A stretch of DNA of 59,358 bases, filler included, from Asterionella formosa (Eukaryota): NCBI GenBank assembly GCA_002256025.1. It is 4 parts of 4 records of this genome, joined end to end, with 100 filler letters (N's around TTAATTAATTAA, not from the genome) between each part and the next. Parts side by side here need not be neighbours in the genome. Positions count along the whole stretch, not along the records: positions 29,743 to 44,500 come from NKIB01005769.1; 3 more parts are not named here. One strand, 5' to 3'. Made by a program: the position numbers and the translations under genes. Below are positions 1 through 59,358 of this stretch, one piece after another (positions within the stretch are counted from its first letter, which is position 1; the number at the start of each line of letters is the position of its first letter). Below the pieces are notes generated by a model. The model made no database searches and was not told where the DNA came from. It saw nothing but the letters and a program-made list of their open reading frames with translations.

Positions 1-903
1 CTTCTGTTGGAACAAAACTAACAAAACGTTTATATTCTCTCAAAGTTAAGATGACAAAAATGAACCGGTAAGTTTTATTCCACAACATTGGATACCCGAA
101 ACTTACTTATTCAAGAATTTACTGACAAGTTTCTATTACAGACTTATGCATCAGTTGCATTGATTTGTGGTAAGTGAAGCAAGAGGATACGATGGAATTG
201 CGTGTTCTTGTGTCAATGTAACATGACTAGCTAACAAACCATTCCTTCTCATTGTAACTGTAACTGCATGCATCGGACAATAAAAACAATCAAACAACGG
301 AATAGTCGGCAAGTTCAGAATGACACTTACAGCAGGGAAAGAGACGCAGCATCAGTAAGGCACTGCTGCCTCGCACACGATTCAGATCAGAGGAAGAAAG
401 AGCAAAGAGGAATATACATTGAGCCGAGTAGAGAGAGAAACGTTGGGTCGCTGGCATGTAGATTAATAGATAGCATTGCTTAACTTGATGGTTAAATTAC
501 GATCCATTTCAATCTATTTTGAACAATGCTTGTGATTAGAATTATGATCATGTTTACGATAGATTTACGATGAAACAATTCACATGATAGCATAGAGTTG
601 AGCTGGTTTTAGGATACGTAGTAGTTATAATTTACATCGGGCGATCACGAGAAGTGAAAATAATATGAGAAGGTTTATGATATTGATGGGAAATGTTGTT
701 GATCAGTTTATAAACATTGTGTGATGATAATGTTCTTATTATCATTATACTTCAAGGTCGGTAACATATTAATAAATCATCATAGATACAAGATACCTTG
801 ATCATAGTTTTGATCCAAAAATTATCATATATACAAAAATCCTGTGCCACTTAGCATATGATACCCTTGATCCTATATGCATGATATTTTTTATTTACAG
901 ACG
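1..903 (+). repeat. Dispersed ~0.9-kb non-coding repeat, copy 1 (runs off the window start)
   Basis: Its reverse complement aligns by eye over long stretches with 28760-29642 and 57794-58502 (e.g. AAAAATGAACCGGTAAGTTTTATT, CCTGTGCCACTTAGC). No convincing ORF. Confidence 0.9.
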
Positions 904-986
904 TGTAATAGTAATTTATAATTTATACTGGTTAAGAGTCATAGACTGTCGCATTTCTTTGGTTTCATTTGGGTGCCTGTTTGACC

Positions 987-1520
987 TTATGCTTTGCCAT
1001 AAAACATCTTGATAAATTTGCGACGCTTAATCTCTTGATGGATATGACCACAAAATACTTTCAGAGTAAACTGTTGGTATTGTCGGCGTGACTGATAAAT
1101 TTCTTGGGGTGTATGTTGGGCATCCAGATCGGCAGTGATACCCAGCTTTAGCAATCGTTCATTTTCAGAACCTTCCCAGCGTGGAGTACCATTCTCACTG
1201 TGTGTAGGATGCGGAAAAAGTTGTCGGTCATGTGCATATGCCTTGCTATCAAAGTTTTGGCGATTGTTCTGCGTTTTCGCGTCTTTCCGAAATGCAGACA
1301 AACGGCAGGGGGGGGGGGGAAAGAGGTCAAATGGAAGCATTGCATAATCCGGGCGAGAGTCATATGCTTGCCGTGCATTCATGAGATGCCCTGACAAATG
1401 AATTGCTCCAGTAGCCAAATCACATTGCAGAAGTCGTCTCGCTTCGCTTTGACCTCTTTTTTTTGGTGGCGGAGGTCTTCGGGCAACTGGTGAACCAAAA
1501 ATGTGGTCCTCACCAACCAT
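987..1520 (-). CDS. Hypothetical protein with two tandem 'SEA/N..LL..D/G...Y.SR..Y..F' units; probably transposon-associated, possibly decaying
   Basis: 177-aa ATG ORF with internal duplication: SEARRLLQCDLATG...AYDSRPDYAMLPF versus WEGSENERLLKLGIT...IYQSRRQYQQFTL. The TE link is from recall of similar multicopy diatom ORFs and is unverified. Confidence 0.45.
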   Translation of the reverse strand: MVGEDHIFGSPVARRPPPPKKRGQSEARRLLQCDLATGAIHLSGHLMNARQAYDSRPDYAMLPFDLFPPPPCRLSAFRKDAKTQNNRQNFDSKAYAHDRQLFPHPTHSENGTPRWEGSENERLLKLGITADLDAQHTPQEIYQSRRQYQQFTLKVFCGHIHQEIKRRKFIKMFYGKA

Positions 1521-1611
1521 GTTGAATTATGGATTTGAAAAATGAGGTTCGCTCGACCCCCAATTTTCTCAATTTTGAAACACGGCTGTTTGAAAGTTAT
1601 TCCGTGTTAGT

Positions 1612-2668
1612 ATGTGCGTAGCTATTATCTCATTCTACGAGGCATCATTTCCCTTTCATTTGCTTTGCAAACCGTTTTTGAAGCTCATAATTTCGCTCAT
1701 GCGCACCAGCCCACAACCTCGTTCTTTGCACCAGCAAATAAGCTGCCAGCTCCGCCATCCAGCACCTACACCTCTGGCTCCAATCACCTCGCATGACTTT
1801 GACGACAACAACATTGCCGAGAAGCCTGCTTCAACTGTTACACCTCAAATTGTCTGCGGTTTGAAAAAGCATTTATTTAAACCACTGCTTCTTGACATAG
1901 AAGCTTCTGGTGGTTTATCTGCAAACTTTCAGCTCAAACATTTTTGTGATCAGAAGCCAACTGTCTACAGCAAACCAAATTCTAAGATACGCAGACAGGT
2001 TCAGAACAGGGTCAATCGCCTCAAAAAGATTTCTGCTACTGACTTTCAAAAATACTTAAACGTTTTTGGCATTCTTCTCTCTGCACGTCAAACCAACTTT
2101 CTTCTGAGTCCAGCAGCAGCCAACAACCAAGCACAAGCAAGATCAAGTTCTTGAAACACGCCGCTTCCCCTTTTACCTTCTTCTCCTTCTATCATGTATG
2201 CACCATGTCGCGGCCGAATGTCTACCAGTGGCACCCAACTAGATTTGCCCCCAGTTTTCCTGTTTGCCTTTTAGTCTCTTTCACGATAGCGTTATGCGCA
2301 ATGAACATTTGAAGAAAATCAAGTTGCATCATCCACGGTTGCAATTGTCACAGGATATTGTCATCAATCATCTCCACGACGAGGTAGGGCGCTCTGTCAA
2401 ACGTTTGTTGCTCCATTTTCCAGATGATGTGACACTTTCAAATGTGTTTAAAGCCGCACACCCATCGGTGCTGCTTCATGAAATGCACACTGACTCGTCA
2501 ACCAAGGCAACGGTTGGTGCTGTCAAAGGTGTGCCATGCAGCAATTGTTTCATGGTCTGGAAGGTTGCCAATCTTGACACAAATCGTCGTGCCACAATTG
2601 CAGCTGCTGGGCCTACATCTGTTGATATATTGGCTGCGCATTTTGCAAGTATATTGAGCGAATATTGA
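1612..2668 (+). pseudogene. Interrupted hypothetical ORF(s), likely TE accessory gene
   Basis: ORFs 1612-2154 (LLLDIEASGG...CDQKPTVYSKPNSKIRRQVQNRVNRLKK) and 2264-2668 have protein-like composition but are broken by a stop and a frame change. Divergent from the 987-1520 ORF. Confidence 0.35.
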
Positions 2669-4193
2669 TGCAGCGGTTGCTGTCTATTGCATACAGACGA
2701 TAAACTAACAACTGTTGCGTGAATTATGTTATATTTAGGCCTTAGTGAGATGTTGCTGGGTATCATGCACATGCCATCTAGCACCAAGAATGTATGTCAT
2801 TCTTAACAGCCATCACAATTTGCCCACGACCCTGTGGATGCAACTCCTATAGCAGCATTGCCTACCATTATGCCAGTGGCACGTGGCACCAATATGTATC
2901 ATTCTGAGCACCAACCATCACAATTGGCCCGCTCTGTGGAGACAACCGTTGCAGCACCATCACCCACCGTGAAGCCAACGCATCGCAGTGTCCTCTATGT
3001 GAAAGCCAGAGAGCCAAGTCCTAACCATTCCGCTAAACTCCCTTTTTTGTCAATCTCACCCAATACATCAGTGAATGGGGCAACTATTCTTGCTTTGCAA
3101 CTGCCTGCTGCAATGCTGCTTCCAGAAGTGAATGATCCACACCTCCCATCAACATCCACTGTCAGGGAATATGATACTATGACTTATTTTGCTCATGTCA
3201 ACCGTCGTGAAAGATGGACAGTACAGGCTGAAGCAGCACACCGTGATGAGGATATCATGTTGGATGAATAAAATGCAACAGAAAGTGATCAATTGAATAT
3301 TTGGAGAGCTAAGGATCGCTTTAGCATGTAGCACGAGCTGCAAGCAAGTTAGGCATTGCAAACTTTTGTGAGGGGTGAGCCTATGACCATATCAATGGAG
3401 AATAAGAGATAAAATAACACTTCCTACAGGATAACATTATATTATGTATAAGTGTGGCCGAAAAGTCTACTCTTTGCTTGATGTTGACCTTTGTAAACCT
3501 TGGGTACAGCAGCAAAAATGCATGTGACTGGCTGAACAACATTGAAACAATGCTTATCATCATACTCCATCGGTGCAAGGTGACACAGCATCACATAAGG
3601 TATGATGTGCGTTTTGTATTTTCAAGTGCATGGATGCATGGATGAACATCAACATCAAATGAATACCATGATCCCATGGGGCATGAATGGTGTACTGTTT
3701 TATTCCGAGGTATCATCATTTAACGTTCCCTTGACTGTTCTGTATATTCAACTTACTCAGGCAGATTAAGTCAACAATTCTCCTTTCCTTGTTCAGAAAA
3801 AACATATTAAGCAGCAGGGACACAAACAAACTTTTCCCTGCAGCGCCACCGTGTGCTTGTAGAGCACAAATGATTGAGATTGGTTTGTTTGCACAGCAAT
3901 GAAACAACAAAGGTTGTCTCATTGTCACTGTCGAACAGAAATGCGTCATGAACTGTTATGACCTGGCTGCAGGTGGTACCATCGGATGAACTAGCTAAGC
4001 ACCACCACAGCAAATGCTGGTGCGCAAAGAAGAGAAGGCCTGCTTGAGTCCTTGTTTGAAACAAGATTGTCCATATTGTAGACGACAAGCTGTAGCTCCA
4101 ATTTGCAAGTTTATTGTGTTTTTCTACAAGAGTTGTTCACTTCGATTGTCAAGAATTCCAAACAGCACGAGAAAAAATTCTTCTCGCTCGCCA

Positions 4194-4293
4194 TCATTAA
4201 ATTCATGAGAGGAATTCTTCTCGTTATTAAATTCATTACAAGATTTCTTCTCGCTATACAATTCATGAGAAGATTCCTTCTCGTTATTAAATT
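4194..4293. repeat. 30-bp minisatellite, ~3.3 copies
   Basis: Unit TCGTTATTAAATTCATGAGAAGATTYCTTC; registers at 4221, 4251 and 4281. Confidence 0.85.
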
Positions 4294-4962
4294 GGCCACA
4301 ATGGCGGGCTTGCTTGCGCACAAGCCAAAGCACATTCGGCTCGCGCAAAGGACATTTGAAGTTTTGAGTAATTGCATAAAGTGAAAATTTTCAACATGGT
4401 TCGTGAACCCTTAACCCCGATGAGAAGGAATTCCGGATGTCCCAGCAGCAAACAGACTCGTCATATTATCATTCGGTACTTTTCGTCACTGATTGTATTG
4501 CCTCCAAGAAGGCATCGGTCACATATCTTATTGTCCAACTGGCCACCAGAAAAAACCCGCTACACATCTGTAGTCAAATATGATCACCCAAAAAAATTAT
4601 TCGGGTGGCCCACGGTGACAAATTGCGCTACGATACCTGGTACCAGTGCTACATGATTTCATACATGGATATGACATCAAACATAAAATGTGATGCATCA
4701 TATTCATAAGATAAGAAATCATGATATCGTTTAAGTCGTCTGTCCGGCGTGACACAATCGTCTGTTTCCTTAGCGAAAATGAACGTACCGTAACATACTT
4801 GGAGGATTCCAGGATTTCCGCAGGTTCAGTAACGGCCGTAAAAGCATACCGGAATTAGTCAGCGAAAATTCAGTGTGACAGTTGCACAATCACAATTGCT
4901 CATCGTACAGCCCTAACAAAGGGACCGTTGCTTGTCAATAAGCGCAATTTGCATTCAACATC

Positions 4963-5958
4963 ATGTCGCAGCGACGACCAGTAGCCGCGAAAAAGGATGG
5001 GGAAGATAGTGTTCCTTACAGCAAGTCAATAGGCCCAATCGTCGCAGGCACTGGTCCTTTTCACCTTGACGAAGCAGATAGCAACAGAGAAGTGGCGCCC
5101 TTGTCCATTGACGAGCGCTACGAAGAAGAAAGAAAGAACGTAAAAACAAGACACTGGAAAGAGTCGCCATTTGCTGTCGGTTTAGTTGAGCCATCCTGGT
5201 CGGACGAAGCCAAGGCAATGGGATGTTGTTCATGCTGCTACAAGGAATTGATCGATCCAGATATGGGAGGATGCTCATTATGCTCTAGCTTTTTATGCAC
5301 TCCGCTTGGAGCTGGACGTGTTGGAAATTTGGTTGTTTGTAGACAGTCGACTGAGTGGGTGGATGAAGTCAACGAGGACGAAGAAACAGGAGAGCAAACA
5401 GCGCGACGTTACGCTAGACCCAAATTAGACTGCATCATGGGGCCCTACTGGCCAATGCTCATGTGCTGTACCTACCCTCTGATATTTGGTGTTTCGGGTT
5501 GGACCATGTTGACTGCACTTCCAGGAAAGCATCCACTTATTCAACTGTTCTGGGGAATTGCAACTGGTGGACTCGTATACGCACTGGCAATGACTGCTTT
5601 CTGTGACCCAGGTGTGCTCTACAAGCATGAGGCTCCTCCACCGCAAGACGAAAACTCATGGAGCTGGAATGAGTCGGCGCAAACCTATAAACCAAGAGGA
5701 GCAATTTACGACCCGGACTGTGCTGTTGTTGTGGAAGATTTCGATCACACGTAAGTCAATCTCGTTTTGTTACATTTCCTGGCCTACAGAGTGGAAGCAG
5801 TATCTGACCATTTCCTTATTGGATATTGTAAAAATAGGTGCCCATGGACTGGTACAGCAATTGGTCGCAAGAACATGACTGCTTTTCAAACTTTTGTCGG
5901 GCTCGTATTCTTCTGTCTAATTCTTGATATCCTGCTACTGACTGGTTCTCTTGGTTAA
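4963..5958 (+). CDS. DHHC-like palmitoyltransferase, DHTC variant; exons 4963-5750, 5838-5958
   Basis: GPYW-TM-TM-DPG-...DFDHT-CPWTGTAIGRKN-TM. The GTAAGT..TAG intron (5751-5837) joins in frame, inside the Thr codon. Confidence 0.9.
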
Positions 5959-7646
5959 TCTGATTTGTAGTTGACTCTTGACAGGCAATACCATTGGGAA
6001 GATGAACATGAGATATTTTCAAATTTTTTCTTGGCCTTTCGTTCATTGACGTGATGATGAATACGTTGCTTTTTGTCAGTGTTCACGTTACATTGCCTGT
6101 AAATTGATAATGAATTTCATTTGGAGGTCGAATATTCTATACTGAGGTATTCATTCTCCAAAAAGTAAGCACACTTGCTCATTTGATATTCTTAACTGGT
6201 TTCTTGTATGTTCCTTCCAGTTTTTTTGTTGTACTAGAAGGCAATCAATCCAGTGCCTAAGTATTGTCAAGAATAATTCCTGGTACCAGTGTAGTAGGTC
6301 AAGAAGAAAGTAATAATACTGGAAAGAATTAAAAATGTACAATAAATGGTATGAACAAACTGAATTGCACAAGTCTTATAGTTTGAAACTTATGAAAGTG
6401 AGTAAAGTAAATTGGGCAAATAGTCTTTAAACAACTATGAGCTCAGGTACCAACCAGGAATAGCAGAGACAGTCAAAAAATTCGGAATTGGTTCTGGGCA
6501 ATTTCACATTTCTTTGCATGTGTTGCAGTTGGCGCTGAGAGGTACTCAAAACAAATTGAGTTGGTGTTACTATGACGAAATTATGCTGAAATATATATAC
6601 TAATAAATTTTCGTATTTACGGTGAAATGTTCAATCAACCGATGGAGGTGATCATTCTGCCAGATGTTGAAATCTGGATGATGCATCATTTCTTCGCCAA
6701 TTTCTGGGTGATTTATACATTCCTCTATATATATGTTTGATGCAACAACAAGTGGTACTCAAATGAGAGTAAGAATCAAGGCGATGCTCCGGATGTTTCT
6801 TTGTAGTATCGTCTTTTGATATGTTTTTGGACCAGTGACGAAATATAAAATATTTGGTTGTGCCTTTCGAGGCTGTTGAGGCCACACTGTTGTTTGGCGA
6901 ATCGCCACATGACTGCTTGCTAGAAATTTTTGTGTAAAAATGGTTCATAGATTTGGTCTGCTGTTTGCAAGTTTGATGGAAGCTTGACTGTTCTTTTTTA
7001 GCATAGACAGTTTGTGTTTTCGAAATATACTCGAAAAATTTTGTCGATGGTGTATACTAAAGTATCTTTTCCTATGTTTTTGTAGATATTGCCGATTGTC
7101 TTGCTACTACCTGGACCTTATGTCCAGAACTTGTGTGCTTTTCGTTGGTGAAATACAGGCTTGATTGAGAATTTTTATGCTGGTACTATTTGACTGAGCG
7201 AGTGACTAAGCTGTTGACGGCCATATTTCTGTCTGGTTTTTCATTTCCAAATCACTTATGATTGGAGCAGACTCATTGTTTGCTGTTACAGTGCTGGTTT
7301 TGTTGTTGTTCAGTGTCTTGCCTTCATCGATATCCATGTCACCTTGATTTTTGGCGAGAAGGGATTCAAATATTCCGCCATGCTTATACTGCTGTATTTA
7401 TTCTTTTTCTTTTAATGCATAGTGAGTTCAGGATCTGTTGATGATGTTGTTGTGCGTGGCATCCTTCAATTCTTGTAGTTCCAAACATCTATATTGTTGT
7501 TCTTTTTCTTTTCGGTTTCTTCATCGCTCTCCATGTCCACTTGATTCTTTGAGCCTGTATTCGAATATTTCCGCCACAATAGGCGTTCCTTGTCCATGGT
7601 ATATCGCGCCCATTGTCCTCGTTTCATCACATCCTGCTAGATAAAC

Positions 7647-7899
7647 TAATTGACCTTGTTCCTGTCAATAAACACACTGTTTCCTCAATTGATAATCTAA
7701 AATTATAAGCTAAAATATAAGTTTCCTTTCCATGCATCTTTGCTTCCCACAAGTCGTTCTAAGACTCTCATCAAATTTCCACTGAACATTTCCATAGAAA
7801 TCTTCAATCTTTGATCTAATAGGTGGCTGATTGGCATGGCAATACATGATTCGACTCGTTGGATTACATTCGAGTCCACAATCCTCGTGATTTGAACTA
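7647..7899 (-). repeat. Relic of an unidentified repeated coding element (HEDCGL..NP.SRIM.CHANQ.P)
   Basis: ~250-bp same-orientation match to 26505-26760; weaker match to ~14655-14715. Confidence 0.75.
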
Positions 7900-8033
7900 C
7901 TTACCGGTAATAGTCTTGACACTACTGATGATAATATTTACCGGTATTTGTACTAATAAAATGAAACAAAATGTGAGGTGTGGCTCACAGTTGTTGTTCA
8001 TGTCCTGTTGTTAGCTGCAGTTCATCCACCTCC

Positions 8034-8798
8034 ATGATGATCACGACAGCATCTCTGAGCTTTCGAGTTCTGCGTCAGTGCAAGCCCCCTAATTCCTTAC
8101 CAAGGAGGGGATTTTCCACGAATGGAAGTAGCTCATCGAATCCTTCATTTGCTCAGCTAGCGACTTTTCTGTTGGCTGGGGGCTCGGCCTTTTTTGTGTT
8201 CAACGTGACGCAGCGATACATGTCAAGTGAAGATGTACCCGATGGAATGGCAGCTGTGCCTCCTCAAGCGTCCATCACATCCAAAGTTTATTTTGACGTA
8301 TCGATCGATGACCGTCCGACTGGAAGGATTGTAATGGGCATGTACGGCGACGTAGTTCCAAAGACGGTCAAGAACTTTGAGACCTTATGTGAAGGAAACA
8401 TGTCACTTGGGAGCAAAAAAATGTCTTATGCGGGCTCGAGCTTTCATCGTGTCATTCCTAGATTTATGATTCAAGGAGGTGACTTCACTAACCACAATGG
8501 CACAGGTGGTGCATCGATTTATGGAGCCACCTTCGAAGACGAAAATTTTAATTTGAAACATACTGGACCAGGAGTCTTGAGTATGGCGAATGCTGGTAGA
8601 AATACGAATGGATCGCAATTCTTCATCTGCACAAGTAAAACGCCTCATTTGGATGGCAAGCACGTAGTATTTGGAACAGTATTGGATGGCTGGGACGTTG
8701 TGAAAATGGTGGAGGAACAAGGGGGTTCAAATGGCGTGACAAGGAAACGTTGCAAGGTTACGGGAGCAGGTATTCTGCCAAAAGATACGACAAATTAA
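8034..8798 (+). CDS. Cyclophilin-type peptidyl-prolyl isomerase with N-terminal organellar (mitochondria-like) presequence and TM anchor
   Basis: VYFDV..., [50 protein letters not shown]. First ATG is at 8034; Arg/Ser-rich leader, then a hydrophobic segment. Confidence 0.95.
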
Positions 8799-8971
8799 CG
8801 ATAATAAACCACGGAATAATAAATCATCGCCTATGGCGGTTTGTAGAGTATAGATTATCCCGATGTCACTCGCTTTTATCAAATCCACTTTTCTTTCAGA
8901 GATTGTCATTTCCAATATCTCAGTACCGGTAGTCATGCTCAGTTTGTGATCAACCACCTTTAGCGCTAATT

Positions 8972-9815
8972 CTAAATCGGAGCTACTAACAGGATTATGT
9001 CGACTGTGAGGCAAACAATCACAAGCGGAACAAAGCATTTAAAAGCAGGCATGTTATTCTTTCCAATTGCCGTCCCTGTCCAAGGGCTAATCACAACATT
9101 GAAGAATTGAGATACTTGGATATATTCTATGTACAGCTCCAACTCGCCCACAGTGCACTTACCATACGTGATCCAATTCGTCAATGACAACTCCACATTC
9201 CTTGTCGTATTTTGCCTTTCTTGGTCGAAATGTCAGTGCTTGATCGTTCCAAAGCCAGCCTTCTTCAACGTTCGGCGGATCTTTGTGGCGAATCAATATT
9301 CCAGGATCTCTACACGACAGGCATGACAACGATAGTATTAGGCACATCGTGATGAGTGACCAAACAGCCATCACAGCAGGATTCTGATGTTTGATAACTT
9401 TGAAGGCTGTCAACAATGACAAGCCGATAATAGCGGGATAGGTGACCAAAACTGCAACGAACCAGTAGGGACCAACAACCACGTCAATACGAGGCAGAAT
9501 CGCCGTATCTCCGTTGGCTAGTTGCATCGCGACGTCATGTTTCCACAAGACCGCCATGTTTCCCACTCGATGTGCTCCAATCATACCACATATCCAAGCA
9601 GACCAAATTGGGGTGCTTTTTGGACTTTGGAAATTATGGTTTATTGTACAACAGCTTCTCATTCCATCCCTCCATGTTGGATCGAATTTTCCAACCGCAA
9701 AGGGACTGTCCTGCCAGTGCCTTATTCTGGCTTCTTCGGCGGGATCATCCACAGGTTCTGGCTCAAACGAAGCTGCAAAGCCATTACCAGCTCCGCCGCT
9801 TTCTTCGTCCCGCAT
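8972..9815 (-). CDS. DHHC-like palmitoyltransferase paralogue, DHVC variant; exons 9815-9163, 9086-8972
   Basis: Shares RHW..SPFAVG, GA.RVGN, GPYW, DPG and DH.CPWTGTAIG with the 4963 gene. GTAAGT..TAG intron 9162-9087 splits the Cys codon TG|C. Confidence 0.9.
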
Positions 9816-10322
9816 CGTCGGGGCTGGTATTCGTGTACTCCCGTTGCGTATTGGGACGTGAGGACAATAAAAAAAGACCCCCTAGCATATGTTATGTGCA
9901 ACAACAAAATAGTACACGAAATGTCGAGAAAGTTGCTTGCCCGTCACGTCAACAAAAACATTTCTTAGAAATTGCATTTTCATAGTGAGGATACTTTTTG
10001 TCTTAAGGTCGTTCTTATCATTTTCGATTTGGTATCATTTTTTTTTGAAAAAGTATCATGTAACGGCTACTCGATTTCAACCGAAAAAATCCATTCTCCA
10101 CAAAAATAAAAATAAAATTGTATGACCAAAAAGTATCACGAAAATTCAACGGTTACGGGCTGGCTACAATCATGTGCATATACCTCCAGGCTTCCCTCCA
10201 GACTATTTCGATAATTTTCCATTACTAAAACCAAGTAGGAAATTACGCGTATTATGTACCAGTATAGAATATATAGCTGACATACCTGCTAAATTCTTGA
10301 TTTGCCATGAGTCAACACAGAC

Positions 10323-11736
10323 ATGCAAGATCATCTATACACTTCTTCTTACACTTCCGCTTGCCATCGTCCCCTTTCAGGTTTACAAGCAATCAGCACC
10401 ATGTCATCATTGTCACTGCACAATGATGAACAAGTGGATCAACATTGGACTGAAGAAGGTGCCATGAATATCAACGATGGCAATTATGATGATGATGGTA
10501 ATGATGTCATCAGTAATCAATTTTTTGATATTGAAAACAACCATCAATTCTTTGATTACGATGACCATGATCATTTCTTTATCCTTTGTCATCTGGCTCT
10601 GGAGGCTGAAACAAAAGTTAAAAAGAGGAAGGCGAAATGGGAGCATGAGAGAATGTCATGGCATTCTCATGTCAAGAAGCTGTGTCATGAGGACGCTTTT
10701 GAAAAGACTTACAAGTGCGGTACAGCTACTCCCATTTACCCAGAAATTGTGCTGGCCATCGGCATTCGATGGCTGGCTGGAGGCAGCTACATTGACATTC
10801 GTCATGCCTATGGATGTAGCATAGCTTCAATCTATAAATGCCGAGATTTATTTCTTGAAGCTGTGCTTAACTGTGATTATCTGAAAATTATATTTCCTAA
10901 AACAAGGAGTGATTTGGTGAAATTGGCTATAGCCTTTGAACAAAAGAGCACAGAAGGGTTGATCAGAGGGTGTGTTGGTGCTATTGATGGCTTTTTAGCC
11001 ACAATTAGTCGCCCCACGCCACGTGACTGTGGAAACAATCCAGGAGCTTTTTATTCTGGACATTACATGACTTATGGTATCAATGTTCAGGCTATCAGTG
11101 ATGTTGAGAGTAGATTTATATTTTTTGGGGTGATTGCTCCTGGACGATACAGTGATCAAGTTGCATTTGAGAGAACTGCTCTACCCAACAAAACTGCATT
11201 ATTTGATTCTGGTTTTTATCTTGTTGGTGATGCAGCCAGCATATACATTGTCAGATGTCATGTTAGTTCCATTTGTTGGTTCTCAGCGTGATGACCAAAC
11301 ACAAGATGCCTATAATTTCTTTCTTTCCCAGCTACGGATTAGGATAGAGATGGCATTCGGTTTGTTACAGACAAAATGGGCTGTTCTAAAAGGAAACTTA
11401 ACAACTGGCTTGGAAACAACTCCAAAAGTGCTTGAGGTATGTGCACATTTGCACAATTATGTCATAGACGAAAATAAAGTTGATAAGGATATTTCTGGGT
11501 TATCTGGAAGTGATGAGGCAGATGACATCCAGGAGATTTCAGCTGAAATCACCCCAGTCTACAATTCTCCACTTGGTTGGGGATATTTGCCAACGGTTGA
11601 GAAATTGGATGTAATGCCTGGTAGTTCTGTCATTCGAGATGTTATTCTTGAAAGAATTGCTAACATGGGTTTGCAAAGACCTCCAGGTAATATTGAAAGA
11701 AAAAGGTTGGAATTACATGAACGAAATTTAATGTAG
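10323..11736 (+). pseudogene. Harbinger (DDE_Tnp_4-type) transposase, frameshifted
   Basis: RWLAGGSY, GCVGAIDG, FYSGH, NVQAI.D, YLVGDAA, YNFFLSQLRIRIEMAFG. A 4-bp CAGC duplication at ~11234-11241 shifts the frame. Apparent internal deletion after FEKTY. Confidence 0.88.
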
Positions 11737-11764
11737 ATTATAATTGATTGTAGAAAAAAATTAT

Positions 11765-13171
11765 TCATTTCAATGTGTCACCTTGAGACAAGAGATTGAA
11801 GACCTGATCACGCTTTCTTTTACACAATGCGATTTCTAAACGAGCTTGGACAATGTCAGAACTTGAAGAGTCATAATCTTTATTTTCGAGTTCTTCCAGT
11901 TCCTCCCGCGCAACTCTTAGTCGGATGTTATACTTATCCAAGACATCCAGTAAATCATTTTCTCTGAGTGGTGCAGTTGTAGACTCTAACAGTCTGAGTT
12001 TTGCAACATTTGACTTCTCAAATGATTCCAATGCACTTGCAAGTTTTTGAGAAGATGATGTAGGTTGTTGCGTCAAGATTGCATGTCTTCCCTTCTTTTT
12101 AACGCTGAAATTGCTTGAAGATTTTGATTTTGATGACAATGTGGTGGCAGTATTGTCAATGTCTATACTGTCACGGAAGGCATAATTTGGTAACAGTGGT
12201 ACAGCAAAATTCAATAGATGTGGAACTTGACACAACCAAAGATGGTAGTAATATAGGAAATGACATGACCCAACAAAGTTGACAAAATCATCATGATTGC
12301 CTGATTGTTTATTTTTTCGATAGGCAACTTGATAATGATGATTAATGTATCCCATTACCAATGAAAAGTCTTTGGAAGTGAGGACATCATATTTTTTTGC
12401 GTAGTCAGCATCAATTCCAACTTGGTCCCAGAATTCATCTTCGGGAAATGCTAGAATGATGCAGTCGTCATCCTCATCATCATTATATGTGACAAAAAGT
12501 CGATCAAAAATGAACTTGTGTCGAAATCTTCTTGCATCAAGTTCAGCCAGAGTTGGTGGCTGACCTAGACGCAAAACTTCACTGCGATGCTTGTTGCACA
12601 TGTAGACATTAATGACACAGAAGCATGTGTTGCTGCAAGTCACAGCATCTGGAGGGGTTGACTTTGCCTGTGCCTTATTCTTTTTCGCCTTTTTTACAGG
12701 AGGGTTCACTTCCTCTTGTTCAAACTGAGGATCGACCAAAGACTCATGTGGCTGCACTGCTGTTGCCTCTTGAACTTTGTCGTTCCTTTCATCATTATCA
12801 TCTTCGCAATCTTCATCGACTTTGAATTCCTCATCATTAATTGATGAATGTTCGTGATTATCATTATCACTATCCAATTCAATGTCTGATTCATTGACAT
12901 TGAAAGATCTAGGGTATATCCTCTGTGACAAGCTTTCTCTCTTCAAAAGTCGAGCAATCAAAGCAACAGTGAAAGCCTTCTTCGCATTTTTGTATCCAGA
13001 AACTTTGTATCTGACGCAAATTTTTCGGAGAACCTTGACCGAGATCTGCTTCATTGCAACACCTTTGATGAAAATCACCTTTGTCCTTTCACTATCAAGC
13101 ACAAAGTCATCAGGAAGTATGAGGGAGTCAACAAATCGATCGACTTCAGTATCTGTAGCAAGAGACTGCAT
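11765..13171 (-). CDS. Harbinger accessory (ORF1-type, putative DNA-binding) protein
   Basis: 468-aa ORF inside the TIRs, convergent with the transposase. Basic helical segment ISVKVLRKICVRYKVSGYKNAKK, acidic tract, C-terminal coiled coil. An in-frame TGA at 13198 cuts off a short upstream extension. Confidence 0.75.
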   Translation of the reverse strand: MQSLATDTEVDRFVDSLILPDDFVLDSERTKVIFIKGVAMKQISVKVLRKICVRYKVSGYKNAKKAFTVALIARLLKRESLSQRIYPRSFNVNESDIELDSDNDNHEHSSINDEEFKVDEDCEDDNDERNDKVQEATAVQPHESLVDPQFEQEEVNPPVKKAKKNKAQAKSTPPDAVTCSNTCFCVINVYMCNKHRSEVLRLGQPPTLAELDARRFRHKFIFDRLFVTYNDDEDDDCIILAFPEDEFWDQVGIDADYAKKYDVLTSKDFSLVMGYINHHYQVAYRKNKQSGNHDDFVNFVGSCHFLYYYHLWLCQVPHLLNFAVPLLPNYAFRDSIDIDNTATTLSSKSKSSSNFSVKKKGRHAILTQQPTSSSQKLASALESFEKSNVAKLRLLESTTAPLRENDLLDVLDKYNIRLRVAREELEELENKDYDSSSSDIVQARLEIALCKRKRDQVFNLLSQGDTLK

Positions 13172-13959
13172 TGTATTATTGTTGAAGGTGTTGGGTCAAT
13201 CTTGATAGACAGTGGTCTCCACATCAACAGTTGTTGTTTGCGTTTGTGTGACTGGTTCCATATGCAGTTCCATTTGCCTTGCTTGTATTATCTTGAGGGA
13301 GATTCCAATGACTGATCTGTAGTAACAAATTCTCAAAAACACTTATGAGTTATAAGATCGTCAAGTAAGTTTCTGTCTGGTGCTGTATAATTGTATCAAT
13401 GGTGTTGCTTAGACGATGTACGCAGCCAGCATAAAATTGAAGGAATAGTATATGCCATTAATATTATCAGTGGTGCCTTGCCTTGCACGCTTATTTTCGG
13501 TTATTTTATTAGTGACAACGGAAATGATACCCGTGTGAAAACGTCAGTATCACTGATACCGTTTTTGGAGGGGGCAAAAAAGGTATCAATTTTGTATCAA
13601 TGATACAAAATTGATACCATCAAGTTACCGTTGCTGATACCGTGTTTTGATACCAACCGTCACTTTTAACCCGGAAATGATACAGCAAATTCGGAATGAT
13701 AAGAACGACCCTTAGTATACCTGCGTAAATCTGTATAGATTTTCTTTTGTACTTTAATTGTGAGTAAAAAAATTGTGACGCACACACAAATTGATGCATT
13801 ATTTTTGTTATGTAGAAGATACTGCCCTCCTGCTCATTCCCCTTCTAAAGGTATGTAACATCGATCTGTTGTTGTCATTCATGTTTGCTGATTTTGTTGC
13901 CTGCTTTTTGCTTGCTTCGTTGGTTTGCTGCTTGCTACTATGTTGGATCATAGACATAC

Positions 13960-14340
13960 TAGGTTGCCTTGTAGTAAGTTGTTGCCAAATCGAGGGCACA
14001 GCAGTGTGTTTTGAATCGTTTGACACCAAGCTTCTCAACATTGATGGGGTCTGTTTCATGTGTTGTCATATCAACTTTGACGCCCATCCTTTCATCTTGT
14101 CGTTCTTCAAGATATTTCCAAATCTATAAGTATGCATGTATATTTATTGTCTTTCTCGCCTTGAAAATGTCTTATCCTTTTTGTTGTTAACACTTTGTCC
14201 CTTGACATGCTCTCTTGCACCACCAGCCTGAAATTTTCTTTCTCCTTTTTCCTTTTCAGAGCAACCCGACGGTAAAAAATCTTGGCGCTACCCCAAGAAT
14301 ACTCGATTATACATAGCTGTATAGCAAATAAAGGGTATAT
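13960..14340 (-). mobile_element. Degenerate IS630/Tc1-mariner-like transposase C-terminal relic
   Basis: Minus strand reads IEYSWGSAKIFYRRVALKRKKEKENFRLVV...LTTKRIRHF and VEKLGVKRFKTHCCALD, broken by stops. IExxW is the third-acidic-residue motif of this superfamily. Confidence 0.55.
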
Positions 14341-14774
14341 ATGGTGTCCCCATACAGAATAGTTGGCAGGACTAATAGTTGTATATATGACACAAATCTG
14401 TGTTAAAAGGTCCTCATGTAGTACTCCTTGTTCCCGTCTGATGAGTATCTTCTAATGTTAGGTCTTACCTGTTGTACTGCTATTAATGTTACCTTTCTCT
14501 GCTAGCCTTTGTGCTATTTTTCGCTATTGAACTTACTCTTTCAATTCTCACCATTTTTTAATTATGAGCTTAAACTAAAACCTAGTTTCAATCCCATTCA
14601 TCAGACTTTGAGAACTTGTTCTTCGTGTACCCTTTTGTTGATGTATTTTCTTGACATGGGAATGCACCATTTGATTCATTGGACTATAGTCGAGTCCACA
14701 GTCCTTGTGACTCATTATAGCCATTGATGCTATATTCTTGACAAATCTGTACATCTGCAAGTTGCGGTAAACAT

Positions 14775-14874
14775 NNNNNNNNNNNNNNNNNNNNNNNNNN
14801 NNNNNNNNNNNNNNNNNNTTAATTAATTAANNNNNNNNNNNNNNNNNNNNNNNNNNNNNNNNNNNNNNNNNNNN
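14775..14874. other. Scaffold gap with artificial TTAATTAATTAA linker
   Basis: 100-nt N run with a central linker giving stops in all frames; same design at the other two gaps. Confidence 0.97.
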
Positions 14875-15516
14875 GTTGGATACCAATATGTGGAAGGGGA
14901 CATTCAATGGGACGGTCGAGCCACAATTGTTTATCCTGCCGTTTGCTGCTTTGCGGGGTTCTTTGCAGGTATGTTTGATGAGGAGCAAAGGAATATGGAA
15001 TGATTCGTTTATTTGATTTACATACACTTAATTTTTCTTGTGCCTACCTACTTACCATGGTGCTTTTGAAGGGATGTTTGGAGTTGGAGGAGGAATTGTC
15101 AAAGGTACGAGAATAGTAGTTTATTTGGTGGCCTGTTTATTTTCCTTGCTAATTTTTTTATTGCACAACCAGGCCCTTTAATGTTAGCTATGGGTATCCA
15201 CCCCAAAGTGGGTTCAGCAACTAGTGCCTGCATGATTCTATTCACGAGTTTCACCGCAACGACATCATTTATGGTCTTTGGTTTATTGTTACCAGACTAT
15301 GCGTTGGTGTGCGTCAGTGTGGGATTTTTGGCCACTTATGTTGGCCAGATTGGTCTCACGTATCTCATGAAGAAGTTTCAGCGAAACTCTTTAATTGCTT
15401 TTTCTATCGGTGGTGTTGTTTTGCTAAGCGCATTCTTGATGACTATTCAATCATTGATTAGTTTGGCCGAGAAAAAGCATCATCACTCAGGTGGTATTTG
15501 TGGGAAAGGCGATTGA
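14875..15516 (+). CDS. Sulfite exporter TauE/SafE-family membrane protein, 3' part; exons <14875-14968, 15072-15104, 15173-15516
   Basis: Spliced product ...CCFAGFFAGMFGVGGGIVKGPLMLAMGIHPKVGSATSACMILFTS...; both introns are GT-AG and in frame. 5' end lost in the gap. Confidence 0.88.
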
Positions 15517-15848
15517 AGCACGCCACTGATGTAAACATAGAAAACCTTTTGTAATGAGACTTATTTTTTTGTGTTTGCAACCATATCCCAACTATATCTT
15601 ACATCCATGAAATGACTACTCAATGATCGATAAAAGAGTTGTTCAGATCACAGTATCGCCGTTTACGCCATTTGTATTATCGGCGCTATAACAGCTTCTT
15701 AGTTTGCAAAGATGAAGAACACATCTTCTTCAGATTTCCCGTGACCACATTCGTTGTTTCAATGCAGACTACTCCAGCTTCAAATGACACTGGCAGGATC
15801 TACAAATGTGCCATTGTTTCGGATTTGACGCACTATTCACTTCCCGAT

Positions 15849-17072
15849 CTATTCACCGTCATGCAACATTTGTGTCTCCCTCTCGGACCAGTCCATTTCA
15901 ACTTCGCTAAACTCATTATCAAATGGTGCAAGAAATGGGATGCCATCCGCCGAAGGATTTCTCATCCCAGACCCAAACTTGCCGGCCATGCGCCCAGTCA
16001 CTTCTTCTTCCAAATTTTCGACCAAAACGGCCAATACTACAACAACATTGTAGGCTCCTCGTCCAGCTGGTTCACTTAGCTCCTTGATGATTCCCATGAC
16101 CATTGTAACACCAAAGACGATAAACGACATGTAAATGGATTGCACGTGTAAAATCCCCGGCCCACCAATAGTTTGACTCCCAGCGCCAAGCAACGGGAAG
16201 GTGGACAAGACAATAGCAGCAAGTGACCACAACAAAGTCATTTGAATTGGAGGCAATTTCTTTTGCAGATTCCCCAAGCGCATTGCTCTAGCGTGTCGGA
16301 GGCTTCGTACGGTTTGATAAATCACACTGGGTTCACCTACGCTTGTAAGGTAGAATATGTCTTCGAGTGGGTCATCAACAGGCCGTGCACTAAGTAGTAC
16401 AGATGGCTCTGTCGTGAACTGAATCAAGTCCTCTTTGATATAGCGTTCCATAGACTCGAGAACGTTGTGATACATATCTTCTCGTCCCTGACAGACAAGG
16501 GAAACTTGTTCCAAAAGAGAGCTAGCAACCGAAACTTCGTGAAACAGAGCGTTGAAAATAGCTTCTTGTTGCTTGTAAAGGAAATAGTATGTGTAACCCG
16601 TCATGATGGTGAACATCAAGCCGCATGTTGTCAGAATGTTTTGCACATATTGGCTGTAGTCATTCGCAATCACATCCAAGGCTTCTTTGGAGTTAATCAG
16701 CGAGGCAATGTTCATGGACAAATCCGGATATACGACAGAGGCAACGAATCCAGCAGCCAGTGACGGGATGCCCACTCGGATGACCGTCAGGATCTGAACG
16801 TATTTTCTTAGCTCTGCGTGGTTGGATGCATAGTCGTCAGAGACAAATCTTTGCGCCGCTGCTTCCCAGAAGGATAAATTCTGGGTGACGATCTTTTGGG
16901 GACTGTCACTGTACGCAGCAAGCTGGGTGATGGGTTTTGGCCGGGTTTGTAGGATTGCTCCAAAGGATCTAAAGGGCACTGGAGCAAACGAAACAACTTT
17001 TCGGGTACATGAGGCAATGGCGATGAATCGCAGAATCGATCTGCAAATTATGTTTACGTTTCTTTTTGGCAT
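15849..17072 (-). CDS. Plastid-targeted membrane protein, DUF4239/bestrophin-like
   Basis: Signal peptide plus VVSF-AP motif; TM pair, ALFHEV soluble helices, R.ARAMRLGNLQKKLPP, TM pair, ELSEP..G.YNV. Confidence 0.7.
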   Translation of the reverse strand: MPKRNVNIICRSILRFIAIASCTRKVVSFAPVPFRSFGAILQTRPKPITQLAAYSDSPQKIVTQNLSFWEAAAQRFVSDDYASNHAELRKYVQILTVIRVGIPSLAAGFVASVVYPDLSMNIASLINSKEALDVIANDYSQYVQNILTTCGLMFTIMTGYTYYFLYKQQEAIFNALFHEVSVASSLLEQVSLVCQGREDMYHNVLESMERYIKEDLIQFTTEPSVLLSARPVDDPLEDIFYLTSVGEPSVIYQTVRSLRHARAMRLGNLQKKLPPIQMTLLWSLAAIVLSTFPLLGAGSQTIGGPGILHVQSIYMSFIVFGVTMVMGIIKELSEPAGRGAYNVVVVLAVLVENLEEEVTGRMAGKFGSGMRNPSADGIPFLAPFDNEFSEVEMDWSERETQMLHDGE

Positions 17073-18190
17073 TTTGTTGGCGATGCACTTGCGCTTGCTT
17101 CCTCCTCACTAGTCGAGATAGTGCCTCCTATAGGGATTATTGGATCACGGCTACTCCTATGATTGCTTTGATATCGCAGACAAGTCCCTTGTCCTTACTA
17201 TGTACAGAATATGTTGCTTGTAGCTTTATCATCGTTGTGAGTGTTGCTACCGTTGTTATTTGACTTGAGGCTTGATGATCGAGATACCGGTATTACTGGT
17301 GTCATGTAAATGTATATTTTAGACCAATTCGACTACCGGGTATGAAAATGGGTTGCCTAATCATCGTCTCATGGTATACCGGCCAGGAGGGAACAACCAT
17401 AATATACAATATTTGCTTTTGTGAGAGCGATGAGAATCATTCTCACAAACTTTAGCAAGCAAACTATAGTGGGTTGTAGACTCAACATATTGCAGTCCAT
17501 CATATTACTCCTTGTACAGTTGATGCTTGTCACCAAAAAGTAATAAGTACAGGCCACAAGGAATGCAGCTACATATGTATAGAGAACTTGACATATTCCA
17601 CAAGAATCTTGTGTTTCTCTTCCTATATATAGCTGGCAGTGGAGGAGTGAAGTAGATTTGTATAAACTACCACTAGTATCCTGGCTTTGCAATAGGAAGA
17701 GGACAGATTTTGTTCTGGTGTGTACACTAACACTTAACAAACAAGAACTTTGATTGTCAGGGTTTGGATGTATTGTTGATTTCAGATACAACAAAACCCC
17801 AAATAATAATCAAGGTGTAGATGGTAATATTCTAAAAATAAATGGTTGTATTCAACTAATTGCAAAAAGTTCTAGAAGGAAATGGCAGCAAGTGTTGCTG
17901 TCTTTGATCCACAAGGAGGGAGACAATCCCCTCAAACATGAACAAGTTGAACACAGCCACTCTTGAAGCTAAATCATGTAAGCAGGAGCAGGCTGGTATG
18001 TGGTGACCAGGGTAGGAAAACGAGAATGAAAGGATGGTGCAAGTTGATGAATTTCGAGTATCATTGGAGCAACAATCAATTGCTTCAAATACATTGATTT
18101 TCCAACAAAAGAAATATAACAACTGAGTGTACAGTACATAAACGGATATTTAAATTTGGTTTTCCCCACTCACGAAAGACGTCTGCGTCA

Positions 18191-18949
18191 TTAAATAGAG
18201 AATTCGATCAGGTAATTCTTACCCCATCGAATCTTTGCCCAGGCACGTTCATAGAAAAACATGAGAGCGGTCTTGACAATGGCATCTGATCCAGCAATCT
18301 TGGAAGCCATGCTCAAATCCTTGGCAATAAAGACTGCCATGGTCAAAGTGTTGACAATGGCAAAGAGGCGCCAAATCAACGCCTTGGCCAGGGATCGTCC
18401 AACTTCGTCAGCTCCACCCTTGCGACCAGCTTGAGACTTGTTCATGAGTCTTTCCCCAACAAACATGGTAAATGACTTGCTAAAGAAATCAGATCCAACA
18501 ATGGACAAGGCTGTCATTAACGACCCACTGAATTTGAGCGACGTATAAAAGGTGACACTTCCAGCAATGATACGCCAGATAAATGCCTTGACGGCAGATC
18601 TCACGGTAGTTTCAGAGAAGCTATCTTCTGGCTTTTGCGACAGTTGCGTACCCGCCAAGTATTCCTGTTTCTTGCTTTCCAATTGTTGCAAGGTCGCTTC
18701 GGCTCGGTTTAACTTGGCCATGGCTTGTTCCTTCTGTTTCGTCAACTCCGCTTGCTTCTTTTCAATTTCACGCAAGATGGAATCATTGGTTTCGCCATTG
18801 GTTGCCACCATGGAGCGGCCTTGGCGCGATGGAGAAAGACTGTGAACCATCCCGAGATTCCGGTTCGCAATGGATACCGGAAAATGTGGCCTCGTCGGTG
18901 AGAAGGAGACAACTGTGGCCAATGGCAGAGCCAATAAGAAGACCTTCAT
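18191..18949 (-). CDS. Plastid-targeted protein with coiled coil and two DUF2061-like repeats
   Basis: MKVFLLALPLATVVSF-SP leader; RSAVKAFIWRII and RSLAKALIWRLF repeats; terminal FFYERAWAKIRWG. Alternative ATG at 18979. Confidence 0.8.
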   Translation of the reverse strand: MKVFLLALPLATVVSFSPTRPHFPVSIANRNLGMVHSLSPSRQGRSMVATNGETNDSILREIEKKQAELTKQKEQAMAKLNRAEATLQQLESKKQEYLAGTQLSQKPEDSFSETTVRSAVKAFIWRIIAGSVTFYTSLKFSGSLMTALSIVGSDFFSKSFTMFVGERLMNKSQAGRKGGADEVGRSLAKALIWRLFAIVNTLTMAVFIAKDLSMASKIAGSDAIVKTALMFFYERAWAKIRWGKNYLIEFSI

Positions 18950-21346
18950 AGCAGTGGTGCGAGTAGAGGCTCGTTGCATTATGGTTGTTGCTGATGGCGA
19001 CGAGTTATCGGAGAGTAAATGAGAGAGGAACAAATATACCGGTATATGGCATGCCAATACATGAAATTGTGTCCAAATATTTTTAATAATATAACTACCG
19101 GGTATACGTTTGGAAATTTATTACAACAACTCCTCTCGTTGCCTTTTGCTTCAGCATGGGTTTCTTCCGGACTACTACGGAATTATACTACGTGAAAGAG
19201 TACCGGCATGACATCGTTGCTAATGGTATTTGTTGTACTGTACTGTCCATACATGTACGGCATTGCTTACACTCATGGATGACTTGCTTCCTCGTCCTCA
19301 GCATGGCCTTTAAAAATGTGTTCAGCGTATACCGGTACCGCACCGGTAGTTAGACCCTCGTTGATGTCTACGTGGGACAGTATTGTAAGTGGTTCAGTTC
19401 TCGTTTGTAGATCAGCTGTCCGTCCCATCGTGCTTTTTTCTTTCGTGGCTCTCAATTTCTCAACGAGCTCATTACCTTACGAGTGACAAATTTTCATTGA
19501 TCATTGCTTCTTGTGCGGCAGGCTCGAAATTGATGACCGTTCATCTCTCCTGTGGTTGTGATCATTCCGACGACCTGTATACAGTGAGTACTGTACACCC
19601 ATATGCAAAAAAATTTATATGAGTATTTCATACCGGCAGATGTGCATGTCAGCCATGTCTATTTTTTCAAAACTTGCTGACGGCGTTGTTATTGGATGCA
19701 GGCATAATATGGCTGGTTTTTGCATGATTTATCTTCATGTAGACACGATCCATCTGTTTCGGCTTGCCGTATGCCTCCTGACAATTGCAGGTGAGTACTG
19801 GTATACCAGTAAGCTGCTACCCTGGTACTGTTGTTGCTCATCATCATTTATCATTATGAAATGAACCACAATTCACACATCACAAATTCAATTTTTGTGA
19901 TACACATAAAATAGAATTTTTCTAGTTTCACTAATATTGGTGAGTTGTTAGACACTCTTGACTATTTCAGGATTTGGCAAGAACTTGATAAATTGAATGA
20001 AATTTGAACAACTACCAACATGCATTATGGCAACCAACTGTCAAAATTATCTTCAGTTGGTTTGACTTTTTCTTCAATAGGGTGGCATTGCACTAACAAG
20101 AAGTTAAATCCAAAATAAAATCCATTCAGTTATTGTATATAAGTATATCAAATAGCCTACATGATTTTGAATTTTTCACCTTGTTGTGGCACCTCATTGG
20201 CACATTAGACCATGGACTTCTGAGCAGCAATGATGCTGTGGCAGACAAAGTAGAAAAAGCAGCACTGGGAATTCCAAATGATGTTTTTATAGAGTTTTGG
20301 GACTCAAGACGAATGCAACAAGAAAGGAAAGGGTTATGGCTAGAGGGAAAATAAGATAGAGCCCACTATCACAATTAGCATACTTCAAAAGGGGCCTGGA
20401 TCAGGACTCACGAGGAATGAGATTGGAATACAAAGTACAATATGATTGCTCATTGGATGACAAGAAACTTTTAACTTGCAATTAAACAGGAAAACAAAAG
20501 TGAAGTTCCAGGAATGCAAGAATCAGAATCACATTGACTGACCAAAGTGGAGTCAGCCATCAGAAACAAGTATTCTAGCTATCCATCATGAAGAGGAAGG
20601 CTGCCAGTCAGGCTGCCCATTTGTGACTAGCAATGGCTGGAAAACAATGTAAGACCTCTTTCGAAACCAGCGCTTCAGAGACATGATAAATTTGGAGTGG
20701 ATCAACTACTTCAACAAGAAGCAATGCCCTAAATGTTTACTTTTCCAAATAGTGCTTACCATTTGCATGAGGTGCAAAGGTAGAATGGAACAAGAGCTGG
20801 CAAAGCAAAGGGGTGTTCGTGGTTGGAGAGGTGCAGTACTTTGCAGTAGAGGTCTCTGGTACTGGTAGCAACTAGAAGTCAACTATTCCATTCCGGTAGT
20901 ATAGCTTTTAAGATGCCATAGAAATAATGTTAAATGTATTTGTATACATACGGCTTCGCAACAGTGGTACAGTGGTATATTTGATAAGCAGGCGGAGTCA
21001 CCCAACACAACTACCGTACCGTTACCGGTTTATCCATAAGTTTACGTGGCGCGTATCAGTTTCAGGAGGTATGTATGACTGTGGTGTACGATACGGTCCC
21101 ACCATGAGCGTGCCATCCAGTTGGCTGATGACCGTTTTCTCGCAGAATTTGTTTGTCCCAATCAGCCTTATCTAGCTGTACGGTAAAACCCCGGTAAAAG
21201 CATAAAAACATATCATTCTCCTAATATTTGAACTACTCCGGAGTATTCTTTTTATGACGCAAGCAATACATAATGAAATTGGAAATGAAAACATCACGGT
21301 CCTGTCTGATTGGCAAACGTTCATTTACCATCATATTTTCACCACA

Positions 21347-22905
21347 ATGACAACCAAAAATGAACCGCTTCTCTCGTCGTTCTTTCACTCAATCATAGGG
21401 ACAGGTCCTCGGGCTAGCGAGCAAGGATGGCCCAATCTGTTTGACGAGAGCCGCGAAATGCTGGAAGGTACGCATGGCTGCATTGGTGTTGATTGACAAT
21501 TCACTTCTCTGTTCAGTTGTTGCCGTTATTATTAGTATTTGCACCACTTTGTCTGTGTTCCTACTGCTGCCGTTATTGCCTATATTAGTAGCAGGATACA
21601 GGATGACTGATCAGCCAATCCGTTGCATTGGATACACAATCACAAGGACTCACTCCTCCCATCACTTGTAATCAGCTTCTGTACTTACATACGCTTTTGC
21701 TGACATTCGGACCCTTTGTCGCAATCGAGTTTTGAATGATGGAGATCCCGCAGCTGTGGACCGCATCATGAACCTTCCCGCTTCCACCATGGATGTTATG
21801 ACCATAGTGAATGAAAATATCGTCACATTGAAGAAGAATTTCGGAGATGAAGGTGTGAACGTGTATTTGTCTGCCATGGAAAGTATCCAAGAGAATTTGA
21901 AGCGACATGCTGGGGAGTCGCAGGTAGTTGTGTTCAATGATGACAATTCAAACGACGAATTAGTGTATGGGATTGCAGTCAACACGGCAAGAAAGCGAAT
22001 GACCGTGGCGTTTCGAGGATCGGTGACAACCAAGGACTTTACGACTGATGCCAAAGCCTTACAGACAGAAATTCCCAATCCTGTGATGGACTCGGAAATC
22101 AGGCAGCAAGAGACGATTGGCATCCATCACGGGTTTTGGGGTGAGTCGACGGAATGCTTCTATATTTTGATGGATCTTCATCGTCAAGTGGTCTGTTTCT
22201 CATTCCTTGGGAATTTTCTTCTTTATAGACTATTTATTTGGAAACATTAGTGCCCGCAAATCCGACCCTACCAAATGCGATGAAGTTATGGCACATGTAT
22301 TGCGGCTGTATGATATTTATCCGGGGTACAAATTATACATTACTGGACATTCCCTCGGAGGTGCCCTTGCTACCCTGTTTGCCTTTGAAGTTGCGGCATC
22401 AACGGACCCCCGCATTGTCAAGCCGGTCACATGCATAAGTATTGCGTCTCCCAAAGTCGGCAACATGTCCTTTCGTAGGGCATTTCAAGCACTAGAAAAA
22501 CAACAACAGATTCGATGCCTGAGGGTTGCCAATTACAAAGACCTTGTCACTCTATTGCCTGACCGAGGCTCATTGAGCTGTTTGTACATTGTGTGCTGTC
22601 AAGCAAATGTCTTTCGCCATGTGGGCGTGGAACTGAAGCTGTACGCCAATGGTCGATACCAACTCTCTCGGCCCTCGGACAATTCGTCTTACGTCAACAT
22701 GTTTCTGAAAGATTGGACGAACCAAGTGAAGAATTCGTTGTATATTATCGTGACATTGCCAATGATTTGTTGCAAAGAAGATTTCTTACGATACCATGGC
22801 TGCAAAGAGTACACGGAAAGATTATTCAAGTGTTCCAGCGCACTTCAAAATGTTTACCTCAACACCTTGTATCGCAACAAGGGAGACTTGAAGATTTCTG
22901 AGTAA
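21347..22905 (+). CDS. Class 3 lipase; exons 21347-21467, 21676-22140, 22229-22905
   Basis: VAFRGS, IHHGF, ITGHSLGGALA, ASPKVGN, RVANYKDLVTLLP, FRHVG; two phase-1 GT-AG introns. Confidence 0.92.
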
Positions 22906-22966
22906 CCATACATTAACCAGCCATGTAATTTCATTACTTTAGTCCTTGAACATTATCGGATTTTTC

Positions 22967-25861
22967 CTATATAATCTTCCCATTGTAGGATGTAACCTCT
23001 TCCTCCTCGTGATCTTCAGTAAAATATGATCGCTCGTCGTCGTCGTAGAAGTACACAGAGGGCTTGGACTGATAATTGCCGCTGTTGGAAGACGAATATT
23101 TCGCTTGTTTGCCTTGTTCCGAACTGGCGGCGCTTTCATCGTCTTGATCTAAGGAAGGAGACAATGTAACCTTTGATCGGTGGCTGCTACGACAAGAAGA
23201 CTGCTGCGATCGCCAGCTGTCTTGCCTGGAATTGGCGAATTGACCATCGTCTTCAGCCATCGAAGGATACGATGATGACTTTGCATAATAGCTACCAGTA
23301 CTACGAATTGACTGTTGCTTCGATCGCAAGTTACCTTGCCAGGATTCTTCTCTTCGTCGATCATCTTCAGAAAAGGAAGGATGGGATGACGCCAGAGGTG
23401 ATTTGGTCGGATAATAGCTCTCGTCGTCATCTGCCTCGTATGGATAGGTGGAAGCCCCGACACTTGGAGTAGGTTTTTTAACAAAATACGAAGCGTCGTC
23501 TTGAGAATAAAAGGAATTCTGATCCCTGTCCAGTGTTTGGTTTTCTTTCCGGTAAAAGCTTTCGCTTAAATCCATACTCACTGCTTGCTCTGTATCCTTC
23601 TCAACAGCGCTCTTGCGAGAAAAGGGCCTTGATATCCCAGTTGAAGCTATCCGCACATCACTTTCCGCCCTTGTTGATTCCTCATCAGCAAAGCCATCAA
23701 TGGCTATTGTTTTTTCATCACCTGACATGTCAACCACATTGCCAGAAGGATCTTCATCCCATTTATGTGCCCATGCCATATCACCATCCGGTAGGGAATC
23801 TGAGTCTTGCATCTTTGGATCCACGTAAAGCAATCTCTTCGTACCGATTGACATGTTGTGTTCGCGATCTCTCGTGATAAAGGCGGTGACAGCAAAAGCT
23901 CCAACAAATGCAGCGACCCCAATTAACATCCACCAACCATTTCCAGATTTTGATGAAGAACTGAAACCTTTACGGCCTCTGGTTACTGAGGGACCAACCC
24001 GAAAAAATACTTGATTGCCACCATTAGCGTTGCTCGTTCCAAGATCAGGGGGTGGGAGTGCTGCAGTTTCCGAATTTTGCGAAGAAACGAACGTTTGACC
24101 CGCGGGAACAGAGGAAGAGTTGGCAACCACTGGTGCTTCTACAAGACTTATTTGTGACATTCCGCCATGATCCAACTCATTAATCAAGCCGTGTCCACCC
24201 ACATGGATTACTTGACCATTTCGTCCTTCTGACGTTATCATAGGTTGAGCTTGATTGTGGGGTAGAAACAAGGCTGGACCAACATACTGAGTAGCCTGCG
24301 TGTTTCGACTCTCGTCGATAAGCTTGCTCGCTACAGATTGAGCTCCGGTACCGGTAGTTGGTTTCCAGTCCGGTCCGTGAAACTTTGCAATAGTAGCTCC
24401 CATTTTCTCCATTTTGTCATGCTTCGCCCATGGAGCACTTCTGCCCACTTTCGCGGCCACCTTCAATGACGAAGTACAGGCCTTTCGCTCGGCAAATCCA
24501 ATACGGGTATTTTCCATATCAAAAACAATTTCATGCTTTGCCAGGGCTCGCCATCCAATCTGAGTAACCCCATCAGTTTGGAAGCCAAGGCAAGGTATAA
24601 ACGTGCCCAACTTGTCCTGATATGTAAGGTATTGTTCGGGTGGAATTGCCAAAAGTACATCAAAGGGATGTATCGTGTCGTGACGCCCCACGAGACCAGG
24701 AATATCATAACTGGTTGCATCTGATTGAACGGCCGTGTACGCCTCTACTTGTAAGAAAATGGTGGGGAACCGAAATTCATCCTCCTTTTTCAATGGGATC
24801 CCCGATTCAAGATAGGGATAGCCGACCATCTCTTTGAAAGCCTCCTCAAATGAGATCCTGAAATGTTCATCAAGCAAAGTTTCCTCAACTTTCGACTCTA
24901 AAAGTGTATTCCCCTGCTGTCCTGCTACCTTCGAGGTATGGTCACCATCTCGTCCTTGTATTGGAAATAGAGTCATCGTTCCTTGACTGGCCCTCAGTAA
25001 TGGTTCGTTTCCACCTCCAAGACCGACATACATCCCACGAATGTGAATAGCATAGGTTGACAATGATTTATGGCTAGCTGTGTTCAATGCCCACACCAGG
25101 GGTGTATCATGTTGTGACCTGTCGAAATCCCCAAGATGAATGCTTCCAGCCGAGTCCTCGTCTCCTTCACTGAAACACATACTAAATTGCTTTTTGTTCA
25201 TGTGTCCATCGTTATAGAACTGAGAAACTAATGAATATGGGCTATTGGCAAGGCCCATCACTCCATCGACACGTGAATCCCGTGTCAGCCCCACCATAGT
25301 TTCTTGACAAATAAAGGTAAGCTTGTGCTTCTTCCCCCCGTTAGCGGGCAGTCCGTCGGAAGTGTCTAGAAAAACTAAATCCTGAATTTCGATTCCTTTG
25401 TATCCACCTGTTGTACCATGTTCTCCATCCATGTATACGAGTGACTGACATTCATCTTTATCATTAATACAAGTGCTGGTTGCAAACGCGCAATGGTCCT
25501 TGCATTGACGCACAGATGCGGTCGAGGAGGCAAATGCATTAAATGGCTTGTCCACATGATTGTTTCCACAATTGGTGCATTTGGTACAGGGGAAGGTGGT
25601 GTATTCATGGTTGAGATCTACTTCCAAGACGACTGACTGAGATTTCCCGACGTATAACGTAACATAGTGTCCCGGTGGTGAAGGGTCGAGACTTGACGAA
25701 TCATCACTTGCAAGTTGACGATTGTTTTCTGAAGTTATGCTACTAGGGACGGGTAGCAGATTGTGAACTACCGCAATGCTTAAGACAAAGGCGACGAGCC
25801 ACTTGTTGGATATTCTTTGCGTCATTCGAATCATTCCTTTTTCAGTAAAATATGAAACCAC
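22967..25861 (-). CDS. Pepsin-fold (A1, plasmepsin V/BACE-like) type I membrane protein, catalytic motifs degenerate
   Basis: Signal segment, HYVTLYVG, FPC..C..CG.H, DGVMGL, FSMCF, RIGFA, TM helix WWMLIGVAAFVGAF, long Ser/Asp-rich tail. The exact start codon is uncertain. Confidence 0.85.
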   Translation of the reverse strand: MVSYFTEKGMIRMTQRISNKWLVAFVLSIAVVHNLLPVPSSITSENNRQLASDDSSSLDPSPPGHYVTLYVGKSQSVVLEVDLNHEYTTFPCTKCTNCGNNHVDKPFNAFASSTASVRQCKDHCAFATSTCINDKDECQSLVYMDGEHGTTGGYKGIEIQDLVFLDTSDGLPANGGKKHKLTFICQETMVGLTRDSRVDGVMGLANSPYSLVSQFYNDGHMNKKQFSMCFSEGDEDSAGSIHLGDFDRSQHDTPLVWALNTASHKSLSTYAIHIRGMYVGLGGGNEPLLRASQGTMTLFPIQGRDGDHTSKVAGQQGNTLLESKVEETLLDEHFRISFEEAFKEMVGYPYLESGIPLKKEDEFRFPTIFLQVEAYTAVQSDATSYDIPGLVGRHDTIHPFDVLLAIPPEQYLTYQDKLGTFIPCLGFQTDGVTQIGWRALAKHEIVFDMENTRIGFAERKACTSSLKVAAKVGRSAPWAKHDKMEKMGATIAKFHGPDWKPTTGTGAQSVASKLIDESRNTQATQYVGPALFLPHNQAQPMITSEGRNGQVIHVGGHGLINELDHGGMSQISLVEAPVVANSSSVPAGQTFVSSQNSETAALPPPDLGTSNANGGNQVFFRVGPSVTRGRKGFSSSSKSGNGWWMLIGVAAFVGAFAVTAFITRDREHNMSIGTKRLLYVDPKMQDSDSLPDGDMAWAHKWDEDPSGNVVDMSGDEKTIAIDGFADEESTRAESDVRIASTGISRPFSRKSAVEKDTEQAVSMDLSESFYRKENQTLDRDQNSFYSQDDASYFVKKPTPSVGASTYPYEADDDESYYPTKSPLASSHPSFSEDDRRREESWQGNLRSKQQSIRSTGSYYAKSSSYPSMAEDDGQFANSRQDSWRSQQSSCRSSHRSKVTLSPSLDQDDESAASSEQGKQAKYSSSNSGNYQSKPSVYFYDDDERSYFTEDHEEEEVTSYNGKII

Positions 25862-26139
25862 GATTCCAATAAAAATGCAAACGATCAGCAGTCACTTTGC
25901 AGCAACAAAAGCCGTTCTTCGGCCGTGTTTTCTCAGATCACTCTTGCTACTGTTGACTCTAATCTTTTTTTTATCTCCTCTTCTTTGTGTGATTCTTTCC
26001 TCTCTTTTCTTAATCCTGATGGTTGTGTTTTGTTTTGTTTCGTGACCTGACATCCTGTCACAATGACAATAAGATAATGTGGGGGGGGGGGGGGGGGGGG
26101 GGGGGGCATTTNNNNNNNNNNCCCCGCCCCCCCCCCCGC

Positions 26140-26176
<37 letters not shown>

Positions 26177-26504
26177 ACACCCCCCCCCCCCCGCCCCCCG
26201 CCCCCCCCCCCCTCGTCGAGGAAGGCATTTTGTGAGACACTGCTACTGTATCATGACTATTTTGACAAATACTGTCACTATGCCAGTCATTATGACCACG
26301 ATGACGACCCTACGTACATACAGGCACCCTGGTACCAGGTACCAGGTACCAGGGTACAATTGTGTAAAAAAGGAGTCTACTGGGTAGACTTGATCCAGCG
26401 GGTGGGATGTATTCTCTACCTAGATTCTTACGTGCTGGTAGTACTCCCTAGGAGTGCGACTTACTTTCTCTGTAATAACCATCCTGCTCGACAAACTACT
26501 GGTA

Positions 26505-26760
26505 ATTGACCTACTACCTGTCAATAAGCACTCTGCTTTCTCAATTGCGAACTCTAAAATTATAAGTTAAACGACATGTTTCCTTTCGTCAATGCATTTT
26601 TGCTCCCCACAAAGTCATTCTAAGACTCTCTTCGAATTTCCACTTAACATTTCCATAGAAAACGTCAACCTTTAATCCTGTTAGGCAGCTGATTAGCATG
26701 GCAATGCATGATTCGACTTGTTGGATTATAATAGAGTCCACAATCCTCGTGACTCAAACT
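26505..26760 (-). repeat. Second copy of the 7647-7899 relic
   Basis: Shared blocks TTCTAAGACTCTC, AACATTTCCATAGAAA, GCATGGCAAT, GAGTCCACAATCCTCGTGA. Confidence 0.75.
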
Positions 26761-27457
26761 TTCTGTTGACCTCACATGCTGAAAAGCAAGAAGCTCATTG
26801 GAAAAGGTGCAAAACTTGAGGGGAGCTCAAAGAAATTGCGTCTATACAGTCTGTGATGGGGACCGTAGCTAGGGAAAGGAATGGCTACAAACCCTCCTGA
26901 TCTAGAAACATAGCAGGTACCAAGTGGAAAGTACGTACCACATTGAGCCTACATAGATGGGCAATCAATCAAGCGTAAGAAATGGGAGGTGCATCAGTGA
27001 GAGCACAAAGGAAAATACCTGCGTGTACCGGTAGACGCCTATGATGATTGGGTGACTCATAAGCGCACATCTTGTAATTAATTCTGAAGAGCTTGCAACT
27101 CGAATTTGTTAATTGTTGAACCTCCTTCAATTAGGTTGGTAAGAAAAAATTTGATCAGGCTTTACTTACTTTGTTGTCTTAATTGATAGCAGTGAGAAGA
27201 AGAAAAAAATTTTCTCACCCACCACCCTGAAAATTGTTAAACCAGCTACCAGGAGGTACCCTGCCAATAGTATAGTACATACACACATATTATTTAATTT
27301 GGTATCCATGTGAAAAATGAGCACATATCTCCATGCACCAGACCAGAATCAAGCACCAGTTATATGATAATCCCCTATATAGCTACTTTTTACTCTCCCA
27401 ATTTTGAGAGTACAAGAAAATGGGGGTCTCATTCAGGTACCTTGACTATGTAGCTAC

Positions 27458-27552
27458 TAACTTTGTCAAAAGTATAAATTTCTGGTAAGCATTTCTTGAG
27501 CACCCTCCCTGAAAAAATGCTTATCAGAAATTCAATGCTCTTGACAAAGTTA
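27458..27552. repeat. ~95-bp fold-back inverted repeat (MITE-like)
   Basis: TAACTTTGTCAA..AATTTCTG.TAAGCATTT pairs with AAATGCTTA.CAGAAATT..TTGACAAAGTTA. Confidence 0.75.
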
Positions 27553-28198
27553 CATTTTCATTGGAACAAGATTTTATACTAGTACTGCAAATGACATGAA
27601 TTGAAATTTGGGCTACAGCAGTATGTTGCTATGATGTAAAATAGTTAAAAAAATAATCACTATAATTTTCTTCTAAATAGATTTATACAAATATTACCAA
27701 AACACAAAAAGTCGAACACACCATGGCATCATCAGGCGCCATCCTCTGGTGATGTTTGCACTAGTGCAGCACATGGTTCCAAGATTGTTTCAATGCTCTG
27801 TTGAAATTAAGTGTTGAACTGGGATCAAGAAGTATCCAATTGGCCGACCATACTTGCATGGATGAAGTCGGACTTGTATGATGAGATCTCAAGTGAAGAG
27901 TCAACCTGGAATGTGTAAGTTGAAACTGAATTGCTGGCTGAGCGATAGCTGCTTGTTCTTGTTGCCAGCAACATCAACTAACCCTCCTTGTTCTTCTTTA
28001 TCCTTGAATCTGTGAGAGACAGCTGTGTTATTGTTGACATAGCTACAATCTGTGGAACGGAAAATATTTCAGAGCCAACATTGATGATGGGCATGATGAA
28101 CTGGCAATACTCAGTGAGTTGGTGAGCAAGCAAGGGAAACATTATGGCATCATCAGTTCAGTTCTACCGGACAAATTACCAGAATTCTGTGTACCACC

Positions 28199-28333
28199 AC
28201 CGGACAATCGTCCGGTATTTGAGAAAATGATCAAACTGTTGATCATCAAGACGAACACGATGAAGCTACTGATTTTCGGTTGAATTTATAATGAAGATCA
28301 CTTTCACGGCGTCCTCCCGGACGATTGTCCGGT
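28199..28333. repeat. Perfect 17-bp inverted repeat pair enclosing ~100 bp
   Basis: ACCGGACAATCGTCCGG (28199-28215) and CCGGACGATTGTCCGGT (28317-28333). Confidence 0.75.
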
Positions 28334-28759
28334 ACCTGCCTGGTACTAGATCATAGTAGCATCCTACCAAAGGCTAAATTATTTCATGGAATCCTGTATT
28401 TTGTACACGGATAAGTTTTCGTGAGTTCAATTGAAAGAATTTTGATACATTCATCCCGATCAACACCCTTACACACCATGGCATCATTGTTTCATCATTT
28501 CATTGCTGCATGACTTGATGGCTGCCCACATTCATCATCTTCTTGGCAAATGCTTATTGCGCTTAGTAGGCCTGCTTTCAGGAAGTCATTGAATAGTTGA
28601 TGCAGGTTGAAATGGACAAGCTAAGCAAGATAAGTAGTAAAGCATGTCTGATAATATTAAAATAAATGTTTATTCCTTTTCTTTTTTTGCTTTGCTACAA
28701 CTACATGATTTCCTTTTGTCGCAGATCTTTCCCTTCCCTCCATCATATCCACAGAACTT

Positions 28760-29642
28760 CGTCTGCAAATAAAAAGTATCATGCATAGAGGATCAAGGGC
28801 AGTATCAGACGCTAAGTGGCACAGGATTTTCGTTTATATGATAATTTTTGGATCAAAAATATGATCAAGGTATCTTGTATCTATGATGATTTATTAATAT
28901 GTTACCAACCTTGAAGTATAATGATAATAGGAGCATTATCATCACACAATGTAAACAAACTGATCAACAACATTTCTCGTCAATATCATAAACCTTCTCA
29001 TATTAATTTCACTTCTCGTGATCACCCGATGTAAATTATTACTACAATGCATCCTAAAATCAGCTCAAGAAGTATATGCTATCATTTGAATTGTTTCATC
29101 GTATATCTATCTTAATCATGATCATTTTTCTCATTACAAGGATTGTTAAAAAAGGATTGGAACGGATCTTAAATTAATTGACAAATTTAGCAATGCTATC
29201 TATGATTCTACAGGCCAGCAACCCAACGTTTCTCTCTCTACTCGGCTCAATGTATATTGATCCTGTCTCTCCCTTTCCTCTATTCTGAATCTTTCGCCAT
29301 GCAGTGCTTAATGTCTCGCATTTCTCCCTGCATTTAGTGACACTGTGAGCTCACCGACTATTCCGTTGTTTGATTGGTTTTATTGTCCTATGCATGGCCT
29401 GCAGTTACAGTTACAATGAGAAGGAATGATTTGTTAGCTAGTCATGTTACATTGACACAAGAACACGCAATTCCATCGTATCCTCTTGCTTCACTTACGA
29501 CAAATCAATGCAACTGATGCATAAGTCTGTAATAGTAACTTGTCAGTAAGCCAAATTCTTGAATAAGTAAGTTTCGGGTATCCAATGTTGTCGAATAAAA
29601 CTTACCGGTTCATTTTTGTCAGCTTAACTTTGAGAGAAGGTA
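28760..29642 (-). repeat. Dispersed ~0.9-kb repeat, copy 2 (runs into gap)
   Basis: Reverse-complement match to ~30-903. Confidence 0.9.
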
Positions 29643-29742
29643 NNNNNNNNNNNNNNNNNNNNNNNNNNNNNNNNNNNNNNNNNNNNTTAATTAATTAANN
29701 NNNNNNNNNNNNNNNNNNNNNNNNNNNNNNNNNNNNNNNNNN
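29643..29742. other. Scaffold gap with TTAATTAATTAA linker
   Basis: N run with linker. Confidence 0.97.
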
Positions 29743-29944
29743 GAAGCAACAAAAAATGTGTTGCTGGAAGCAACAAACCACCCACCCAGATGTTGGAGAA
29801 AGAAAAAATTGTGCTGAGCAACACTTTTAAACTTTTGTATCTCTGTTAAGACCTGCCCTCACAGGTATTGAAATCACTGATAGGTTAAAAAACATACGTG
29901 CTAGTTAGAAATGTATGGAACCCTTTTATATTATAGTGGCATTA

Positions 29945-30976
29945 TTATTCCTCTTTGTCGAAAACCTTGACATCCCATACCAACCCAGCAATCTCAAGGG
30001 GCTTAATAAATCCCCAATAAGCCACATCCCACCAGCATCGCTTGGCCAAAGTACTATGATCATGATGGTCAGCATGGTTTTCTTCTTGCACAATTGCACC
30101 AAAAAGGGGATAGAGCAGATCAAGGAACCAAAAAGGTGGATAGTACAAATTTGGTTTTGCCCGCGAATTAACTGCCTTGCATTTTTTCGGTAGATTAGGA
30201 GGGTGATTGCATACATTGAACCATAAGGTTATAGTCTGACAAATCCAAGAGGATGTATAGGACACAAACAGGCCTTCACGCCCAAAGACAACATAGGCCA
30301 ATGTCATTTCAATCAAGGAGACTAGAAAAGACCAAGTGTCCAGAATTCTCATGTATTTGTCTTCCATATGCTTGGGTGCGAATTCTTCTTCGACCGTATT
30401 GTGAGTCATGAAAAAGGCAAATGCATTCTCTGTTCCATCGATGCTGCATGAGTGAGGATCGCGAGGACCATCGCAAAACTTATGGTGCATCCGGTGCTGC
30501 GAGGCCCACCAAATTGGTCCTCCCTGACTAGCTGAGGACGCGATAAACCCCATTGCGAAGCGTGTGCAAGGACCGCACTTAAATGCCGCGTGCGCTGAAT
30601 AGCGATGCAAGCATGCCGACATGGGAACCGCAACTTTGTAAATTGCAATCACAAGTACAGCCATTGCCAGGAACAAGTGATGCTTCATTGAGGCAGCGAG
30701 CATCATGGACGTCATGTAAATGGGTACCACAGCAACACAAAAGAGAGTTCGCATTTGAAATACCGTAACAGCGAGAGTAATGTTCACCAAGATCGCAAGA
30801 AGAAAAAGACGAAGAAATTCAGGTTCCAATTTCATGGCGAGAACCACGAGCGGTACGGTGATGTTGATACCCATTCCGACTTCGTTCACGTGCATGCCTC
30901 CGCGGCTGTACCACGGTTTGTTCGGTGCATCATCATCTGGAGAGCTAGACGTAGTCGTGGAGGGTGTTGTTGACAT
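29945..30976 (-). CDS. Membrane fatty-acid desaturase, delta-9-like, no cytochrome b5 domain
   Basis: His boxes HRYSAH, WWASQHRMHHKFCD..DPHS, NVCNH, EENHADHH; several TM helices; intronless. Confidence 0.88.
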   Translation of the reverse strand: MSTTPSTTTSSSPDDDAPNKPWYSRGGMHVNEVGMGINITVPLVVLAMKLEPEFLRLFLLAILVNITLAVTVFQMRTLFCVAVVPIYMTSMMLAASMKHHLFLAMAVLVIAIYKVAVPMSACLHRYSAHAAFKCGPCTRFAMGFIASSASQGGPIWWASQHRMHHKFCDGPRDPHSCSIDGTENAFAFFMTHNTVEEEFAPKHMEDKYMRILDTWSFLVSLIEMTLAYVVFGREGLFVSYTSSWICQTITLWFNVCNHPPNLPKKCKAVNSRAKPNLYYPPFWFLDLLYPLFGAIVQEENHADHHDHSTLAKRCWWDVAYWGFIKPLEIAGLVWDVKVFDKEE

Positions 30977-31620
30977 GGGGCTGTTGCTGAGTACTGATAA
31001 GTATAGATTTGATTTGATTCGATTCCGAGAATCTATCTGATTCTGACTAGACGAATACGCTGAGAAGTGTGCACTTTCGCAAATAACTTGTAACAGGGTC
31101 AGACCAGTTAAGTGACCAATTGATGTAGAATACTGGGCAAGGAAGGCGGCTCGTTAATGCTTTCTTGCAGCTGTAATCGCTTATGTGTCCTCAAGTGCCA
31201 AAGGTTGTTAAGGATGAAATTTGAATTGAGACAGCTGTGGTGAGTTTCGCTCTGGTGCATCCTGGTTCGCTCTCGGTCGTGTGTACTGGTACAAATCCGA
31301 TCCGAAGGAAATGTACGTTAAATTCCTCAGGTCCGGTAATACAATACCAGCACCTGGTACCAGGAGAACCTGTTATTACGCCGTACCTAGCAATGGTAAC
31401 CCGGGAGCAGGTACAACTATTAACAACCTCCATAGTGAGGAAGCCCCTGGTACCAGGTACCTTGTAACTGTTCTGCGTGTACCCCCCCTTCAGTACAGCA
31501 AAGCAAAGTACATGGAGTAAATAGAACAATTAGTGAGGTGTTCGCTCACTATCATTATGCTTAGACTACCGTTACCGGTACTCCTACCAATGACGGATTC
31601 CTCGACGCCTCATCTTTCGT

Positions 31621-31790
31621 GCTCAGAACGGCAGAATTCTGTGAGCAGCCAGCCGGGGAGCGACATCAGCAGAAGCCGCAAGCATCACCAAAAGGATGCA
31701 CTCCCACCAGGAAGGTCACGTTATGCGCGCTTTTGCCCGCACATTTTTTGTTTCGACTCCCTCCGCCCTGCCGGGCGAGATAGGCTGGCT
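31621..31790. other. GC-rich element with nested base-pairing potential; unassigned
   Basis: Six mutually compatible helices (listed in findings). I recognised no RNA-family motif. Confidence 0.35.
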
Positions 31791-32308
31791 TTCAATTCCA
31801 AACTTTTAAATTTTTTATTATCAATATACCGGCACTTACCTACTATGCCGTTAAATTGTAATTCACTGATTCCATGTCCACCTCTTTAAATCCAAATCGT
31901 GTTCACACACACCTACCTACCCTTTAAGGTGTTTAATTTGCTTGAAGACGGTTTGTGATGCTGGTTTAGGAATTTTAAGCAAGTTCTATGTGCAATAGAT
32001 GCAGTCATGTGATATAATACCAGTATTTGGCGGCATACACATGATTATCTTGATGACCGACAGACAGGAATGTTCTGCGGCGTATCACAGCCAACCATAA
32101 ATTACTTCCTTCGCCGTCTTTGCAGACTTACTTAAAGCAAACTTACACTACCAGTATGCTCCATCATCATCACGAAAAACCATGATGGGCTTTCTTCGCT
32201 CGGTTTAGGTACCAGGTACCAAGTACAGCAAATGATGATGCAAAAGTAATGCACTCAACTACCGGTACACAACAACAGCAAGTACCGGTACTTCAATACA
32301 AACAAGGA

Positions 32309-33901
32309 ATGGCCACCAAGGAAGAGAAGAGACTCGGAGGAATAGCCTGGGCTGGTTCGCTGGTAGGGTCCAAGAACCCAAATAATCTCGGATATCGATA
32401 CTCGCACGAGCACAAGCGCTACAAGAAGACTGGTGATGATGAGACCAACACGGAGATTCCAAGCAACATGGTGGTTCTCTTGCAGAACCGCGAAGGCGAA
32501 GCGCTTGGGGAACAACTAGATTTGCCAACGAATAGCAGCGTTGATGACCTGAGTGCCCTAGTTCACTCATTGAAGGACGAGAGTGATGACAAAAGAATTC
32601 CTTACTCATTTTATGCCAAAGTTACACGGAACGGAGTTGAAGACGACATTGAAGTTACCACTACGATCCTTGATCTACTGAAAGATAACAACATATCCAC
32701 AGAGCAAGTATTGAAGTTGACTTATCAGCCTCTTGCCGTCTTCAGAGTAAGACCAGTCACCAGATGCACAGATACCATGCCCGGTCACACTGAGGCCATT
32801 CTGCATGTTTCATATTCTCCCGACGGAAGTTATCTTGCCAGTGGAGGAGGAGATACAACTGTTCGTTTCTGGGACGTTAATACATCTCTTCCAAAATTTA
32901 CTTGTGCTGGGCACAAGAATCATGTTCTCTGCACCGCGTGGTCTCCTGATGGAACCAAATTTGTCAGCGGAGACAAAAACGGTGTTATCATCCTTTGGAA
33001 CCCGGTCACGGGAAAGGCTATAGGATCACCAAAAAAGGCACATCCAAAATGGATAACATCCTTTGCCTGGGAACCTCTTCATGCAAACCCTTCGGGAGAA
33101 CGACTCGCCACATCCTCGAAGGATAGCACGGTCAAGATCTGGAATACTCGCACACAAATGGCGCTCGTCACCCTTAGCGGACATCTGGACAGTGTCGAAT
33201 GCGTCAAGTGGGGAGGACAAGGTCTTTTGTATACCGCCAGTCGAGATCGAACCATCAAGGTATGGACTGCCGATGGAGTCGATCTCGGTAAGCTCGTTAG
33301 AACACTCACTGGACATGCCCACCGGATAAATACACTTGCCATTTCCTGTGATTATGTTACAAGAACGGGTCCTTATGATCACAGGGGAAAAGTCTATCAG
33401 CAAATCGAAGACAAACAGGAAGCTGCAAAGCAGAAGTACGAAGACATGATGGGGGGAGAACCGGAACGACTTGTGAGCGGTTCGGATGACTTCACCTTGT
33501 TCTTGTGGCACCCTAAGGTCGACAAGCATCCCGTCAAGCGAATGACAGGTCATCAACAAATTGTGAACCACTTGCAGTTTTCTCCAGATGGAAGATACTT
33601 GGCTTCGGCTAGTTTTGACAAGAAAGTGAAGCTATGGAATGGAAAGTCTGGTGATTTCATAAGTACTATGACGGGTCATGTTGGTGCTGTATATCAAGTG
33701 GCTTGGAGTCCAGATTCAAGATTCTTAGTCAGCGCATCAAAAGATTCAACAGCCAAGCTTTGGGAAATACCCTCAGGAAAACGAGCAAGAGAAACTTTGC
33801 CTGGTCATGCCGATGAAGTGTATGCCTTGGACTGGGCACCAAATGGAGCAAGTCTTGCCACGGGTAGTAAGGATCGAACAATCAAAATTTGGAAGAATTA
33901 G
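32309..33901 (+). CDS. NLE1: Notchless / Rsa4 ribosome-assembly WD40 protein
   Basis: NLE domain ending ISTEQVLKLTYQPLAVFRVRPVTRC, then WD40 repeats (GHTEAIL, ERLVSGSDDFTLFLW, LPGHADEVYALDW). Alternative ATG at 32249. Confidence 0.95.
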   Translation: MATKEEKRLGGIAWAGSLVGSKNPNNLGYRYSHEHKRYKKTGDDETNTEIPSNMVVLLQNREGEALGEQLDLPTNSSVDDLSALVHSLKDESDDKRIPYSFYAKVTRNGVEDDIEVTTTILDLLKDNNISTEQVLKLTYQPLAVFRVRPVTRCTDTMPGHTEAILHVSYSPDGSYLASGGGDTTVRFWDVNTSLPKFTCAGHKNHVLCTAWSPDGTKFVSGDKNGVIILWNPVTGKAIGSPKKAHPKWITSFAWEPLHANPSGERLATSSKDSTVKIWNTRTQMALVTLSGHLDSVECVKWGGQGLLYTASRDRTIKVWTADGVDLGKLVRTLTGHAHRINTLAISCDYVTRTGPYDHRGKVYQQIEDKQEAAKQKYEDMMGGEPERLVSGSDDFTLFLWHPKVDKHPVKRMTGHQQIVNHLQFSPDGRYLASASFDKKVKLWNGKSGDFISTMTGHVGAVYQVAWSPDSRFLVSASKDSTAKLWEIPSGKRARETLPGHADEVYALDWAPNGASLATGSKDRTIKIWKN

Positions 33902-33985
33902 TTGTCCATAGTCTCTGTTCTGTTAAGTTTACAAGCAATCTGAACCTTATGTTAACCCTATATCTTGCTGTCATGTAATTGGCCC

Positions 33986-36900
33986 TTATGAAATGAAACT
34001 GCTTTCACTCAATGATTCGACCGAAACACTACTGTCGTTTTCACCTTCATCGTCTTCAAGCCAATTTGGTAGGGTCAATGTGGTGCCGAGCTCGTGTGCC
34101 CTGAGTAGCATTTGTCTGTGTACCCCCACGAGGGCAGTCCCTGTCTTCCGAGTCCTTCGATGCCACTTGCCGCAGTGATGAACGCTTGCTACAGGCGTCT
34201 TCTTCGGTCGCTTCCCCTTGAAATTCAGAATAAGGGAGCGCACTTGAGAATCTGAAGTAGATGGATCGACAAGTTTGGCGCCCACAATTTTTGGTTTGAT
34301 TTTACCTCGTATTGGAAGATGGACTTGAGTATTCAATAGGTTGTGCTCATCCTCAACCTTGTCATCCATAGACCCTGTCAGGGAATCCACAATTGACTGA
34401 AGATTCTTAGCACGCTCACGAAATTCTGAATCAGCATCTAGTCCATCCTGAACAGTGCTACGGAACCTTTCCTGCAAACGTTGAAACCCTTCTTCTAAAA
34501 GCGAAACCTGTTGCTTTGTTTCAGCATTCTGTTTTGACAACAATCTGTTCACAACGTGAAGCTGTGAAACAAACAAGATAGATGAGAAACCAATTGTTAA
34601 ACGATAAAAAGAGAACAATGCACGTCGACGAACAAACCTCGCGTAGTTTCCAAGCAGCCGCTTTTGCGTTATGCATCAAGCGGTCCCTCTCCTTAGCCAA
34701 TGCAATGGCCTCTTGAGCAAGCTTTTTCCTCTGCAGATCGCCAACACGGTTGCACATGGTATCCATCAAGAGCTTTTGCTCGTTGAGAGATACTTGTAAA
34801 TCAACACATTTGTTGGCCAAATTTTTGAGATCCCTCCGTAGCTCCTGTTCTCGTCTTGTATACCGAGTGTTGGAAGCATGTGGTTCGTACTTTTCCTGAA
34901 TTGTCTCGTCTTTCTTGTTTTGCCAAGGCATTGCTAAACCGAATACTGAGGGGTCACCGCTTTGTGAAGCACCTCCTCCTAGGGTGCTCCGGGAGGCTAT
35001 CGACTGGTCATCAAAGCCACCGGTCCGATGTGGCCTTGCTGTGGCGGCACGTCGTAACCAGCGGTTGCTACCGCCATCATCGATTCCGTCTTCTAATCCG
35101 GCAAGCTCGTCGACTTCTACATCATCCTCTTCAATGGCGGCCCCGGATATTATAAGACCTGCATCTTCAAGGTAGTCGAAGAACTCTCCTTCCACTGTAT
35201 CTAAGTTAACTTCGTCACTTTCGATCAAACCTGCATCAATCATGAGAGAGTCAAGGTCAACCAACCCTGATAAATCAGGTGCACCAGCTATAGTTGAAGT
35301 GATCTCAGGGACAGTGATTGGCCTATCCTTGTCGGTATCCTTTCGTAACTTCCAGCAAAGAGTGCGCATATACCGAAGAAAACATATGGCTTCTCGACAC
35401 CGGTTTTCGACCACAATCAGTTTGTGCTCTAACTCCGAATGCTTGAGTTCTTTCTCGCGATTTTCGGTCTGAGCACGGCAAAGTTCTTCTTCCCTTTTTC
35501 GCTTCTCTTGGACCAAGAGCTCATTCTGTCGACGCAGGACAACCGATTCACTCTGAATATCAGTCAACAGACTTTCAGCACGATCGTGTGCCCTAATAAC
35601 CTCGACTAATTTGTCTGAGGGCATTCGTTTTGCAAGTTCAATAGATAGTGCACGCCACTTGGGAAGATTTTGAAGCTGTCTTTCATCCTCGCCCATTACA
35701 AGAGCCTTTCGGCAGGGATTATGCACAGATTCCTCTTCATCCGCAATCGCTTGGATTTTTCGCCACATCGAAATCGAAACGCTCTGCTTGAAAGTTCCAT
35801 CTCGTTTACTTTCTTGCACTAGGTCTTTCGCAAACTCCTGAACCAAGCTCGAGAGTTCTCCGAATTTGATCTCAGTTTGTAGCAGCCATTTCCGGTAATC
35901 TTCTATTCCAGCATCTTTGTTCATTCTAGGTTTGTTGGTAACACGTCTCACCCGTTGTCCAAGGCGAATGGAGTTGATCGTTTCCGTTATGTTGTAGGAG
36001 CTCGGGGAAGCCGTGATGAAGAAAGTGGTCCTACAATTCCCGCCAAAAGCATCTTTCAAAATGCTCGTTAACTTGGCCTCTCTATAAGGCACGTACGTAT
36101 GTCCTTCCGTCAAGCATTTAATAACGTTTCCAAGTGCAGAGAACGATTTATGTATGATCTTCGTCTCTTGTACACTTTGCACTTTTGCCTTGGAAGCAAC
36201 TTCGAAACCAGCCAACTCAGCAAGCTGAAGGTACGATCGACGGACAGCTCCAGAGCGAATGTGCCGCTGCTCAATATGTAACATGAAGATCGCATGAGAT
36301 CTGTTTGGATCCATGCTTAGATCATTTCCAATTAATTTTCGACAAGCAGTGCCGCGTCGGATCAATTGTATGATGTCATCTTCGTTGAAACAGAACGCTT
36401 CTACCGCTCCTTCCAAGGCGATTCCAGACGTCATATCAGTAACCAGCAATGTTTTGTCTAATTTCGGATCAAGTAGGTCAAATATTTTTTCCAAAAAAAT
36501 TGCAACATATGTGCAGGACAATCGAAATTCAATGTATTCAGGATACTCTTTCATTCCATGAAACAAATCGTTGATCATTCGCGGAAGAATACCAGCATCT
36601 TCTTCTCTTGGCGTTGCAGTAGTTGATATTGAATCCTCGTCACTTGATCCTTCACCACGGTCGTCAGCTAGCTCAGGCAACTTCCCTGTCAAGGTATGTG
36701 TCTTACCGCTACCACTCAATCCATATGCCAACACAGAACAATTGATTCCTTGAAGGAGACTGTCAACAAGCGAGGAACCTACTGTTTCATACACATCCTG
36801 TTGCGAAGAATCAACATTGAATACGTGATCAAAACTGAAGTCGTATTCGCCATCGAGTGGCGAATCAACAGTAAACTGCCCATCCCCTTCATGAGCTTCA

Positions 36901-39824
36901 ATGCAACTACGACTCCGCCGGTTCCTTTCGAGTTTGGTCATTGGCCGGAGACGAAGGCAAACCTTTATTGGATCCTGGTCAATTTCTTCCGCTGGTTCCT
37001 CCCAAGGATCGTTTTCTCCTTTGATGATGTCAACATCAAAATTCCTTCCAATCATACTCGTCATGGCACTTTCACTCATTTCAGTCGTCACAGAGGTTGT
37101 ACTTGTTCTTCGAGGCTTGCTTGAATCACTTGTTTTAGCGATATCAGTAACGGAGGCTGCAGCAGCAATTTTGCTTCGTAGTTCAAGAATTTCAATCTCA
37201 GCTTTCGCAAGATCTTCATCACGATCCACCGATTCTCGAGCAAGTCTTTCATTTTCCTGCTTCAACGCTTCCATTTCCTCTAGGAGTCGATCGATTTCAA
37301 TCTCATCTGTCGTCCGGCTTCGCTGGTCATGGTCCGGCCCTGTCAAAATTCCCATTTTTTGAAATTGTCCTGTAGACACCACTTCGGTCTTTTTATCAAT
37401 ATTATTATCCATGGGTCTGCCATTTCCCATACTACCAGGATCTGAATGCTTTTCTAAATGGGCATTCAGTGAGCTCCACTTCTTCTTGCTTTGTTGTCCA
37501 TTCTCCGGAAGGCCATGATCTGAGATGCTAGCTGATGGGAGTTCTTCGGCCTCTTTCTGCGCTGCCAATAGCGACAAATGACCATCGCATTTCGTAATAT
37601 TCAATTCCCTAGTAACAGCGTTAAGCTCCCTTTTCATTTCCTCTTCAGTTATGGACTTTTGCCCTGTTGCATGAAGTTCTTCGTCTGTCACATCCAATGC
37701 GGTCTTCATTTTATCGGAAGCACTAACCAGTAACGTTGAAAGTTGGGCTAAATCCTTGTCAGTGTCGTGATCATCATTTCTTGAAACCATTTTTCCTTTG
37801 AAATTATTAAGCAGCTCACCAGTGTCATCATGTTCTGTGTATGAAGGTCGGATGTTTGTCCCCGACCCAGTATCTGTCATCCCGTCAAAAGTTTGATTTA
37901 CGTACTGAAATGTAGATGCCACCGTTTCTGAGACATGACAGGACGATAATGGAACGCTTCCCCCTTCGGACAATTTTCGCTGTCTATGTCCCTCCAGATT
38001 TTCCTTTGGCAATGGATTATTTCTTCTTAAGCCCTCTATTGCTTGTCCTACAAGGTCCGCTTCCTCAACCGTTTCTGATATCAGCGGCACTTCGAATCCT
38101 GGAATCGCTGAAAAACCAATTCCCTCGTTGTGCGCGTCCATCAGGACAACATTACTGCAGGCATTGTTTTCTGTTGATTTTCCCAACAGATTTTCTTTAA
38201 AATCATGAATCCCACTTTTACTACCACCAGATATCTGCGGAGTTTTTTCAGATTCTATGGATTTCTCAGTCACCGGAGATCTTGACCCCGGAGTGAATGA
38301 CGAGCCCCTTCTCCTTCCCACCCCACTCGTGGTATCGCGACTACTGTCATCTTTGCTTTCCATACGCTGTCCTGATACGTAAGTTCCAAACCGAATAGCA
38401 GATAAAGTTTCGTTTACATGCCGAGAGAGTGGATTTGCGGTGACTATCACGGATACTCCAGCCGCTCGTCCTAGGGCTACTTGTAACAATCTGGTTAGTG
38501 CTGACTCTGCATAGGGTGGAGAGGACGATCGGTCATTCAGTGCAAGAGCCCTTAAGCACTTCCTCAATGCCCCCAGTGATCGTCTGACTGCCTTGGATTC
38601 ATTTATTAATAAACTATCAGCGTCCGAAGGAGGCCGATGAACCAACGACGAATTTGCTAAATCCACCAAGAATAAGGACGACGTCGTTCGTTTTCCTCGT
38701 GACCGGCTATATCTTTCCAACTTCAAAACAACCACAGAGTGAGAACGTGAGCTGTGGGAGTGTTTTCTTTCTAGGCGCTCAGCTCGATTTGACATTCCAG
38801 TCTGGAAATAGTCTATGACTTCCGATTCTTTATTGCACATCTTTTCCACTATTTGGTCAACAGCGAGTTCCTGATCACCACCGACATCGTCCACAGCCTG
38901 TCCCAACAGATCAATTACGTGCTCATTTGCTACTTCAAGGAATGAAAATCGAATGCTAGGCTCTTCCTTTTTGTTCAGCGCGTTCAAGGTTTTCCTAATC
39001 CTTCTGATTCTTTCAAATACATCCTGAACAACTCGGTGAGTGATGCCGGCATTTTCGTCCAATTCAAATAAGGGACCCACTTCCACTGCAGCTGGCGCGT
39101 ATGTGCCAGAAGAAAACGCCTTGTGTCGGCCTTTGGCAGTTATGACTTGACCGGGAAGTTGAGTTGCAGCGACATCGCGATTGCCTCCATCCCCTTTATA
39201 TCGACTGACCCCGGAACTACCAATAGAGCTCATGTCATCATCGTTATCGACATCTTCTTCCTCTTTCGTCGACGGCCCATTCATAGTAAACGACTTCCCG
39301 CTTCCTTGCTCTCCGTACGCGAGGATACAACAATTCCTCCCAGACAAAAAATCAGATACCAGAGCAGCCACTGACTCCTTGTAGACGCTGGTTTGTGGTG
39401 ATTTATCGTCAAAAACCTAAGCATACGCACAGACAGTTAGTGCAATGATTACATGCAGTACGAGATGAAAGATAATAGGTGAAACAAACCAAACTGGAGC
39501 CAAAAGGAGCGGTCAAACGTCCACCATGGTCATCGTGACCCTTCCAGCGTGTCCACAAATGACGCAGGATGCTTTGGATTGAATAAAAATGGTACACTCA
39601 AAGGCGCAGGGGCAATAATGGGTGTCCGATTCGACCGACATTATTCCAAATATTTATGTACGCACCCTATCGAAATTGAAATGTTTGGTGGCCCCTTCAT
39701 TTCTGACTGAAACTCTTGCTTTGTCTTGATTGACCTTAACACATCCGTATCGTTCTTCCTTCTGTTCCTCATTGTTCATAGGGCGAAGCCGAAACGTCAC
39801 CCGCACATTGTTTGTTTTCAACAT
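33986..39824 (-). CDS. Kinesin-1-like protein with two motor domains, ~1,837 aa; exons 39824-39666, 39416-34638, 34561-33986
   Basis: Motor 1: VRVTFRLRP, AYGEQGSGKS, SSRSH, LVDLANSS. Motor 2: IKVCLRLRP, AYGLSGSGKTHT, NRSHAIF, ELAGFE, VPYREAKLT..L..AFGGN. Coiled-coil stalk; tail LPIRG. Two phase-0 GT-AG introns join in frame. Confidence 0.88.
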
Positions 39825-40499
39825 CGTGTGGGGATTCTTGCATTATGTACAGTAGTAGATTTGCTTAATTTCTTCTTCCATCGAGAGTTGGTCTTTTATC
39901 AATACATTTAGCGGTATATACCGGTATTACGGGCGGAATATAATTTTTACATATTATGTTCCGTTAAAAACGCCTCGGTCTATGCAGTCTACCAGTACCA
40001 GGTACCAGGTACTCCGTACAAGCTGGTAGTACCTGGAGAAGGTCTGGTAAAACACTTTTTTACTTACAAAAATGTTCAGCTAAATATCTCGATTACCGGA
40101 CCTTCGCGTAACGGTAGCTACCGGTAGTCGTGTACCTGTTGTAAATGTCCCTGTATGTTATTTCTACGAAGAACTTTCAGTCCTACGAGTCGTATCCAGT
40201 CAAACTACCGGTAGTATGCATAAAATGAAGGGTTCTGCGTGCGAACACACATTTTGCCTCATGGAAGTCACAGTCAGTTGCACTTTAGCTACTGCTGAAC
40301 GAAACCATGCAAATTTTAACCCAAGACTTGATGTGCATGACAAAATACACAACATGGGCAGCAGATGTACAAGCTGGATTTAAATGCCCTGGCAGTTCCT
40401 ACACATTTTGCATTATTGTATGCAAAAACTTCGTTTCCTCCCAATTTTGAAGATGCTGATTCTAGACCTCTAAGATGAACCAGCTCCTGTTTTATCCAG

Positions 40500-40930
40500 G
40501 ATGTGGAGTGCTAATGATTAAGGTTAGGATAAAGCTATGGTTGAGGTACTTGAGTTCTGCATGAATCTGTAGAAAGCACAGGATAGCATGAAAATCTAAA
40601 TCAACAACTTGCTTTGATGACCTACTAGATCTCCAATGCCTTGGCTGGAAGAAACTATGCAGAGGAGGAAATAGCAATTAATTTCCCACCATAAAACATG
40701 ACCAAATAATTCACCATTGACAACACAAAATAGGCATAAGTTTGTTGTTGTTTTGGAATTTGGGTACTAGTCAAGAGGGCCATTGCTGGGGGAACACATA
40801 TCTTGCTTAAATTCAAGGAAGCCATTGATGTCCTGCAGTTTCTCCATTCACCATTTTTAGATTGGTTTCTACTTGATCACAGTCGTGGTCACTCCAAGCA
40901 ATTAACAGTCAAACTCAACCAGCCTCAAAT
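40500..40930 (+). mobile_element. Degenerate IS630/Tc1-like transposase core relic
   Basis: Plus strand FVVVLEFGY*...FKEAIDVLQFLHSPFLDWFLLDHSRGHSK resembles the 'FLFDxSxxH' second-Asp block of such transposases; many stops. Confidence 0.45.
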
Positions 40931-42459
40931 GAAATAAATTGAGACAGTATCATCATTGTACTAGTATTTCTGAATCCTTGTGATGAGTGGTCTGCTTTAT
41001 TTGCAATGTACACATTGAGGACTATTGGCAGAAAGTGAGTCCTAGTTGATGTGGTGTGACTGCTGATTATTGCATGCAACGACGGCCACCAGGCCTCGAG
41101 TAAGCCCGCCCCTATTTCTGAAAAGAGTGAGGAGATTGGGTGTCCCCTGCCTCCATGCACCCTGCCGAAACTGGCAGCACTCATCTTATTTGAACTACTA
41201 TCATAAAGTTTCCATCATGCTTGAATTGCTATGGTTTCCTCACGCACTGAACTGTCGGAGGCCAAGACAATTTTACCCCATTTCAATGGTTTTTCTCCAG
41301 GGTGGAATCCATCCGTCAAGTCATTTTTGCTAGCGGTCGACATGAGAATGACTTGAGAGGTTGAAAAATAGAAAGATCAGTTAATAAAAATCATGCAAGA
41401 AGGTGTAAATATGCCTTTCACTTGCTTTCTTATCATCATACTGCTAGGTCAAAAAAAGAGACTTTGTTGATTGCTGCATTTTTTGACTCTCTGTATATTG
41501 GTATCATTTTATTATTCTCTTCCCTTACCACAGATTTGCGAGTGAAATCCATATGGTGCTGTTGTAAGGTGCATAGTGGCATCTCTGCGCCTGCTTTTCC
41601 TAGCTAGCAGCTGCCATTGTTTGTAGTCCATCATCAGGGTTGAGGATGCCAGTAACAAGGATCATGTACCAATCAACCATCGCATGTGGTGTTCACGCTT
41701 TGAATTGTATGGCAGAAATTTGATGCAGATTTCAGCTTTTCTGAGTAAAGTCCATAGGGTACTGTTGCAAAGGTCCATAGTACCTCTGCAATTACTAATA
41801 AAAGCTAGTTGCAGCCATTATTATTTCTAGTGTATCATCAGAGTTGATGATCACACCATGTGCTTTCGCTTTTAGGATTGCGAGTCGATAAAATACCCTC
41901 ATAAACTAGTTCAGACATTCGATTTGTTTCATCTAAACAGGTCAGTTGTAGTTAATGATAAAAATCAATCATTTCCTTCTTGAGATAAAAAATAGTCTTC
42001 ATCACCTAACAGGTGACATCATCTCGCACATTTTTCCATTCTTTTGAATAGACATTAGATGAATTCTATCAAATGTTGGGCTAGTTTAGTAGCAGCCATT
42101 GTAGTAGTAGAAGTTGTGGTGACTGGTGACTGCATGTGATGGTTAATCATTGTTCTTCCTAGCTACTTTAGTAGTCTTCCAGTTGGAGTATGGATGTGAA
42201 AAATTCATGTGCAACGTTATAATGCTTATCTGTTTCATCATCATTTACAGTATCAATCCACGTTTCTTAGTATAAAATCAGTTATAATGCACACCTATGT
42301 CATACCATACAAATTGTCAAGTATTCTCATGCCTGAGGTAACCACAAAACAATGGAACTTGGCCTGACGATAACAACAGAATAGAAATGAATCATACCAT
42401 ATTGAAGTTTTTTATGCATTAAATTACTTTCTTATACATTGTTGATTGCTTTGCAAATA

Positions 42460-44054
42460 TTATGCGGCAGATAATTTCTTGAGCATGAATATGCTGGAAA
42501 GTGAGTCCTGGACAGCAGCATCTGGAGTTGATGCTCCCGATGTTACACCCATGACAACATCCTTGGACAAATCTCGGATAAAACTTTCGGTGATAATTTC
42601 ACCGTCCACTGTTCGGTGAGTAATGGTATTGTCGGCTCCAATGCAATCAGCTCTGTTTATATGGAATGCTCTGATACCAGCATGCACAGGAATCTCCAAC
42701 AAATGAGCGGTGTTGGACGAATCCCAGCCACCTACAACAAGAATGAAATCCAATCCAAGTTCATCCTTATTCTCCACCAATTCGTGTACAGCGTCTTGTC
42801 GTTCCTGTGGTCAAGTAATTAGTGTTGGTTCTCATAATGCCGTCGCACAATAGACTAAGAAATTCCAGCTAACTCACCTGAGTGGCATCGCAAATGGTAT
42901 CAAATTCCATGTAATGCTGCTTGACATCAACTGGTCCAAATTTCTTCATCATGGTCTTTTGAAACAATTGTCCAATTGCACGGGTTTCTTTGCGGTACAT
43001 CGTAGTTTGGTTTGCCAAACCAACATTTGCAAGCATGGTATCTGGATCGAATCCCTTGCTAACTGCGTATTTGAAGTACTCCAAAAAAGCAGCCTTATCT
43101 CCGCCGTTGATGATGTAATCAGCAACCATCTCAGCCTCTTCCATGTTCTTGACACAAATGTAGTCTTCGCAAAATGAAAGGGTTGCTACTGTTTCTTCGT
43201 GTCCATACTTTCCATGAATGATGGATGTAAGGCCCTTCTTTTGGTGGGTATCGACAGTATTCCAAACTTTGCTTACCCAAGGGCAGGTAGTGTCGACAAC
43301 TTCAACATTCTACACCATGGTGAGATATGAAACTATGGATTTGAAAGCAGGAGCTCCGGAGTATGAAAAAACTCACCTTTTTGTCAAGCATGTCCATTTC
43401 TTCAAACGAAGCTCCAAATGCAGGCAAAATGACGACATCACCTTCTCCAATCGTGTCGAAATTTTTCTTGCCTTCTCCAACCTTTTCGATAAATTTGACA
43501 TTCATGTTGGCCAAATTATCATTGACTTCTGGATTGTGAATTAGTTCGTTCGTAATGTGAATCGTCTTGCCAGGAAAGTGCGCCACTGCCTCGTAGGCCA
43601 ACGCAATCGATCGTTCGACGCCCCAGCAGAATCCAAAGTCCTGTGTAGTTGAAATGGAAATTCTTAGTGACAGTTGGCATGGGCGACCCCAGCAGAGTAA
43701 ATAACCATTGCCAGGACTCAACATTTCAGGTCATTAACGTACCTTGGCAAGGTGAACCTTAACCCCGTCCCTTTCAAGAACATACTGACCCGTCTTCATG
43801 TCGTTTACTAATCCCGACATGAATTGCTCTTTCATGACTGTCTCGACGCCTTCTCGGACTTCTTTAAATCCTTTGCGATGGAATTGCATGTTCTGCATGA
43901 ATCGCAAGCGATCTGCTTTCTTTGTACTTTTCCCGTCTTCCTCCGTGGTGGTCGATTGGCTAACAGCCGTTACAAAGGCTCGTCGATTCACAGTAGGGGC
44001 AAAAGCGGACGCCGAAGCGGCCAACATGACAATAGCGGCACTCGTAAACTTCAT
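42460..44054 (-). CDS. ispH: 4-hydroxy-3-methylbut-2-enyl diphosphate reductase, plastid MEP pathway; exons 44054-43743, 43640-43377, 43309-42878, 42804-42460
   Basis: ASASAFAP leader; [56 protein letters not shown]; three phase-0 GT-AG introns. Confidence 0.97.
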
Positions 44055-44500
44055 GGCTTGGTACGTTGCTTTTACTTTGATGATAAGAGCAAATCTTGCG
44101 TTTCGATCGAATCTGGCTTTTAAGTGGATTTTTCCGGTATGTTGGTTGCGTTCCCCCGACCGTGATGTACGTACCGGTACCTGGTAGTGCGTTCGGATCA
44201 GCTGGCTGAGGATGGTGAATACAGAAACGCACACCGCGATATTACGTGGGACTACATAGACTACTGTACATTCATATATGCTCTCAACTTGATCCCTTCA
44301 ATGGCTTCCACTCGGCGAAAGACGCATCTCGTTAGGCACTTCAACAGGCATACGCCGGACAGTCATTCGCTCTCCTTTCGAAGCAAGTCAGGTACTCCTG
44401 GTATATAGAGCTGACTACACGGTCGTACCGGTATGATTCTACAGCAGGGGGTGACGAGGGCTTCTTTATCACTCCTGTCAATTTAACGGTTCTCGACGGA

Positions 44501-44600
44501 NNNNNNNNNNNNNNNNNNNNNNNNNNNNNNNNNNNNNNNNNNNNTTAATTAATTAANNNNNNNNNNNNNNNNNNNNNNNNNNNNNNNNNNNNNNNNNNNN
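44501..44600. other. Scaffold gap with TTAATTAATTAA linker
   Basis: N run with linker. Confidence 0.97.
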
Positions 44601-44771
44601 CGAAAATTGAGATCGCCGATAACAACATGAAGTCGCGTTTTTCTTGCGAGGTGAAGAACTCTCTCATTTTTCACAAGACGGAAATAATTGTCATATTAAT
44701 ACATCTTAGAAAAATGTGCGCTATCCTGTAGAACTAAAGAAATTTACTTAAGTCCATTATAAGGGAAATCT

Positions 44772-44854
44772 CTTCATTGTCCTGGGCCCCCCTTAAGTAA
44801 AATCAGTCAAATTCAGTCACGGCAGTGTACATTGGGGGGTCCAGGACAATGAAG
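44772..44854. repeat. 21-bp inverted repeat (20/21) with 41-bp spacer
   Basis: CTTCATTGTCCTGGGCCCCCC and GGGGGGTCCAGGACAATGAAG. Confidence 0.8.
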
Positions 44855-45399
44855 TATACGGTATTTAAATACCCGGCCTGCAATATTCGGACTTTCCCGG
44901 AACGCAGCCCCTGCATAAGGCTCTACATACAATGAGATTAAGAATCAGTACCTGGTACGCACCGGTATACTGGTTGATTTTGTAGAAGAGCCTGCATTGG
45001 TATGATTTTGTGTGTGACTACTTGTATGTATAGGACTTACACCATCTACGTACGTAATAATAGGTCTAGGTAAGCACATATTGTACAATTCATAGTTCGG
45101 TGGTGGATATACCAAAACCACAAAGCTCAGCGTACACGACTCCTTCCCTGTGCTTCCTTGTCTTGGGTTCGATCTCGATGATGCAGTAACCAAATGTACC
45201 GGAAACAAATGTAAAAGGTAGAATCGGACTTTCGGATAAATAAAGTGTATGATACCGGAAACGATGTAGCTGGAGTTCCGAATCGATATGGGAATAGACA
45301 ACGAAGTCTATTTCACACTGCGTGTCTGCCGAATTCGCATTTTCATTTTCCTCTCTGTGTTAACTAGTTATGAAAAATGCATGACAAGAAATTAAATAA

Positions 45400-46110
45400 C
45401 GTACAATATTGCTTGTTCATAAGAAATAGGATATCAAGTTGGAGGAGTTCCCAATCCTTGTGGGAATAAACAGTGACGCCCACTTCATACTGGTTTGACT
45501 GCTAAATGAGAATATTGCAGTAGCCACCACAACAATCTATGTAGACAAATTGAACAACGTATACAATAGGATAAGATGTCATAGTATTGCCAGCTGGAGT
45601 TCCCAATTCTGCTGGTAGGAATAAACAACGAAGTCCACTTCATACTGCTTGGCTACTGGATGATATTCCTGTAGCTTACTTTGACAAAATTTATGTAGAC
45701 AAATCGAAAGTGTAAGATAGTATAGCACAACTAGCTGGAGTTCACAATCCTGGTGGCAATAAACAATGATACCCAGTTGGAATTCCTTGACTGTTGACTT
45801 CCCTTTACATTGTGATCTCTTTAGCTTACTCTGAAAGGTGTACAGTATATATGCATAGTATATAGACAAATGAAACAATGTGCAAGATGATTAACGATAT
45901 AGTATAACCATCAGTTGGAGTTCCCAATACTGGCTCCTATGAATATCCAGGACTTCATACTGGTTGGCTGGCCGCTGAATTCGCTTTGATATTGTTCTCC
46001 CTGTAACTAACTATGAAAGATGCATGTAAACAAATGCAACAGCAGACAAGATAGTATACGAGATGGTAATCTACCTAGAGTTCCCAATCCTGGTGGGAAT
46101 AAACAACAAA
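45400..46110 (+). repeat. Degenerate ~140-180-bp tandem array, 5 units, upstream of secreted gene A
   Basis: Anchor GAGTTC(C/A)CAAT at ~45445, 45597, 45738, 45918 and 46078, mostly followed by GAATAAACA and CTTCATACTG. Confidence 0.75.
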
Positions 46111-46456
46111 GCTCAGTTGACACTCGTTGAAAGCTGTGCTCGGTTTGATCTCGCTGTAGCAACGCATGAAGATTCAATGTTGATAGATGTATGGATGTAG
46201 ATAGTACTACTGAATATGGCATTCTCAATCAATCATGCCTGGTGGTAGGAGGAAGAAATGAAAGAAGCGTTCTTGACACTCATGGAATGGTCTTCGCTAT
46301 GATCTTGTTTATGCCGAGCTTACATTGAAACAGCAAAATTGATCAATTCATTTCCCCACATTCTTCTGCTCATAAAACAAAATGAGAAGACCTTGAAACC
46401 GAAAACACACAAACCGAGCAACATAAAATCCAACTCTCTAGCAAGCAGAAAGCATC

Positions 46457-47564
46457 ATGAATCTCCACTTCTCCCTTTTCATTCTACCATTGATCATGGT
46501 CGACATGATTGCAGGTAAGTATTATTGTTTACTCATTGTCAGTCCATGTTGTTGTTTGCCTTTTTGTTTTGTCAAGAATCTATGAGCGATGCTTGCAAAA
46601 ATAAGCCATGATTGCGATGCATAATATGCCTGTATCCAATGAGACCGTTTGTTTAGTATTGCTCACACCCTCTCAACCTATGGGTTATTCTTTGTTCCCT
46701 TTGTCGTCTGCAGCAAGGAAATGTTTGGCTGGAGGTAAGATTCAGCCAAAAGAAACATTCGAAGCTTACGATGCGGACAGCGTGTCTTCAACAGGATGGG
46801 CAAATGCAAAGCTTGACTATTGCGATGAAGTCGGGGAAAATTACATCGTTGGGAATTTTCTTGGACCATACGGAAATTTAGGTGTCATGCCGTCCAAAAC
46901 CTTTGTGATCCCTCTTGCCACAGCAAACTTGAAATTGGAATTTGACTTCTACGCCCTCGCCAGCTGGGACTTTCCTTCAGACATGCTCAGGATCAAATTG
47001 AACGATCAGAAGGTTAATCTGAGCCCTTCCTTGCCCGGTAGCGGCTCACTAGTTCACGTTGCTCGCGGTGATAGAGTTCATAAAGATGCATGCTTTCTTT
47101 CAGGTTCTCAAGATCACATTGTTCACTATACACTAACTATCCCGTCGTCGGTGTTTGCTGCAACGAACACATTGAAGGTGACATTTATCGCTAAAATGGA
47201 ATTAGCCTCGCAAGAGGGTGCTGGCTTTGACAACATCATGATTAAGATGGTTAATTGTCGCGGCGATCCTGATCAAGATGGTATCACAAGTGCAGCAGAC
47301 AAATGCCTGAACACAAAAATTGGTGCAGCACATGATTCCAATGGATGCAGTGGTGCACAGATTGTTGCCAAGACATGTCCTTGCAACCGACCAGCCTGTC
47401 GCAATAGCATGAATGTTGGTCTTAATGGAGGAACTCTTTATAAAACTTATTGGAAATGTGTCCGTGACCAAGCCAACCTCGTCAACCAAAAAGGACTCAT
47501 TGCCGCTGCTGAGAAGCAAAACTTGATCACGGCTGCACGAGCCTGTCAATGCCAAAGTGAATGA
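46457..47564 (+). CDS. Secreted protein, family member A: signal peptide, beta-sandwich-like domain, TSP3-like Ca motif, Cys/helical C-terminus; exons 46457-46514, 46714-47564
   Basis: MNLHFSLFILPLIMVDMIA then a phase-1 intron. LEFDFYALASWD, AGFDNIMI, DPDQDGITSAADKC...DSNGCS. Confidence 0.85.
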
Positions 47565-48373
47565 TCTTGGGAATGATACGACGAAACTACAGCATGCTGA
47601 GAATACTGTTGGAATGAAATCAGCATAGGACCAGAATGATAGAGGATTAATATTGCTCAACCCCTCGTGGTTACTAAATATATTTTGACCCACATCTGAC
47701 CCTGTACTAATGTACCAAATTAGATAACAGCAAAAATATTATGTAGCAAGTGTGTATCAATTATACAACCTGTCTGACCATCATCAATACTGAAAAGACA
47801 ATGACAAATCGAGTGGAAGAACCTGACTGTTGGGCTGTCATTGACAATCTTGATTTAGAACAGGAAATAATGATGTAGCATACAGACAGAAAATAACTGG
47901 AAGAAATATGATTACTAAAAGGTAAGAAACGGTGGGATGTGGCAATGCACCAGTCCCAGTTCCCAGAGCAATATTGCCACCAGCAGCTGCTGCTGAAGAG
48001 GATGACAAGGATGAAGTTGTGGTAACAGATGAGTAATTTATGTGTTCGGCACAATAAATCGACATCAGTTGACACAAGAAATTGGAGAAAATATGGAAAA
48101 CAAGGTAATTTTTTCTAACCGTTTACCATTAAAAAATATTTATACATGATGAAAAATATATGAATGGCTAAAGACCACTAAAATGCAAAATGAACATATT
48201 GTAAGATATATACTTCCAATAGTAAAAATGATTCATTTATCTAGTACTAGCATGTATTAGTTGACCTCTATTCAAAGGGTTAAAAATTGAGGTCTTCAGA
48301 ACATTTTTCTAATTTTAGTCCAAAAAAGGGGAAATAAAGTGGTCTTGCAACCATACTCTTACACATTAGCATT

Positions 48374-48909
48374 CTACCAATGAGTCGTCATTGCAGACAG
48401 AATCGCAGTGATACCTCCTGCTGTAGTGATTGACACACTGAAGTAGTCATTCACAGCCAAGTTTCTAAGTGCTCCACAACCATACTGTTGCACATTAGCA
48501 TTGGAAGAATGAGTCCCCATCGCAGCGAGAATTGTAGAGATACCTCCTGCTGCAAAAATTGATGCCTTCTTGGTGTCATTCAAAGCCAAGTTGCTAATTG
48601 CTCCACAACCATTTTCTTACACCTTACTAGCATTGGAAGAATGAGCCTTCATCGCAGACAGAATCATAGAGATACCTCCTGCTAAAGCAATCATTACCTT
48701 GTTGTTGTCATTCATACCCAAGCTCGAAAGTGCTGCACAACCATATTGTTGTACAGTAGCATTGGAAGAATGAGTCCCCATCGCAGCAAGAATCGCAGAG
48801 ATACCTCCTGCTGCAGTGATTGCCACCTGGTTGTTGTCATTCATAGCCAAGCTCGAAAGTGCTGCACAACCATATTGTTGTACAGTAGCATTGGATGAAT
48901 GAGTCTTCA
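48374..48909 (-). pseudogene. Armadillo-repeat array, four 43-aa units, with internal stop
   Basis: 129-bp tandem units THSSNATVQQYGCAALSSLAMNDNNQVAITAAGGISAILAAMG; in-frame TAA at 48619-48617 where other units have CAA. Confidence 0.8.
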
Positions 48910-48924
48910 TATGCAATAAAACTT

Positions 48925-49440
48925 TCATGTACAAACAACTTAACAGTGGTATCTCTAGGTGATAGAGGGTATGCAATAACACATTCTTTTACAAACAATC
49001 TAATATTGGTATCTATAGAAGATGGATGATAAAATAGAACATGTTCTCGTGCAAACAACCTGACATTGGTGTCTATAGAAGATGGAGGGTACGCTAGAAC
49101 ACATTCTGTACAAACAAGAATATTCTTTGTGAAGTCGTTACGGCAATACCGGTTCAATACAGATTGAAATCTCCAATTGTGAACTAATGACAAAACTTCC
49201 TTGTTCTCTAATGGAACACAATGGATAAGTAACTGGGCCCCAATTCTTGACTAACATTAGTATCTATAGGAGATGGTGGGTATGCAATAACGCCATTGCG
49301 TAGAAACAGTCTCACATTTGTATCAAGAGAAGACGGAGGAGGGTATGCAATAATGCCATAACATAGAAACAGCCTCATATTAGTATCTATAAGAGGCAGA
49401 GGGTATGCAGTAATCACATTAATATCTATAGAAGACGGAG
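48925..49440. repeat. Degenerate 60-bp tandem repeat, ~7 units in two blocks
   Basis: Core GTATCTATAGAAGATGGAGGGTATGCAATAAC at ~48949, 49009, 49069, 49260, 49320, 49383 and 49423. Confidence 0.75.
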
Positions 49441-50222
49441 TACTGGTATGTGTGCACTGCACATATGACGCAGGAACTATGTAAAGCTGCATCACACATG
49501 TATACATACAGAAAAATACTAAGATGACAACCTGCCATTTAGTACAAAGTATATTTATGTATTACTTCCATTCGATGTCCTCGTCATCATGCATGACCTG
49601 ATGGTTACAATAATGTCGTCAATTATTGCTCTCACCAGAACAATATCTTGTGCAAAAAATATTTGTTGTGAGAGTTGCTTGCAGTAACCGAAGTGATCAA
49701 CCCACCATTGAGGATGATATATTATACATTATACAACAACCATCACATTATGGTATATGAAATATAGATATATATCTATATCCCACGAATATGTCATGTA
49801 GTTCGACAAGAGTTGCCCGCTACTAACGGTACCAGGTACACCAGCATGGCCCTATCAATACCCCAAGTGCAACAATACAGATCAATCAACAAAACCCCTC
49901 ATTTGTCTCAACTCTGTTTACTAAATAATGTTCTATGCAATGTATGTGTCATTTCTTTTTGTTTGTTTTCTTGTTTTCAGAATTTTTTGCTTTTCATGGG
50001 TTCTTTCTTTCTTGTCATTTGGATGTTCATCTCTGCAGCCATGCACATCATAAGAGTAAATATGAATGTCCTTGTATAGTATAATATCAATTGAGCTTCT
50101 TTGTTTTTTCATGTAGTTCTTCCTTCGAATTTCTCAGATGTGCCAGCCCATGTTTCGTCAGTTTCCACATTCCAGGCACTTGTCACTCATGAATGCTTCA
50201 AAGCATCCTATAATGCTGGGAA

Positions 50223-51709
50223 TTAGCACATGTCGTCAAGGAGGTCATCTTGCAATGATTTATCCATAAGTTCTCTGCTCATCAATTTTTTGGCTTTTTT
50301 CATGACACAGTAAATATACTCATGAGTGTCCATGTCAGTTGGGCAATCCCTTTCGAATATCTGTGCAGCACTGCACCCAATATCTTTTTTAGGACTGATT
50401 AACTCAACTGTTTCTCCTTCCGGTGTATCAAGACATTTATCATCAACTAAATCTGAGACACCATCACCATCGTCATCAAAATCATTCATAATGATCTTGA
50501 TGTTATCAAATCCGGCAACATCATTGTAGCCATGAGCACCTGATTTCAAATCTGGCTTAAATGTCACTGTAATTTCGCCATCAGATGATTCCAATTTTGT
50601 GCCTGGGAACTTAATTGAGAAATGATGAATCTGGTCGTGATGAGATCCCGAACAAAGATCAGCAATATGATCAGAATGTCGTGTCACAGTGAAGCCGTGT
50701 TGAGTTGTTTCAGGATCTCCATCATCATCATTATTCATGTCATAGGTACCCAAATCAATTGTCTCATCATTGATCTCAACCTCGAGACTGTCTGGTCCTT
50801 TATGGGTGCTCGTACCATCCCAAGTGCCAAGTTCGTAGAAATCAAACTTCAATTCCATTTCCGCTTCGGTAGAAAAGGAATGAATAATGTACGTCTTGGT
50901 AGGGTAGCTGCCAGAATCATCCGGAACAATAAATGTGGTAAGTGATTCCACGCAATCGGTATTCATGATGGCGTTCTCCCAACCCTGAATGTTGTCAGAT
51001 TGGAAATCTATTTTTCAAGAACGACATCGTCACATGAAGCTGTTGCTACGTCATTGCATGAAGGTAAGGACAGGAACGAGAAAAGGAATGAGACAATGTT
51101 GGTACCATAGTGTTATTGGATGGTGTGAGAAATGTGTTTTTGGATTGTACCAATGATATGTCACACAAGATGTATCCAACAATGACGAGCAATGATATCC
51201 ATACATCAAGAACCTGTTTTCTACATGCATGTACGTCGTAACTGACTCGATTTTTCGGACTCCATTTGTTCATCATCTGCCTGTGGTCCTAAAAAAGGAA
51301 ACGAACTCATGCACCACGCGACTCCTGGGGATGTTGGTACCTGGTTACCTGGTAGTCTACCTAGTACCATGATGTGATAGGTTTACCCCAGCAAATTTAA
51401 ATTTATGGACATATACCCAAACAATATCACATCACCATTCTCCAAATAAAAGAATAAATGAACGAGCATGCAAGGAAACCAAAAGGCAACCAGTTGCAGA
51501 TATACAATACACATAAAAGAAACAAGCAATAAAATTCACGAGCGAGGCTTGCGTTCAAGGTTTACAATATTACAACAACAAGGCTCCGTGACTGCACGAC
51601 ACAAAGTCAAGACAGCAACCAGCCACATACCTAGGGAACGAACACCCCCTTCAGAGGCGTCGACAATCATCAAAGGGACCAGGACGAGGAGAGCGAGGTG
51701 GAGATTCAT
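50223..51709 (-). CDS. Secreted protein, family member B; exon 1 51709-51631, exon 2 ~51007-50223
   Basis: MNLHLALLVLVPLMIVDASEGG signal exon. LKFDFYELGTWD, AGFDNIKI, DDDGDGVSDLVDDKCLDTPEG...GCSAAQI. The acceptor is uncertain: AG at 51009-51008 is in frame, while an upstream AG would need a 1-nt frameshift in an A run. Confidence 0.75.
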
Positions 51710-52139
51710 GATGCTGGTGGAGGAGGTGGTCGATTTGCAGTTTGCTGCTGATGCTTTGTTAAGTTTTCTGTTTTCGTTTTATGAGGCAAAAGAATGAGGA
51801 AAGACGCCTGAGATCAAAGTTCTACTTTCTTATATTGCTTCTTATCCTGCTCTTACAGAAAATTCACTATTGTTTGGCATTAGGGATGTAGATAACACTA
51901 TTAGGATATGTGTAGACTCAAGACTATTCATATAGAATAAGATGAAACCGAATGCAGTTGTCAGGCAATCATAATTCCCATTTTTTTCATCCACTAATAG
52001 GCAATTACTGCCGGATAGCTAGTGCTTTACAGGGAAGGACTTGGGCTACAAGAGATTCGTCTAACACAGTGAACATAGATGTCAAGGCAGCACGAAGACA
52101 GTTGTCTGAAAATTGAATGAAAAGGGAAGACTAAAGGAA

Positions 52140-52495
52140 TCAATCAATCTCAACAAATTGGGAAGGGTGAGTTACGTACATGGCCAACGAGGAACACATA
52201 CATTTATCGTTATTCTTGCCTTCATGACACCTGCAAATTGGAAGACCAGGGGCACGTCTCAACCTCAAACAATGATTGGGAATGCTTACTTTGATACAAG
52301 GCAAACGAGGAACACGTGTGCTATTGTCGTTGCCTTCATGACACCTAAAAATGGGAAGACCACAGGAACGACTCAATCTCAAACAATTGGGAAGGCTGAC
52401 TTAGATACAAGGAATCCAACGGAGGAACACGTGCTTTAATGGGTTGTCGTCGTTGTTTTCATCACACATGCGAATGCCTCAACCAATTGGGAAGT
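52140..52495. repeat. Degenerate ~110-bp tandem array, ~3 units, upstream of member B
   Basis: ATTGGGAA at 52157, 52275, 52386 and 52486; repeated GAGGAACAC and TTGCCTTCATGACACCT. Confidence 0.8.
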
Positions 52496-53199
52496 CGGAA
52501 CAGCTGCATTATGATTGTAAAATGAGGATTCGGATCATTCTTTTTTAAAAATTGGGACTATACTAAGATCAGCTGTGAAGAATTCGGCTTCCGCATTGAT
52601 CTTGTGAAGAAGAGTCGGAGAAACGATATTTGAGTGATCATGCATGCACGAGTCAAAAGCGAAGCTAGGTGTAGATTGGTGGATTTTCATGACATCCTAA
52701 ATGATTTCATACTACCTGGTACTCTATATATGATATGTCTCTATATAGATACATGACATATTTGATCAATTCTTACAAAATTTTGCTCTGTGATGAGTTG
52801 CACAACCATTTTATCGGACACTGAGGTCGGTGAGTTCCGATTGGGCCAGCCATCTACATACGACAAATCTACACTCGAGTACCGGTATATGGAGAAACGG
52901 AATCCAGAATCAGCTTGGATGTAATGCTTGATGTCGAAATCGAGCATCACATCATCAGCATATCACTCACACCGAGAGCGATATGCTGGTATTACAGCTA
53001 ATACCACGATGATACTTGTCTCACCAGTATACATACGGTATGTACTAATAGGTATATTTTGTGAGGGAGTATAAGGTAATGTACTGGAACTGTGTTTGGA
53101 TTAAAAATGGAACAGCAATAATTCATTTGGACATTGTAACCACATAAAATCATACACTATTCCTCTTAACTATTACCAGTGCTCTAGAATCCCATGGAT

Positions 53200-53900
53200 A
53201 AATGCTTTTCCTCCTTGCAAAGGAGTAACATCAGCAATGTCTACAGTCTCCAATGAAGGGTGGTGGCATATATAATGCTGATTGTTAGCTACCATAATTT
53301 ACAACCATTTTGTCTGCTACTGCAGAGTATACTCTTGCCATCCAAGGATCGAGAAGCTCATCATCACTGCTCATCCTCAAAACCTGTTAAAAAAGGGACA
53401 AAATCTCTTGTCTTGGTGATGGCCATTAAACAACTAATATTTTCAACAGCTGCATTAAATTGACATAAATACATTCCAAGTGCAAAGATTAGACAAATAA
53501 CCATTGGATTGGCATAAGCAGGCCTTGAGAATCTTGACTGGTCACCTTTTAAATATTTATCCCTCAAAAGTGCTTGTTTTGGTCATCACAATTGCCATTG
53601 CAATGGCCATCACTTACCTTCTCTTATCTTTGTTCCTTAATGTGATCTTGTGGATTGCTTGTTCACTGCTGGTTCAAAAACTGTAACTATGAGATGATGG
53701 ATCCTCGAGGGCACTCATTCCAATTTAGTTTTGAGCGATTTTAACATTGGCTGTCAAGGCAAGGCAAGGCAAAGCAAACATTTTGAAATTACAAAGCAAA
53801 ATGCACAGGACATTTTGTCTGAGAAGGAGGAATGAACCATGACAAGTTTGATGAACCTCAAAACTGCCAAGGTAGATAGTTAATGCTAGAATATAATTAA
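53200..53900 (-). mobile_element. Possible Crypton-like tyrosine-recombinase relic
   Basis: KGDQSRFSRPAYANPMVICLIFALGMYL resembles the K.DQ...YANP...CP..AL..Y block of such proteins; heavily decayed. Confidence 0.3.
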
Positions 53901-55859
53901 TAACATACATTAGTAAGTGGAAAGGATTAATAAGTTCAATTATATAGCAGCATTATGAATCATATGTGATTGAGAACAAGTATGTTCATTGCTTTGGTCC
54001 ATCTTTCTTTGTGTATTTCGCAAAATTATATTAAAGTATGTATGGCCGTTAGTGGAGACCAAAATGCAATGCATTCAAGAATTAGTTGCCTTTCTTTTTT
54101 TCCTTCCTCCAAAGATGGCTGTTTACAAACAGAAATTACATCAAATATGTTGAGCACACTCTTTACGAACAGAAATTATAGTGGTACATCAAATATTTTG
54201 AGCCCACTCAATTTCAAAAATGAATTTGAGTGGGTACATGTTCCTGTTTCAACAAACAAATAAAGGAGGACCCACATTCCCCATAACATCAATCTTGTAT
54301 CCTTGATTGATGCAAGGCATTCTCTTGTCACCACGGAAATCAATCCTCTCAATTCCAAGACTCTCTTATCAATATCATCATTTTAAATTACTTCGAAATG
54401 GATCAAATCCTTCTTGTACTTTTCGTTGAAACCTGTAGATATCTTTCTCCTTTCCTTTTTTTGGTTGAAACTTGTAGACAGAATTCACCACAGCAAGCTT
54501 TTGGCAATTCTGACAAATCGCCTCTTCATGTTCAGACATGGGCATTGGATTTATGCTGACGGGCAAGGATTACCTTCAGTGCCTTGCTTGTTAGTATTGT
54601 TACCATTTGTCGTGTTTCTTTCTATTCGTTCTCCCTTCGTCACTGAAAATCAATTGCAAGTTTCCAACAAGCTCATGGAACATGGAACGAATGGTACTAC
54701 CTGTCACCAAGAACATCTGAGACTCAATGAAGATGGCATTGCTGGTCGATCATAGTTATAGCAAGGAGTTGATGGTGAAGATCAAACAATGACAAACAGA
54801 GGTATCATCATGGTGAGTGTAGCAATCAAGTGTGAGGCTGTGGCTCCTCAGTGCATGTGGCATGTATTTGTCAAGAGATTCATGATGGTTTATTATTTAC
54901 AAGTGGTATGTTCATTCATATATTTAATGAAGAGGAAATGAACGACATCAACTAGGACGACTCTACTTTTATGTATTCAAAACAAATATTGGGTTGTGCT
55001 AAATTTTGTTGAACCAGCTACTGGTACAATTGACCAGTGTGTACCTGATGTACTTTGGGGGGGCACCAAGCCTGTCAGAGTGTGTCTGTTAGGCTGTTGA
55101 TGTCGACAGGTGTCCGAAGACTAGGTAGTCTGAGGAATGTCTAAACGGAAATAGACAGGATTTTTATAGCAGAAGAATCTGCAGACGAGCGGCGTGAGAA
55201 AGATCTTGACCGGTCATTCCAGGGCAGTACTGGAGCGCGCTAGAGTAGCGCCATATATTTCAACACAAGCCATAACTTGGATCGAAGTTCTGTTTCCTAC
55301 CGGTAGGTACATGGTATGGTATGGTACCAGGTACAACAGGGGTCCTGTAGACCACGTATGTACCACAGCCAAGTTCTTGCCTTTTTGCTTGGTGACGCTG
55401 GTTCCTAAGATACCAGCACGATAGTTGACAATTGCCCATTCACACATGATACTTACGTAATTTGCATCGAAATGCATAAACACAGATTCCATCAAGACAA
55501 CTACTACATATGTAAAATGCCACGAGAAAACAGCTACCAGAAAAAAACGGCCGTTCGTCCGGTATTTCCCTCAAGATATACCGTTTTAAATTATGAAATG
55601 GGAATGAACGGAAGTTCAGACTTTGGCTGAAAAACCGGCCTACTGTCCGAACATTTCTACGAAAATCAGCGTAAGTGTCCGGCAGATGTCTGATGATGAT
55701 TAGCAGAGGATTATTGAAACATGCCTCTGGTACCCCATCATCATTCAATGATGAACAGGAAGAGTAGTACCTGGTAGGTGGTTGAAAGAACATATATACA
55801 CAATTGAGACGAATAAAATATGCTAAACTATTTCGAAGCCCTTTCCATATACACACTTC

Positions 55860-56415
55860 TTGACTGCTGTGTTCGGTTTTTCTAGCTAAAGCAACGCATG
55901 AAGCTTTTTATTGACAGATGAAGATATGCTATGGATAGTATTACTAAATTTGGCATTCTCAATTAATCATTGGCTGGTAAGAGGAAGATCTGCAAGAAGC
56001 AATCTTGACATTCAGCCATCGAATGGCTGGCTGGTTTCGCTATGATTTTGTTCTCTAGAACAAATTGATCTGCAAAGAAGAGCGTTGTAAGTACTGGCTG
56101 GATAAATTGGGAACTAAGATTATAACAAAACTTATTGTCTTGGCAGCTGAAGGTATTCGGTTTGATTCCCACCTAATATGAAGAATTCATCTACAGAGGA
56201 TCTACTGTTGTTGGGTTCCTTCCTATGAAACATGAGTACGAGAGCAGCTTTTTCACAGGATAGTTATGCGAAGCTTACATTGAAACATCAAAATTGATCA
56301 ATTCATTTTCCAAACATTCTCCTTCTCATAAAACCAAAGAAGCAAGGAAACTTTGAAACTCAACAGACTAAAACCAAGCAATATAAAATCAACTCTTGAA
56401 AGCGCGACAAGCATC
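55860..56415 (+). promoter_or_regulatory. Duplicated upstream region of member C, homologous to ~46130-46456
   Basis: Shared AGCAACGCATGAAG, GGCATTCTCAAT, GCTTACATTGAAACA.CAAAATTGATCAATTCATTT, CTCATAAAAC, AGCATCATGAATCTCCA; this copy has an extra ~200-bp segment. Confidence 0.75.
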
Positions 56416-57793
56416 ATGAATCTCCAATACGCACTCTTTGTTCTTCCATTGATCATGATTGTTGAAGGTAAGTACAAATGCAACATGAAATTTTCCGACA
56501 CTACAATGTTAAATACACATCTGTTATTGTGGTTTATATATGCCACCCACTGCCATCATTGTTTTGTATTTTGAATAATTTCATGTCCCATGAGCTGTTC
56601 CAGTAATCGTCTATGTATACATAGTGATACATATCATGCGACTGATGATTTGAAATTTTTTAAAGGAAGCCAAAGCGTCGCATGTTGCTTGTCTTGCTTG
56701 ATTTCACAATAGATGGATGATGTATGATGATAAATGGGCGCTTCATTTTATGTCTTTATGATGTGTATTTTAGTTTTTCATTGTGGTATTCTTCTTGCTA
56801 ATGAGAACATAACATACATTGTGATTGAAAACCTTCTGCCTTTTGAATGACAAACAGCAAGGGATTATTATACATGTGATCGATGGAGGAATGATCGTAA
56901 ATCCTATGGTGATGATTTCGGGAGTGGAAATAAAAAAGGCTGGAATTCGGGCAAAGTGAAAAGTTCATCTTGCAGTGGTTCATTCCTTGAAATGTCAAGA
57001 AATGGCAACAGGATGATGTCCAATAGTTACGAGGGTCTTCCCACAGATGCAAAGGGAGTGAAGGTAGAGTTCGACTTTTTGGAAATCAAAAATGACAATG
57101 AGAAAAACGATTATCACAGCTTTAAAAAGCTTGATTATACCATCAATGTTGAACATTATTAGTTAGGTCGCAGAAGTGGTGAAAGGGAACAAAATTGCCG
57201 TCGGGATCATGTTACAGTTCATCATGTTTCGATTACAATGAATAAACCCCCTCGTAATGGCAAGGTCAATTTGTCTTGACAACCAAAAGTCAATCACGCT
57301 GGCTTTGACAACATCATCATAACACCTATTTGTTACAGACATGCTGGAGATGGTGGTCATCATGGCAAGAGTGGAAGTGACAATGGTGGTGATCATAATA
57401 ATGAATTTGACAATGGTGGATATCAAAATGGTGGAAGTGACAATGCATAATAATGGAAATGACAATGGTGGATATCATAATGGTGAAAGTGACAATGGTG
57501 GTGATCATAATAATGAAAATGACAATGGTGGATATCATAATGGTGGAAGTGACAATGGTGGCGATCATAATAATGAAAATGACAACAATGGTGGATATCA
57601 TAACAGTGAAAGTGACAATGGTGGCGATCATACTAACGAAAATGACAATGGTGGATATCATAATGGTGGAAGTGACAATGGTGTTGATCATAATAATGGA
57701 AATGACAATGGTGGAAGTGACAATGACGGAAGTCATAATAAGGGAAGTGAATTTGGTGGAAGCCATAATAGTGGAAGTGACAATGGTGAAAGT
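56416..57793 (+). pseudogene. Secreted protein family member C, pseudogene with His/Asn/Asp/Gly repeat tail; exon 1 56416-56467, exon 2 from 56858
   Basis: MNLQYALFVLPLIMIVE signal exon; VEFDFLEI, AGFDNIII. In-frame stops at 57160 and ~57277, frameshift at ~57445, 3' end replaced by the dispersed repeat. Confidence 0.8.
57379..57793 (+). repeat. 30-bp coding tandem repeat with 60-bp higher-order period, ~14 units
   Basis: Alternating GACAATGGTGGATATCATAATGGTG(A/G)AAGT (DNGGYHNG[E/G]S) and GACAATGGTGG(T/C)GATCATAATAATGAAAAT (DNGGDHNNEN). Confidence 0.92.
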
Positions 57794-58502
57794 CAACATT
57801 TCCCATCAATATCATAAACCTTCTCATAATATTTTCACTTCTCATGATCGCCTGATGTAAATTATAACTACAACGTATCCTAAAACCAGCTCAACTCTAT
57901 GCTATCATGTGAATTGTTTCATCGTTAATCTATTGTAAACATGATCATGATTCTAATCACAAGCATTGTTCAAAATAGATTGAAATGGATCGTAATTTAA
58001 CTATCAAATCAAGCAATGCTATCTAATAATCTACATGCCAGCAACCCAACGTTTCTCTCTCTACTTGGCTCAATGTATATTGTGCCTGTCTCACCCTTTT
58101 CTTCTTCTTTTCTGAATCTTGTGCCAAGCTTGTGCCAAGCAATGCCTTACTAATGTTGCGTCTCTCTCCCTGCTGTTAGTGTCTGAACACGCCGCCTATT
58201 CCGTTGTTTGATCGGTTTTATTGTCCTATGCAAATACAATAAGAATGAGAAGGAATGACTTGTTAGCTGGACATGTTACACTGACACAACATCACGCCAT
58301 TCCATTGTATCCTCTTGCTTGCTTCACTTACCACAGCCAAATCAAAGCAAGTGATGCATAAGTCTGTAATAGTAACTTGTCAGTAAATTCTTGAATAAGT
58401 AAGTTTTGGGTATCCAATGTTGTCGAATAAAACTTACCAGTTCATTTTTGTCATCTTATTTGAAAGAAGGTAAACATTTTGTTAGTTTTGTTGCAACAGA
58501 AG
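57794..58502 (-). repeat. Dispersed repeat copy 3, truncated at one end
   Basis: Reverse-complement match to 1-~698, starting abruptly at CAACATTTCCCATC; may extend past 58502. Confidence 0.9.
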
Positions 58503-59358
58503 TGAATAGGTCCAACGAGCGACAAGAGCACTTACGCATTTTGGTTTTGTTTTACATTGGTGCTCCCCAACAAGCGAAATGAGCTGTTGAATCAACTGAG
58601 AAAAAAGGAAATGTGCGTTTAGTTAACAATTTTTTGTTGTCCTTCCTCCCAACGATTGTCATCCAAGCAAGTACCACATTGATGGCTTCATTACCTTAAA
58701 CATTCTCCATCCTTCGAAGGCGCAATGTGTCGAAGTCACAATGTTTTTCGTTATGTATTGCGTAAACTTTCTTTTCTTGTCATGTGCTTTACTACGACGT
58801 ATCTTTTCATGAAGCAGCATGCATTGTTTGATAACATGACAGAACGATTTCAAAAATATATATGCCATTAATGTAGTGATAAAATTTGTAAATATATTTA
58901 TCGATGAAGTGTAATACATTTATAAAATTCAAAGGCGCTCTCGATATGGAACATCTGATATGGTTGAGATGATCATACTCGCATATACATAATTCGAAAA
59001 TACTCAAAGCACTATATGTCCATTTTTTTCACGACTACGTGTACCGGTATTATTTCTGAAATTTGTTTGCATCGATATTTTCTACATCTGTTGAAACTAA
59101 TTATTTAGACCATTCAATTGGTGTAAGTCATAACCGCCAGGGTTTTGGTAGCAAATTGTTTAAGCCCCTTTTTTGGGCGGGAGCTCTTCATGTGTACCGG
59201 TACATTATATGACAATAACAATATATCATACATATATACAGAGTACCAGTAGCAGGTAGTAAGTGATATACTGGGGGTAGTCGGAGTAGTAAACTAGCAA
59301 CAGAACACCATATGTTCAGGACTGTTGCTACTGCAGTGGGACAGTAAATCATCATAGT

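What the first reader, a model, noticed from the sequence alone, without database searches (positions are those of the whole stretch)
33986..39824. Single-chain kinesin with two motor domains, both non-canonical
Seen: most of motor 1 (39824-~38370) and all of motor 2 (~36970-35920) lie in one uninterrupted 4.8-kb exon, separated by a ~470-aa low-complexity/coiled linker, so the fusion is not a splice-prediction artefact. Motor 1 keeps the P-loop (GEQGSGKS) and SSRSH, but switch II is DLANSS instead of DLAGSE. Motor 2 has GLSGSGKT, switch I PNRSH (SSRSH lost) and switch II ELAGFE. Known: kinesins normally have one motor per chain, and these switch residues drive ATP hydrolysis. Motor 2, the stalk and the LPIRG tail look kinesin-1-like. 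Inference: a pseudo-motor plus altered motor acting as a microtubule cross-linker or an intramolecular analogue of Kar3-Vik1. The two heads are defective in complementary switches.
Basis: partly seen in the sequence, partly recalled or inferred. Interest (0 to 1): 0.75.

Follow-up and report, generated by a model that had tools for sequence, protein, structure and literature searches.

The report
Diatom kinesin with two motor heads
This diatom gene encodes one long kinesin chain carrying two motor heads, the first apparently unable to burn ATP and the second probably a working motor, a layout kept across diatoms and found in none of the papers searched.

Summary
A three-exon gene on the minus strand (33986-39824, 1837 aa) carries two Pfam kinesin motors in one frame (E 1.9e-57 and 6e-77). 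Spliced poly-A RNA contigs from two studies bridge both heads.

- **Conservation:** the two-head layout recurs in relatives, including named Fragilaria crotonensis and Odontella aurita proteins. Most "single-head" relatives look like pieces of split gene calls.
- **Head 1:** it keeps the P-loop (7 of 7 rows) but has lost the switch II glycine in 14 of 15 rows and the glutamate in 13 of 15. In kinesin-1, changing either residue gives microtubule-bound "rigor" heads.
- **Head 2:** it is closest to kinesin-1. It keeps the P-loop lysine/threonine, switch I arginine, switch II glycine and glutamate, and has a neck linker and long helical stalk. Its ELAGFE is typical of its clade.
- **Origin:** the heads group together in a tree, suggesting an old internal duplication.

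My reading is inferred, not shown: a plus-end motor with a tethered, ATP-dead anchoring head, acting as a cross-linker, slider or tether. Seven literature searches aimed at the question found no described natural tandem-motor kinesin. I class it as a new variant of a known kind.

The parts
33986..39824 (-). Whole coding span of the tandem-motor kinesin gene (1837 aa)
   Evidence: It has the same length as database protein P0002 and matches it at 99.8-100% in the four pieces compared.
39666..39824 (-). Exon 1: ATG at 39824, first 53 aa of head 1 (includes RLRP, 39771-39791)
   Evidence: An in-frame stop lies 7 codons upstream. The RNA contig X5 record 9 reaches 39932.
39417..39665 (-). Intron 1 (249 nt, GT..AG)
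   Evidence: The joint skipping 249 nt is seen in contigs of runs X1, X5 and X7.
34638..39416 (-). Exon 2 (4779 nt): rest of head 1, linker, head 2 and most of the stalk
   Evidence: It is covered without a gap by X1 record 2.
34562..34637 (-). Intron 2 (76 nt, GT..AG)
   Evidence: The joint skipping 76 nt is seen in X1 and X5.
33986..34561 (-). Exon 3: end of stalk and tail (191 aa) plus TAA stop
   Evidence: X1 record 2 and X5 record 8 cover it with no further joint.
38367..39824 (-). Head 1 (aa 1-403, split by intron 1): kinesin fold, predicted unable to hydrolyse ATP
   Evidence: Pfam 195.2 bits. AlphaFold2 pLDDT 76.9, pTM 0.74. Foldseek top match is kinesin-1 5lt1_A, E 7.8e-21.
39291..39314 (-). 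Head 1 P-loop GEQGSGKS
   Evidence: GxxGSGK[ST] is kept in 7 of 7 family rows covering it.
39051..39278 (-). Head 1 acidic, Ser-rich insertion after the P-loop (about 75 aa, at the loop L5 site)
   Evidence: The Pfam match is split here. pLDDT is under 50 at exon-2 residues 65-106. The DDD.SS.GS.GVS block is conserved.
38739..38753 (-). Head 1 switch I SSRSH
   Evidence: The Arg is kept in only 4 of 11 family rows.
38646..38663 (-). Head 1 switch II DLANSS (kinesin-1 DLAGSE: Gly234 to Asn, Glu236 to Ser)
   Evidence: Gly is absent in 14 of 15 rows.
38544..38597 (-). Head 1 helix alpha4 (SKAVRRSLGALRKCLRAL), one of the best-kept blocks of head 1
36954..38366 (-). Linker (aa 404-874), mostly low-complexity and poorly conserved
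   Evidence: No Pfam family at cut-off. Identity to relatives is 27-49%.
37164..37298 (-). Conserved heptad-like stretch in the linker (aa 760-804), likely a short coiled coil
   Evidence: Alignment and coordinates. The coiled-coil reading is by eye, not computed.
36996..37013 (-). Conserved acidic D-x-W-x-E motif just before head 2
   Evidence: D856, W858 and E860 are invariant in 11 rows.
35940..36953 (-). Head 2 (aa 875-1212): kinesin-1-like motor, probably active
   Evidence: Pfam 259.3 bits. Best solved match is kinesin-1 at 209.8 bits, against 166.9 for the next family.
36699..36722 (-). Head 2 P-loop GLSGSGKT
36294..36308 (-). Head 2 switch I PNRSH (kinesin-1 SSRSH; Arg, Ser and His kept)
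   Evidence: Arg is kept in 15 of 16 family rows.
36201..36218 (-). Head 2 switch II ELAGFE (Asp231 to Glu, Ser235 to Phe; Gly234 and Glu236 kept)
   Evidence: ELAGFE is present in 12 of 16 family rows.
35880..35942 (-). Neck linker and start of the neck after head 2 (VTNKPRMNKDAGIEDYRKWLL)
   Evidence: It aligns with the kinesin-1 stretch IKNTVSVNVELTAEQWKK.
33989..35939 (-). Stalk and tail (aa 1213-1837, split by intron 2): helical, with a 95-residue helix; no known domain
   Evidence: Pfam finds 0 families. AlphaFold2 gives helix 78-172 at pLDDT 84-95 and disorder at 241-326.
34304..34318 (-). Tail motif LPIRG
   Evidence: LP[IL]RG[KR] is present in all 8 aligned rows that reach it.

Best explanation
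This is a real, expressed diatom gene for a kinesin with two motor heads in one chain.

Shown:
- One spliced mRNA carries both heads.
- The layout is kept in pennate diatoms and in a centric diatom.
- Head 1 keeps its nucleotide-binding parts (RxRP, P-loop) but lacks the switch II Gly and Glu.
- Head 2 keeps the P-loop Lys/Thr, switch I Arg, and switch II Gly and Glu. A kinesin-1-type neck linker and a long helical stalk follow it.

Inferred:
- Head 2 pairs through the stalk into a plus-end-directed motor.
- Each chain also carries, on a roughly 470-residue flexible tether, a head 1 that binds nucleotide but cannot hydrolyse it.
- Head 1 therefore holds a microtubule statically, like a natural 'rigor' head.
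- The dimer would then have four heads. It could cross-link and slide microtubules against each other, or stay tethered to its own track.

The two heads probably arose by duplication of the motor within an ancestral diatom kinesin-1-like gene.
For: Architecture:
- One open frame with two PF00225 hits.
- Spliced poly-A RNA contigs from two studies bridge both heads.
- 1837-aa proteins equal to the spliced product sit on roughly 7.2-7.5 kb contigs.

Conservation:
- Two-head relatives are P0003, P0109, P0005 (Fragilaria crotonensis), P0006 and P0121 (Odontella aurita, MMETSP transcript). P0004 and P0126 are N-truncated.
- Three 'single-head' proteins share source and contig length with a head-1 fragment: 17599, 8092 and 16015 nt.
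- Two-head P0005 nests inside the 'single-head' clade with support 100.

Head 1 is catalytically dead but constrained:
- Switch II Gly is lost in 14 of 15 rows, Glu in 13 of 15, and switch I Arg in 7 of 11. The P-loop is kept in 7 of 7.
- Identity to relatives is 41-64%, against 27-49% for the linker.
- Alpha4 and L11 are among its best-kept blocks.
- The fold is confident (pTM 0.74) and matches kinesin-1.
- In kinesin-1, G234A and E236A are 'rigor' mutants bound to microtubules (PMC2172855, passages). E236A nearly abolishes hydrolysis and traps the head on the microtubule (PMC12005725, passages).

Head 2:
- Mapped to KIF5B, it keeps K91/T92, R203, G234 and E236, plus a neck linker and Trp.
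- It is 68-85% identical among relatives.
- A long, confident helix follows it.

Duplication:
- All head 1 and head 2 rows form one clade among 100 motors, SH-like support 0.977.
- Both heads carry an acidic, Ser-rich insertion at the same site.
Against: - No binding, ATPase or localisation data exist, so the anchoring or cross-linking role is inference.
- Head 1 has lost the kinesin-1 L12/alpha5 residues Y274, R278 and K281 (here S, A, A). I recall these as microtubule contacts. Binding may therefore be weak or different.
- Head 2 is itself unusual: N198S, S201P, S202N, D231E and S235F.
- Divergent family members have head-2 switch II DLAAFE or QLACFE and P-loops GRS or GKA, so head-2 activity is not guaranteed across the family.
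- The grouping of head 1 with head 2 may be long-branch attraction. Support inside the clade is low (0.65) and head 1 of Odontella did not join the other head 1 rows.
- RNA contigs cannot show transcript starts, so a head-2-only isoform may coexist.
- Pairing 'single-head' proteins with head-1 fragments rests on equal contig lengths, not on seen DNA.
- Dimerisation through the stalk was not tested.
Confidence: 0.5

Rival explanations
1. Head 1 is an internal regulator. It docks onto head 2 or the tail of the same molecule, either switching the motor off (autoinhibition) or acting as a partner head in the manner of Kar3-Vik1.
For: - Complex prediction of head 2 with head 1 gave weak support: score 0.44, best of 3 controls 0.01.
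- The tool's calibration: the mark was reached by 51 of 78 solved complexes and 2 of 108 mismatched pairs. At 0.60 or under, it was reached by only 5 of those 78 and by all 4 mismatches that passed (of 180).
- The runs agree in at least 77% of contacts, and the partner's pLDDT is at least 56.
- A conserved tail motif LP[IL]RG recalls the kinesin-1 autoinhibitory tail motif. That resemblance is recalled, not tested.
Against: - Pairs of kinesin heads have been solved, so the pass may come from the model's memory. The tool itself rates such a pass as more often wrong than right.
- Head 2 has its own neck linker and stalk for pairing with a second head 2.
- The heads are about 470 residues apart rather than joined at a shared coiled coil.
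- Head 1 keeps a P-loop, unlike Vik1 as I recall it.
Confidence: 0.2
2. Head 1 uses the kinesin fold for something other than the microtubule lattice, such as free tubulin, a cargo adaptor or another filament. The protein would then be an ordinary transport motor with an odd N-terminal cargo or regulatory domain.
For: - Head 1 has lost the L12/alpha5 residues matching kinesin-1 Y274, R278 and K281.
- Nothing like a neck linker follows it, and the stretch after alpha6 is disordered.
- Its long conserved acidic, Ser-rich loop could be a docking or phosphorylation site.
Against: Alpha4 and L11, the core of the kinesin microtubule interface, are among the best-kept parts of head 1 and have gained basic residues.
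Confidence: 0.15
3. Head 1 is a decaying relic of a duplication with no function of its own.
For: - It evolves faster than head 2: 41-64% against 68-85% identity.
- Its catalytic residues drift between lineages.
Against: - It stays open and recognisable from pennate diatoms to Odontella.
- It is better conserved than the linker.
- The P-loop is kept in 7 of 7 rows and DLANS-type switch II in 12 of 15, a fixed derived state rather than random decay.
Confidence: 0.08
4. The two heads belong to two genes or a mis-join, or the main product starts between the heads.
For: - Six relatives were called as head 2 plus tail only.
- RNA contigs cannot show transcript starts.
Against: - A single 4779-nt open exon spans both heads.
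- Spliced RNA contigs of two studies bridge them.
- The same layout occurs in an Odontella transcript and a Fragilaria gene model.
- Head-1 fragments lie on contigs of the same source and length as 'single-head' calls.
Confidence: 0.05

Closest known systems
Kinesin-1 heavy chain (KIF5/KHC)
   Same: - Both heads match kinesin-1 best among solved chains. Head 2 scores 209.8 bits against 166.9 for the next family. Head 1 scores 108.6 against about 100 for Kar3.
- Head 2 is followed by a kinesin-1-like neck linker with the Trp, then a long helix.
- The family's tree neighbour, P0208, also matches kinesin-1 best.
- Richardson et al. 2006 placed two short Thalassiosira pseudonana models in family 1 (PMC1434745, Table 7). 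Whether those belong to this family is unknown.
   Different: - There are two motors per chain.
- The working motor is internal (aa 875-1212).
- Switch motifs are non-canonical in both heads.
- The stalk and tail have no Pfam family, and the exon-3 tail has no sequence match to solved kinesin-1 tails.
- Placement next to kinesin-1 in the tree has no strong deep support (0.27).
Kar3-Vik1 / Kar3-Cik1 of budding yeast (a catalytic kinesin-14 head paired with a non-catalytic head)
   Same: A working kinesin head is combined with a head of kinesin fold that cannot hydrolyse ATP.
   Different: - Here both heads are in one chain, about 470 residues apart.
- The dead head keeps its P-loop.
- The active head is of the kinesin-1 type with a C-terminal neck linker.
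- The features of Vik1 are recalled, not checked here.
Engineered 'rigor' kinesin-1 mutants G234A and E236A, and the E236A-wild-type heterodimer
   Same: Head 1 naturally carries changes at both positions (Asn and Ser). The mutants bind microtubules strongly and barely hydrolyse ATP (PMC2172855 and PMC12005725, passages).
   Different: Those are single substitutions in an otherwise intact head. Head 1 has also changed L12/alpha5, lost a neck linker and gained a long loop insertion.
Immotile or ATPase-dead natural kinesins (for example KIF7)
   Same: A kinesin head kept for static binding rather than movement. The KIF7 abstract start seen in the listing says it binds microtubules but is immotile.
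   Different: Those proteins have a single head per chain and no active head in the same polypeptide.
Other predicted two-motor proteins in public databases
   Same: Two PF00225-like motors in one predicted chain: P0117 (Paulinella micropora), P0123 (Cordylochernes scorpioides 'KIF4A'), P0125 (Achlya hypogyna 'KIF15-A-like'), P0129 and P0145.
   Different: - In all 5, both heads have near-canonical motifs: SSRSH and DLAGSE in all, P-loop GQTGSGKT in 8 of 10 heads, GQTGAGKT and GETGSGKT in the others.
- In 4 of the 5 the heads are 56-99.7% identical to each other, as expected for recent tandem copies or fused gene models.
- No transcript support was examined for them.
- The diatom heads are 24-34% identical, with one head degenerate.

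Membership tests
Kinesin superfamily (PF00225) | Motor domain matches the family profile above the curated cut-off | tested here: met
   Head 1 scores 195.2 bits and head 2 scores 259.3 bits against a cut-off of 29.3.
Kinesin superfamily (PF00225) | Kinesin fold | tested here: met
   The head 1 model has pTM 0.74. Its top Foldseek matches are kinesin motors, E 7.8e-21 and target TM 0.73. Head 2 was not folded.
Kinesin superfamily (PF00225) | Canonical catalytic motifs: P-loop GQTxxGKT/S, switch I SSRSH, switch II DLAGSE | tested here: not met
   Head 1 has GEQGSGKS, SSRSH, DLANSS. Head 2 has GLSGSGKT, PNRSH, ELAGFE.
Kinesin-1 | Motor domain groups with kinesin heavy chains | tested here: inconclusive
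   Kinesin-1 is the best solved match for both heads. In the FastTree the family joins kinesin-1-like P0208 at 0.846, but deeper nodes score 0.27. No named kinesin-1 was in the tree. P0190 was labelled afterwards through the solved-structure search.
Kinesin-1 | Motor at the N-terminus of the chain | tested here: not met
   The kinesin-1-like working head lies at aa 875-1212.
Kinesin-1 | Neck linker and coiled-coil neck directly after the motor | tested here: met
   The alignment to KIF5B runs through the neck linker to the Trp. A long confident helix lies in the stalk. Dimer formation itself was not tested.
Kinesin-1 | Tail with autoinhibitory IAK-type motif and light-chain binding region | tested here: inconclusive
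   LP[IL]RG[KR] is conserved in 8 of 8 rows that reach it. The exon-3 tail matches no solved chain (best E 0.63). The IAK motif is recalled. Light-chain binding was not tested.
Kar3-Vik1 type heterodimer | The non-catalytic head lacks a nucleotide-binding P-loop | tested here: not met
   Head 1 keeps GxxGSGK[ST] in 7 of 7 rows and RxRP in the 5 rows with an N-terminus. The Vik1 feature is recalled.
Kar3-Vik1 type heterodimer | Two separate chains whose heads sit together at the end of a shared coiled coil | tested here: not met
   This is one chain with heads separated by 471 residues.
Kar3-Vik1 type heterodimer | The catalytic partner is a C-terminal kinesin-14 motor | tested here: not met
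   Head 2 matches kinesin-1 best and has a C-terminal neck linker.
Kar3-Vik1 type heterodimer | The two heads contact each other or act as a pair | tested here: inconclusive
   Weak support only: 0.44 against a best control of 0.01, with the tool's caveats.
Natural 'rigor-like' dead kinesin head | Loss of switch II Gly and/or Glu with nucleotide-binding parts retained | tested here: met
   Gly is lost in 14 of 15 rows, Glu in 13 of 15, and the P-loop is kept in 7 of 7.
Natural 'rigor-like' dead kinesin head | Tight, nucleotide-insensitive microtubule binding and no ATP turnover | not testable with these tools
   This needs purified protein.

The most novel reading that the evidence does not exclude
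Diatoms have an old, lineage-wide class of four-headed kinesin: a dimer of chains, each with a working kinesin-1-like head and a tethered head that binds ATP but cannot hydrolyse it. The dead head would be a built-in rigor anchor that lets one molecule hold one microtubule while walking on another. That would be a new solution to microtubule sliding or bundling in the unusually ordered diatom spindle or in valve-forming microtubule arrays. It would also be the first natural tandem-motor kinesin shown to be one transcript.
Probability: 0.3. Interest if true: 0.8.

Novelty: new variant of a known kind. Interest (0 to 1): 0.6.

Why it matters
Kinesins are taken to carry one motor per chain, with two-headedness coming from dimerisation. 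This family has two heads in a single chain, supported by transcripts and conserved across diatoms. One of the heads has been held in a fixed 'dead' state over a long period of evolution.

It offers a natural experiment on what a non-hydrolysing kinesin head is good for. Until now that has been studied mostly with engineered G234A or E236A mutants and with yeast Vik1/Cik1. It also gives diatom cell biology a concrete candidate for microtubule cross-linking or sliding.

Head 2's conserved ELAGFE switch II has Glu in place of the Mg-coordinating Asp. The 'GFE' ending is, as I recall, the myosin form. If head 2 is active, it is a natural test of how much the kinesin active site tolerates.

Tried and rejected
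- **DNA context of relatives.** No whole genome is held for the window. I therefore could not read the DNA upstream of the 'single-head' relatives or compute dN/dS.
- **Call errors.** One search failed on a frame slip and was corrected. One search had an over-long term and was corrected.
- **Tail.** The exon-3 tail against solved chains gave nothing (best E 0.63). The stalk model is helices plus disorder, so I did not run a fold search on it.
- **DSK1.** I considered the diatom spindle kinesin DSK1 as a relative. Its abstract calls it an 80-kD central-motor kinesin (PMC2120814, listing), so I dropped it without a sequence test.
- **Literature.** The seven aimed at tandem or two-motor kinesins listed no natural two-motor kinesin. 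I judged them from titles and abstract starts only. 'Tandem kinesin' occurs 54 times in bioRxiv 10.1101/2025.06.11.659012, which I did not read; its abstract start is about dimeric kinesin-1 stepping.
- **Papers read in part.** PMC1434745 has 0 occurrences of 'two motor'. PMC2867816 has none of 'multiple motor'. Its two readable supplementary alignments hold 0 occurrences of ELAGFE, DLANSA, DLANSS or DLANSG, though gaps or line breaks could hide them. Its PDF and XLS supplements on domain architectures could not be read and might list two-motor architectures.
- **Earlier scan notes.** Look-ups by sequence and by place found nothing.
- **Tree.** The careful IQ-TREE search did not finish, so only the quick tree is reported.

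Full report
**The observation**

The minus strand between 34521 and 39416 is one open frame of 1631 codons. Reading the flanks gives a three-exon gene:
- Exon 1 is 39824-39666. It starts at an ATG that follows an in-frame stop seven codons upstream.
- Intron 1 is 249 nt with GT..AG ends (39665-39417).
- Exon 2 is 4779 nt (39416-34638).
- Intron 2 is 76 nt with GT..AG ends (34637-34562).
- Exon 3 is 34561-33986 and ends in TAA.

The product is 1837 aa. Pfam's kinesin motor profile PF00225 matches twice. Head 1, taking only its exon-2 part, scores 195.2 bits (E 1.9e-57) in two stretches split by an insertion. Head 2 scores 259.3 bits (E 6e-77) over profile positions 2-327 of 327. The 417-aa linker piece and the 403-aa stalk piece match no family at cut-off.

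**Is it one transcript?**

A database protein of exactly 1837 aa, P0002, matches the spliced model at 99.8-100% in the four pieces compared. Its 90% cluster holds three 1837-aa members on contigs of about 7.2-7.5 kb. It also holds 1616-aa and 188-196-aa pieces on 13-17 kb contigs, which is what calling genes on unspliced genomic DNA would give.

Eleven RNA runs from nine studies hold the stretch or part of it. I laid four of them:
- X1 record 2, from a poly-A metatranscriptome, is 6163 nt. It covers 33179-34561 joined to 34638-39417, so intron 2 is removed.
- X5 record 9, from a poly-A library of another study, is 4737 nt. It covers 34947-39414 joined to 39664-39932, so intron 1 is removed.
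- X7 also shows the intron 1 joint.

Both long contigs bridge head 1, the linker and head 2. Because the introns are gone, these contigs come from RNA rather than contaminating DNA. Contigs cannot show where transcripts start, so a shorter additional isoform is not excluded. They also run into the convergent WD40 gene, whose stop lies 85 nt from the kinesin's stop.

**Relatives**

The first search gave 87 proteins at E <= 0.001 among 7993 scored candidates. Eleven scored above 960 bits and the next scored 178. Of those eleven:
- Four complete proteins have both heads: P0002, P0003, P0005 (named Fragilaria crotonensis) and P0006.
- P0004 starts with the last 28 residues of head 1.
- Six (P0007-P0012) have head 2 plus tail only.

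Later searches added:
- P0109 (1733 aa, two heads).
- P0121 (1677 aa, two heads), named Odontella aurita and from an MMETSP transcriptome.
- P0126, which is N-truncated.
- Nine clusters of head-1 fragments.

The 'single-head' forms are probably split gene calls, for three reasons:
- Two-head P0005 sits deep inside their clade, sister to P0011 with support 100 in the quick tree.
- Some of their N-termini look like intron read-through. That is my reading by eye.
- Three of them share source and contig length with a head-1 fragment: P0008 with P0119 (JGI, 17599 nt), P0270 with P0127 (JGI, 8092 nt), and P0267 with P0334 (ENA, 16015 nt).

I could not read the DNA itself. One MMETSP protein marked complete, P0269, has 287 N-terminal residues without a head 1. 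Loss or a paralogue therefore occurs in at least one lineage.

**Head 1**

Mapped onto human KIF5B and Neurospora kinesin, head 1 has these features:
- The P-loop is kept.
- N198 is His.
- Switch I SSRSH is kept.
- Switch II is DLANSS, so G234 is Asn and E236 is Ser.
- Y274, R278 and K281 are Ser, Ala and Ala.
- After alpha6 there is no neck-linker-like sequence.

Across family rows (not all rows are separate species):

| Site | Result |
|---|---|
| Switch II Gly | Absent in 14 of 15 rows. DLANS-type in 12, [DV]LADSE in 2; only Odontella keeps Gly, as DLAGHQ |
| Switch II Glu | Present in 2 of 15 rows |
| Switch I Arg | Present in 4 of 11 rows |
| P-loop GxxGSGK[ST] | Present in 7 of 7 rows |

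Head 1 is 41-64% identical between relatives, against 27-49% for the linker and 68-85% for head 2. Its best-kept blocks include L11 and alpha4, as well as beta1/RxRP, the P-loop region and alpha6.

AlphaFold2 folds the exon-2 part confidently (pLDDT 76.9, pTM 0.74). The loop insertion and everything after alpha6 are disordered. Foldseek puts kinesin-1 motor domains first (5lt1_A, E 7.8e-21, target TM 0.73).

In kinesin-1, G234A and E236A are classed as 'rigor' kinesins that stay on microtubules (PMC2172855, passages). E236A nearly abolishes hydrolysis and traps the head in a microtubule-bound state (PMC12005725, passages). Head 1 is therefore best read as a head that binds nucleotide but does not hydrolyse it. 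Whether it still binds microtubules is inferred, and the changes in L12/alpha5 argue for caution.

**Head 2**

Against KIF5B head 2 has N198S, S201P, S202N, D231E and S235F. It keeps K91/T92, R203, S204, H205, G234 and E236. Its sequence continues into a kinesin-1-like neck linker and the neck Trp.

ELAGFE is shared by 12 of 16 family rows. The other four have ELAGFD (Odontella), DLAGSE (P0126), DLAAFE (P0269) and QLACFE (P0270). The last two also have P-loops GRS and GKA. In this window's clade head 2 looks like a working, if unusual, plus-end motor. In a few divergent relatives it may not be.

The stalk model has a 95-residue helix at pLDDT 84-95, a disordered stretch, and more helices. No known cargo domain was found.

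**Origin**

In a FastTree of 100 motor domains over 334 columns, all head 1 and head 2 rows form one clade with SH-like support 0.977. Its neighbour is P0208, which matches kinesin-1 best among solved chains. The named kinesin-3, -4, -5, -7, -12 and -14 sequences lie elsewhere in the tree.

Both heads carry an acidic, Ser-rich insertion at the same place after the P-loop, and those columns were trimmed from the tree. Head-to-head identity is highest in Odontella at 34%, against 24-29% in the pennate diatoms.

This favours an internal duplication in an early diatom followed by decay of head 1's catalytic site. Long-branch attraction remains a real alternative, because support inside the clade is low.

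**How it probably works**

The shown and inferred steps are separated in the Best explanation section. In brief, the stalk pairs two chains and the two head 2 domains walk toward plus ends. Each chain trails a dead head 1 on a flexible tether of about 470 residues, which includes a short conserved heptad-like stretch (37164-37298). If head 1 holds microtubules statically, the molecule can cross-link or slide microtubules, or tether itself to its own track.

The main rival is that head 1 regulates head 2 from within the molecule. A complex prediction gave only weak support: 0.44 against a best control of 0.01. The mark was reached by 51 of 78 solved complexes and 2 of 108 mismatched pairs. At 0.60 or under, it was reached by only 5 of those 78 and by all 4 mismatches that passed (of 180). 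The runs agree in at least 77% of contacts and the partner's pLDDT is at least 56. Solved kinesin head pairs may explain this pass from memory.

**Comparison and novelty**

The protein is a member of the kinesin superfamily and works most like kinesin-1. It fails kinesin-1's N-terminal-motor and canonical-motif features. It also fails three of four Kar3-Vik1 features.

Other predicted two-motor proteins exist in databases: Paulinella, a pseudoscorpion 'KIF4A', Achlya, and two unnamed. I printed 44 of the 150 best representatives. In all five, both heads have near-canonical motifs. In four of them the heads are 56-99.7% identical to each other, as expected for recent tandem copies or fused models.

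The seven literature searches aimed at the question listed no natural tandem-motor kinesin (judged from titles and abstract starts). Two kinesin surveys read in part do not mention one. Their PDF and XLS supplements could not be read.

I rate this a new variant of a known kind, with interest 0.6.

Noticed in passing
window 32186-33901 (+): A WD40-repeat protein gene (PF00400, E 1.3e-76, 7 stretches) converges on the kinesin gene. Only 85 nt separate the two stop codons, and RNA contigs run across both genes, so their 3' ends probably overlap.
   Followed up: partly
window about 39995-40105: RNA contigs of three runs (X1, X5, X8) break at 40012 and continue with differing loose sequence. X5 record 10 touches only 39995-40012 and 40078-40105. 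This could be a 5' UTR splice site, a transcript boundary or a repeat. It is unexplained.
   Followed up: no
window 39825-39900 (-): The 5' leader holds two upstream ATGs with short reading frames. One overlaps the main start codon in another frame.
   Followed up: no
P0117, P0123, P0125, P0129, P0145 (database proteins): Unrelated predicted proteins with two near-canonical kinesin motors in one chain (Paulinella micropora, Cordylochernes scorpioides, Achlya hypogyna and two unnamed). P0122 and P0135 hold several repeated partial motors. These may be fused gene models or real tandem-motor proteins.
   Followed up: partly
P0269 and P0270 (family members): In these divergent relatives head 2 itself carries changes that look inactivating: switch II DLAAFE or QLACFE, and P-loop GRS or GKA. 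The head-1 fragment that seems to share a contig with P0270 (P0127) keeps the switch II Glu.
   Followed up: no
window 36201-36218 (-): Head 2's switch II ends in GFE. As I recall, that is the myosin form of this motif (DIxGFE) rather than the kinesin GSE. This was not tested.
   Followed up: no
window 29945-31153 (-): An open frame of 402 aa has a weak fatty-acid desaturase match (PF00487, 23.4 bits, below the cut-off of 29.7).
   Followed up: no
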